Assembly (NCBI GenBank): GCA_002269645.1
Contig: NIVC01001215.1
Coordinates: 270,625 to 334,624 of the forward strand
Origin: Macrostomum lignano
Taxonomy: Eukaryota
DNA length: 64,000 nucleotides
Direction: 5' to 3'
How positions within the stretch are numbered: position 1 is the first letter of the stretch; each line of letters opens with the position of its first letter. Below, one piece after another: positions 1 to 64,000 of this stretch. The notes beneath the pieces are model-generated. The model worked only from the letters and a program-made list of their open reading frames with translations. It made no database searches and was not told the DNA's origin. A program made the translations under genes and the position numbers.

Positions 1-3000
1 CACCAGAGACCTCAGTTCACATGAGACCTCAGTTCACATGAGACCTCAGTTCACATGAGACCTCAGTTCACATGAGACCTCAGTTCACATGAGACCTCAG
101 TTCACATGAGACCTCAGTTCACCAGAGACCTCAGTTCACCAGAGACCTCAGTTCACATGAGACCTCAGTTCACCAGAGACCTCAGCATGGATATAGAGTT
201 CTCACATGAGACCTCAGTTCACATGAGACCTCAGTTCACCAGAGACCTCAGTTCACATGAGACCTCAGTTCACCAGAGACCTCAGTTCACATGAGACCTC
301 AGTTCACATGAGACCTCAGTTCACATGAGACCTCAGTTCACCAGAGACCTCAGTTCACATGAGACCTCAGTTCACCAGAGACCTCAGTTCACATGAGACC
401 TCAGTTCACATGAGACCTCAGTTCACATGAGACCTCAGTTCACCAGAGACCTCAGTTCACATGAGACCTCAGTTCACCAGAGACCTCAGCATGGATATAG
501 AGTTCTCACATGAGACCTCAGTTCACATGAGACCTCAGTTCACCAGAGACCTCAGTTCACATGAGACCTCAGTTCACCAGAGACCTCAGTTCACATGAGA
601 CCTCAGTTCACATGAGACCTCAGTTCACATGAGACCTCAGTTCACCAGAGACCTCAGTTCACCAGAGACCTCAGCATGGATATAGAGTTCTCACATGAGA
701 CCTCAGTTCACATGAGACCTCAGTTCACCAGAGACCTCAGTTCACATGAGACCTCAGTTCACCAGAGACCTCAGTTCACATGAGACCTCAGTTCACATGA
801 GACCTCAGTTCACATGAGACCTCAGTTCACCAGAGACCTCAGTTCACATGAGACCTCAGTTCACCAGAGACCTCAGCATGGATATAGAGTTCTCACATGA
901 GACCTCAGTTCACATGAGACCTCAGTTCACCAGAGACCTCAGTTCACATGAGACCTCAGTTCACATGAGACCTCAGTTCACCAGAGACCTCAGTTCACAT
1001 GAGACCTCAGTTCACATGAGACCTCAGTTCACATGAGACCTCAGTTCACCAGAGACCTCAGTTCACCAGAAACCTCAGTTCACATGAGACCTCAGTTCAC
1101 CAGAGACCTCAGTTCACATGAGACCTCAGTTCACATGAGACCTCAGTTCACATGAGACCTCAGTTCACATGAGACCTCAGTTCACCAGAGACCTCAGTTC
1201 ACCAGAGACCTCAGTTCACATGAGACCTCAGTTCACCAGAGACCTCAGCATGGATATAGAGTTCTCACATGAGACCTCAGTTCACATGAGACCTCAGTTC
1301 ACCAGAGACCTCAGTTCACATGAGACCTCAGTTCACCAGAGACCTCAGTTCACATGAGACCTCAGTTCACATGAGACCTCAGTTCACATGAGACCTCAGT
1401 TCACCAGAGACCTCAGTTCACATGAGACCTCAGTTCACCAGAGACCTCAGCATGGATATAGAGTTCTCACATGAGACCTCAGTTCACATGAGACCTCAGT
1501 TCACCAGAGACCTCAGTTCACATGAGACCTCAGTTCACCAGAGACCTCAGTTCACATGAGACCTCAGTTCACCAGAGACCTCAGTTCACCAGAGACCTCA
1601 GTTCACCAGAGACCTCAGTTCACCAGAGACCTCAGCATGGATATAGAGTTCTCACATGAGACCTCAGTTCACATGAGACCTCAGTTCACCAGAGACCTCA
1701 GTTCACATGAGACCTCAGTTCACCAGAGACCTCAGTTCACATGAGACCTCAGTTCACATGAGACCTCAGTTCACATGAGACCTCAGTTCACATGAGACCT
1801 CAGTTCACATGAGACCTCAGTTCACATGAGACCTCAGTTCACCAGAGACCTCAGCATGGATATAGAGTTCTCACATGAGACCTCAGTTCACATGAGACCT
1901 CAGTTCACCAGAGACCTCAGTTCACATGAGACCTCAGTTCACCAGAGACCTCAGTTCACAGAGACCTCAGTTCACATGAGACCTCAGTTCACATGAGACC
2001 TCAGTTCACATGAGACCTCAGTTCACCAGAGACCTCAGTTCACATGAGACCTCAGTTCACCAGAGACCTCAGTTCACATGAGACCTCAGTTCACCAGAGA
2101 CCTCAGCATGGATATAGAGTTCTCACATTAGACCTCAGTTCACATGAGACTTCAGTTCACCAGAGACCTCAGTTCACATGAGACCTCAGTTCACCAGAGA
2201 CCTCAGTTCACATGAGACCTCAGTTCACCAGAGACCTCAGCATGGATATAGAGTTCTCACATGAGACCTCAGTTCACATGAGACCTCAGTTCACATGAGA
2301 CCTCAGTTCACATGAGACCTCAGTTCACCAGAGACCTCAGTTCACATGAGACCTCAGTTCACCAGAGACCTCAGCATGGATATAGAGTTCTCACATGAGA
2401 CCTCAGTTCACATGAGACCTCAGTTCACATGAGACCTCAGTTCACCAGAGACCTCAGTTCACATGAGACCTCAGTTCACCAGAGACCTCAGTTCACATGA
2501 GACCTCAGTTCACCAGAGACCTCAGTTCACATGAGACCTCAGTTCACCAGAGACCTCAGTTCACATGAGACCTCAGTTCACATGAGACCTCAGTTCACAT
2601 GAGACCTCAGTTCACCAGAGACCTCAGTTCACATGAGACCTCAGTTCACCAGAGACCTCAGTTCACATGAGACCTCAGTTCACATGAGACCTCAGTTCAC
2701 ATGAGACCTCAGTTCACCAGAGACCTCAGTTCACATGAGACCTCAGTTCACCAGAGACCTCAGCATGGATATAGAGTTCTCACATGAGACCTCAGTTCAC
2801 ATGAGACCTCAGTTCACCAGAGACCTCAGTTCACATGAGACCTCAGTTCACCAGAGACCTCAGTTCACATGAGACCTCAGTTCACATGAGACCTCAGTTC
2901 ACATGAGACCTCAGTTCACATGAGACCTCAGTTCACCAGAGACCTCAGCATGGATATAGAGTTCTCACATGAGACCTCAGTTCACATGAGACCTCAGTTC

Positions 3001-6000
3001 ACCAGAGACCTCAGTTCACATGAGACCTCAGTTCACCAGAGACCTCAGTTCACATGAGACCTCAGTTCACATGAGACCTCAGTTCACATGAGACCTCAGT
3101 TCACCAGAGACCTCAGTTCACAGAGACCTCAGTTCACATGAGACCTCAGTTCACCAGAGACCTCAGCATGGATATAGAGTTCTCACATGAGACCTCAGTT
3201 CACATGAGACCTCAGTTCACCAGAGACCTCAGTTCACATGAGACCTCAGTTCACCAGAGACCTCAGTTCACATGAGACCTCAGTTCACATGAGACCTCAG
3301 TTCACATGAGACCTCAGTTCACAGAGACCTCAGTTCACATGAGACCTCAGTTCACCAGAGACCTCAGCATGGATATAGAGTTCTCACATGAGACCTCAGT
3401 TCACATGAGACCTCAGTTCACCAGAGACCTCAGTTCACATGAGACCTCAGTTCACCAGAGACCTCAGTTCACATGAGACCTCAGTTCACAGAGACCTCAG
3501 TTCACAGAGACCTCAGTTCACATGAGACCTCAGTTCACATGAGACCTCAGTTCACATGAGACCTCAGTTCACCAGAGACCTCAGCATGGATATAGAGTTC
3601 TCACATGAGACCTCAGTTCACATGAGACCTCAGTTCACCAGAGACCTCAGTTCACATGAGACCTCAGTTCACAGAGACCTCAGTTCACATGAGACCTCAG
3701 TTCACATGAGACCTCAGTTCACATGAGACCTCAGTTCACATGAGACCTCAGTTCACCAGAGACCTCAGCATGGATATAGAGTTCTCACATGAGACCTCAG
3801 TTCACATGAGACCTCAGTTCACCAGAGACCTCAGTTCACATGAGACCTCAGTTCACCAGAGACCTCAGTTCACATGAGACCTCAGTTCACCAGAGACCTC
3901 AGTTCACATGAGACCTCAGTTCACCAGAGACCTCAGTTCACCAGAGACCTCAGTTCACATGAGACCTCAGTTCACATGAGACCTCAGTTCACATGAGACC
4001 TCAGTTCACCAGAGACCTCAGTTCACATGAGACCTCAGTTCACCAGAGACCTCAGTTCACATGAGACCTCAGTTCACCAGAGACCTCAGCATGGATATAG
4101 AGTTCTCACATGAGACCTCAGTTCACATGAGACCTCAGTTCACCAGAGACCTCAGTTCACATGAGACCTCAGTTCACCAGAGACCTCAGTTCACATGAGA
4201 CCTCAGTTCACATGAGACCTCAGCATGGATATAGAGTTCTCACATGAGACCTCAGTTCACATGAGACCTCAGTTCACATGAGACCTCAGTTCACCAGAGA
4301 CCTCAGTTCACCAGAGACCTCAGTTCACATGAGACCTCAGTTCACCAGAGACCTCAGCATGGATATAGAGTTCTCACATGAGACCTCAGTTCACATGAGA
4401 CCTCAGTTCACATGAGACCTCAGTTCACATGAGACCTCAGTTCACATGAGACCTCAGTTCACCAGAGACCTCAGTTCACATGAGACCTCAGTTCACCAGA
4501 GACCTCAGTTCACATGAGACCTCAGTTCACCAGAGACCTCAGCATGGATATAGAGTTCTCACATGAGACCTCAGTTCACATGAGACCTCAGTTCACCAGA
4601 GACCTCAGTTCACATGAGACCTCAGTTCACCAGAGACCTCAGTTCACATGAGACCTCAGTTCACCAGAGACCTCAGCATGGATATAGAGTTCTCACATGA
4701 GACCTCAGTTCACATGAGACCTCAGTTCACCAGAGACCTCAGTTCACATGAGACCTCAGTTCACCAGAGACCTCAGTTCACATGAGACCTCAGTTCACCA
4801 GAGACCTCAGCATGGATATAGAGTTCTCACATGAGACCTCAGTTCACATGAGACCTCAGTTCACATGAGACCTCAGTTCACCAGAGACCTCAGTTCACAT
4901 GAGACCTCAGTTCACCAGAGACCTCAGCATGGATATAGAGTTCTCACATGAGACCTCAGTTCACCAGAGACCTTAGCATGGATATAGAGTTCTCACATGA
5001 GACCTCAGTTCACATGAGACCTCAGTTCACCAGAGACCTCAGTTCACATGAGACCTCAGTTCACCAGAGACCTCAGTTCACATGAGACCTCAGTTCACCA
5101 GAGACCTCAGCATGGATATAGAGTTCTCACATGAGACCTCAGTTCACATGAGACCTCAGTTCACCAGAGACCTCAGTTCACATGAGACCTCAGTTCACCA
5201 GAGACCTCAGTTCACATGAGACCTCAGTTCACCAGAGACCTCAGCATGGATATAGAGTTCTCACATGAGACCTCAGTTCACATGAGACCTCAGTTCACAT
5301 GAGACCTCAGTTCACAGAGACCTCAGTTCACCAGAGACCTCAGTTCACATGAGACCTCAGTTCACCAGAGACCTCAGCATGGATATAGAGTTCTCACATG
5401 AGACCTCAGTTCACATGAGACCTCAGTTCACATGAGACCTCAGTTCACCAGAGACCTCAGTTCACATGAGACCTCAGTTCACCAGAGACCTCAGTTCACA
5501 TGAGACCTCAGTTCACCAGAGACCTCAGTTCACATGAGACCTCAGTTCACCAGAGACCTCAGCATGGATATAGAGTTCTCACATGAGACCTCAGTTCACA
5601 TGAGACCTCAGTTCACCAGAGACCTCAGTTCACATGAGACCTCAGTTCACCAGAGACCTCAGTTCACATGAGACCTCAGTTCACCAGAGACCTCAGCATG
5701 GATATAGAGTTCTCACATGAGACCTCAGTTCACATGAGACCTCAGTTCACCAGAGACCTCAGTTCACATGAGACCTCAGTTCACCAGAGACCTCAGTTCA
5801 CATGAGACCTCAGTTCACCAGAGACCTCAGCATGGATATAGAGTTCTCACATGAGACCTCAGTTCACATGAGACCTCAGTTCACATGAGACCTCAGTTCA
5901 CATGAGACCTCAGTTCACCAGAGACCTCAGTTCACATGAGACCTCAGTTCACCAGAGACCTCAGCATGGATATAGAGTTCTCACATGAGACCTCAGTTCA

Positions 6001-9000
6001 CCAGAGACCTCAGCATGGATATAGAGTTCTCACATGAGACCTCAGTTCACATGAGACCTCAGTTCACCAGAGACCTCAGTTCACATGAGACCTCAGTTCA
6101 CCAGAGACCTCAGCATGGATATAGAGTTCTCACATGAGACCTCAGTTCACCAGAGACCTTAGCATGGATATAGAGTTCTCACATGAGACCTCAGTTCACA
6201 TGAGACCTCAGTTCACCAGAGACCTCAGTTCACATGAGACCTCAGTTCACCAGAGACCTCAGTTCACATGAGACCTCAGTTCACCAGAGACCTCAGCATG
6301 GATATAGAGTTCTCACATGAGACCTCAGTTCACATGAGACCTCAGTTCACCAGAGACCTCAGTTCACATGAGACCTCAGTTCACCAGAGACCTCAGTTCA
6401 CATGAGACCTCAGTTCACCAGAGACCTCAGCATGGATATAGAGTTCTCACATGAGACCTCAGTTCACATGAGACCTCAGTTCACATGAGACCTCAGTTCA
6501 CAGAGACCTCAGTTCACCAGAGACCTCAGTTCACATGAGACCTCAGTTCACCAGAGACCTCAGCATGGATATAGAGTTCTCACATGAGACCTCAGTTCAC
6601 ATGAGACCTCAGTTCACATGAGACCTCAGTTCACCAGAGACCTCAGTTCACATGAGACCTCAGTTCACCAGAGACCTCAGTTCACATGAGACCTCAGTTC
6701 ACCAGAGACCTCAGTTCACATGAGACCTCAGTTCACCAGAGACCTCAGCATGGATATAGAGTTCTCACATGAGACCTCAGTTCACATGAGACCTCAGTTC
6801 ACCAGAGACCTCAGTTCACATGAGACCTCAGTTCACCAGAGACCTCAGTTCACATGAGACCTCAGTTCACCAGAGACCTCAGCATGGATATAGAGTTCTC
6901 ACATGAGACCTCAGTTCACATGAGACCTCAGTTCACCAGAGACCTCAGTTCACATGAGACCTCAGTTCACCAGAGACCTCAGTTCACATGAGACCTCAGT
7001 TCACCAGAGACCTCAGCATGGATATAGAGTTCTCACATGAGACCTCAGTTCACATGAGACCTCAGTTCACAGAGACCTCAGTTCACATGAGACCTCAGTT
7101 CACCAGAGACCTCAGTTCACATGAGACCTCAGTTCACCAGAGACCTCAGCATGGATATAGAGTTCTCACATGAGACCTCAGTTCACCAGAGACCTCAGCA
7201 TGGATATAGAGTTCACATGAGACCTCAGTTCACATGAGACCTCAGTTCACCAGAGACCTCAGTTCACATGAGACCTCAGTTCACCAGAGACCTCAGCATG
7301 GATATAGAGTTCTCACATGAGACCTCAGTTCACATGAGACCTCAGTTCACAGAGACCTCAGTTCACATGAGACCTCAGTTCACCAGAGACCTCAGTTCAC
7401 ATGAGACCTCAGTTCACCAGAGACCTCAGTTCACATGAGACCTCAGTTCACCAGAGACCTCAGCATGGATATAGAGTTCTCACATGAGACCTCAGTTCAC
7501 ATGAGACCTCAGTTCACCAGAGACCTCAGTTCACATGAGACCTCAGTTCACCAGAGACCTCAGTTCACATGAGACCTCAGTTCACATGAGACCTCAGTTC
7601 ACATGAGACCTCAGTTCACATGAGACCTCAGTTCACCAGAGACCTCAGCATGGATATAGAGTTCTCACATGAGACCTCAGTTCACATGAGACCTCAGTTC
7701 ACCAGAGACCTCAGTTCACATGAGACCTCAGTTCACCAGAGACCTCAGTTCACATGAGACCTCAGTTCACATGAGACCTCAGTTCACATGAGACCTCAGT
7801 TCACATGAGACCTCAGTTCACCAGAGACCTCAGTTCACATGAGACCTCAGTTCACCAGAGACCTCAGCACATGAGACCTCAGTTCACATGAGACCTCAGT
7901 TCACATGAGACCTCAGTTCACATGAGACCTCAGTTCACATGAGACCTCAGTTCACAGAGACCTCAGTTCACATGAGACCTCAGTTCACATGAGACCTCAG
8001 TTCACATGAGACCTCAGTTCACATGAGACCTCAGTTCACCAGAGACCTCAGTTCACATGAGACCTCAGTTCACAGAGACCTCAGTTCACATGAGACCTCA
8101 GTTCACATGAGACCTCAGTTCACATGAGACCTCAGTTCACATGAGACCTCAGTTCACCAGAGACCTCAGTTCACACAGAGACCTCAGTTCACATGAGACC
8201 TCAGTTCACAGAGACCTCAGTTCACATGAGACCTCAGTTCACATGAGACCTCAGTTCACATGAGACCTCAGTTCACATGAGACCTCAGTTCACATGAGAC
8301 CTCAGTTCACATGAGACCTCAGTTCACCAGAGACCTCAGTTCACATGAGACCTCAGTTCACATGAGACCTCAGTTCACCAGAGACCTCAGTTCACATGAG
8401 ACCTCAGTTCACCAGAGACCTCAGTTCACATGAGACCTCAGTTCACATGAGACCTCAGTTCACCAGAGACCTCAGTTCACATGAGACCTCAGTTCACCAG
8501 AGACCTCAGCATGGATCTCACATGAGACCTCAGTTCACATGAGACCTCAGTTCACCAGAGACCTCAGTTCACATGAGACCTCAGTTCACCAGAGACCTCA
8601 GTTCACATGAGACCTCAGTTCACATGAGACCTCAGTTCACATGAGACCTCAGTTCACATGAGACCTCAGTTCACATGAGACCTCAGTTCACCAGAGACCT
8701 CAGTTCACATGAGACCTCAGTTCACCAGAGACCTCAGCATGGATCACATGAGACCTCAGTTCACATGAGACCTCAGTTCACCAGAGACCTCAGTTCACAT
8801 GAGACCTCAGTTCACAGAGACCTCAGTTCACAGAGACCTCAGTTCACATGAGACCTCAGTTCACATGAGACCTCAGTTCACATGAGACCTCAGTTCACCA
8901 GAGACCTCAGTTCACATGAGACCTCAGTTCACATGAGACCTCAGTTCACCAGAGACCTCAGTTCACATGAGACCTCAGTTCACCAGAGACCTCAGTTCAC

Positions 9001-12000
9001 ATGAGACCTCAGTTCACATGAGACCTCAGTTCACCAGAGACCTCAGTTCACATGAGACCTCAGTTCACCAGAGACCTCAGCATGGATATAGAGTTCTCAC
9101 ATGAGACCTCAGTTCACATGAGACCTCAGTTCACAGAGACCTCAGTTCACATGAGACCTCAGTTCACCAGAGACCTCAGTTCACCAGAGACCTCAGTTCA
9201 CATGAGACCTCAGTTCACATGAGACCTCAGTTCACATGAGACCTCAGTTCACCAGAGACCTCAGTTCACATGAGACCTCAGTTCACAGAGACCTCAGTTC
9301 ACATGAGACCTCAGTTCACAGAGACCTCAGCATGGATATAGAGTTCTCACATGAGACCTCAGTTCACATGAGACCTCAGTTCACCAGAGACCTCAGTTCA
9401 CATGAGACCTCAGTTCACCAGAGACCTCAGTTCACATGAGACCTCAGTTCACATGAGACCTCAGCATGGATATAGAGTTCTCACATGAGACCTCAGTTCA
9501 CATGAGACCTCAGTTCACATGAGACCTCAGTTCACATGAGACCTCAGTTCACCAGAGACCTCAGTTCACATGAGACCTCAGTTCACCAGAGACCTCAGCA
9601 TGGATATAGAGTTCTCACATGAGACCTCAGTTCACATGAGACCTCAGTTCACATGAGACCTCAGTTCACATGAGACCTCAGTTCACCAGAGACCTCAGTT
9701 CACATGAGACCTCAGTTCACCAGAGACCTCAGTTCACATGAGACCTCAGTTCACCAGAGACCTCAGTTCACATGAGACCTCAGTTCACCAGAGACCTCAG
9801 CATGGATATAGAGTTCACATGAGACCTCAGTTCACATGAGACCTCAGTTCACCAGAGACCTCAGTTCACATGAGACCTCAGTTCACCAGAGACCTCAGTT
9901 CACATGAGACCTCAGTTCACCAGAGACCTCAGCATGGATATAGAGTTCTCACATGAGACCTCAGTTCACATGAGACCTCAGTTCACCAGAGACCTCAGTT
10001 CACATGAGACCTCAGTTCACCAGAGACCTCAGTTCACATGAGACCTCAGTTCACCAGAGACCTCAGCATGGATATAGAGTTCTCACATGAGACCTCAGTT
10101 CACCAGAGACCTCAGTTCACATGAGACCTCAGTTCACATGAGACCTCAGTTCACAGAGACCTCAGTTCACCAGAGACCTCAGTTCACATGAGACCTCAGT
10201 TCACCAGAGACCTCAGCATCTCACATGAGACCTCAGTTCACCAGAGACCTCATGGATATAGAGTTCTCACATGAGACCTCAGTTCACATGAGACCTCAGT
10301 TCACCAGAGACCTCAGTTCACATGAGACCTCAGTTCACAGAGACCTCAGTTCACAGAGACCTCAGTTCACATGAGACCTCAGTTCACCAGAGACCTCAGC
10401 ATGGATATAGAGTTCTCACATGAGACCTCAGTTCACATGAGACCTCAGTTCACCAGAGACCTCAGTTCACATGAGACCTCAGTTCACCAGAGACCTCAGT
10501 TCACATGAGACCTCAGTTCACCAGAGACCTCAGCATGGATATAGAGTTCTCACATGAGACCTCAGTTCACATGAGACCTCAGTTCACATGAGACCTCAGT
10601 TCACATGAGACCTCAGTTCACCAGAGACCTCAGTTCACATGAGACCTCAGTTCACCAGAGACCTCAGCATGGATATAGAGTTCTCACATGAGACCTCAGT
10701 TCACATGAGACCTCAGTTCACATGAGACCTCAGTTCACCAGAGACCTCAGTTCACATGAGACCTCAGTTCACCAGAGACCTCAGTTCACATGAGACCTCA
10801 GTTCACCAGAGACCTCAGTTCACATGAGACCTCAGTTCACCAGAGACCTCAGCATGGATATAGAGTTCTCACATGAGACCTCAGTTCACATGAGACCTCA
10901 GTTCACCAGAGACCTCAGTTCACATGAGACCTCAGTTCACCAGAGACCTCAGTTCACATGAGACCTCAGTTCACCAGAGACCTCAGCATGGATATAGAGT
11001 TCTCACATGAGACCTCAGTTCACATGAGACCTCAGTTCACCAGAGACCTCAGTTCACATGAGACCTCAGTTCACCAGAGACCTCAGTTCACATGAGACCT
11101 CAGTTCACCAGAGACCTCAGCATGGATATAGAGTTCTCACATGAGACCTCAGTTCACATGAGACCTCAGTTCACATGAGACCTCAGTTCACCAGAGACCT
11201 CAGTTCACATGAGACCTCAGTTCACCAGAGACCTCAGCATGGATATAGATTCTCACATGAGACCTCAGTTCACAGAGACCTCAGCATGGATATAGAGTTC
11301 TCACATGAGACCTCAGTTCACATGAGACCTCAGTTCACCAGAGACCTCAGTTCACATGAGACCTCAGTTCACCAGAGACCTCAGCATGGATATAGAGTTC
11401 TCACATGAGACCTCAGTTCACATGAGACCTCAGTTCACATGAGACCTCAGTTCACATGAGACCTCAGTTCACCAGAGACCTCAGTTCACATGAGACCTCA
11501 GTTCACCAGAGACCTCAGTTCACATGAGACCTCAGTTCACATGAGACCTCAGCATGGATATAGAGTTCTCACATGAGACCTCAGTTCACATGAGACCTCA
11601 GTTCACTAGAGACCTCAGTTCACATGAGACCTCAGTTCACCAGAGACCTCAGTTCACATGAGACCTCAGTTCACATGAGACCTCAGTTCACATGAGACCT
11701 CAGTTCACCAGAGACCTCAGTTCACCAGAGACCTCAGCATGGATATAGAGTTCTCACATGAGACCTCAGTTCACATGAGACCTCAGTTCACCAGAGACCT
11801 CAGTTCACATGAGACCTCAGTTCACCAGAGACCTCAGTTCACATGAGACCTCAGTTCACATGAGACCTCAGTTCACATGAGACCTCAGTTCACATGAGAC
11901 CTCAGTTCACCAGAGACCTCAGTTCACATGAGACCTCAGTTCACCAGAGACCTCAGCATGGATATAGAGTTCTCACATGAGACCTCAGTTCACATGAGAC

Positions 12001-13480
12001 CTCAGTTCACCAGAGACCTCAGTTCACATGAGACCTCAGTTCACATGAGACCTCAGTTCACAGAGACCTCAGTTCACATGAGACCTCAGTTCACATGAGA
12101 CCTCAGTTCACATGAGACCTCAGTTCACCAGAGACCTCAGTTCACCAGAGACCTCAGTTCACATGAGACCTCAGTTCACCAGAGACCTCAGTTCACATGA
12201 GACCTCAGTTCACATGAGACCTCAGTTCACATGAGACCTCAGTTCACCAGAGACCTCAGTTCACCAGAGACCTCAGTTCACATGAGACCTCAGTTCACCA
12301 GAGACCTCAGCATGGATATAGAGTTCTCACATGAGACCTCAGTTCACATGAGACCTCAGTTCACCAGAGACCTCAGTTCACATGAGACCTCAGTTCACCA
12401 GAGACCTCAGTTCACATGAGACCTCAGTTCACATGAGACCTCAGTTCACATGAGACCTCAGTTCACCAGAGACCTCAGTTCACATGAGACCTCAGTTCAC
12501 CAGAGATCTCAGCATGGATATAGAGTTCTCACATGAGACCTCAGTTCACATGAGACCTCAGTTCACCAGAGACCTCAGTTCACATGAGACCTCAGTTCAC
12601 CAGAGACCTCAGTTCACATGAGACCTCAGTTCACTAGAGACCTCAGTTCACCAGAGACCTCAGTTCACATGAGACCTCAGTTCACCAGAGACCTCAGCAT
12701 GGATATAGAGTTCTCACATGAGACCTCAGTTCACATGAGACCTCAGTTCACCAGAGACCTCAGTTCACATGAGACCTCAGTTCACCAGAGACCTCAGTTC
12801 ACATGAGACCTCAGTTCACATGAGACCTCAGTTCACATGAGACCTCAGTTCACATGAGACCTCAGTTCACATGAGACCTCAGTTCACCAGAGACCTCAGT
12901 TCACATGAGACCTCAGTTCACCAGAGACCTCAGCATGGATATAGAGTTCTCACATGAGACCTCAGTTCACATGAGACCTCAGTTCACCAGAGACCTCAGT
13001 TCACATGAGACCTCAGTTCACCAGAGACCTCAGTTCACCAGAGACCTCAGTTCACATGAGACCTCAGTTCACATGAGACCTCAGTTCACATGAGACCTCA
13101 GTTCACCAGAGACCTCAGCATGGATATAGAGTTCTCACATGAGACCTCAGTTCACATGAGACCTCAGTTCACCAGAGACCTCAGTTCACATGAGACCTCA
13201 GTTCACCAGAGACCTCAGTTCACATGAGACCTCAGTTCACCAGAGACCTCAGTTCACATGAGACCTCAGTTCACCAGAGACCTCAGCATGGATATAGAGT
13301 TCTCACATGAGACCTCAGTTCACCAGAGACCTCAGTTCACATGAGACCTCAGTTCACCAGAGACCTCAGTTCACCAGAGACCTCAGTTCACATGAGACCT
13401 CAGTTCACATGAGACCTCAGTTCACCAGAGACCTCAGTATGGATAGAGTTCTCACCTGAGATCTCAGCATGAAGTTCAGA
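1..13480. repeat. Satellite array of 17-bp monomers (A: CACATGAGACCTCAGTT; B: CACCAGAGACCTCAGTT) punctuated by a variant unit CATGGATATAGAGTTCT; runs off the left edge
   Basis: Read directly. The variant unit recurs at 117/134/151-bp spacing (e.g. 4541 to 4675 = 134 bp). The ORF track shows near-identical blocks 387 bp apart (1169/1556, 12231/12618). Confidence 0.98.
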
Positions 13481-13483
13481 CTA

Positions 13484-14098
13484 GAGCTAGGAAATGAAGA
13501 AGCTAGGAAATGAAGGAGCTAGGAAATGAAGGAGCTGGGAAATAAATAAGCTAGGAAATGAAGGAGCTAAAAATGAAGAAGCTAGGAAATGAAGCTAGGA
13601 AATGAAGAAGCTAGGAAATGAAGCTAGGAAATGAAGGAGCTAGGAAATGAAGCTAGGAAATGAAGCTAGGAAATGAAGGAGCTAGGAAATGAAGCTAGGA
13701 AATGAAGAAGCTGGGAAATGAAGAAGCTGGGAAATAAATAAGCTAGGAAATGAAGGAGCTGGGAAATAAATAAGCTAGGAAATGAAGGAGCTAAAAATGA
13801 AGAAGCTAGGAAATGAAGCTAGGAAATGAAGAAGCTAGGAAATGAAGCTAGGAAATGAAGAAGCTAGGAAATGAAGCTAGGAAATGAAGGAGCTAGGAAA
13901 TGAAGCTAGGAAATGAAGCTAGGAAATGAAGGAGCTAGGAAATGAAGCTAGGAAATGAAGAAGCTGGGAAATGAAGAAGCTGGGAAATGAAGAAGCTGGG
14001 AAATGAAGAAGCTGGGAAATGAAGAAGCTGGGAAATGAAGCTAGGAAATGAAGAAGTTGGGAAATGAAGAAGCTGGGAAATGAAGAAGCTGGGAAATA
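13484..14098. repeat. Purine-rich tandem repeat of 13/16-bp units (GAAGCTAGGAAAT / GAAGAAGCTGGGAAAT)
   Basis: Read directly; abuts the right end of the satellite. Confidence 0.95.
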
Positions 14099-14875
14099 AG
14101 CGCCACAAACAACATTTGTGATATTCAGCAACAAAAACAGCAAAACTGCCTTGAATAGAATCTGTATTATCTGTGCGAGCAAAGCCCCCAATAGAAATCT
14201 ACTGCTGATCCGGTCCGGGATCTGCTAACTCGAAAAAGAACAGAAAAATACAGCGAAACATTGAAAATCTGTCGACAATGACGAGGCGCCATGGAAAACA
14301 CAGAGACGCTGGCAGAAGCACATTGAGCACGCTGAGCACACAGAAGCATGATACGCTAAGTATTAGCATGTAAGATTATTATAAGCTTTATGCACTGCTC
14401 TTAAAAAACAATTAATTAACAAGGAAATTTTGGGTGCAACAATTAGCAGCATAATTAGAAAGCAAAATTGTGTCGATCGCTATACTCTACTGAGAGACCG
14501 TGAGTAGGCACCAGCGGGCATTACTGAATAGGCATCACATCACAAAAGTAGTGGCATTAATTACACCAATTTAGCGAATAAAGCGACAGAGATTAGTCCT
14601 GTTGCATCCGTTGGTGACCTTGCGGCAAGCACCGCAACACATTATTGACAAGGGGAATAAAACACGATACTTCACTACAAATATAAACAAAATCGAGACT
14701 GAAGCAAAGGCAAAGACAGAAGCAGATTGTGAAATGGAAGCGGACACGTGGCAGTACACTGAGGCTCTGTCATTCAGGGCCTGGTGGAATGGGCGACCCT
14801 CGGCGCCCACTGTCTACGGACCACCCTGAAGCTAAGGCTAAAGAGGCTCCGTCAGCAAAGAATTTCATTAGCGAC

Positions 14876-15306
14876 CCATTACTACTGTTCAGGGCTGGAT
14901 TAGCAATCTATTACTACTGTTCAGGGCTGGATTAGCAATCCATTACTACTGTTCAGGGCTGGATTAGCAATCCATTACTACTGTTCAGGGCTGGATTAGC
15001 AATCCATTACTACTGTTCAGGGCTGGATTAGCAATCCATTACTACTGTTCAGGGCTGGATTAGCAATCCATTACTACTGTTCAGGGCTGGATTAGCAATC
15101 CATTACTACTGTTCAGGGCTGGATTAGCAATCCATTACTACTGTTCAGGGCTGGATTAGCAATCCATTACTACTGTTCAGGGCTGGATTAGCAATCCATT
15201 ACTACTGTTCAGGGCTGGATTAGCAATCCATTACTACTGCTCAGGGCTGGATTAGCAATCCATTACTACTGTTCAGGGCTGGATTAGCAATCCATTACTA
15301 CTGTTC
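14876..15306. repeat. 32-bp minisatellite CCATTACTACTGTTCAGGGCTGGATTAGCAAT, about 13 near-identical copies, downstream of the RNF19-like stop
   Basis: Period 32 (14941 to 14973). Confidence 0.95.
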
Positions 15307-15451
15307 ATCAATCGAATTCATTCTCGGTGTCCTTAGCCAAAGCGTTGCTGTCAAGACAAACACAAAAGTGTCAGTAAAAATAGAACACGAATGGCTGAAG
15401 ACGCACAGCAGAGGTGGCAGCGCACTCTTTGAGTACCCAGGCCCGAGTCGC

Positions 15452-18400
15452 TCAGCTCTGAGCAGTCGGGGACGAAGGCTGCGCGAGCTGATGGGGAGGC
15501 GGCTCTGATCCGGACGTGCAGGCCGCACCTTTGGCTTCCTCGGCGCTGGAAAGGATGATGCGGTGAGCCTGACTGAGTGACCCGCTAGCCCGCACCCTCA
15601 CTGGCTGAGTGACCTGCCAGCCCGCACCCTCACTGACTGACTGAGTGACCTGCCAGCCCGCACCCTCACTGACTGACTGAGTGACCTGCCAGCCCGCACC
15701 CTCACTGACTGACTGAGTGACCTGCCAGCCCGCACCCTCACTGACTGACTGAGTGACCTGCCAGCCCGCGCCCTCACTGGCTGAGTGACCTGCCAGCCCG
15801 CGCCCTCACTGGCTGAGTGACCTGCCAGCCCGAACCCTCCCTGGCTGAGTGACCTGCCAGCCCGAACCCTCACTGGCTGAGTGACCTGCCAGCCCGAACC
15901 CTCACTGGCTGAGTGACCTTCCAGCCCGCACCCTAACTGGCTGAGTGACCTTCCAGCCCGCACCCTCACTGACTGAGTGACCTGCCAGCCCGCACCCTCA
16001 CTGACTGAGTGACCTGCCAGCCCGCCCCGCAGCCATGCTGCTCGAACCCACCAGTTGTCATCCATCTTCCCAGCCGCATCTTCTGACGCGGAATTCGCAT
16101 CTTCAGGCATCGAGTTCGGGCTGACGTCGGCTCGAATCCGCAGCTGGAACCCGGCCTCCTTGCTGGTCTCGCCAGTCGCCGAGGCCGCCGTAGTCGCCAA
16201 CTGAGCGCGCGCATCGGCGAGGTTGGCGAAGTCGGCAGCCGGGTCGCCAGCAGCCTCACCGCCGTCCCCGTCTGAGTCGTCCTGGCCGGAGGCGCAGCCG
16301 TCCGAGCGGCATAGCGACACGGGCACCACGGCATAGACGTAGGCCAGCAGGATCGGAACGGCAACGGCCACCGTCAGGACGGCGACAACCGGCGACACGA
16401 TGATCGAGCCAGTGACCACCAGAGCCACCAGGCAGCGCCGCTGCGCCGTGGTCCGCCGACCCGACTTGCGCAGGCGGTGCCGGAGACGGTGGGCCGCCCA
16501 CACGGGGACGCCAGCAATGATGACCGGCAGCGCTAGGCCGGCCAGCAGCGCGATGCCCACCGGGGCGCCGATCAGCGTGCCGACCTGCGCGACGGAGAAG
16601 GGGGCGGCTGGCAATGAAATCCAGATCTAAATCATGGGAAAAACCCGTGAAGGGATCTGAGACACTTGTGACCGAATCTGGGTGACCGAATCTGGGGATC
16701 CGGGTGACTGAATCTGGGGATCTGGGTGACCGAATCTGGGGATCCGGGTGACCGAATCTGGGGATCTGGGTGACCGAATCTGGGGATCTGGGTGACCGAA
16801 TCTGGGGGTCTGGGTGACCGAATCTGGGGATCCGGGTGACCGAATCTGGGGATCTGGGTGACCGAATCTGGGGATCCGGGTGACTGAATCTCGGGATCTA
16901 GGTGACTGAACCTGAGACACCTGTGACCGGATCTAGGGATCCGGCATTTAAGTCAGATTCACACGGCGCTGAGATATTGAGACTCACCTGCCACAGGATC
17001 TTTTTCTTGCGGGACCAGGGCTTCTTGCCCCAGAAGGTGCAGCCGCTGGGACTGAGGTAGTGCAGGTCGGTGATCTCCTTCCTGCACAGCCAGCAGAACT
17101 CGGTCCCGCACAGTTTGCACTTCATGTGGTTGCAACTGCCGTCGTTCTCCTTGGAGATGTAGGTGGCGCAGCGGGGGCACTGCTTCACCTCGGCGGGCGG
17201 CTCCGAGCTACTTGGCGCCAGCAGCACCTCCGGGTTGTCGCGGGCAGCAGCGTACAGCTCAGCCTTCTGCCGCTCGATGCGGGCCTGCTCGCAGGTGCTG
17301 GTGGGGTGCCACTCGCTCTTGCAGTGATAGCAGAAGCTTGTGCCGCACACCTCGCACTCCAGGCGGGGGCAGCTGGCGCAGTCGCTGGCGATGACCGCGT
17401 ATCTGGGAGGCGATTCGGCATGACCGCTGATGACGACTGAAGCTTATTATGACCAACTTTACTATGACCCCACCAGTCTGAATTTAGATTAGCACTATGA
17501 CTCAATCTATTGGCTTCATGACCTCAATCTATTGGCTTCATGACCTCAATCTATTGGCTCTATGACCTCAATCTATTGGCTCTATGACCTCAATCTATTG
17601 GCTCTATGACCTCAATCTTTTGGCTCTATTACTGAATCTATTGGCTCTATTACTGAATCTATTGGCTCTATTACTCAATCTATTGGCTCTATTACTCAAT
17701 CTATTGGTTCTATTACTCAATCTATTGGCTCTATTACTGAATCTATTGGCTCTATTACTCAATCTATTGGCTCTATTACTCAATCTATTGGTTCTATTAC
17801 TCAATCTATTGGCTCAATTACTGAATCTATTGGCTCTATTACTCAATCTATTGGTTCTATTACTCAATCTATTGGCTCTATTACTCAATCTATTGGCTCT
17901 ATTACTCAATCTATTGGCTCTATTACTGAATCTATTGGCTCTATTACTGAATCTATTGGCTCTATTACTCAATCTATTGGCTCTATTACTCAATCTATTG
18001 GCTCTATTACTCAATCTATTGGTTCTATTACTCAATCTATTGGCTCTATTACTCAATCTATTGGCTCTATTACTCAATCTATTGGCTTTATGACCTCAAT
18101 CTATTGGTTCTATTACTTAATCTATTGGTTCTATTACTGAATCTATTGGTTCTATTACTGAATCTATTGGCTCTATTACTCAATCTATTGGCTTTATGAC
18201 CTCAATCTATTGGTTCTATTACTTAATCTATTGGTTCTATTACTGAATCTATTGGCTCTATTACTCAATCTATTGGCTTTATGACCTCAATCTATTGGTT
18301 CTATTACTCAATCTATTGGCTTTATGACCTCAATCTATTGGTTCTATTACTCAATCTATTGGTTCTATTACTCAATCTATTGGCTCTATGACCTTAACCG

Positions 18401-19066
18401 GTATGCAAGTATGCAAAAATCTGGCGGGACAGCACAGCATCACCGAGCCGCTCACTTGCAGTCGGGCGCGGGGCACCAGCGGCAGTCGGGGTCGGCGGCC
18501 AGCACCCTGCGCAGGGTGAACAGCTCGTATTTGACTCGCAGCTCCTCGCTGACGATGGCGTTCACGTCTTCCGGATGGAGGCGGGCGCTGCAGCTCAGAC
18601 AGGCTGCTGGGAGGCCCTCCAAGATGGCCAGTCGCAGCGCCGTGGCCAGGCATGGCCGGCAGGCGAAGTGGCCGCAGTCGGTGATCATGTCCGGGAACTG
18701 TCCCACCGGCAGTCGTTCGGCGCACACCGGACACTCAGCCAGACCGTCCGCGTCCGCCGCGGCCGCAGCGGGTGTCACAGTGACGGCCACCGTCGACGAG
18801 GCGGAAGTTCCGGCCGCGCCGCCAGCGGCGCTGGAGTCGCCGGGCTGCTGGGAGGAGCGCCCTACTGGCTGTCGCACCGAGGAGGCGGCCGAGGAGCACT
18901 TCGGCTTGCGGCCGCTGCTCCCGCTGCTGCTGCTGCCGCCGCCACTAAAGAAGTTGCCAACCGCGTAGAGCACCGAGTTGGGCCTCCGGCGCTGCTTCAA
19001 GGAGCCGCCGCTGGGGCCGCCGACAGTCTCCGCCGGGGCAGCAGGGGATTTGGTTCTGGACAGCAT
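15452..19066 (-). CDS. RNF19: RBR (RING1-IBR-RING2) E3 ubiquitin ligase with C-terminal hydrophobic/TM region, RNF19A/B (Dorfin) family. Exons approx. 19066-18456, 17402-16988, 16584-16052, 15545-15452.
   Basis: RING1 [13 protein letters not shown]; family-typical [25 protein letters not shown] joined across an AA|GTGAGC..CCCAG|A intron; RING2 [49 protein letters not shown]; [41 protein letters not shown]. Splice phases are compatible. The last exon and the start at 19066 (after acceptor TTTCACAG) are less certain. Confidence 0.92.
15575..16022. repeat. Intronic minisatellite (33-41-bp units, core TGAGTGACCTGCCAGCCCGCACCCTCACTG) in RNF19 intron 3
   Basis: Read directly. Confidence 0.9.
16660..16905. 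repeat. Intronic 22-bp minisatellite (GGGTGACCGAATCTGGGGATC[T/C]) in RNF19 intron 2
   Basis: Read directly. Confidence 0.9.
17495..18395. repeat. Intronic 21-bp minisatellite (CTCAATCTATTGGCTCTATTA) filling RNF19 intron 1
   Basis: Period 21 (17641 to 17662), about 40 copies. Confidence 0.95.
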
Positions 19067-19671
19067 GGACTCTGCTGTGAAAGATGCTGGAATAAGCGGC
19101 ACATGAGAGTCAAGGCACTGCCTAACAAAGCTCGGACGCACCATTGCGTTGAGAATTAAGCACTAATTATTGATATTGAGCCCTGAGTAGTGGGAACTGA
19201 ACTTGGAGCATTTAGCAGAATGAGCATCGAGTCTGATTCTGATTAAACTCGCCAGTCTCGCTGCTATCGGCGCACTATGTATGCATTAGTATGCATTCAG
19301 GGCGATAAATTTTGTCAATCACAAAGAACCGAAATCTATCATAACAAATGATAGCTAATTTTATAAAGCAGGTGGCAGCTAACAAATTTGAAGCGTCTCA
19401 AACACGCAGCGTAGACAGTTGGGGTGATGAAGAGCAAAGCAGCTGAGCCCGCCTCGCTTCTGTGCACTCAAACAGCACGCAAAGTGAACAGTGCTCAGGG
19501 GCAGAGCGCCTCAGACAATGAACAGCAGCAGCCAGTGCAGGTACGGAGTGAAGTGCAGGCCCAATGCATTAAATTAAACAGCATACAAAAACTGCATAAC
19601 GGGTTTAAGTCACAAGAACGTAACTTCAGTCTCAGACGCGTCTCAACCCCGTCGGGGCTCGAGTAAAGATC

Positions 19672-19685
19672 GTTACCATAGCAAC
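19672..19685. promoter_or_regulatory. RFX X-box GTTACCATAGCAAC
   Basis: Exact match to the X-box consensus GTNRCC-N(0-3)-RGYAAC, 40 bp upstream of ATG 19725. Confidence 0.7.
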
Positions 19686-19724
19686 GCACCGGGACGGCAG
19701 TTCAGGCTCTGAAGCGGGACAAAA

Positions 19725-20262
19725 ATGCCAGATAGTCCTCGGCAGGAGGGCGACGATGATAGCAAGCAGGTGAGACTCAGTGCTGCTGCTCAATGTCCTA
19801 TCAGGACACGCACTGCAGATTTGCATGCAATTTCTACTCGTGTCACAGCAGGGCCGTGGAGAAAGCGCGCGCCAACCGGGCGGAGCGCAAGGCAAAGAGC
19901 AGAGGAGGTCCAGGCCGCGGTCTCCCTACAGACAGCAGGGGCCCACGGGCAGCTGGGTGGATCCCTACACCAAGCGGCACAGGTCGTCCCTAGCCTTCAA
20001 ACGGATGTCTCAGGAGGAGATTGACGCCATCGTGCAACGGCTGCGCCAGCCGACGGTGTCCAGCACCGGGGCCAAGGAGCAGCGGGACAAGGAGGAGAAG
20101 GACAAGCAGGAGCGCAGGAAGTCGGCGGGCCAGCGGACGGACGAGGAGAGGGCAAACATCGCGCAGCGGCTGTTCAGCGCCAACACTCGAGCTTGGAAAG
20201 CCAGAGGGGAGAAAAATCCCAATACAAGAGTGCACTACAGCACAGACTTCACCATCATCTGA
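19725..20262 (+). CDS. Small charged protein of unknown function (about 152 aa), 2 exons (19725-19769, 19849-20262); candidate ciliary protein
   Basis: AAAAATG start; CAG|GTGAGA donor and TCACAG| acceptor, both phase 0; GC-rich coding-like codon usage; two related motifs IVQRLRQPT and IAQRLFSANT. Confidence 0.75.
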
Positions 20263-23200
20263 CTGAATTGTCAATGACAGACTATAGAAGTCCCTGTATT
20301 TTCATGTCATGCCAATCCAAAAAGACTTGATGTGCTCACAATAAACAAGCATGTGTAAGCTGCCCATTGTGAATGTAGTAAATAAGGAAGTTGACAAACT
20401 GATCAAATTTTCTGAGCACTGAATATAATTTCTGACCTTGATATAATCTAATTAAACAGGATGCAATGAGACAAAGAAAAAGCTAAAGATTATCTGATAA
20501 TCTAATCTAAATCTAACTCCTGGAAGACAAGACATTATTTACAAAATCTATTGTTTTGCTTCTCATATTCAATGCTAAAAGGACAATGCATGAAGTCTGA
20601 TATTTTAGACAATAGACAAAATTTATTGGTTGGATAAAGGTTGGATCAAAAAGACTGTCTTCAGATTTATTATAAATAGACCTACCTACTAACAGACCAT
20701 TTTAGTCCCATATGGACTATAATATAACTAAGTAGATTTAATAACATCATAATAAAATATTAGAGCAGCTGGTCTAACAGGTAGAAAATGGTTATTTGTA
20801 GACTCATAACACAGTCTCATGCAATATCTATAGTCATCAATAGTCTATGGTTTGAGTAGACCAACACATGATGCCATAGACTAGTGAACATTAATGAAAA
20901 CTGTCTATGGGCCAAATCAATTTATTTCTCAAGAAGGCAGCAATTAAACTTGCATACTCCCAAAAATTGGCAAAATAGATAAAATCAAGTATATCAATCA
21001 TTTAATTATTTATATTGGAAGACAAGACTGGCAAAGAACTCAACAAGTGCTTATAAGCAAAGTATAAGCCCAATGTGCTATCAGCTGAAAGTTCTAAACT
21101 ACTTAACTACCAAGAATAGGATAAGTTATGATCTATACTTAGGCTAAAGCCTATATCTAGCTAAGACAAAATGACTCAATATGAGTTCATATCCTTAGTT
21201 GTCATAGTATGAAGTTATTATGACTGTCATTAGTGACTAGTATGTATTAAGCTCTTGACTTGCTTATATTCCACTATCAATATCTAGAAGTAGCATCAAG
21301 ACAAGCCACCCATAGAATTCCACTGTTATATAACAATATGCTAGTGCTCTGATCACATATGGTAATTGTTATCATTTGCAACTAAAGCAGCTTAACAATC
21401 TTGCTTATAGTCTAGACCTTGACCTTACTAGTAGTATAATAATTAAAAAATAATAAAAATGAAATAAATACTAAAATACTTACAAGTGGTACAAGATGCA
21501 AAACAAAGACCTAATTTTCAACATAAGCTACTGTTGTGCCTAGGTGCACTTGTACCAATGAGCAATCTCTGGCTCTTGGTCAGGTGGGCTAGGCATTGCA
21601 CTCTAAACCCTCTACTGCATTCATATAACTCAACCAATTTCATTATGTCTAGCTATAGTATATTTTTTTATTAAGCCCTGATTGGCTAGATTGCCTATCC
21701 TACATCCCCAATTTACACAAATTATGATTTGCTATTGATATGCATGCAATTATGCTAGCCAATCTGTGGTTAGAAAAAGCTTTTTGTGGTTTTAATCCTT
21801 AATCTTAAAGGTTTGGGGTGTGAGTTGAATGAAAAAATAAGTGAATTTAGGCCTACTTACTATATTTAATTTAGACATGTCAGACTACTTGATAGTAGTC
21901 CTTAAATTTTTATCAATAAACAGATAAACTTAAAGTAAATTTAAGTAAAGCAAGGAATTTAGCTTTAATCAATTATCATATAGTCCATTTTAATTTTTAC
22001 CATACTATGTAATTACAGACTAGCTGTCATGTTAATGAAATGCTATGTATAAAGATATATAAGCAATTATTCTATTAGTAATAAGGTCACAGTATATAGC
22101 TTCCTAAAACATAAAGCTTTTACAAGACTCTAGCTTGAATGTTTACCCTCAAAAATAAAGGTAAATAAAATACTAACTAATATATTTTTCATATGACAAT
22201 TTTTTATTTTGTTTGCTTATATACTTGATTTATTTAATTAGTTGGTTTAGCCTATCTATATATTTTTCTAAGTTTTTTATGCAGCTTACAATTAGAATTT
22301 CTTATACAATGGTATTAGCTATACTAGAAATGTATATACTTTAGCCAAGGTCTATTTTTTACTTGCAAACCCTACCTATGTTTCCTTTTAGAAAGTTACT
22401 GAGTTCATGGGCAGATAAAAAAGCATTGGCCAGCTAATGCACCCATGGTAAAATATTAATAATATTAATACTTAAAGCCTATTTATCTACTAAGCATATT
22501 TTAATTGTGGTTGTCAATGTACCTTATTGGATCAAGTGAGCATAATAAGTAGTTTACTTATTTTACTATTCCATTTAACCAAAAGTGCTGACCCAACAAG
22601 AATCAGTTTGACTCAGATAAAATCTAAGTAGATATCAAGTCTTATATTTCATTCATATTTCAAAGCAGTCTAGACTGATAAAATTGATAAGGTGTTCTTT
22701 TTAACCATTAAGGACAGTTATAAAATATAATTTAAAAAAGGAATCTATTTTGCTTATGCACTTACTGTTTTGCATTTCCTACACAAAAGAAGAGGCTATT
22801 TTACATATACACTTACTTTTTTGCATTTTCTAGTTCTATACTTATGAACCCTCTACTAATGCTCAAATATTTTAAAGAATTTCTAGTATATTTATAAAAG
22901 CATTTTTGGTATTTTTTATTCACTTTTTTATTTTTTATCAGTTTGTAGCACTGTTGGATAGACAATTAAAGCTACTTAATAAAATTTATTATACAGAGAG
23001 ATTATACAAAATAGATTATCAAGAGTCTGATTTGTTACGTTTATAGACTTTAAAAAATCAGCTAGTGCCATAGCTCTAGGTCTTTAGATTAGATTTAATT
23101 ATTTGCTACATAAGAATTTTTAGCTTGTGCTAGGGGTGTTCCCATACAATACACAATACTACCGCTGTAACCAAAGTTGTCGTAGGGCTTACTTCTGTCC

Positions 23201-25205
23201 TCCAACTATCCCACAGTTAAGCCACCAAAGTTGTGACAGGCCTTTCAGCTTTCTCTAGAAATTATCCTACTAATTGCCACCAACTGTGACAGGTGTATTT
23301 CTTCTTACTAAAATTTCTATTACTGACACTAAATTCTGCCTTAATAATTCTAACTGTTTTCTTAGAATATTTTTCTGGGTATCATTCTCGTAGTATTTGG
23401 TCTGGTAGCGTTCTTAGTATATGGTCTGGTAGCATTCTTAGTATATGGTCTGGTAGCGTTCTTAGTATATGGCCTGAGCGGTCTTACTAGTATATGTACT
23501 TTCTCTCTCCAGTCTGGGCATTACCGAGATTAGAGGGTCACAGCGATCACTCTTAATACTGCTTTTGCATGAACTCCCGATTTTTCTCTCTCTATTCTTT
23601 AGTACACTTTCTTTGAAACACTCTTAGAATCTCTTACTGGTACAATGAATAATGCTTTGAAGATCTGAGAACATGTATTATTGAACTAGCTATAACGATT
23701 TAATTTGCAAGAGCAAGTTGACTTCTTCTTCCCTAAACTTTGCTCCTATTTATACTAATTGTGACGAGTATATTTAAACAAAAGGCTATTATTCCAGAAC
23801 ATTTAGAAAAGTAAAACAACATAAAAAATTTTACACGTACATTTGAAATAAAGCCTTTCTAGGAAACCCTACCATAAGCAAGTGCTTTTCATAAAAAAAT
23901 ATTTGCAACCTAAAAACACATTTGGATATAATTTTTATCACTATATATGATCATGCTCCAAATCATTATGCTTTGATTCATAGAGACAAGATTGATAAGC
24001 AACCACTAATGCAAGCAGAAAAATACCAAATTGTCCCAACTAATGAATACTAACATAGGTAGAAATATTTGCAGAATCATCAAATATATTCTACAAAATA
24101 ACAGGCCTAGTAGTATATATCCAGTGCTTCCTAGTAAGACTTTATTTGAACATATGTTGAAAGTCATTCCTTGCTAGGCTGCTTCTACTTTGCAGTTAAG
24201 AAATACCAGGTACAACATTTAGACACTATTAGAACCTGTCTTCAATATTTAGAAAAGCAGGTTTGCAAGCTTAAAGGCTTCATTGAAAATTTCTAGCTAA
24301 GCAAGAGAGCTTATAAATCTTATTTGAAATATTATTGCATTGTAGATATTCAAGGCTTATGTTGAAAACCACACCTTGCCCATCTTTTGCTCTTTAGTCA
24401 AACAAGATGAAATTTAGATGCTAATAGAAGTTTCCTTAACATGTGGAAACAAAAGTTTGCAAAGTTTGAAATGAACCTTTTCTTAATACAAGTTTTTACC
24501 ATGCATTTCATATTATATTATATTAAATTTCATATAAAAGTATATTCTTTTTGTAAACATTTATAGTAATGTTTTATTTTTTCTCCATTTTATCTATAAA
24601 TAAAGTTTTAATGAGAAAAATTTATCATCACTATAAAATTTTTTGTCACTTAAAATACATATTGATAATTGACTTATGTTTTTTTCGATGAAATTTATTC
24701 CAAAGAACTTTATTTGAAATAAATTTTAATTTTAAAATAGGTCTATAAATAGCAATAAAGTCTTAAAAAACTGCCAAGTTTCTTTTAAGGGCCTAACTTG
24801 TCTTTAATATTTATCAATTTTCAATGATTTCATAGACAAGAATATAAATATATAAGGGTCTTATTAAGTGGGCAGTTGTGATGCCTAAAGTAAAAAAGAC
24901 ATAGACCCTATTTGATTTCATCTTATATAGATGATTTCTGACAAAGTTTAATTTTTTTAAACAACTCATTGAGATGCTGATTACTTATATGCTTATACCC
25001 AGTCAACCTAGCTAATTTGGCTAGGTAGCAAGAGGTCTAGCCAAGTTAAGTTGCAAAATGCTGACCCAAAAAAATTATATGAAAAAGAGGAAAAAAGCAA
25101 GAAAAGAAAGAAAAACAAAGGTAGAGAAAGAGAAAAAAGGGAAAAAGGCAAAAACAGAGACTATATAAGTCAAAGTATTACTCTGAATCATTCATGCCCA
25201 ACACC
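20190..25205. other. AT-rich, CpG-depleted tract, probably a decayed and formerly methylated repeat/TE
   Basis: No CG seen by eye in 20190-23037 and one in 23840-25205, with a small CG-containing island at 23038-23840. No recognisable ORF. Confidence 0.6.
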
Positions 25206-25430
25206 CGTCCGACCTGTCTGAACTAGACAGGTGAAATGGCTGCTGGCCAAGGTAAGTCACAAAATCGAAAACGCAAAAACCAAAAAATTGGGAGAAGAAA
25301 GGAGAGGAAGAGAAAGGGAAAAGAAATGAGGGAGAAGAGAGAGGGGGGAAGAGGAGAAAGAAAGAAAAATAAAAGAAAAGAGAAAAAGGCAAGAAAAGTC
25401 ATATACAAAGTGAAAATTAAGTTGCAATTG

Positions 25431-26178
25431 GGAGGAACTAAGTCGCAATCGAGAGGAACTAAGTCGCAATCAGGAAGAACTAAGTCGCAATCAAGAGGAA
25501 CTAAGTCGCAATCGAAAGGAACTAAGTCGCAATCAGGAAGAACTAAGTCGCAATCGAGAGGAACTAAGTTGCAATCGAGAGGAACTAAGTCGCAATCAGG
25601 AAGAACTAAGTTGCAATCGAGAGGAACTAAGTCGCAATCAAGAGGAACTAAGTCGCAATCAGGAAGAACTAAGTGGCAATCAAGAGGAACTAAGTCACAA
25701 TCGAAAGGAACTAAGTCGCAATCGAGAGGAACTAAGTCGCAATCGAGAGGAACTAAGTCGCAATCAGGAAGAACTAAGTTGCAATCGAGAGGAACTAAGT
25801 TGCAATCGGGAGGAACTAAGTCGCAATTGGGAGGAACTAAGTCGCAATCGGGAAGAACTAAGTTGCAATCGAGAGGAACTAAGTCGCAATCGGGAGGAAC
25901 TAAGTTGTAATCAAGAGGAACTAAGTCGCAATCGAGAGGAACTAACTTGCAATCAGGAGGAACTAAGTCGCAATCGAAAGGAACTAAGTCGCAATCGAGA
26001 GGAACTAAGTCGCAATCGAGAGGAACTAAGTCGCAATCAGGAAGAACTAAGTTGCAATCGAGAGGAACTAAGTTGCAATCGGGAGGAACTAAGTCGCAAT
26101 TGGGAGGAACTAAGTTGCAATCAGGAAGAACTAAGTCGCAATCGAAAGGAACTAAGTCGCAATCGGGAGGAACTAAGT
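25431..26178. repeat. 21-bp minisatellite (GAGGAACTAAGTCGCAATCGA), about 35 copies
   Basis: Period 21 (25441 to 25462). Confidence 0.95.
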
Positions 26179-26289
26179 AGTCTTGAATCCCATATTCTAA
26201 ATCGTCTTAAAATCCTCTGTAAAGCCTTTCAAATACCATATTTTGTTTTCCCTGTTTGCAAAAACTGATTTCCATTGTCCAGACTCAGA

Positions 26290-27050
26290 CTCTCCTGTCT
26301 CCTCTCTGCATTCTTGCCGTTACTCAATTATTACTCTCCCTCTTTATTTATCTCTTCTCCCTTGTGTTTCGTCTGTACCCTCTTCTGTCTCCTATCTCCT
26401 CTCTTCTCTCTTACTTCTCCCTTCTTCTCTCCTCTCTCATATCTCATCTCTACTCACTTATCTATCGTCTCTCCTATACCCTCTTTCTTCTCTTTTCTCT
26501 CTCCTCTCTGCTCTCGTTTATCATATCTCCTATACCCTCTCCTTTCTTATCTCCCATCTTTCTTGCTTCCTTTCTACCATCTCGATTCTATCTTCTCCCC
26601 TTTGTCTCTTCTCTTCTCTAATCTCTTCTCTCTCTTATTTTCTCAATCATATCTTTTCTCATCACATCTTTCATTTGTCCTCTCTGCACTCTTATCTTTA
26701 TCCTCTTTCTTTCTCCTCACTACTTTCTTCTCTTAACTCTCTCATCTCTGATCTTTCATCTCTCTCCTCTTTTTTATTTCAGCTGTATGCTCTTATCCCT
26801 CCTTTCTTCTCTCATCTCTCCTGTCTCCTCTCTGCTATCTCATAACTACCCTCTCATCTCCACTCTCCTCTTCTCTTCTCTCTCCCTCTTCATTCCTACC
26901 TTACTCCACTCTTCTCTCCCATCTATCATCTCTAATCTGTCCTCTCTCATATCTACTCTCTTTTCTATCATCTCTCCTTTTTTTCACTCTTCTCTATACT
27001 TTCTCTTCTCTGACTCATTTAATGTGCCAAATCCATTGAAATCCTCTCTG
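26290..27050. repeat. CT-rich low-complexity tract
   Basis: Pyrimidine-skewed irregular (TC)/(TCT) sequence. Confidence 0.85.
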
Positions 27051-28316
27051 TAAAAATGAACTCTATCAAAATCTTTTCATGAGACTGAACTTCATCAAAA
27101 TCCCTTTTGATAAACTACAAATATATCTTTTTCTTGGAGGACTTGCACTTCTTTGGCCATCAGTCTCAGTCTCCGAATCTGAGTCCAAATGAATGGCTAT
27201 GTTGTGGTTGGATCTGCGCTTCAGTACCAGCATCAGTTGATGGTCAAGATTCTATAGCAATAGATTTAGCATGAGCAGTGGGCCGTTGTACAAATTCTGT
27301 CTCAAGACTTCTAGTTTTTTCTTTATTTCAAAACAGCTTCTCAGCTAACATTACTCGAGAAGAATAATGTTGTTGCATCTGCACCATGAATTTCAATTTT
27401 TTGCATTCTGCATAGATAGATCTCTGTTAAAAGCAACAACCTCTGGATTTTGCACTGCCATTAACAGTCCCTCTCTGTGTGAGCTTGCTGAACATTGGGA
27501 TGGTGGTGCTTCTAGTTCCCTTGAATGTGCTGTAGCTGCACCATCACCTGATCCCCCAGGCTGCACTTAAGATTGCTGGTAAATTTTCTTCTAGTATCCA
27601 ATGCACACCACAACAGTCATTAACTTCTCCAGGAGTTACATGACCAAGTTTCCATCGTGTAAGGAGCAATGTCTTTTGCTCTTTAGCTGCAGAAAGGGGA
27701 CACTAGTTGATGAAATAGTCTTCATGACCATTTTCATCCCATTCATGTGCAAGATTCAATACATAATCAGGTGCAAGTCTATCTTTAAGTGAAGTATATA
27801 ATGACTCAAAGAATGTACACCTATATATATACGTATATATATAAGTTAGTTTGCCAGGCCCAGACATACAGTACAGTATGTAGGGAGTATAGCCTATAGG
27901 GTACAGGCTACAGTGCAGTTTAGTACTGCATAAATGAATAAGTGAATGATAAATCAATCGGGAAAGAGAGTGAAGGTAGGAAAAGAGAAGAGAAATGAGG
28001 TAATTCCATTTTTCAATGAGCATAAGCACGCAACGCATGCTACCCCCCCCCCCGGTCTTTCAGTGTGGTGGCGCATAAGTAAGTCGCAAATCGCAAATCT
28101 GGACAAAACTAAGTCGCACTAGATAGGTGAAATTTTGAGGTTGGGCATGTATGCTCTGAATAATTGTCTATATATATGTCTAAGATAGATTTAAACAAAA
28201 ATTAATTTTTGAAAATATTATGAAAAATATAATATACAGTATAGCAAGAAGTTTTTCTTGGATTTATGCAGACTTAAAATGCATTAAATTTTTATAATTT
28301 TTATGTAAAATAGAGG

Positions 28317-28961
28317 CCTATCTCAGATATATACATTAGATAGTTTTAACATTGGTAAAAACCAATTGGCCAAAGTTATATATTACATTAGCATATAGCA
28401 ATATACGATATAATCCATAGGCCTAATAATAGGCCCCTATATGCCATATGGCCTAACCAATCCACACTCAGGAAGGTTACATGTAAGCTAGAATTTTCCA
28501 GCGTACCATTGAGAAGTTTGGCTATTTTGGCGTACCAATTTGGCGTACCACTTTGAGCTCGAGAAATTTTTGGCATACCAATTTTGGTGAATAAATGGAT
28601 GCGTATATAAAAATTGTAATGTAAATTAACCCTTTTTAGTTTTTACGTAAAATGAAGGAAAATTTATATAGTCTAGAAAGTCAGTTTTAAACTTTTTGCT
28701 TTTTTACAATTAATAATGAATAAAATTTGTGTAAATTATTGCTAAGAATTTAAATTTTGCATTTTTTTCTGTAGGTTTAATTTAAGTTTGTTTAAAATGA
28801 AAATATTCGTAATATTTGAAAGAATTTTTGTACAAAAAACCTTTCTTAGAAAACTCTACTCCTGAAAACCGAATGACCTTTTTTTAGGAGGAATTTTGGT
28901 GTACATTTTAGGGAATTTTTTTGTTTTTGGCGTACACTGGCGTACATTTAGCTGAGATAGG
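28317..28961. mobile_element. Possible degenerate non-autonomous DNA transposon (MITE-like)
   Basis: Inverted 10-mer CCTATCTCAG (28317) / CTGAGATAGG (28952) and clustered GGCGTAC(C)A motifs at 28500-28580 and 28928-28946. No TSD found. Confidence 0.3.
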
Positions 28962-29787
28962 ATTCTTGTTCCAGCATACACTACTACACAATCCAAACCG
29001 TGGTAACCAATAAGCCTAACTACCTGGTTGGCAGTTAGAAAGTGATAGCCATCTCTTGTTTACACTTTTAAAAAACATGCCACCACCTTTTTACTGGAGA
29101 GACTGAGTGGCCAAAAAAGTTTTAAAATGATATATTTTGCTTTGAACAAACTTAATTGTTTTATTTTTAATATTTTAATAGCTTATTGCTATTGCTATTT
29201 GCTAAACAAAAAGCAAACTAAAACTAAAGGCATAGGCCTAGGCCTGTCTACACATGGCCATTAGCTGGCATAAGGGGAAAAAGCTCAACAAAAGCATGTT
29301 TTGACTTTGACTCGCTTCATACCATAGACATAGTGGCATAGTCCATAACCAGATTAGGTCTAGTTTTTGAAACTTTATTAACTCCTATATAGCTAGTGTA
29401 ATATGCAACCACTATTTCTCTTTGAAGCTTGTATATGAAAGTTAGTCAGGGGTTGTCATGTAATAAATATACTTAATCCGTTAATCGTAGGCCAACAATG
29501 ACGCGACGGACGTCGAGTCGGTCGAAATCGGAACCTTCGAGTTCGAGGAAATTAAAATTCAACAGTTTCTGAGTTGTGATTCAAATGCGCGCCACAACGG
29601 AATGTATTTAAAAGAGCTGCCAATCAAACTTTTAGTATAAAAATTATATTTAAAGAAAAGCTAATTTGATTTTTATTTATAGGTAAAAATAACTTTAGGC
29701 AAAACAATAAAACTGTTCTGTTTAATCGATTTCAGAGGCTGATGCATACAAATGCTAACCAGGGACTACTACAACGTTCGTGACTTA

Positions 29788-31128
29788 CATGAACTACGTC
29801 CAGTCAGTCGCTCTTTACGGTGCCAGCGCCTGGATGACCATCGCCTCGGAGAGCTGCTGCAGGGAAGTCGAAACCGTTCACAATTCGGCGGCCAGAGTTA
29901 TCACCGGATGCTGCCGCTCTACGCCTACCAACGCTCTTCTTGCTGAAGCCGATATGCTCCCCCTCCCGACCCTCGCTAAGGCTGCGGCCGCCAAACTCTT
30001 CGAGAGGGCCGCTTGGCAACGCCAACCGACTCCTCTCTCCCGCCTCGCGAACAAGACACCGCCTCGACCGCGCCTTCGTGCCCACGGAAGACAGGGCGCC
30101 TTCCGTCAAGACTGGCGAGGTAAGGCTATCAACGCCTCCACGGACGCTGGCCTTATCGACGCCCCACGCGCCATGGATACCCTCGCCCCGCCACCCTGGT
30201 CTGATACGTCCAAAGTGTCCATCTCTTGGAACACGCGAAGACCAACTCGAGCAGGGAGGACCCGCCTCACATCCGTTAGACCAACTCCCGGCTGCGGACG
30301 TCGAGATCTGGACGGATGGCTCGACCAAGGACGGCACCCACGGCGGCGGCGCCGGAGCCGTCATTGTCCAGAACCGGACCGTGGTGGACAGGATCACCGG
30401 CCCGGCCGGAATCATCACCTCCTCCTTCCAGGCCGAAGAGGGAAGCCCTCCACCTCGGCCTTGCAGCGGTCCTTCGGATCTACTCTAACCACATACCCGA
30501 CCGCATCAGGTGTCTCACCGACTCCCAGGCGCTTCTCCGCTCCCTCCAGCAAGGCCCTGCGAAAGCGCGCTCTCCGGGCTGCTGTACGATCTGGGAACTC
30601 CTCGTCTCCATCTCGGCCTCCACGCACGTAGATCTTCAATGGGTGCCAGGACACGCTGGGCTCCGCCTCAACGACCTGGCTAAAATCAGCCTGGCCGCGG
30701 CTAAAGCGGCGATCGATCGATCAGCGAAGTCCCAATTCACCGCGGTCTACCGAGCGGACCCGCACTGCATCACTCACCGCCTAACCACCGGGGACGACGC
30801 CAAAATCAAGAGATCTCTCCCCAGACATGACGAGATCTCCCTCGCCCAACTCCGAACTGGTCACTCCCCCTTGCTCCAGCAGTACCGTCACCGCATTGGC
30901 CAAGCCGACAGCCCTACGTGCCCGCACTGCGGCGAAGCCGATGAGGACCTGGAGCACCTGATCAAGGTTTGCCGCTCTCACCAACAGGCCAGAGACCGGC
31001 ACCTTGGCGAAAACCCGAGCCTCCAGACGCTCAGCAACATCAGCAGGCAGGTGATAGACTTCTTGAAGGAGGTCGGGGCTCAGACCCGCCCCCCGGACTG
31101 ACCGGCCGGAAATAACAACAACAACAAC
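29788..31128 (+). mobile_element. 5'-truncated non-LTR retrotransposon (RNase H-containing, I-group/Ingi-like): end of RT thumb, RNase H, CCHC finger, (AAC)n tail; frameshifted
   Basis: VQSVALYGASAW..AARVITGCCRSTP (post-RT); EIWTDGS..SSFQAE..TDSQALL..LQWVPGHAG (RNase H); QLRTGHSPL..CPHCGEADEDLEHLIKVC. Tail AATAACAACAACAACAAC; TSD CGTGACTTA at 29779-29787 and 31128-31136. Coding frame switches twice. Confidence 0.92.
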
Positions 31129-31909
31129 GTGACTTATATCTCAGTGCATGTTTGTTTATTCACCGAAATATTGTAATCTTGATTAAAAATAAACAAAGTT
31201 GTTATTAGGCCGTTTCCCGCGTCCCTAGTATTAAGTAGTCCGGCCCTGACCGCAGAGCGTCGGATACGCGTCGGACCCCATACGGATAAATACGGCAAGC
31301 TGAAGGAGCGCCTGCTCGGCACTTTTAGCCTCGCCCGGCAGCAGGGATCGAAGATGTGAAAAATGAGGAGTTTAGTATTAAAGGTTAATAACTAGGCCCT
31401 TAGGCAAAATACAATAAACAGGCAATTAGGCGGCTTCACTATTGAGTAAAAATACAGCAAAGATACGGTAACACAATTGGCTCAGCTCTCTAATAAAGAA
31501 ATGGGAAATAAGCAAACCCCGGATAAGCAAAGACAATTAAAGCACAAATTACCTTAATTAATAAGTAACTTTAATTAGTGAGTACAGGAACTCACCGGCA
31601 GCTGCACAGAGAGAGAGAGCGATGGAGTGACCGAGGGCGGCTGTTGGCTGCGGACAGGCAGGTAGTGAAGCGGTGATGCGCTGGAGCGACGAGGCGCTGA
31701 TGTAGCTCAGTTGATGCTGAGGATGCTGGGCGGTATCAGACCGCGGGCCGGCAGATGAGCTCGCCTGGGGAGCTTGGGAACTTGGCGGTATCGGACCGTG
31801 GGCCGGCAGAGATTCGTCCTTGACGAATGGGGGGTCAGATCAACGTCTGACGGCAAGTCCAAAGATAGGACGATGAGAAAACCTTCTGAGGATTCTCACG
31901 CCGAAAATC

Positions 31910-32010
31910 ACTTCCTTAAATAGTCCTCACGACCGCCGCTCCAAGGTCGTTTCCATGACTTCCTCTCTCTGATTGGCTGCCGGGAAAATGACGTCAGAAT
32001 GAGTCATGAT
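31910..32010 (-). promoter_or_regulatory. Compact Pol II promoter-like module firing leftward: AP-1 TGAGTCA (32000), CRE TGACGTCA (31989), CCAAT (31972-31976), TATA-like TATTTAA (31922-31916)
   Basis: Four motifs in canonical order and spacing on the minus strand within 95 bp. A CCG|GTGAGT donor follows about 320 nt downstream. Confidence 0.45.
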
Positions 32011-32082
32011 GAGAAGAATGAGAACGGCATAGCAACATGAGAAATGGGAAAATTGCGCAATCCGGAGGAGGGGTGGGGGATA

Positions 32083-32952
32083 ATGCTTGCTATCTGGGGG
32101 ATGCTTGCTATCTGGGGGATGCTTGCTATCTGGGGGATGCTTGCTATCTGGGGGATGCTTGCTATCTGGGGGATGCTTGCTATCTGGGGGATGCTTGCTA
32201 TCTGGGGGATGCTTGCTATCTGGGGGATGCTTGCTATCTGGGGGATGCTTGCTTTCTGGGGGATGCTTGATATCTGGGGGATGCTTGCTATCTGGGGTCT
32301 GGGGGATGCTTACTATCTGGGGGATGCTTGATATCTGGGGGATGCTTGCTATCTGGGGTCTGGGGATGCTTGCTATCTGGGGTTGCTTGCTATCTGGGGT
32401 CTGGGGATGCTTGCTATCTGGGGGATGCTTGCTATCTGGGGGATGCTTGCTATCTGGGGGATGCTTGCTATCTGGGGGATGCTTGCTATCTGGGGGATGC
32501 TTGCTTTCTGGGGGATGCTTGCGATCTGGGGGATGCTTGCGGTCTGGGGGATGCTTGCTATCTGGGGATGCTTGCTATCTGGAGGATGCTTGCGGTCTGG
32601 GGGATGCTTGCGGTCTGGGGGATGCTTGCTTTCTGGGGGATGCTTGCGATCTGGGGGATGCTTGCGGTCTGGGGGATGCTTGCTATCTGGGGGATGCTTG
32701 CTATCTGGGGGATGCTTGCGGTCTGGGGGATGCTTGCGGTCTGGGGGATGCTTGCGGTCTGGGGGATGCTTGCGGTCTGGGGGATGCTTGCGGTCTGGGG
32801 GATGCTTGCGGTCTGGGGGATGCTTGCGGTCTGGGGGATGCTTGCGGTCTGGGGGATGCTTGCGGTCTGGGGGATGCTTGCTATCTGGGGGATGCTTGCT
32901 ATCTGGGGGATGCTTGCGGTCTGGGGATGCTTGCATGCTGTCTGGGGATGCT
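32083..32952. repeat. 20-bp G-rich minisatellite GGGGGATGCTTGC(TAT/GGT)CT.., about 43 copies
   Basis: Read directly; left copies mostly CTATCT, right copies mostly CGGTCT. Confidence 0.95.
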
Positions 32953-33297
32953 TGCTCTCTTGGGATGTTTTCTTTTTAGAGGGAATGTCTGTTGTTTTTT
33001 TGAAGGCTTTATTTCGCTGTCTATTTGTTACTTGTAAAGAACAAAGATTCTATCCAGATGTCCCCCATCGGGGGGGGGGCGAAGATTTCTAGTTGATAAG
33101 CTGAATTTCTCAATTTTATTGTCAGTGTTTTATTCCTGGGTTTGGCAACAGCAAATAAGGCAGACCGGCAGCGCAAGAGGCCTGCAGAGTTCATTGAGAC
33201 TTATCGTTTCTCAGAAAACACTTTTACAACTTCATACGAGTACCCACACGGTCAAATGTGACCCTGCTGAGAGCAAAAGCGGAAATTATTGACTTCT

Positions 33298-35883
33298 TTA
33301 AATAGTGATCCAGCGAAAGATGATGAACCCCGAAGGCTCGACGTTTGCCCCGATGGCCTGATAATTTTGGCGGCGTCTTCGAGCCTGCAGGCACAGGGCG
33401 ATGAAGCCAGCAGACAGCGGAACCAGCAACAGCAGCCACAGCAGCTGCAGCTTGCTGGGCGGTCGTTGGCCCGACGGTATCGGAAAGAACTCGTCGGTGC
33501 CACCGCTCGGCATGGCGCAAACAAAGTTGCGCGACATCGAGTTGCCCTGCGTCATTGTTATGAAGTATTTTGCAGTCAGCCAGAGGTAGGCAGTGCGCTC
33601 GTCGCGGCCGCAACCTCTGCTCGACCAGTGGCTTGGCGGCGGATTGCTTATCATGGTGTCGCATTGGATCCAGTCGGCTGATTCTCTGCCAAGCCAAGCG
33701 GTTTGTAGGAACCCCGTTTTCTGCTGTGCTTTGACACGGCTTTGCCAAAGAATGCCAAAAAGAGAAGGGAGACAGGAGAGAGAAGGGAGACAGGAGAGAG
33801 AAGGGAGACAGGAGAGAGAAGGGAGACAGGAGAGAGAAGGGAGACAGGAGAGAGAAGGGAGACAGGAGAGAGAATGGAGACAGGAGAGAGAAGGGAGACT
33901 TAAGAGAGAGAAGGGAGACAGGAGAGAGAAGGGAGACAGGAGAGAGAAGGGAGACAGGAGAGAGAAGGGAGACAGGAGAGAGAAGGGAGACAGGAGAGAG
34001 AAGGGATATAGGAGAAAGAAGGGAGACAGGAGAGAGAAGGGATACAGGAGAGAGAATGGAGACAGGAGAGAGAAGGGAGACAGGAGAGAGAAGGGAGACA
34101 GGAGAGAGAAGGGAGACAGGAGAGAGAAGGGAGACAGGAGAGAGAATGGAGACAGGAGAGAGAAGGGAGACTTAAGAGAGAGAAGGGAGACAGGAGAGAG
34201 AAGGGAGACTTAAGAGAGAGAAGGGCAGGAGAGAGAAGGGAGACAGGAGAGAGAAGGGAGACAGGAGAGAGAAGAGGGACAGGAGAGAGAAGGGCAGGAG
34301 AGAGAAGGGAGACTGGAGAGAGAAGGGATACAGGAGAGAGAAGGGAGACAGGAGAGAGAAAAGGGAGACAGGAGAGAGAAAAGGGAGACAGGAGAGAGAA
34401 AAGGGAGACAGGAGAGCGAAGGGAGACAGGAGAGAGAAGGGAGACAGGAGAGAGAAGGGAGACAGGAGAGAGAAGGGAGACAGGAGAGAGAATGGAGACA
34501 GGAGAGAGAAGGGAGACTTAAGAGAGAGAAGGGAGACAGGAGAGAGAAGAGGGACAGGAGAGAGAAGGGCAGGAGAGAGAAGGGAGACAGGAGAGAGAAG
34601 GGCAGGAGAGAGAAGGGAGACAGGAGAGAGAATGGAGACAGGAGAGAGAAGGGAGACAGGAGAGAGAAGGGAGACAGGAGAGAGAAGGGAGACAGGAGAG
34701 AGAAGGGAGACAGGAGAGAGAAGGGAGACAGGAGAGAGAAGGGAGACTTAAGAGAGAGAAGGGAGACAGGAGAGAGAAGAGGGACAGGAGAGAGAAGGGC
34801 AGGAGAGAGAAGGGAGACAGGAGAGAGAAGGGAGACAGGAGAGAGAAGGGAGACAGGAGAGAGAAGGGAGACAGGAGAGAGAAGGGAGACAGGAGAGAGA
34901 AGGGAGACAGGAGAGAGAAGGGAGACAGGAGAGAGAAGGGAGACAGGAGAGAGAAGGGAGACTTAAGAGAGAGAAAGGAGACAGGAGAAGAGGGACAGGA
35001 GAAAACCGGAAAAACAATCGTGACTTTTTCATAAAAATGAAACTCGTGACTCTCAAATAAGAGCTTTGAGAATCTTCAGCTCACTTTCTAAGGATGCATA
35101 GCGAAATTCCAATCACAATATACTAAATCTCTAATTGCTGCAGCAAATAGAAAGCAGAGAAGCTCACATGTCTAGCGGAGTGCCGTCAAGCCAGTAAAGC
35201 TTTCCGGGCCCAGCCGTAGTGTTGTCCGTCAGTCCGATCCACACAGGATGGGGGAACCTAAACCGCTCAGCCAGCTCCTTGACGCTGCGAATTCCAGCGC
35301 GTTGCAGCAGCGGCAGAGTGAGCAAGTTCGACCTCATATTGTTGCATTTGGCCTGACATTGGCTGAAGTAGCCCCGCCCTGCAACCCCCTGCCCCGAGCC
35401 CGACGAGATGCAGACGTCGCCGAGACTCGTCCATCCAGGGGGGCAGCCGGTGAATCGGGTGAACTTAAGGCAGTAGCCATGCAAGTTCAGGTACGTCAGA
35501 GATCGGGTGAGGAAGTGCGCAGTCAGGGAGCTGGTTCGCGTGATCATGATGTAATGATTGAAGTCGACTTCATTCTGCATTAGTGTGCGGTTTCCGTCCC
35601 GGATCACAAAGTTGTGCTCGTTTGAGTCGGCGTAGTTATACAGCATTTCGATCATGTACAGCGAGCCGGAGGTGCGGTTAGGATCGCTGATCACGAAATT
35701 GCAGTCCATATTGGGAGACACGTAGCGCCTGTGTCCATATGTGAAGTACAGTGTGAAGTCGGAGTCGGTGATTTCGACTGGCTCTGCCGACTTGCTGCAG
35801 TAGAAGGTCTTCTGAGACAGCACTGGACTGCTCACAAACAGTAGTGAGAGAAGCAGGTGGGACCAAACACGGGCTGAATTCAT
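33298..35883 (-). CDS. Type I membrane protein: signal peptide, CUB-like domain, C-type lectin-like domain, TM helix, short basic tail. Exons 35883-35168 and 33685-33298.
   Basis: MNSARVWSHLLLSLLFVSSPVLSQ signal; YVSPNMDCNFVI..FVIRDG..GYCLKF (CUB-like); CPPGWTSLGDVC..C..C..VWIGLTD..YWLDGTPL..NFVC (CTLD); LQLLWLLLLVPLSAGFIALCL-QARRRR. Phase-2 intron AT|GTGAGC..TTGGCAG|A. Confidence 0.85.
33761..35002. repeat. 18-bp purine-rich minisatellite (GAGAGAAGGGAGACAGGA) filling the intron of the CUB-CTL gene
   Basis: Period 18 (33781 to 33799). Confidence 0.95.
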
Positions 35884-36313
35884 CTTTCTATTGGAAACTT
35901 TCCGCTTCTGATGCTGAGGTAGAATCGCTGAGGGGCTGCAAGGAACAACTGTAAGGTTTAGCGCCAAAATAGCACTTATACCCTGCACAGTTCAGTGCAG
36001 AGAGGCACTAATTACTCAGCAAAGGGTTTACAGATCCACCAGAATAGGCTGCACAAACCCAAGGAGCGGTAAGCGAGGCGAGGCCACACTAAAGCATAAG
36101 CAGATGTACAGATAAGGTAAGTAAGATAGTAGAAGCCCACAAATAAGTGAGACAATAGAGGCCCACAGTGAGAGCAGCAGCGCACAAGACTACAACAGCC
36201 TCCATCCATTCCAGACAGAAGACAAAGGCGAGGCGGCGAGGGCAGGCAGCCGGACAGGATTAATGAGCACCGGCAAGGGGTTGGGCCGGAGTAGCGGGCG
36301 CACCCAAGGCCGG

Positions 36314-36750
36314 CGGCCAACCCGAGGAGGGTAGCAACCGAGAGGGTCAATCCCACGGCCAACCCGAGGGTAGCAACCGAGAGGGTCAATCCCACGGCCA
36401 ACCCGAGGAGGGTAGCAACCGAGAGGGTCAATCCCACGGCCAACCCGAGGAGGGTAGCAACCGAGAGGGTCAATCCCACGGCCAGCCCTAGGGTAGCAAC
36501 CGAGAGGGTCAATCCCACGGCCAACCCGAGGGTAGCAACCGAGAGGGTCAATCCCACGGCCAGCCCTAGGGTAGCAACCGAGAGGGTCAATCCCACGGCC
36601 AACCCGAGGGTAGCAACCGAGAGGGTCAATCCCACGGCCAGCCCTAGGGTAGCAACCGAGAGGGTCAATCCCACGGCCAACCCGAGGGTAGCAACCGAGA
36701 GGGTCAATCCCACGGCCAACCCGAGGGTAGCAACCGAGAGGGTCAATCCC
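36314..36750. repeat. 36/39-bp minisatellite (GGGTAGCAACCGAGAGGGTCAATCCCACGGCCAACCCGA), about 11 copies
   Basis: Read directly. Confidence 0.93.
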
Positions 36751-37554
36751 TCCTTAGTGCATACTATGCATGTTAAGTCATGGAAAAAATATTATCATTG
36801 AATGCAGATTCTTTCAGTGTTTTTGCATTTATTTCACAGTTTTTTGTACAAATGTGTTTCCATCTTGCTTAGTACCATGTCGGGAGACTACTAAGTATAT
36901 TTTATTTTACTCAGAAGACTCAGAATTCTTTTTTTGGAAACTACTTTTGTCGTCCTATATATCGCCTTTTGACTCTATTTATCTGATCTTGGGCACAGAA
37001 CCAGTGGCATCTATACGAGCGTACCTGTACGTCCGCGATAGGTTCCAGATCCGCTCCACAGTGACAATAAATAGCATCGTTTAATTAAGTGCTATATCAA
37101 TATTAATAGTCATATTTTGTGTCCTAAATGTCGATTTCAGAAACTTGCCAGACTAAAACTTTGTGTGTTCTTCGCATGAAACTAATTTCTAAGACTTCTG
37201 CATCGTGTAAACCATGCATTACAAATCTGACATGAATGAGGACTAAATTATTTGCCTCCTGTGAAAAAAACTACACTTCCACGGTTATTGGAGCTGAGGA
37301 AGGCTACATAAACTTAGTATTCAGCTTCAAATAAAATTTGCACATTTTATACGTGTCCTTCCACTTAAAGTAGTCTGTGGTGGATCCGCGAGCCGACCTG
37401 CAAAAAAAGCAAAAAGGATTAAAGACTGACCTCCCCTAATCGCTCCAAATCAATCAGGGCACAACTACTAAGCCTAACCGACTTACCCTCGCCACCGCAG
37501 CAACACGCTGGTTTGGTGTTTAAAACTCCGGAAATCTGTTGCATCCACTGCTTA

Positions 37555-37890
37555 TGAACACCCGCAGTCGCTAACCACGCGAAAACTCAGCCCACCGGCG
37601 ACAGGTACGAGGTTTTGGGAAACTATAAGACAAGGCAAGACGTCACTAAGACTCGTCCACTCAGGTGGGCAGCCGGTAAATCGGATGAACTGGAGACTGT
37701 AGCCAACTACGGTCAGGTCCGTCAGAGACCGGCGAGGAAGTGTGCGGTCAGGGAGCTTGTTCGTGTGATGCATTTATGGAAGCTGATGTCATTCTGGATC
37801 AGTACGCGGTCTCCGTCCCGAATCACAAATTCCCCACTCGTCTACGCTGTAGTTACTCGTAGCGAGCCAGCATGTTGATCATGATCTCTG
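37555..37890 (-). pseudogene. Degraded partial duplicate of the CUB-CTL gene (CUB C-terminus and CTLD start)
   Basis: FVIRDGDRVLIQND..ITRTSSLTAHFL and QFIRFTGCPPEWTSLSDV align with 35400-35640 but lie in different frames with stops. Confidence 0.8.
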
Positions 37891-38008
37891 ATGCTGTGGT
37901 AGAATTTGCTGTAGTGCTGCAGGGAATTTTATAATAACAGTAATACTGTCATTACTTATGGGGGAAAAATAGTTCTTATACCCATAGATCACTCATTAGA
38001 CACTCAGA

Positions 38009-38716
38009 GACACTCATTACTCAGGGCAGAGAGACACTCATTACTCAGGGCAGAGAGACACTCATTACTCAGGGCAGAGAGACACTCATTACTCAGGGCA
38101 GAGAGACACTCATTACTCAGGACAGAGAGACACTCATTACTCAGGACAGAGAGACACTCATTACTCAGGGCAGAGAGACACTCATTACTCAGGGCAGAGA
38201 GACACTCATTACTCAGGGCAGAGAGACACTCATTACTCAGGGCAGAGAGACACTCATTACTCAGGGCAGAGAGACACTCATTACTCAGGGCAGAGAGACA
38301 CTCATTACTCAGGGCAGAGAGACACTCATTACTCAGGGCAGAGAGACACTCATTACTCAGGGCAGAGAGACACTCATTACTCAGGGCAGAGAGACACTCA
38401 TTACTCAGGGCAGAGAGACACTCATTACTCAGGGCAGAGAGACACTCATTACTCAGGGCAGAGAGACACTCATTACTCAGGGCAGAGAGACACTCATTAC
38501 TCAGGGCAGAGAGACACTCATTACTCAGGGCAGAGAGACACTCATTACTCAGGGCAGAGAGACACTCATTACTCAGGGCAGAGAGACACTCATTACTCAG
38601 GGCAGAGAGACACTCATTACTCAGGGCAGAGAGACACTCATTACTCAGGGCAGAGAGACACTCATTACTCAGGGCGGAGAGACACTCATTACTCAGGGCA
38701 GAGAGACACTCATTAC
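38009..38716. repeat. Near-perfect 24-bp minisatellite CACTCATTACTCAGGGCAGAGAGA, about 29 copies
   Basis: Period 24 (38041 to 38065). Confidence 0.97.
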
Positions 38717-39134
38717 TTAGTGCGGAGAGGCACTCACTGCGCCCATTTACTTGCGAAGTATCTTAATGATAAGACAGATATCTTAATCATACAATAAAAA
38801 TGCGATACAATTTGACTATACAAACCAGACGTTTAAAATATCAGGGTTTAATTGCTGTGCATCGAGTTTTAAACAGAGCAGCAGGGTGCGAGAGAGAGAT
38901 GGGCAAAAGCAGTTTCGGAAGAGACTGACCGATGTTCACCGATGCACATTTCCAGTGCCCAGCCGCCATCAGTCACTGAAGCTAAATATAGGGGCTTGAA
39001 GCATTACATTGCATTGCATTCCTCGTAGTACGATTTTGGCATTATTATTTGATTGGTGTCAAGTACTCATTCTTATCCACTAATAGCTTTGTTGCCTTAT
39101 CCATCTCTGTGCACCGATTCCTGGATCCTACGCT

Positions 39135-39400
39135 TTCCCGAGTTCCCCAAATGACACGATTCCCCGAGTTCCCCAAATGACACGATTTCCCTAGTTCCCC
39201 AAATGACACGATTTCCCGAGTTCCCCAAATGACACGATTTCCCGAGTTCCCCAAATGACACGATTTCCCGAGTTCCCCAAATGACACCGATTCCCCGAGT
39301 TCCCCAAATGACACGATTCCTCGAGTTCCCCAAATCCTATGATTTCCCGAGTTCCCCAAATGTCATGATTCCCCGAGATACCAAATCCCAAGATTCATCG
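39135..39400. repeat. 25/26-bp minisatellite (CCCGAGTTCCCCAAATGACACGATT[T])
   Basis: Read directly; degenerate copies recur near 39765-39810. Confidence 0.88.
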
Positions 39401-39439
39401 ACACTGAAATCTCATGATTGCCAAAGTTCTGCAACAAAT

Positions 39440-39725
39440 AAAAAAAAAACTGATTGCCCTGCCTAATAGGCAGATGTGCAACCGACAGCTCAGCCGCAGC
39501 TATTGCGCGGCGCATCTGAAGGCTGCGTACGGCTGTTCTGTCCAAGGACTGGGGGGTCGCCACCCACCCTCAATTACCTCAGCTAATGCTGGCACCCATT
39601 TTACAGCTGGGTGAACTGAAGCAATGCAGAGTGAAGTGTCTTGCTCAACGACACAAATTTGTTCCGAGTGGGTCGAGAATCGAACCTCCGACCTTCCAGT
39701 CGTGACTCCGACGTTCCAACTAAAA
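39440..39725 (-). mobile_element. tRNA-derived SINE with CORE-like central domain
   Basis: Minus strand reads TAGTTGGAACGTCGG.. (A-box-like), GGTTCGATTC (B box, 39686-39677), then GTGTCGTTGAGCAAGACACTTCAC..CCCAGCTGTAAAATGGG, resembling the CORE domain (GTGACCTTGGGCAAGTCACTT..CATCTGTAAAATGGG). Ends in a T run. Confidence 0.7.
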
Positions 39726-39932
39726 TCTTTAACCCTAAAATCCTGAGTTCCTCAAATCCAAAGATTCACCGAGTTCCTTAAATCCCACAATGCCCCGAGT
39801 TCCCAAATCTTCCGATTCTTCAATTTTGCCACAATCTCCCATTTCTCAGAATAATCTTATTTCCCCGACCATCCAAAATCTCAAGATTTTCTGACTTCGA
39901 AGATCCTACAATACCTACAATTAGTCACCCGG

Positions 39933-40446
<514 letters not shown>

Positions 40447-40826
40447 CAATTCCAGTTATAATTGAGATGGCTTTCTCTACCCATTATAGATGCCTCTGCA
40501 CCTAGTACATATCTACATTCATTTTTTATATCAATAGATACCAATATCACTTTGTCTTACGACATTCTTACAGGTGAAACTAGAGAAAGAGCCTCTAACA
40601 TATTGTAGTGAAGGTAAATTATCAATATGTAAGTCATTAAGCATACATGTATAAAGCACAATGGATCAAAGCATGCAGTCACGCAAATAGTACTCAAGTG
40701 AGCTTAGGTAAATTATCCTCAGTGCGTTTAGATTTAGAATACAGTCTCGCTGCGGCCTGTTTACAGTGCACTGTACTGAGCTGTCAAACAATCTTATGTA
40801 GCAATGAATTGCAGTCCGTGGCGGGC

Positions 40827-41312
40827 TCATAGCTCCTCGCCGAGGTCGCAGATGCTCTCTGCAATCAGCCGGTAGGACACCCGGCCGTCACCATCGGCGG
40901 GAAATGTGTTCAACAAGGCGTCGAGCTCCTCGTCCGTCAGCGGCTCGCCTTTGGTGGTGAGCAGGTGGCGCAAATCCTGCATGTTGATGTAGCCATCGCC
41001 GTTGTGGTCCAGCACCTTGATGGCGTCCGCGAGCTCCCCCACGGAGCCCTGCTCCTTGGGGTAGCGCAGCATCACCTGGTAGAACTCGTCAAAGTCCATC
41101 GTGCCGTTGCCGTCCGTGTCCACCTCGGCGATGAGCTTCTGCAGCTCGGACTCGGTGGGCAGGCGGCCCAGCGCGCGCATCACGGCGCCCAGCGTGTCGT
41201 TGTCGATGTTGCCGTCGCCGTACTTGTCGAACAGGGAGAACACGTCATTCCACCGCGTCAGCTCCTCCTCGCTCACCTCGGGCTCGTCGGCCGGGTTCGT
41301 GGCAGCTGCCAT
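40827..41312 (-). CDS. Intronless calmodulin-like / myosin light chain-like EF-hand protein (161 aa)
   Basis: FSLFDKYGDGNI, VMRALGRLPTESEL, DTDGNGTMDFDEF (canonical EF2), DHNGDGYINMQDL, LTTKGEPLTDEEL; EF4 degenerate. Too divergent to be calmodulin itself. Confidence 0.9.
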   Translation of the reverse strand: MAAATNPADEPEVSEEELTRWNDVFSLFDKYGDGNIDNDTLGAVMRALGRLPTESELQKLIAEVDTDGNGTMDFDEFYQVMLRYPKEQGSVGELADAIKVLDHNGDGYINMQDLRHLLTTKGEPLTDEELDALLNTFPADGDGRVSYRLIAESICDLGEEL

Positions 41313-42627
41313 GTGGGTTGAGACTCGCTGGGGAGAGTCTGCTTTCAGGAGACCGGCTGGTGCTCAGGACTGAGCGGTGAGAGCTGGGGAGTTGGGGAGC
41401 TCAGAGATGAGGCGGCAAGGCTACGCGGTCAGAAAATGGGATTGCCAAGAATCCACAAAACACGCTGCGGAGAACAAAATAAAGAAGAGCGGGGGCCGGG
41501 AATGAGGGACCGGGGTGTCTGGGGAGGAAAACAATGCGCTTGGACTGGCAACAAAATTTGAGCGCTAAACTGCTCTGCCCCGTCTCCCCCCCCCCCTCCA
41601 TCGCTTCTTGTTGCCCCTGACAACTTGAGTAGCCTCGCGCATCCAACCCCAGCCCTCACAGCAGCAAGCCGCAGCAGCAGCAGGCGTGGCCGCGACCCCG
41701 CCAATGCCGAAGCAACTCTCAGACTGAGGTGCGGCGCGCAGGGCTGCATCAAATTGGCCATTCAAAGACTCAAGATGAGGGGGGGGCAGAGAGCAGAGAA
41801 AATAGCAAGTTGGCAACAATATGCTCACTGCGCTCTGTCGGACACAAAAAGGCTTGCTCAAAGAGAGAGAGAGACGCTGTTTGAAGATTCAGTTTAAAGT
41901 AGAGACCCGCACAATGCCGAGACAGCCGCGTCTCTTCCTGTCCTCTCCCAGCGCAGACCGGCCTCTGCCTTGAATAGGCCAGCAGATGCCGCTCCGGCGT
42001 GTCTCACAGCGGACAAAGCCAGTCCCATCAACCCCCACCCTTCCCTGGGCTCTCTTGCAAGCTTTTGCCTGCAACCCCGTGTAGCAGCCAGTGGCTACTG
42101 ATAGTAGGCACTTCAGTCAGTACCACTCGAAATGAAAATTAAACAAGCAGAAACCATGAAAAGCTTTGCGATGCATAAATCAGGGGATGCCTCATTAACA
42201 GGGTCCTGAGGGCTGAATGAGTCATGTGTCGGCATTATTATTATTTGATATCAAAATTAAAAAGCCACGAGCGGTCGGTATTAACAGCAATAATATATGT
42301 ACTAATTACAAACGCTAAAAAAGCACTGTTACATGTCGAAATTGATTGTACCTGTAAAAAGTTGAAAAATTGCATTGCTAGGAAATAAAACGAGTTAATG
42401 CAAATTGGGACTGGCAGCAGAGCAAGGTTAGCGAAAAATCTATCCGTCTAAAAATCAATTTACAAACAAATAAAACCGGGCCTGTGCAGCCTCAGCTGGC
42501 TCATATTAGAGAAATATTATAAACTGCAGGGCATGTGTACACGGGCCGAACTTCAGGGAACAGAATAAACTCTATTGACCAGCAGCAGAGATTAAACGAG
42601 GCCGAATCAATCAATCTCAGCCTGCCG

Positions 42628-44231
42628 TCACAGCCGCCGCTGTCTGCTGGAGAAGGCGTTCGCCCGTCGAAGCAGCGGTGCCGTCCTGCGGACTCGGCGA
42701 AGCCGCAGTGCTGAGCCGCCGCAGCCTTCGCCGATGCTCCTCGCCGTGTCATCGTCACCATCGCCTACAGGCGGGGAGACAACGGCGACCACGGTGACAT
42801 CAGCGGCGGGGCTGCCGAAGCCGGGCGGCGGCGTCAGGACCAGCGAGCCGGGGCGACAGCCGCTCAGCGAGGATTCGGTGCTGGACGGCAGCAGGGAGGA
42901 CTTGTAGGACGAGGCCGAGGAGGGCGACTGGTTAGTCGGTCCGACCCGGCGGAGGCTCCAAGCCGGCAGTCGGTGCCGCAGGCGCAGTCGACGCGTCGAA
43001 GGCGCCGACGGAGGAGGCGGGGGCGGCGGGGGCGGTGGAGTTGCGGACAGCAGCGAGGAGGTCGAAGTCGGCGTGGCGACCGAGCCGACGAGTCGGAAGC
43101 TGCTGGCGGCACTGCTGAAGTCGAGGCCGGCGAGGTCCGGGTTCACCGGCGCGCCGCCCACGAGGCCGCCGCTGGCCAGGGGGCTGCAGCGGCTGTTGTG
43201 CAGCAGCGGCGAGTTGACGGCGAAGCTGCCAATAGACGGCGACGAAGACGCTGGCGAGAGGAAGTCGCTGACCCGGCCGGCTTCCGTGTCGACGGTGGTG
43301 CTCGGCGACGGTTCGGCCAGCAGGCGGGCGAGCAGCTGGCGCGAGTAGGGCGGCATCGCCGACTCGCCTGGCAGCTGGGCGTCCGGCTGCGGTTGAGCTG
43401 CCGCCCGTTGGTGCGGTGTTGAAGAGGCTGCAGCCGGGGCCGTTGCCGTAGCCGCTGTTGACGGCACCGCCGCCGAGCTCTGGAGCGTCAGGCGAACTTC
43501 GTCGCCAAATAGTTCTCTGGTGCTGTCGCCAACACCGGTGCCGGCGCCACGGTCTCTCGAAGGATCCGCCGGAGTCGCCGATGCCACAGCGGCCGACCGG
43601 GCAGCCGCTGAAGCGGCCGCGGCCTCGATCTCCGCGGACACGTTGTACCAGTCGATGGTCTCCGACCGGTTTAGATCAGAACCCGACGTCGCAGCCACCG
43701 CAGCTGCCGCAGCTGCCGCAGTGACATCCGGTGAAAAGTCGGCGGCAGCCACGCGCTGGCAGAAGTCGCAGTCGCAATTCTGCCGCCGCTCGCCGGCGGA
43801 CTCTCCGCTGTCCGGCCGAGTTGAAACGGACGAGTTGGCGACGGAGAAGACGACAGACCGTCCGCGGCTGCTCGAGCACCGCCTCGATTCGCCCCGCCGC
43901 CGAGCACGAGCGAGTCGCCGCCGCTGCTGGCGATGCCGCTCAGAGATGGAGAGGCCGAACTGAAGAGCAGTGGGTGGACGGTCTCGTACAGCTGGTCGCT
44001 GAGCAGCTGCGGTCCGGGCCTGGTGTGCCCGGCCACAGCCCGGACAGGTGGCAGGTAGTACAGCGGAGCATGCGGTGCCCTCGCCAGCCAGGAGGTCGCG
44101 GTGGAAGCCGACGCTGCCTGAGTGGCAGTTGCGACGGCTGCGGGTTCGGAGTTGCGCTTAGCCGCCGGGCCACCCCGGAGACGATCCCTCAGGGCCACCA
44201 GCGGGTGCCTCCTCAGCCGGCTGTCCTTCAT
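42628..44231 (-). CDS. Probable single long Ser/Ala/Pro-rich, largely disordered protein (about 534 aa) split by a 1-nt frameshift near 43893
   Basis: Frame A open 44231-43671, frame B open 44157-42628. One extra G in the G4 run (+ strand C4 at 43892-43895) joins them. GC-rich coding-like; no known domain. Confidence 0.55.
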
Positions 44232-45379
44232 GCCTATCTGATTCAGTTGGTGCTTGTGGCCTGCGATTTGATTTCAGCTGAGGGTGCACCAAAGCGGGCC
44301 AGAGTTTAGTGGGGGACTGCAGTTCATGCGAATATAGCAGAAGGGTGGCTGGGTGCTGAATTGGGGGGGGGGTGAGAGGGGAAGACTTTTATGGCGTGGC
44401 TGGGCTGTGCAGAGGGGCAGAGAGGACGGGCGGACAGAGGGGGAGAACTGATGTACATTGCCAGTTGTACAGACAAGCAAACGCTTGCACAAAACTTCAT
44501 TTGAATTTTAGCCTATTTGCAATTCAGACCTGACTGTCTTACTTATCTAAGCACTCCTACGACCTTCATGCCATCGTTAATGAGCTACTACTCAGTCACT
44601 TTTGACCGGCTAATGTACAAAGCCATTAAAATCGAAGCGCAAGTCGCGGCGGTCTCTCATTCCTTATTGAGGCGCAGCAAAACTGATACGATTCTTAGAA
44701 AGCTAATCAGAAGTCAACCGAACGATAAAGTTTTTAATTCGTTGTCCTTGAAGTTTATCAGTAAAGCCACTTGCATTCCTTATAGCTATCCTTATAGTGT
44801 GGAGCCGTATATTATAAACGTGATGCAACTCTGCATCGGCAGCGGGAATGCCTCTAGAAGCAAACAGACATGCAGAAGCCATCCGGGTGGCAGCTCTGAA
44901 GGGGCGCTGCGGCTCCATGCCTGTTTAGAATTCGTATCGCAGTCTCCCTGGACAGAAGCAGATATATTTGACATTGTTCCCTCTATTCTGCTCTATGTTG
45001 AAACGCAAGCCCCCCTTGCTGTGCAGCCTCCCAATGCGCCAATCAATAAGCAAAAATGCATCTCCCACATTAGGAAGTCTGTTATCCCCCATCATGCAGC
45101 TTCATCAAATGCTTTTGAGAGCAGCAGCCCCCCCCCCTGCGCCTGCCCACCGGTCTCAGCTGCTGGTAGACAGCGGCAACAAATGGGACCTGCTGGACAA
45201 ACTCAGGCTTTTTCATTCCATTTGCTTTTTTATCATCACAATTGCAGATATCCCCGCTGACCGCGCATCCCACTGGCCCTCTGCCCCACTCCCCGCTCCC
45301 TGGCTCTTGAGAACTAGCCGATGCCAGTAGCTCAAACAGCTGCTCACCCTCTCCTTGGCCCGGACCCAGCCCTGACCGG

Positions 45380-45393
45380 GTTGCTATGACAAC
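45380..45393. promoter_or_regulatory. RFX X-box-like palindrome GTTGCTATGACAAC
   Basis: Fits GTHNYY-AT-RRNAAC; about 100 bp upstream of ATG 45497. Confidence 0.55.
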
Positions 45394-45496
45394 AGTGTAG
45401 CTAAACAAAAGCCCCAACTTAAGCCGTCTCTCTAGAGACGTGGGCGAGAGACACCCATTCTGCTATCTGCATCAAAGCGAAAAGTCACTGACTGGA

Positions 45497-48400
45497 ATGA
45501 GCTCGCCCGACCCCATTGCTGTCCGTAAGTCTTAAAGCCGCAAGTAGCATTTTACTCCTACGACGTTCTGGGACTCACTGATGATTCAGAGGAGATTCTG
45601 AGAATCACTGATGATTCAGATGAGATTCTGAGAATCACTGATGATTCAGATGAGATTCTGAGAATCATTGTTGATGATTCAGATGAGATTTCGAGACTCA
45701 CTGATGGTCCAATTGAGGAGACTCCGGGAGTCACTGATCCGGTTAAATGGACACTGAGAGTCAGTCACTGATATAGACTGAGGCACTGACAGTCACAACT
45801 GATCCAACCGCGCATCCTCCTCACCTTCAGCAGCTGGCCGCTGGATTCTGCCGCTGGTGCTGCTGACGGCGCTGCTGCCCGCCTGCTGCCGGGCAGAGAA
45901 CAGCGCAATGTGCGCGACGCCGGCCAGCGGCTGGGAGTCCACCTACCTGTCGGACATCGGAATGTGCGTGTACACCCAGGACTTTGCCACCCGCGCCAGG
46001 TTCGGCTTCGCCGACAGCCAGGCGAATTGCGCGGCCGCCACGAGCACCACGGGCCTGGCCAAGCTGGCCGAGCCGCACACGGAGCAGAAGCAGATCCAGC
46101 TGCTCAACGCCATGCTGAAGAAGTCGCTTGGCTATTTGCGAATCTGGACTGGGGCCTCGTGCGATGGTGAGTCGGGGGCTTGCGGCCTCCTGTGATGGTG
46201 AGGGGGGCTTGGGGTCTCGTGTGGTGAGAGGGGCTTGGGGACTCGTGTAATGGTGAGGCGGGCTTGGGCCTCGTGTGATGGTGAGTCGGGGGCTTGCGGC
46301 CTCCTGTGATGGTGAGGGGGGCTTGGGGTCTCGTGTGGTGAGAGGGGCTTGGGAACTCGTGTAATGGTGAGGCGGGCTTGGGCCTCGTGTGATGGTGAGT
46401 CGGGGGCTTGCGGCCTCCTGTGATGGTGAGGGGGGCTTGGGGTCTCGTGTGATGGTGAGAGGGGCTTGGGGTCTCGTGTGATGGTGAGGGGGGCTTGCGG
46501 CCTCCTGTGATGGTGAGGGGGGCTTGGGGTCTCGTGGGATGATGAGAGGGGCTTGGGGTCTCGTGTGATGGTGAGGGGGGCTTGGGGTCTCGTGTAATGG
46601 TGAGGGGGCTTGGGGTCTCGTGTAATGGTGAGGGGGCTTGGGGCCTCGTGTAATGGTGAGGGGGGCTTGGGGTCTCGTGTGATGGTGAGGCGGGCTTGGG
46701 GCCTCGTCTGATGGTGAGGGGTGGGGGTTCACAGCCTATTCGCGGCGCCTGCATCCCCGTCAGTAGTCAGTAGAGTATTTATTGCTCAGAGACTTCCCCA
46801 CCTCACCCGCTACCATTTTCCGCAGTCGCGAGCTCCCGCTTCGTCTGGTCGACTGGAAGCCCCGTCACGCCGCTGGTGGCCTGCAGCAGCGCCACCGCCC
46901 GACTGTACTTCAGCGGCGAACCGACCACTGACTACTCTTCCTTTGTGTCCAGCTTCGTTGGAACCACAAACCTTAGCCTCACCTACGTGCAGTTGTGCGA
47001 GTATGGAGGTGAGCCATGGGAGACTCAGCGATTGGGCGGAGTCGCTCCTCTTTTCCGGAAAATCACGGCCAGTCAAGCTCAAGCGTTAAGCCATATCCCA
47101 TCAAGCCTTTTTCCATCAAGCGTTAAGCCATACCCTATCAAGCCTTATTCCATCAAGCGTACAGCCTACCCCAGTCCCCAACAAGCGTTCAGCCCCGTCT
47201 CATCTTGCGCACAGCTCGAACGCCGCCCGCCCCGACCACTCAGCCCCGCAGTGCGACCCATTCACGGTCAGCAGCTATAACAACGCCACCATGCGGCTCA
47301 GCGCCACCGCCTACGCCAACCGGACGGTGCGCTTTAACTGCGCGCCCGGTTTCTACCGGCCCTCGGAGATCGTGCTGGTTGGCGGCGCTGTGGACAAGAC
47401 CGCCACGGCTTCCAACAACCTCTTCCACTGCAACTTCGTGCCCGGAGGCACCGACGGCCGCGGCACCGCCAGCTTTGTGCAGGTCGGCAGCATGCTGCCG
47501 CTAGAGCAATGCCAGCGTGAGTTTCCCGCGCTCCACGGATGCTCTGTCTGGGTGGTGTCCAGGGACAAGCGCTGCTGAAGCTGGCGGTGCCGAAGCTGCT
47601 GCAGTATCTAATTTGTCCCAAACTAAAGTACATGAATAGGCAGGGCACAGCGTTGCTAAGCAAAAAACCCGAAAGTAGTGGACAAAACTTTACCTCCAAT
47701 ATATTTGGTAATCTGGTAATTTTCGCTCGAAAAAAGTCCCGCTAGTCATACTCTCGTATCTCGATGTGCAGCCAGCAACGCTGCCCTCTTCTTAGCATTG
47801 ATGAGAAGTTGGAAAGCAAGAGCGAGGTGCTGTTTCTTGGTGTCAAGTCAACGGTTTAGTGCCTTTAGCTCATCAAACTTTCCAGTTGCATTTACTTCAT
47901 CACAAACATTCGTTAAGGCAATGTTACCATAAACAAAATTTCTATCTCAAAATAAATGACGCGCAGGTGGTTGCACTTCTAATAATCCTCCTTGATAGCC
48001 TGAATCTCTGGGTCGCCGATAGGTCAGTCGGTCGTGTGTCTTCTGTCAGTTGCTTCTCCTCAGTCCCCAGTGTGCCATGCTTAAGTGTGTCTTTAGCATG
48101 ACAAACTCGCGATGCTACTGCTGTCAGTAGGAACTAAACCACCTTCTGTCCAACCACCTCAAACCCATGCAGCTAGCAGCTGCCAGGGCTGGGTGCTGCT
48201 TAACCAGACCATCATCCAGGATGTGGAGGACTACAAATCGGGCGTGGAGGCTAACCGCAACTACAATTTCGGCGAGGTCATCCCGCTGCAGTGCAAGCGC
48301 GGCTACGTCAGCGTCACTGACGATATGAGCACCTCTGCTCAGCTGGTCTGCGGCCAGAGCGACCTGAACCCCAGCCTGGGCATGTGGACTCCCGCCACTC

Positions 48401-50471
48401 TGGTGGTGTGTACGGGTGAGTCTGACCTTCCCAATCTGACCTGTCCAATCTGACCTGTCCAATCTGACCTGTCCAATCTGACCTGCCCAATCTGACCTGT
48501 CCAATCTGACCTGTCCAATCTGACCTGACCCGAACTGACCAGACCCAAACTGACCAAGCATTCTGCGCTATCCGCCCCTCTGCAGCCATCCGATGCAAGG
48601 GCGTCATGCCTTTCTACGACTTCACCAAGATGACGGCCTACAAAGCCTTCAACCGACTCAAGGACCGGTCCTTCACCTCGGACGAGAGCAACCGCTTCCC
48701 CTACTACCCGAACGAGGTGTCCCTCCGCTGCCGGCACGAGGGCAAATTTTTCATGGACCGCACCTACGACAAGGCGCTGAAGTGCGACCTGCCGAACAAC
48801 GGCACCAACACCACTGCCGTCTGGTTCCCATTCGGCGGCACCGTGCTCAGCAAGGACATCATGGACTGCAAACGTGAGTCCCCACTTGCGTCTTCTTGAA
48901 ACAGTCATTTTATACTACTCGCTAGGTAGTAGTGTTGGAGGCTTACCGAAAGTTACTAACCTAAACTGAAACAACTAGATCATTCTGGTGGTAATGCACA
49001 AAGCCTTAACTGAATCAACTAGATCATTCTGGCGGTAATGCACAAAGCCTAAACTGAATCAACTAGATCATTCTGGCGGTAATGCACAAAGCCTAAACTG
49101 AATCAACTAGATCATTCTGGTGCTAACCAAACACCCTCCCCACCTCGCAGCCATCACCTGCCTGACCAAGGAGATCGTGCTCCTCACCCAGCAAGAGCAT
49201 GTGCTCGTCTACCTGCTGCAGTCCAACTTGAACGAGACGCTGATCATCACCAATCCCGACGACACCGTGGCCACGACCACCGTCTTGGACTTCGCCACCA
49301 CCACGGAGTTTGACTACGGGGCTCGGGTTCGATTCACCTGCCAGAGCGGCTACCAGATGAACGCGCCGGGCGAGGGAGGACATGCGAAACTGGTGAACTC
49401 CACTGAAGTCAGCTGCATCAGCACCGGCACTTGGAGCTTCAGGATCTCATCCTGCATCAGTGGGTGCTGCACCAGAGCTCAACCTCTGGAATCCACACTG
49501 CCACTCACTCCAGCCCAGTGCCACTCACTCCAACCCAGCGCCACTCACTCCAATTCAGCGCCACTCGAATCCAATCCAGCGCCACTCCAATCCAACCCAG
49601 GGCCACTCCAATCCATTTCAGCACCATTCCAATCCAATCCAGCGCCACTCCAATCCAATCCAGTGCCAACCCAAACCAATCCAGTGCCACTCTAATCCAA
49701 CCCAGGGCCACTCCAATCCATTTCAGCACCATTCCAATCCAATCCAGTGCCACTCTAATCCAATCCAGTGCCACTCTAATCCAATCCAGTGCCACTCTAA
49801 ACCAATCCAGTGCCACTCCAATCCAATCCAGTGCCAACCCAAACCAATCCAGTGCCAACCCAAACCAATCCAGTGCCACTCTAATCCAATCCAGTGCCAC
49901 TCTAATCCAATCCAGTGCCACTCTAATCCAATCCAGTGCCACTCTAATCCAATCCAGTGCCACTCTAAACCAATCCAGTACCACTCCAAACCAACCCAGT
50001 GCCACTCTAATCCAATCCAGTGCCACTCTAAACCAATCCAGTGCCACTCCAATCCAATCCAGTGCCAACCCAAACCAATCCAGTGCCACTCTAATCCAAT
50101 CCAGTGCCACTCTAATCCAATCCAGTGCCACTCTAATCCAATCCAGTGTCACTCTAATCCAATCCAGTGCCACTCTAATCCAATCCAGTGCCACTCTAAT
50201 CCAATCCAGTGCCACTCCAATCCACCAAATCCGCTGACCCGCAGAGCAAACGGAGGCCCTGCAGCTTACTGGCAGCGGGGTTCGCTACGTCCCTCCGGCC
50301 CAGGAGGCCGCGGGCGCCCAGTCGCTGGGCGTGGTGGTCATCATCATCCTGATCGCGTTCTTCGGCACCATCTTAATCCTGGACCTGGCCACCATCGCCA
50401 GAGACGTGAAGCTGCTGCGGACGAACCTCAAGCGGATCAAGCTGAAGGTCCAGCTGAAGAAGGCCAAGTAG
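45497..50471 (+). CDS. Type I membrane protein: signal peptide, atypical C-type lectin-like domain, about 4 Sushi/CCP-like modules, TM, basic tail. Exons 45497-45524, 45831-46166, 46826-47008, 47244-47516, 48173-48415, 48586-48873, 49151-49459, 50245-50471.
   Basis: All seven introns GT-AG and phase 1, giving one continuous frame. VRFNCAPGFY, IPLQCKRGY..GMWTPATLVVC, VSLRCRHEG, DYGARVRFTCQSGY..CISTGTWS..SC are Sushi-like; SLGVVVIIILIAFFGTILILDLATI is TM. Confidence 0.85.
45560..45700. repeat. 30-bp short tandem repeat (GAATCACTGATGATTCAGATGAGATTCTGA) in intron 1 of the lectin-Sushi gene
   Basis: Read directly, 3-4 copies. Confidence 0.8.
46161..46725. repeat. Intron-2 minisatellite built from copies of the exon/intron junction (..ATG|GTGAG..), 26-32-bp units with a 114-bp higher-order period
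   Basis: About 19 (A/G)TGGTGAG motifs; the exact junction GATGGTGAGTCGGGGG recurs near 46277 and 46391. Confidence 0.9.
48421..48555. repeat. 14-bp intronic repeat TCTGACCTGTCCAA
   Basis: Period 14. Confidence 0.9.
48960..49120. repeat. 44-bp intronic repeat, about 3.5 copies
   Basis: AACTAGATCATTCTGG at 48973, 49017, 49061, 49105. Confidence 0.9.
49495..50225. repeat. 21-bp intronic minisatellite CCACTCTAATCCAATCCAGTG
   Basis: Read directly. Confidence 0.93.
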
Positions 50472-50597
50472 CCTCCGCTGCGAAAAAAGCTTACTGATAT
50501 CGAGAACAATGGAACTCTGTAATAGTAAACATTTTTGAGCCCTGATTCCATGATTCATGGGATTTTCATCAATAGGATAATTTAATGCTATTGGGTT

Positions 50598-50925
50598 TTT
50601 GTTGGGATCAGCTGTTGGGATCAGCTGTTGGGATCAGCTGTTGGGATCAGCTGTTAGGATCAGCTGTTGGGATCAGCTGTTGGGATCAGCTGTTGGGATC
50701 AGCTGTTGGGATCTGCTGAGTGATCAGCTGTTGGGATCAGCTGTTGGGATCTGCTTTTGGAATCTAACAATAAATTATAATGTTCCTGTATCTAAAGATA
50801 ACGCAAATCTATAGCATGAAACTTTTGCACTGAAATAGTATTCTACTAGAAGTTTGATCCACTGCCATGGAACTGCCATGGAACTGCCATGGAACTGCCA
50901 TGGAACGCCGTGGAACTGCCATGGA
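50598..50925. repeat. Two short tandem repeats: 13-bp GGGATCAGCTGTT (50598-50750) and 11-bp CCATGGAACTG (50860-50925)
   Basis: Read directly. Confidence 0.88.
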
Positions 50926-51820
50926 ACGGCGACCTCACAGTCTTTGCCCAGAAAATTTGCATTCGTTAAAAAATTATTGAAGAAAATCTGTTCCGAGTTC
51001 ACGCGTCAAAACCCTGGAGCAGTTTTAGCGGCCTCAACAACTTGCTTTATGGAATGCCTCCGTTTATAAAGCCAACTCCGTCGGAAATTAATCCGGCAAT
51101 GATTTCCGCATAAATACAGTTTTGAGACTCCCAACAGTTTGACTTTGACATCGCATGGCTCTGCGCTTAAGTTTGCCAAACTGACTGACTCACTCACTCT
51201 TTCCATCTCAAAAGTTGATGAAGGAAGCGAATTGCAAAGTTCTGGAGTCTTTCCTGCTTTTCACCTCCCTACTTTGCAAATGAGAAGAAAAGTTTTCTCA
51301 AGCATTTCCTGGCGGATTCTCTCGCAGAAGGCAGCAAAAAGCAATACGGGGCATGCAAGGGATGCAAGGAGGAGGCCCTAAGCTTGGCATTGATGAGGCA
51401 AGGAGGCTGGACGCAGGCGGAGGCAACCCTGGGACAAAGGGGAGGCTGAGTCGCCTTGTCTCCCGCGTCATGTCAGAAAATTTCCAGCCAGCGACTCCGC
51501 AGCAGGCGGGGGCTTCAATTCAATAATTCATCGCGGGTCTTCGGAGTGCCTCCGAGACTGGAGACTAAGTGCCTCCCCCTGCCGCTCCGCCACTGCCGCC
51601 CCTTCGCCCCTTCACCCCCGGTTGCTAGGGAAGCTTCTAAATCGAGAGAGCTTTTTTGCCAGCGATTGTCATTTATTTACCTGCTGACGCGCTGGTGACG
51701 GAGGTGGGGGGCGCCACTGCCTGCTGCAGCTACGCCGCATTTAGTTTGGCACTCTGGCTGGCCGGCTCGCTGGCTTTGTCCGATAGAATCTTCTCTGCTG
51801 CCACCGGCTTCTCCAAGCTA

Positions 51821-53101
51821 ATGGCTTCAATGAGGCTTCTGCTGCTGGCTTTTATGGGTGAGTAGCTGACGGAACTGTTTGTCAGGTACAGCAATGGGTC
51901 AGTTGCTGAAATGTCAGGTACAGCAGTGGGTCAGTTGCTGAAATGTCAGGTACAGCAGTGGGTCAGTTGCTGGAATGTCAGGTACAGCAGTGGGTCAGTT
52001 GCTGAAATGTCAGGTACAGCAGTGGGTCAGTTGCTGGAATGTCAGGTACAGCAGTGGATCAGTTGCTGGAATGTCAGGTACAGCAGTGGGTCAGTTGCTG
52101 GAATGTCAGGTACAGCAGTGGGTCAGTTGCTGAAATGTCAGGTACAGCAATGGGTCAGTTGCGGGAATGTCAGGTACAGCAGTGGATCAGTTGCTGGAAT
52201 GTCAGGTACAGCAGTGGGTCAGTTGCCCAGTTATCGGGTTTATGTGTAGTTGAGGGTCAGGTTCCAGGTTGTCAGGCGCAGCACTGGCTGAGGCCGCAGT
52301 CACTCAGAGCCGCTGTGTCCCGCAGGCTTGGCCTGCCACCCATCGCTGGTGAGGGCCGCCAGCTCCTCCTGCCTGCCCGCCAGCCCTGGCTGGCAGATGC
52401 GCTACGAGCAGGACCTGGGAGTCTGCCACTACTTCCGCGCCGCGGGCAGCCGGCAGCAGGTGAACTTCAGCACGGCCGAGAGCTGGTGCAGAGACGCCAC
52501 CAGCGTGTCGAACTTGGCCAGCATTCGCCTGGTGCGCCTGAGCACCGACCAGCAGCGAACCCTGGTGGTGCGCGCCCTGACTCAGGTCGGCATCGGCTAC
52601 AGCAACCTTTGGACCGAGGCCCAGTGCAACGGTGAGAGACCTGGCCGAGCCTTCATCGGGTTAATCAGTTTGTCAGTTTGCGGGGGCTTCGGGCATAATA
52701 CTAGTAGCTCGCAATTGCAAGAGGGCTGTGGGTGCCCTGCAGCAACATCGCAACATCGTCATACAACCAGCGCGCTGAGGCAATTCTAGCCATTCCGCTG
52801 ACACTCGGTGGAATGTACACTCTGTGGCTCTTGAGCTGCTCCGCCCCTCATCAGGTTGATGGAGTGGACGGAAACCAGGAATTTCCCCACTGTCTGTCAA
52901 TTCCCGCAGGCTCGACAAACCGCTACTCCTGGGGCACCGGCAGCGAGGTCACCGAGCTGAAATCGGTGGCCTGCAACAGCTCGCTAGCCGTCAAGTTCAC
53001 CGGACACGTCATCCCCGCCGCTGACGGCAGCTACAAGGTGAACAGCGTCTTCTCGGCCGTTACTCTGGACAACCTCGGCACCACCGTGTGCGAGTACGAC
53101 G
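51821..53101 (+). CDS. 5' part (3 exons: 51821-51857, 52326-52631, 52910-53101) of a paralog of the lectin-Sushi gene; downstream exons not in the window
   Basis: Signal peptide MASMRLLLLAFMGLAC..; CLPASPGWQMRYEQDLGVCHYF..NFSTAESWC..LWTEAQCN|G..RYSWGTGSEVT..VAC..TTVCEYD|G parallels exons 2-3 of the upstream gene with the same phase-1 introns. Confidence 0.8.
51880..52230. repeat. 32-bp intronic minisatellite AATGTCAGGTACAGCAGTGGGTCAGTTGCTG(A/G)
   Basis: Period 32 (51901 to 51933). Confidence 0.93.
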
Positions 53102-53265
53102 GTGAGTATACGCTGTGTGACCCGGCTTCACGAGTTCTTCTTGTGTATCACAACGCCCACCTGCTCAATTAACGACCCGAGTAATTCACCATCTTCACCA
53201 ATTCAACTACATCACAAATTCACCCACATCGCCAGTTCACCCAAATCACCAATAGGGGGGGGGGG

Positions 53266-53972
53266 TTCGAGGTTTTCGGGGTTTTGCACAATTATCAATT
53301 TTAAGTCGTTAATTAATGTTCAGCCAGTTCTGAATCTATGCAAAATGCACAGTGCGAACAATTTACTGTGACCTTCAGATATATGTAGGTTGTGTATTTG
53401 GGCAAGTGTATGATGTGTGAGTGTATCGAATTGAATTACAAAGCTGTACGCATGGGAAAAGCAGAACAGAGTTTTTTCGCTAGCTTTTTGTCTGCTTGCC
53501 AAGGTACTCGTACGCTCGTATGACTTGAATGCACAAAAACTTTTTACTCGTCAAAAGCACTTATGACTTCATTTACTTTTTATTTAACGTGAGATAAGGA
53601 AAGGAATTACCCAAAGCCAACATACTTTTCCAGGAATCGGTGGCGTAAGCGCTTTTTGCCTCAGGGACTCTAGCAATTGCATTTAAATTTCCTGAACGGT
53701 TGAAAATGTATTATTGGTTTGCATATTTAAAGAATAATAACTCTGTGTTTTACGTCGGCGCCCAAACTGTTTCCAATTAGAGTAAAGTACAAAGAAGCGA
53801 TGTATTGTAACCAAATAGCGTATTTATTCAATAAAATGGTTGACCAATTCACTGTAAAAAAATCGAAGCTAGATTCGGGGTCTTGTCGGGTTTCGGTACC
53901 GGGTTCGGGGTTCGGGGTTTGAAAAAATGTTCGGGTCGGGGTACCGGGTTCGAGGTGCACCCAAACCTCGAA
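53266..53972. mobile_element. Possible MITE-like element with imperfect inverted ends
   Basis: TTCGAGGTTT (53266) / AAACCTCGAA (53963); TTCGGG-rich subterminal motifs. No TSD confirmed. Confidence 0.3.
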
Positions 53973-54000
53973 GAAATTGCCGTCAGTAGTAGGGCGAATT

Positions 54001-54420
54001 ATGATACTGCCGCACTAGCACTGGCGAGATAGGCGGCAATGCAAATGTATAGGGAAAAATACACTGCGGAGATATGAGCCCTATCTCTGTGCATTGGGGA
54101 CGGCTAAGCACTGCAGAGATATGAGCTCTATCTCTGTGCATTGGGGACGGCTAAGCACTGCAGAGATATGAGCTCTATCTCTGTGCATTGGGGACGGCTA
54201 AGCACTGCAGAGATATGAGCTCTATCTCTGTGCATTGGGGACGGCTAAGCACTGCAGAGATATGAGCTCTATCTCTGTGCATTGGGGACGGCTAAGCACT
54301 GCGGAGATAGAGGCGATTCATGATACTGCCGCACTAGCGCTGGCGAGATAGGCGGCAAAAAGGATATAGGAAAAATACACTGCGGAGAGGATCCTATCTC
54401 TGTGCATTGGGAACGGCTAA
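54001..54420. repeat. Structured subterminal region of the Polinton: two ~40-bp direct repeats (ATGATACTGCCGCACTAGC.CTGGCGAGATAGGCGGCAA at 54001 and 54320) around about 5 copies of a 47-bp unit
   Basis: GATATGAG at 54071, 54118, 54165, 54212, 54259. Confidence 0.88.
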
Positions 54421-54759
54421 ACATTGCAGAGATAAGAGGGGTGGCCAATCTCTGTGCTCTGTGTTAGGGTAAGGTTATAAAGTTTTACAACTGCACAGAG
54501 GACGGCTGGTGTTGCTTACCTGGATAAGGGGACGGGGGGATACACTAATTACAGCCAGTGGCCTCTATAACGGTAAAGTAATTATTACCTGAGCATGGCT
54601 GGATGTTCATATACGATATGATAAGGAGAGGGCATGCATGTACAAATTACTATATAAGCAGCCACGCAAGTACAAATAAACAAATAGACAAAAACAAATT
54701 GTATAAAAGGATTTTTAAAAACCTTACTACTTCTAAAAAACAACTCTTTCTCTTTCAAA

Positions 54760-56178
54760 ATGAAAACTTTTAAAAGTTGTCATAGAGACCTCTATGAGGT
54801 CTGTATAAGCTGCGAAGTGTGCCTGCTTGGAGGCGTGTCCCCAAGACACCACGAGAATGAGAACTGTCTGGTCTCATGCTGGTTGGCATGCGACCAGTGC
54901 GGCACCGTCGAAGCTCTGCAGGAGGGAAAAATTCCAGCATATCATCGAGGACACAAGATCGTCAGCGATGACAAGAAAAAGCAAGAAAGTAACCGCTGGA
55001 AAGTAATCCGCGCCATCAAAAAGAGCAACGAGAGAGAAAAGAAGAGCCAGCAGAAAAAGGGAGCCAGCAGGAGTCTGCTATCAGCTCACTTGAGTCAAGT
55101 AATTGACTCTACATTGAAGAGGATGAGGCCAAGCGGGTCTTCAGCAGCTGCAGAATTTGAAGTTGAGCTGTCTGCTGGAGTCGAGGCTGCTGGAGTCGAG
55201 GCTGCTGGAGTCGAGGCCGCTGGAGTCGAGGCTGCTGGAGTCGAGGCTGCTGGAGTCGAGGCTGCTGGAGTCGAGGCCGCTGGAGTCGAGGCTGCTGGAG
55301 TCGAGGCTGCTGGAGTCGAGGCTGCTGCTGTCATAAACTTCATAGAGGAAGATGTCCTGGATCAGTTCCTCAGGGAATTCAACGCTGGTCAGCAGCAGCA
55401 GCAGCAGCAACCTGTCTCTTCGGTTCCGGTGATTGCTGGAAAACAACTTCATCTAATTGAAGACGACCACGAAATGGAAATCCTAGAAGAGGAGGGCAGC
55501 GACAATGAGTCGCATAATGCAATTGTGCCACCTGCAGCTCCAGCCGCCCCAGCTGCTCTGGCCGCCCCAGCTGCTCTGGCCGCCCCAGCTGCTCTGGCCG
55601 CCCCAGCTGCTCTGGCCGCCCCAGCTGCTCTGGCCGCCCCAGCTGCTCCAGCCGCCCCAGCTGCTCTGGCCGCCCCAGCTGCTCCAGCCGCCCCAGCTGC
55701 TCTGGCCGCCCCAGCTGCTCTGGCCGCCCCAGCTGCTCTGTCCGCCCCAGCTGCTCTGTCCGCCCCAGCTGCTCTGGCCGCCCCAGCTGCTCTGGCCGCC
55801 CCAGCTGCTCTGGCCGCCCCAGCTGCTCCAGCCGCCCCAGCTGCTCTGGCCGCCCCAGCTGCTCTGGCCGCCCCAGCTGCTCTGGCCGCCCCAGCTGCTC
55901 TGGCCGCCCCAGCTGCTCTGGCTGCCCCAGCTGCTCCAGCCGCCCCAGCTGCTCTGGCCGCCCCAGCTGCTCCAGCCGCCCCAGCTGCTCTGGCCGCCCC
56001 AGCTGCTCTGGCTGCCCCAGCTGCTCCAGCCGCCCCAGCTGCAGCCTCTACAATTCCAGCTTCTCAATCCGAAACTCCACCCGTGCCAGCTGGAGTTGCC
56101 TTCTTTCTGCCTCCTGTCGGCGGGGCTGGGTACGAGGTAACGATTTTCGAAAATCGTATTAGAATTGTGCCGCTGTGA
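54760..56178 (+). CDS. Polinton accessory ORF (472 aa): Cys/His-rich N-terminus, basic segment, in-frame (AAGVE)n, poly-Q and (AAP-AAL)n expansions; function unknown
   Basis: ATG in CAAAATG context, TATATAA at about 54652; non-repetitive N- and C-terminal parts; repeat units of 15 and 18 bp keep the frame. Confidence 0.65.
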   Translation: MKTFKSCHRDLYEVCISCEVCLLGGVSPRHHENENCLVSCWLACDQCGTVEALQEGKIPAYHRGHKIVSDDKKKQESNRWKVIRAIKKSNEREKKSQQKKGASRSLLSAHLSQVIDSTLKRMRPSGSSAAAEFEVELSAGVEAAGVEAAGVEAAGVEAAGVEAAGVEAAGVEAAGVEAAGVEAAGVEAAAVINFIEEDVLDQFLREFNAGQQQQQQQPVSSVPVIAGKQLHLIEDDHEMEILEEEGSDNESHNAIVPPAAPAAPAALAAPAALAAPAALAAPAALAAPAALAAPAAPAAPAALAAPAAPAAPAALAAPAALAAPAALSAPAALSAPAALAAPAALAAPAALAAPAAPAAPAALAAPAALAAPAALAAPAALAAPAALAAPAAPAAPAALAAPAAPAAPAALAAPAALAAPAAPAAPAAASTIPASQSETPPVPAGVAFFLPPVGGAGYEVTIFENRIRIVPL

Positions 56179-57062
56179 CTAAGCAATTTTTGTACTTTTT
56201 TGCTTTCTGTGTGGAGTGAGAAATCTACCCATTTATTGCAATTATTGCTAAAACTTTATTTCAACTAGCTTTTTAAAGTTGAAAGTAGGTACATTAATTA
56301 ATGATTTGATCATCTCATAACTCTGTATTCGCTTCTAGGAATCTTGCTTATAAGTTTTCAGTTTTCATTTCCAAATTAGTTTTAAAAAAAGCTCGTAGCT
56401 CGTAGTGGCAACCAATATTTTTTTGGTATCCGAGGTAAAAAAAAATTATTTGAAAAGTAGGTGAAACATTATACAGTTGAATTTAACAAATTAAAATCAA
56501 CATAACATACTTTCAATAAATTGGTGATGGTTTCGTATGCTTGGTGCGATTGATTAGGTATAATTTTCTTTCTACTGCTTTGATGCGGTGTTTCCTCATT
56601 CTTTAATTATTGAACTTTTCAGCTATATTTCTGCTTCTAAACTCTCGTCTGTATTTGTAATTCATTGTTCCATGCATTGTTTATTGACTATGATTGCACC
56701 ATGTGAATTCGATATTTTTTTAAAAAATATATATATAATGTCAGCATTTTTCCACTCGGTGATTGGTTTGTTAATTAACTATTGGCTTCATTTTGCATTT
56801 TTTACCGATTGAGTCTGCGTAGGAGGCAAATAGAAACGAACTTTTACGAATAGGGATCAATAGAATATGCATGCAGAGAGCTAGCTTAAGGGAGAACCAA
56901 AAAAATATAACCAGCATCTACTAGCTTGTAAGTGTGGATATTGTACCAGTATTGCAGCAATAAAGACTTACGAAAAAAGATTTCAAATATTCACTCCCAG
57001 TTGCTTATGACACTCAGTTGCAGCCAGTAAACACTGTCAGCTTTTAACTGCTTGCCTTTTCT

Positions 57063-60000
57063 ATGGTTGAGCACTCCTGGATGGAGCAGGAGAATGACCA
57101 CTCATGGATGGAGAATGACCACTCATGGATGGAGAATGACCACTCATGGATGGAGAATGACCACTCATGGATGGAGAATGGCCACTCGTGGATGGAGGAT
57201 GACCACTCGTGGATCGAGTATGACCACCCTTGGGTGGACCATGACGTCAGCAGCGAGTCAGCAGCCAGCAGCGAGTCGGCAGCCAGCAGCGAGTCAGCAG
57301 CCAGCAGCGAGTCAGCAGCCAGCAGCGAGTCAGCAGCCAGCAGCGAGTCAGCAGCCAGCAGCGAGTCAGCAGCCAGCAGCGAGTCAGCAGCCAGCAGCGA
57401 GTCAGCAGCCAACAGCGAGTCGGTGACTGATGCACACCAAGGTAAGTGCCTTTATTTATCCTTTTCAACTTACTTAAAAATTTTCTTATCAATGCGATGT
57501 ATATTATGCAGTCTAAAATTTTAGTCCAAAGAATGGGAGAAGGGGAGATAAAAGACTTTATACCGGTAGGGTTGTACATGTATGCTTGGGTACAGACGTT
57601 TAGTTTAGTATCTTTGATATTTGAAACTATAGGCAGCAAAAAACAAAAATATTATCCTAAAACCACAAACCAGGTTCAACAGTCAGCTTCAGCAGAGTTG
57701 CCCAAGCCTATGATCAATCACTGGAAATACTGAGGCTCAGATCGAGTCACCCAGACACGCTTCCGTCAGAATTTTTTGTCCAAGCTGGAGACAAAATTAT
57801 TGAGGCAGTTCAGCAAAGAATTTCAAGACATCATTACAAAGTTCAGCTAAAGGCGAATATTCGAATGGTCCGAATAAGAGATGGGGAGATGCTTGCCGAA
57901 GAGGACAGATGGATAAGCTGTAAAATGCAGGCCCTAGACCTAGGTGGTGAAGCAGGCCGTTTAAACAACTGGTTGATTGAGCAGGAGCAGGAGTTGGAGA
58001 GGATCTGTAGTATGATTAATACGAACGGCAGTGGCTGGACAATTAAACAAATTAATTTTCTAGACATCAACCTTGCCAGGTACAATCCAATTCGATTTCG
58101 CCAGGGCAGAGCCGTTAGATTCAATCTTCCTGCCAGTTTGAAGAACAAAAAGGCTGTTATCAATCCACCGAGCACAGGCAAAGACTGTTTCCTGTACGCC
58201 TGTCTCGCTGCACTGCACAGCGCCGATCCGAAAGTTCAGAAATCGCCCAACAGAATATCCTCTTACGATGAATGGTTGCGTGAGCTGGACTTTGCAGAAA
58301 TCTCCATGCCAGTGAGTGTCGCTGATATCGATCGCGTCGAGTCTAACAATCCAGGAATTTGCATTTCTGCGTTCTCTTGGCAGCAGGGCAGTGTGACTCT
58401 TCTCCGTCGCCGCAAGCATGAGTCAGATGACCGAAGACACCTCATGCTTTTGCTAGTTAAAGACAGCTACGGATCGGAGCACTGGTGTGCAATTACTAAT
58501 TTTGACAGGTTAATGAACAGTCGTAATGGTCCCGCCATGAGGAAGTGGTGCACGAAATGTTTAACATCATTTTATAGCAACGAGAGGCTTCAAGAGCACA
58601 GGAACGAATGCAGCATTACTGCAGAAAATCCTGTCAAAGAAACGCTTCCAGTTCCAGGACAGAATGAAATAAAGTTCCGAAACTGTCAAAACACTGTCAG
58701 TCCACCATTCGTTGCCTATGCCGACCTGGAAGCCATTTTGCGAGCGAACACAGACCCTGCTAACCTGATCTCAAAGCATGAACCATGTGCAGCAGCTTTT
58801 CTTGCAGTGCCTCGTGAAGGCATGACAGGACCTCCGCTTAGGCCAGAAGGAGACATGTACAAGGTCTTTTGCAATGCGGACCCTGATGAGTGTATCCTTG
58901 GTTTTCTCAAATCTCTTGAAAGCCTGGCTCAGGATATATTTCACTGGAACCAGAAGCATAGCCACCAGCCGGCTGACCGATCATCCGCGACCGTCATGGA
59001 TGATTTCAATTCTGCTGAGGTATGTCACTACTGCAAGAAGAACTTTAAAAGTTCTACAGATAAACATTTTGACCACGATCATTTAAATGGACAGTACAAA
59101 GGTGCAGCATGTCAAGAATGCAACCTGCGAGCACAGCTCCGACGCCGGTTTCTGCCCCTGGTTTTTCACAACTTAGGCGGCTACGACCTTCATCTTCTAC
59201 TTTCCACTGCGCTTGGGAGCATGAAAAATTGGAAACTTAGTGTTGTTCCGCAATCATCCGAGCGATACTTGTCACTAAGGGCGGAATTCCCTGTTGCAAG
59301 TTACGTAAAGAACGGAAAAGTTGTGCCAATCATGTTTACAATTCAGTTCATCGACTCGCTCTGCTTTTTGAAGGGAAGTTTGTCCAATTTGTTTGCTAAT
59401 CTTCCCGAAGCTGAATGCAAGCTGACAATGCAAATGCTTGAGTCAAGACCACATCTTTCAAGAGAGCTACTTCGAAAAAAAGGGATTTTCCCATATGATT
59501 ACCTCACAGGATTTGAGATTCTCGAGCAGTCGGTTTTGCCGCCTAAAGATGCTTTTTTTAATCGACTTTCCGATCGGGGAATTTCCGACGACGACTACAA
59601 TAGAGCAAGAGCGGCATGGGCGGCATTTCAATGCAAAAGTTTGAAGGATTATATGCTCGCCTATCTTGAAATGGATGTAAGGCAGCTGGCTGACATTTTC
59701 GAGACATTCCGACAGGCCAGTCTGAAAGAGGACGGATTGGATCCGGTACACTACTTTACTACTCCTGGTTTGTCTTACGACTCAGCTCTAAAGTCGACTG
59801 GAGTGGTTCTAGAGCAGCTGACTGATGCTGACATGTATCATCTGTTTGAGAAGGGAATACGAGGAGGCATGTCCTTCATTAATGTGCATTGCGTCAAAGG
59901 TAATAATCCTAGCTTGCCAGGTTATGATGATCAGCAAGAGAGTGTAAGCCTCATGCCGATCGATATGAACAACTTGTATGGCTTTGCCCTGTCGCTTCCG

Positions 60001-61323
60001 CTTCCATGCAGGGAATTCAGGTGGGTACCGGAACAGGAAATCCAGTTCTGGGACTCCAATCGGTTTCTGTCACTCAATCCAGAAGCCGAGATCGCCTACC
60101 TTGTTCAACTCGATCTAGAATACCCAGCTGAGATTCACGATTCGACTCAGGAGTTACCGTTTGCACCTGAAAAATCAAAACCACAGCCAGATCAATTCTC
60201 GCCGTACATGGCCGAACTATGGAAAGAGATTGCTGAACAGCGAACTGGCAATGCTGAAGCTAAGTTTCAAGCAACGGAGAAGCTTCTACTCACCTGTACC
60301 GACAAGGATTCTTACGTAGTTCACAGCACCGTTTTAAGATTTTACCTGCAACACGGAATGCGGATCAAGTGCGTCAAAAAAATGATTTCGTTCAAGCAGG
60401 AAAATATTTTCGCGCCGTACATTGCCAGCAACAATGAAAAAAGAGCTTTGGCAACTTCCGAGTTTGCTAAGGATTTTTACAAATTGAAAAACAATTCTCT
60501 CTTTGGAAAAACTATGGAGAACGTTCGAAAAAGATGCGATGTTCGAATTTGCACTAACCAGACTCAAGCAGAAACTTGCGCCTCTCGACCAAACTGTGCC
60601 GCATTCTCGATTATCAATGAGTCGTTGAGCATTTTTCAGCTCAAAAAAGATAAAGTCACGCTTGACAAGGCCATTTTCGTTGGCCAGGCAGTTCTCGATC
60701 TCTCTAAGATGGCCATGTACAGCCTACTATATGACAGGCTCCGACCGCTGTTCTGTCATTCAGACGGTTCCAGAGACATGATGCTTTGCGGAGGTGATAC
60801 TGACTCATTTTTTCTAGCTTTCAAGAATCATGATTTAACATCGGAGGTAATCCCGAAGCTTAGAGAGGAAAAAATACTTGACACATCCAACTATTCTCGA
60901 GACCATCCGCATTTCTCTGAAGAGTTAAAAGGAAAGCTGGGCTGCGTTAAAGATGAATCTGCTGGTGGAATTTACCAGGAGTGGATTCTTTTGCGTCCAA
61001 AACTTTATTCGTTTCTCCCTGCCGAGAATTCGAGTGCAAAGATCAAGAAAACTGCCAAAGGCGTGAAGCAGTCAGTAGTAAGACAGCAAATTTCGCATGC
61101 GAACTATGTCGACGCGTTCGAGTCCAAGCAAGAGCAGATGGTTGCCATGACAGCGATTGTTTCCAAGAAACACGAAATCTTCACGTCGGTCATGGAGAAA
61201 AGAAGCCTATCGGTGTGGGAGGATAAGCGAGTGTGGCTTAGCAGTAATCGAAGCCTGCCCTACGGACACTATGCGCTGACGCCCGCATCCCACGATCAGC
61301 TGAAGCGCATCCGACTGGTCTAG
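57063..61323 (+). CDS. polB: Protein-primed family B DNA polymerase (pPolB) with N-terminal TP/OTU-like region, C2H2-like finger and endonuclease VII-like insert; predicted 2 exons (57063-57441, 57674-61323; 1342 aa)
   Basis: ExoI YADLEAIL, ExoII FHNLGGYDLH, ExoIII YLEMDV, PolA DMNNLYG, PolB KLKNNSLFGK, PolC GGDTDS; GSGW..INPPSTGKDCFLYA..EHW N-terminal motifs typical of Polinton PolB. The main ORF is certain; the first exon is inferred. Confidence 0.95.
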
Positions 61324-61905
61324 TGCGGGTGTTTAACAGACTGTTTAGTACTTTTTCTTGCTTTTAGAGTTGTTTAAATTGCCAAATTCTGTTTTAAATG
61401 TAGTGACTTGCATGTAGTAACTTTTACAAATTTGTATGCTTGGCTAATTGCGCTAGATTTAGCTGTCAATTTGTTTTTGCGGCGTGAAATATTGATATCA
61501 ATTTAAGTTTTACTTTTTATAAAGCTGTGTGGCAAGTGCGCTCATACAATATTAATTCATTTTTGTTTGCTTTGTGTACTACTTGTTTAAAATGTGTTTT
61601 TGGTTTTTATCTGACACAAATTGTTCCTGTAAATTCAATCAGCGTTTTAATCATATTTTCTCTATCACTTTTCTATTTCTCTTCTCTCGGTGCACATCGT
61701 TTGTTATAACGATGGTAGTATTGTTTACTTTCGGATTTGATATGCGTTTTGCGATACTTTTGGTGATGGGCTAAATACGTTTTTGAAGTGTTCCATAGCT
61801 GTCTGCCTGGGAAAATGAATGTAAAGAATACCAAGTTTATCCTTTTATTCACTTTTCACTAATCATTGAAATATTTGCGGCAAATTGCTTGACTTGACTT
61901 TATTT

Positions 61906-62478
61906 TTATTCAATGGAAAGAACTACATTGAGTAGACGCATGCTATCGGTATGCAACTGATTCAAGGACCGAGCTCCACTGAGAACAAAAGAGCCGCTGT
62001 GAAAAAGCAGACATTTACAAAAGTTTAAATTGAAAATTAAAGCAGAAAAGGATTCTGGTTCATATTCGGCGTTTGGGATAATTGATTTTAACATTAATAA
62101 GGAAAGTGCGGAATGAACTGGGAGCTGTCCATGAGCAGTAATAGTTTTAATTCGAACACAAATTGTTTGATGAGGCAGCAGTTGAGCCGGCACTCTCCGA
62201 TGCAGCATAGCCACGAAGCGACGGGCAGCCCTTTTGGCGTCTGCGTGGGTCTTGGCACCGCAGATGCTCAGTTGCCCAGTAGGGTAGAGTAGGAGAGTCA
62301 CTCTGGGAATCCGCATCCGCTTGATGAGCACCCGGGGCCAGACGGGCCGGTAGATCACATGAGCCATGCTGAGAGCCAGTTCCCGTAGAGGCAGCTGAGC
62401 GCCCCTGCCACCATCCAGTCTCAGATCTACTCCGCCAACCAGATTGGTCACTCTTAGGGCTGTAGCTGGTGGGCTCAT
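61906..62478 (-). CDS. Divergent TATA-binding protein (TBP)-fold protein (190 aa from ATG 62478)
   Basis: Two TBP repeats: VTNLVG..IYRP..RVTLLLYPTGQLSICGAKTHADAKRAARRF (cf. QNIVS..[33 protein letters not shown]) and AEYEPESFSALIF..LLFHSGSFVLSGARS (cf. SYEPELFPGLIY..LIFVSGKVVLTGAK). Confidence 0.88.
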   Translation of the reverse strand: MSPPATALRVTNLVGGVDLRLDGGRGAQLPLRELALSMAHVIYRPVWPRVLIKRMRIPRVTLLLYPTGQLSICGAKTHADAKRAARRFVAMLHRRVPAQLLPHQTICVRIKTITAHGQLPVHSALSLLMLKSIIPNAEYEPESFSALIFNLNFCKCLLFHSGSFVLSGARSLNQLHTDSMRLLNVVLSIE

Positions 62479-62998
62479 TTCGATCGTCAACTTCTTCACC
62501 AAATCTGCTTCTGCCAACTTTACTGCTCGTGTGCCACGGACACTGCTCGCTTCTTAAGTTGATGCAGAACTTTGGCTTAAGCCAACTGTAGTGCAGCAAC
62601 GAATTTCTCACTGCACAGCCAGTATCTGAATCTTCAGTCGAGGGTGCTCCCAAATCTTCTAGGTTATAAACCTGTCTTCCAAGCAGCTCAGTCAGAAAAA
62701 TCGACTTCCTTTCCCCATTTGACCAGATCGGACCACTGGCAATGCTCAGAATGTCTTCCGCCAGTTCCATGTACGGACGGGTTCCATCATTCCACTTAAA
62801 CTGGTGCAGACTCTTAGATAGCTGTCTGTAGTAAACTCGCATGTCAGGTGAGACTCTCTCCCATGGATACGGAGGTGCGTACACATGGTGAGCAATGTGG
62901 TAGCTCCCCGCTCTGATTTGAACAACTGCCAACTCCTTCACAACAAATTTTTTGCTTGTGCTGTTGCACGGGAATCCTTGGAAGTCAATGTAGTTCAT
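62147..62998 (-). CDS. Polinton-type accessory protein with predicted RNase H/DEDD exonuclease-like fold; conserved core about 62998-62570, C-terminal tail overlaps the TBP-like gene
   Basis: IDFQGF..FVVKELA..YAPPYPW..HQFKWNDG..Y..NGERK..VYNLEDLGAP..CAVRN..W matches the pattern I recognise from Polinton/Maverick small ORFs. The fold assignment is inference. Confidence 0.65.
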   Translation of the reverse strand: MNYIDFQGFPCNSTSKKFVVKELAVVQIRAGSYHIAHHVYAPPYPWERVSPDMRVYYRQLSKSLHQFKWNDGTRPYMELAEDILSIASGPIWSNGERKSIFLTELLGRQVYNLEDLGAPSTEDSDTGCAVRNSLLHYSWLKPKFCINLRSEQCPWHTSSKVGRSRFGEEVDDRNEPTSYSPKSDQSGWRSRSETGWWQGRSAASTGTGSQHGSCDLPARLAPGAHQADADSQSDSPTLPYWATEHLRCQDPRRRQKGCPSLRGYAASESAGSTAASSNNLCSN

Positions 62999-63718
62999 GA
63001 TGCAGCTTTCCTTCGAAAATTTCGGAGTCAGTCCACTTCTTATATACTTTTCTGGCAGGCAATTTCAGCCAGGCTGTGTTGCTCCCGTACCCCTTGACTA
63101 GACTCTCCTGTTCTTTCTCCAGTTCACCCCCTCTGCTGGTTGCCATTTTCTTCTTAACTGATTTACCAACAGCGGAAAGCGGAACATTAAGCTTTTTCTG
63201 CTGCAGAAAATCGATGAACTCGTTCCACCCAACTGGTTCACGCTCACATGGCGAATCCCTCACTGTGTGCTGAATCAAGTCCAGTATGTTTGAGGAAGGG
63301 ATTGACGTGCCTGCGATTTCCACCTCCCCGTTTTCACAAACTCGAATCAGCTCTGGATTGGTGGACAGGATCGTCCACAGACTGCGAGCCCTGGTTTTGA
63401 ATTTCTGTGGCACCGACTTGCTGATCTTCTCTTCCCAGGTGCTTATCTGGGTGTCTCTGTTTTCATCAACTTGGCTTCAGTATTGCGTGCTCCTTCTTTT
63501 CCAGCGTGCTTGCGCTTGGCCAGCAAACTTTGCATTGCACTTTGGTACATGGCGGTTTTCACATCTTCTGGACAATCCTCGGCATACAAGATGTCATCGC
63601 ATTTCTTCTGAGCCTGCTTCAAGTCAGCTTCAGTGGTAGTCTCATTTGGCTTCAAATTCTGCATCAACATCTCATACTCTGCTTTAGGAATCAGAACCAT
63701 TTCTGAAAATTTGTTCAT
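62985..63718 (-). CDS. Conserved Polinton accessory gene split by a 1-nt frameshift near 63445-63478 (ORFs 63718-63443 and 63477-62985)
   Basis: N-half MVLIP..IL..K..Y..Q.L and C-half ISKSVPQKFKTRARSL..GEV.I.G..I.SSNILDLI..PVGWNEF..L...NVP normally occur in one Polinton protein as I recall it. The second frame is open from just after TGA at 63480-63478. Confidence 0.6.
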
Positions 63719-64000
63719 TTTGCTTCTTCTTCTTTACCAGCTTAAGCAGAATCGGGAGTATTTTGATGAAGCCAGCCTTCAACAAGTCTGTCTTTCTTCT
63801 TTTGTGAGTAATTTTTCGAATTATCTCTTTTGACTTTGCAAGAACAGCTTTTTCATCGAGCGAAAACGATAGATTGTTTTGTAAGAGATTATGGCAGGCC
63901 TCGACAAGAAAATAACGCACTTCTTTTGGACAATTTTTTATCAACAGCCGCTTGAAGCGCACGGTATATTTAGGTGACGCAAGAACCGCAAAAAGACTTG
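63684..64000 (-). CDS. Small basic amphipathic Polinton/adintovirus protein (cupiennin-like, proposed membrane-active); start lies beyond the window edge
   Basis: EACHNLLQNN..EKAVLAKSKEIIRKI..KAGFIKILPILLKLV; frame open to position 64000. Confidence 0.6.
   Translation of the reverse strand, partial: SLFAVLASPKYTVRFKRLLIKNCPKEVRYFLVEACHNLLQNNLSFSLDEKAVLAKSKEIIRKITHKRRKTDLLKAGFIKILPILLKLVKKKKQNEQIFRNGSDS

Follow-up and report, generated by a model that had tools for sequence, protein, structure and literature searches.

A homologue of the TATA-binding protein (TBP), encoded at 61906..62478 (−) in a 64,000-nucleotide stretch of a Macrostomum lignano contig (the window), is a real and standard gene of two Polinton lineages of this flatworm, referred to here as lineages A and B. 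The element that carries it is an integrase-bearing Polinton/Maverick of ~17 kb with terminal inverted repeats (TIRs) and a 6-bp target duplication, and it encodes no RNA polymerase. There is about an even chance that the Maverick TBP is a late-promoter specificity factor which would recruit host TFIIB and RNA polymerase II (Pol II), a role suggested by its conserved residues and by a short word found upstream of most capsid-block genes.

Organization of the element

The contig of the window ends at base 64000, and the rest of the element and its right TIR were read from other copies. In the full copy C530, a ~330-bp repeat corresponding to window positions 53985..54312 (+), which starts with AGTAGT, was found at both ends, ~16.7 kb apart and with a 6-bp target duplication; this copy also confirmed that the TBP gene lies inside the TIRs. 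The original prediction had assigned the gene to a Polinton-like virus, a name which in its narrow sense does not apply, as the rve integrase, TIRs and target duplication identify a Polinton/Maverick. The gene order is TIR, ORF472, the protein-primed family B DNA polymerase (pPolB) and then, on the opposite strand, TBP, orf283, orf230 and orf112, followed by the ATPase, protease, major capsid, orf125, minor capsid, integrase and a PC4-like gene before the second TIR.

Pfam searches confirmed the pPolB, the rve integrase with chromodomain (PF00665 and PF00385 in copy C906), the adenain protease (PF00770) and PC4. The ATPase gave weak P-loop matches only, and the two capsid ORFs, which had no Pfam match, bear putative names given for their size, position and resemblance to known capsid genes. 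No TFIIB gene was detected in the Pfam scan of the ORFs of the element. ORF472 (54760..56178, +; 472 aa) is marked by paired Cys residues, a basic segment and repeats of low complexity, and lies behind TATATAAG at 54651; it is possible that it represents an early regulator. Its AAGVE and APAAL repeats vary in length among copies. On the other strand, the orf230 region (approximately 63029..63718, −) is a single 230-aa ORF in other copies with a broken frame in the window copy, and orf112 (63684..64000, −) is interrupted by the contig end.

The pPolB ORF (57865..61323, +; PF03175) has a product of 1152 aa when counted from the first ATG within the exon. Upstream of it, at 57063..57673 (+), lie an exon (57063-57441) and a 232-nt GT-AG intron (57442-57673), the removal of which joins this exon in frame to pPolB according to a frame test. 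The region is covered by four sequencing runs that may be RNA, and loose contig ends in two of these, from different studies (X2 and X10), map to this intron. Spliced pPolB transcripts thus exist for the element family, without being attributable to the window copy. The upstream exon also encodes HSWMEND and SSESAA repeats. Far from the element, the first 13 kb of the window (1-13000) contain no long ORF and are very even in composition (GC 0.48, with unchanging skew); they are probably a tandem satellite array.

Identity and fold of the Maverick TBP

The 190-aa product consists of two repeats without an N-terminal extension. It was matched by Pfam PF00352 in two stretches with 87 bits (cut-off 22.9), and 35 of the 36 matches of a PDB sequence search were TBP-containing chains (best E 2e-18). 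An AlphaFold2 model built with a 15-row alignment reached a pLDDT of 90.2, and a fold search with it gave TM scores of 0.77-0.82 against free-standing solved TBPs and of at most 0.72 against predicted viral proteins. With both repeats above the curated cut-off and a saddle fold, the protein belongs to the TBP family, and the intact two-repeat TBP that had been proposed from the reading frame alone is borne out. All motifs named in that proposal (TNLV, YRPVW, LLY, KTIT, YEPESF and LLF) are present in the translation. The nearest database protein is itself labelled Macrostomum lignano. The gene was also described as intronless; it is a single ORF, but this state is uninformative on its origin because the host TBP, located elsewhere in the genome, is likewise one ORF (218 aa).

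The two-repeat saddle is common to the Maverick TBP and cellular TBPs (PF00352; PDB 1mp9, 1cdw and 1qn3), including the host TBP and TRF2-like protein, and the model is closer to these (TM ~0.8) than to the viral proteins. It differs from cellular TBPs in its low identity to them (24-29%), in the missing N-terminal tail and in its location on a mobile element.

Conserved and altered surfaces

Residues E140, P141, E142, F144 and F159 are invariant in all 15 rows of the alignment. In the Arabidopsis thaliana TBP, E144 and E146 are given as TFIIB contacts, and F148 and F165 are the equivalents of F144 and F159 (PMC10005294). E140 and E142 align with the two A. thaliana glutamates in a comparison of sequences only. 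The YEPExF stirrup and the second Phe pair, both shared with cellular TBPs, are retained, and the C-terminal stirrup with its predicted TFIIB-binding glutamates is therefore kept. Among the positions of the four intercalating Phe, F144 and F159 are kept, Y65 is a conservative replacement and Pro48 occupies the first position. The claim that the first-repeat Phe residues had become Trp and Tyr thus holds for Y65, while the other site is Pro48 in an ungapped alignment to the host TBP. W47 was considered as a substitute for the first Phe and rejected, as it lies one residue earlier and is His in lineage B.

Two symmetric Asn residues have a role on the DNA face of TBP, and nearby valines exclude G-C pairs. 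The first, N12, is invariant as in cellular TBPs, and the second position is an invariant Thr (T112), in agreement with the predicted loss of the second Asn. The invariant changes on the DNA face in the 15-row alignment comprise C73, K111, T112, K155 and R49; C73 replaces a strand Thr of cellular TBPs, and the invariance of R49 and K155 is new. The saddle residues N12, V14, T61, L63, Y65, F144 and F159 are invariant or nearly so. Because the changes on the DNA face are fixed, it is suggested that DNA binding is altered rather than lost, although it may be weak with a Pro in place of the first intercalating Phe. The stirrup of repeat 1, which in TBP is a TFIIA surface, differs from that of cellular TBPs and shows no conservation, and the proposed role as a decoy for TFIIA is for this reason less likely.

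Distribution among Polinton copies

At least 152 protein matches to the TBP were found in the genome, 25 of which, the window's included, were full-length and identical among the matches listed. The genome assembly may contain haplotype duplicates, and the number of matches is for this reason not a copy number. The lineage B TBP is ~38% identical to that of lineage A, is represented by 21 stop-free matches with at least 90% identity to the lineage B query, and sits in a gene block similar to that of lineage A. The gene is accordingly present in other copies of both lineages, and its position was the same in all ten compared copies with long flanks. Nineteen capsid-side stretches without a listed TBP were also inspected: two held a TBP, seven reached the contig end first, eight were truncated or interrupted and two had deletions which removed TBP together with three neighbours. 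Loss of TBP alone was seen in none of these 19 stretches.

Two further Polinton families were found in the same genome via PF21738 (L132-L151, e.g. G000 C2232, C2068 and C1293). No TBP was detected with three profiles in ten stretches of these families, which were of up to 20 kb and in some cases shorter than a whole element. The stretches covered of the C2068 and C1293 family yielded no integrase. TBP is hence standard in two lineages and not across all Polintons of this genome.

Some copies are 97-98% identical through the end of repeat 1 of TBP and only 56-70% identical in repeat 2; their pPolBs, where read, share 47-49% identity with the pPolB of C906. The breakpoint lies at ~62130-62150, the boundary between the TBP repeats, with near-identical capsid blocks on one side and several differing modules of repeat 2 and pPolB on the other. 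As the capsid side is alike and the repeat 2 and pPolB side divergent, it follows that crossovers at the repeat boundary have shuffled the halves of TBP. A separate rearrangement was observed in L126 and L127 (G000 C2301 and C3189), where two element halves meet at an inverted junction, one break falling at residue 114 of TBP and the other within the ATPase.

Origin and selection

A quick tree of 155 rows was constructed, nine sequences (chimeric, duplicated, partial or redundant) having been omitted beforehand and four more being too short. This tree placed lineages A and B on one branch (SH-aLRT 96) apart from the host TBP and from the TRF2-like gene, which is also located elsewhere in the genome. 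Given the long branches, any deeper placement is tentative; the nearest neighbours are unnamed short TBPs which have the Asn-to-Thr change in common with the Maverick proteins. Relatives of 30-76% identity were present in Logan, ENA and JGI assemblies. A metagenome scan with the Maverick TBP alignment (A1) returned 32 loci, none with a Polinton gene, and scans of viral contigs gave no match for this alignment, the major capsid protein or pPolB. A locus matched by the alignment of the neighbouring short TBPs belongs to a large DNA virus. An IMG/VR contig (L112), a stretch of a large DNA virus, encodes a TBP, a split family B polymerase, a ribonucleotide reductase and a heliorhodopsin, and is mirusvirus-like by its gene content.

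The Maverick TBP is under purifying selection. In a comparison of 10 of 21 sequences, each of the 36 lineage A pairs had a pN lower than its pS, in repeat 1 as well as in repeat 2 (repeat 1, pS 0.03-0.49 and pN 0.009-0.13; repeat 2, pS 0.61-0.86 and pN 0.12-0.34). A recent host TBP capture, for instance as a retrocopy, or an unselected passenger is scarcely credible in view of these values, the 29% identity to the host TBP, the separate and well-supported branch, and the relatives in unrelated metagenome assemblies; nothing beyond the intronless state of the host TBP speaks for it.

The overlapping reading frame of orf283

The predicted overlap of TBP with a neighbouring ORF was confirmed, 332 nt being shared with orf283 (62147..62998, −; 283 aa), which has a ~150-aa N-terminal domain and a tail that spans the whole of TBP repeat 1 in a different frame. 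In 19 of the 20 loci retrieved, this frame continues into TBP without a stop for 106-128 codons. For the 13 of 21 sequences tested, the probability of such an open frame with the TBP protein kept constant was 0.0004-0.023 per sequence, values to be read in light of a span picked post hoc and of sequences that are related. Changes within the overlap are silent for TBP and alter the orf283 product. The tail was rejected as a conserved protein domain, as its amino acids drift while those of TBP stay, and selection seems to act on its openness and not on its sequence. At a guess, translation of orf283 and TBP might be coupled.

A Pfam search with orf283 gave no match. Atlas matches to its N-terminal domain were unnamed eukaryotic, arthropod-rich clusters together with a weak hint of Maelstrom (0.88), so that a DEDD/Maelstrom-like domain is put forward as a lead only. 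The domain carries DFQG in lineage A and DFEG in lineage B.

A candidate late promoter word and a PC4-like gene

In the window and copy C906, canonical TATATAA boxes lie ahead of ORF472, PC4 and orf283. The box before orf283, TATATAAGAA at 63037..63046 (−), also includes the word TAAGAA. Upstream of TBP, a candidate late-promoter word, CTTAAGAA (62551..62558, −), lies 80 nt before the ATG, with a second CTTAAG at 62576-62581 (−), and another CTTAAG precedes orf230 at 63741..63746 (−). In the 8.35-kb block of C906, eight CTTAAG sites were observed against 1.5-3.1 expected: one before each of integrase, minor capsid, major capsid, ATPase, orf112 and orf230 and two before TBP. All eight fall within upstream windows, which make up 13% of the block, and in three other copies the counts were 5/5, 5/6 and 8/8. 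For lineage B, TAAGA was within upstream windows in five of seven and four of seven cases. At places permitted by the codons in three copies, TAAGAA was present at 13 of 26 near starts and 6 of 72 elsewhere (Fisher p 2e-5), such p-values being optimistic since the word was selected on the same data, two starts were shifted to internal Met codons and the copies are related.

The word upstream of the integrase is retained in four unrelated non-coding flanks. One site includes the stop codon of the ATPase gene, and several sit in Lys/Arg-rich coding ends; the word is absent before the protease and orf125. In lineage B, the TBP gene lies behind TATAAAAG in place of the (C)TTAAGAA word, and the penton site is just 11 nt from the ATG. 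In the TBP-less Polinton families, TAAGA is ahead of ~1-2 of 8 core genes per copy among those listed, and the association of TBP with the word is thus one of two related lineages against two others. The word was rejected as a splice acceptor, having no pyrimidine tract, and as a poly(A) signal, not being AATAAA. TTAAGAA may also be readable by the host TBP itself.

A PC4/Sub1-like gene (PF02229) was found in both TBP-bearing lineages. In lineage A it lies past the contig end of the window (L029:2281-3054, copy C906) and scored 32.6 bits; in lineage B (L039:795-1433, copy C110) it scored 23 bits, below the cut-off of 25, and was present in all four copies read. The element PC4 also matches a solved PC4 structure. 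The positions and orientations of the gene differ between the two lineages, with a canonical TATA box ahead of each.

Proposed role and alternative explanations

A conserved TBP together with a shared word before most capsid-block genes makes it likely that the element steers the host polymerase to its late genes. It is proposed that the host TBP would first act on ORF472, PC4 and orf283 by reading their canonical TATATAA boxes. Once made from the orf283/TBP unit, the viral TBP would bind the variant word (C)TTAAGAA at the integrase, capsid and packaging genes and recruit host TFIIB and Pol II there, with the word ahead of its own gene providing positive feedback and PC4 possibly helping to open or stabilize the complex. 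The original prediction had suggested that host Pol II could be retargeted to viral promoters such as the TATATAA near 54652. That box exists, at 54651, but the promoter candidate is the word before the capsid-block genes, which lends indirect support to retargeting as such. The fuller proposal, in which a 17-kb integrating animal virus without an RNA polymerase makes its early-to-late switch by a specificity-shifted TBP and a PC4 homologue, the TBP acting in a sigma-like manner for Pol II on a private (C)TTAAGAA box that the host TBP reads poorly and having its C-terminal half swapped among lineages, is held tentatively, at a little under an even chance.

The TBP might instead be a general booster which supplies extra TBP activity on ordinary TATA-like sites, free of control by host TFIID and TFIIA, with TAAGAA being read by host factors or serving as an initiator. 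The canonical TATA boxes at the lineage B TBP gene and several other genes, and the coincidence of the word with the canonical box before orf283, would fit such a role. A TAAG initiator is known in baculovirus late genes and offers a precedent. Boosting would however need no substitutions on the DNA face, yet these persist unchanged between rows with identities down to 30%, and the word is rare in the TBP-less families, so this explanation is rather unlikely. A decoy or dominant negative, which would sequester host TFIIB or obstruct the TATA promoters of the host and thereby damp host transcription or defence, is less probable still: the invariant TFIIB stirrup and the loss of the repeat 1 stirrup and of the first Phe agree with it, but the mostly invariant saddle residues suggest retained DNA contact, the upstream word is left unexplained and the element's own spliced pPolB transcript requires host Pol II. 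It is improbable that the protein bends DNA in replication, packaging or integration without a part in transcription. In recombinants repeat 2 does move together with the pPolB-side module, but this linkage is accounted for by crossovers in the conserved repeat 1, and the invariant TFIIB-contact glutamates argue against a non-transcriptional role. The specificity factor for late promoters remains the preferred reading.

Comparison with known systems

The pPolB, the chromodomain-bearing rve integrase and the adenain protease, the putative ATPase and capsid genes, as well as the TIRs and 6-bp target duplication, are those of Polintons/Mavericks/adintoviruses (PMC8502044). Virus-encoded TBP-fold proteins are also found in giant viruses, mirusviruses and the haloviruses HJTV-2 and HRTV-9, but these have genomes of at least 75 kb, compared to ~17 kb for the Maverick, which encodes no RNA polymerase. 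Mirusviruses carry both a TBP and their own RNA polymerase (PMC10132985). In Starrett et al. (2021; PMC8502044), the legend of Figure 5, part of the section on non-animal datasets, lists TBP in an adintovirus-like element; the searchable text and text supplements of that paper do not name this element, nor do they describe a function, a PC4 gene or a promoter word for it. Within the text covered of the Polinton surveys PMC10748475, PMC11131425, PMC8097293 and PMC10120064, the terms TATA, TBP and PC4 did not occur (the spelling 'TATA-box-binding' lay outside these terms). The novelty claimed for a TBP in a Polinton is lowered by this legend and by the TBPs known from large viruses. What is added here is the PC4 gene in both lineages, the (C)TTAAGAA word, the TBP-less families mostly without this word, and the open overlapping frame.

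With a named factor, a putative target word and, as controls, families without TBP, all within one flatworm genome, the element described here makes it directly testable how Polintons, which lack an RNA polymerase, time the expression of their capsid and integration genes; the host is a laboratory flatworm with many intact, apparently transcribed copies. Fixed changes on the DNA face of a natural TBP would further help to understand the rewiring of TATA specificity.
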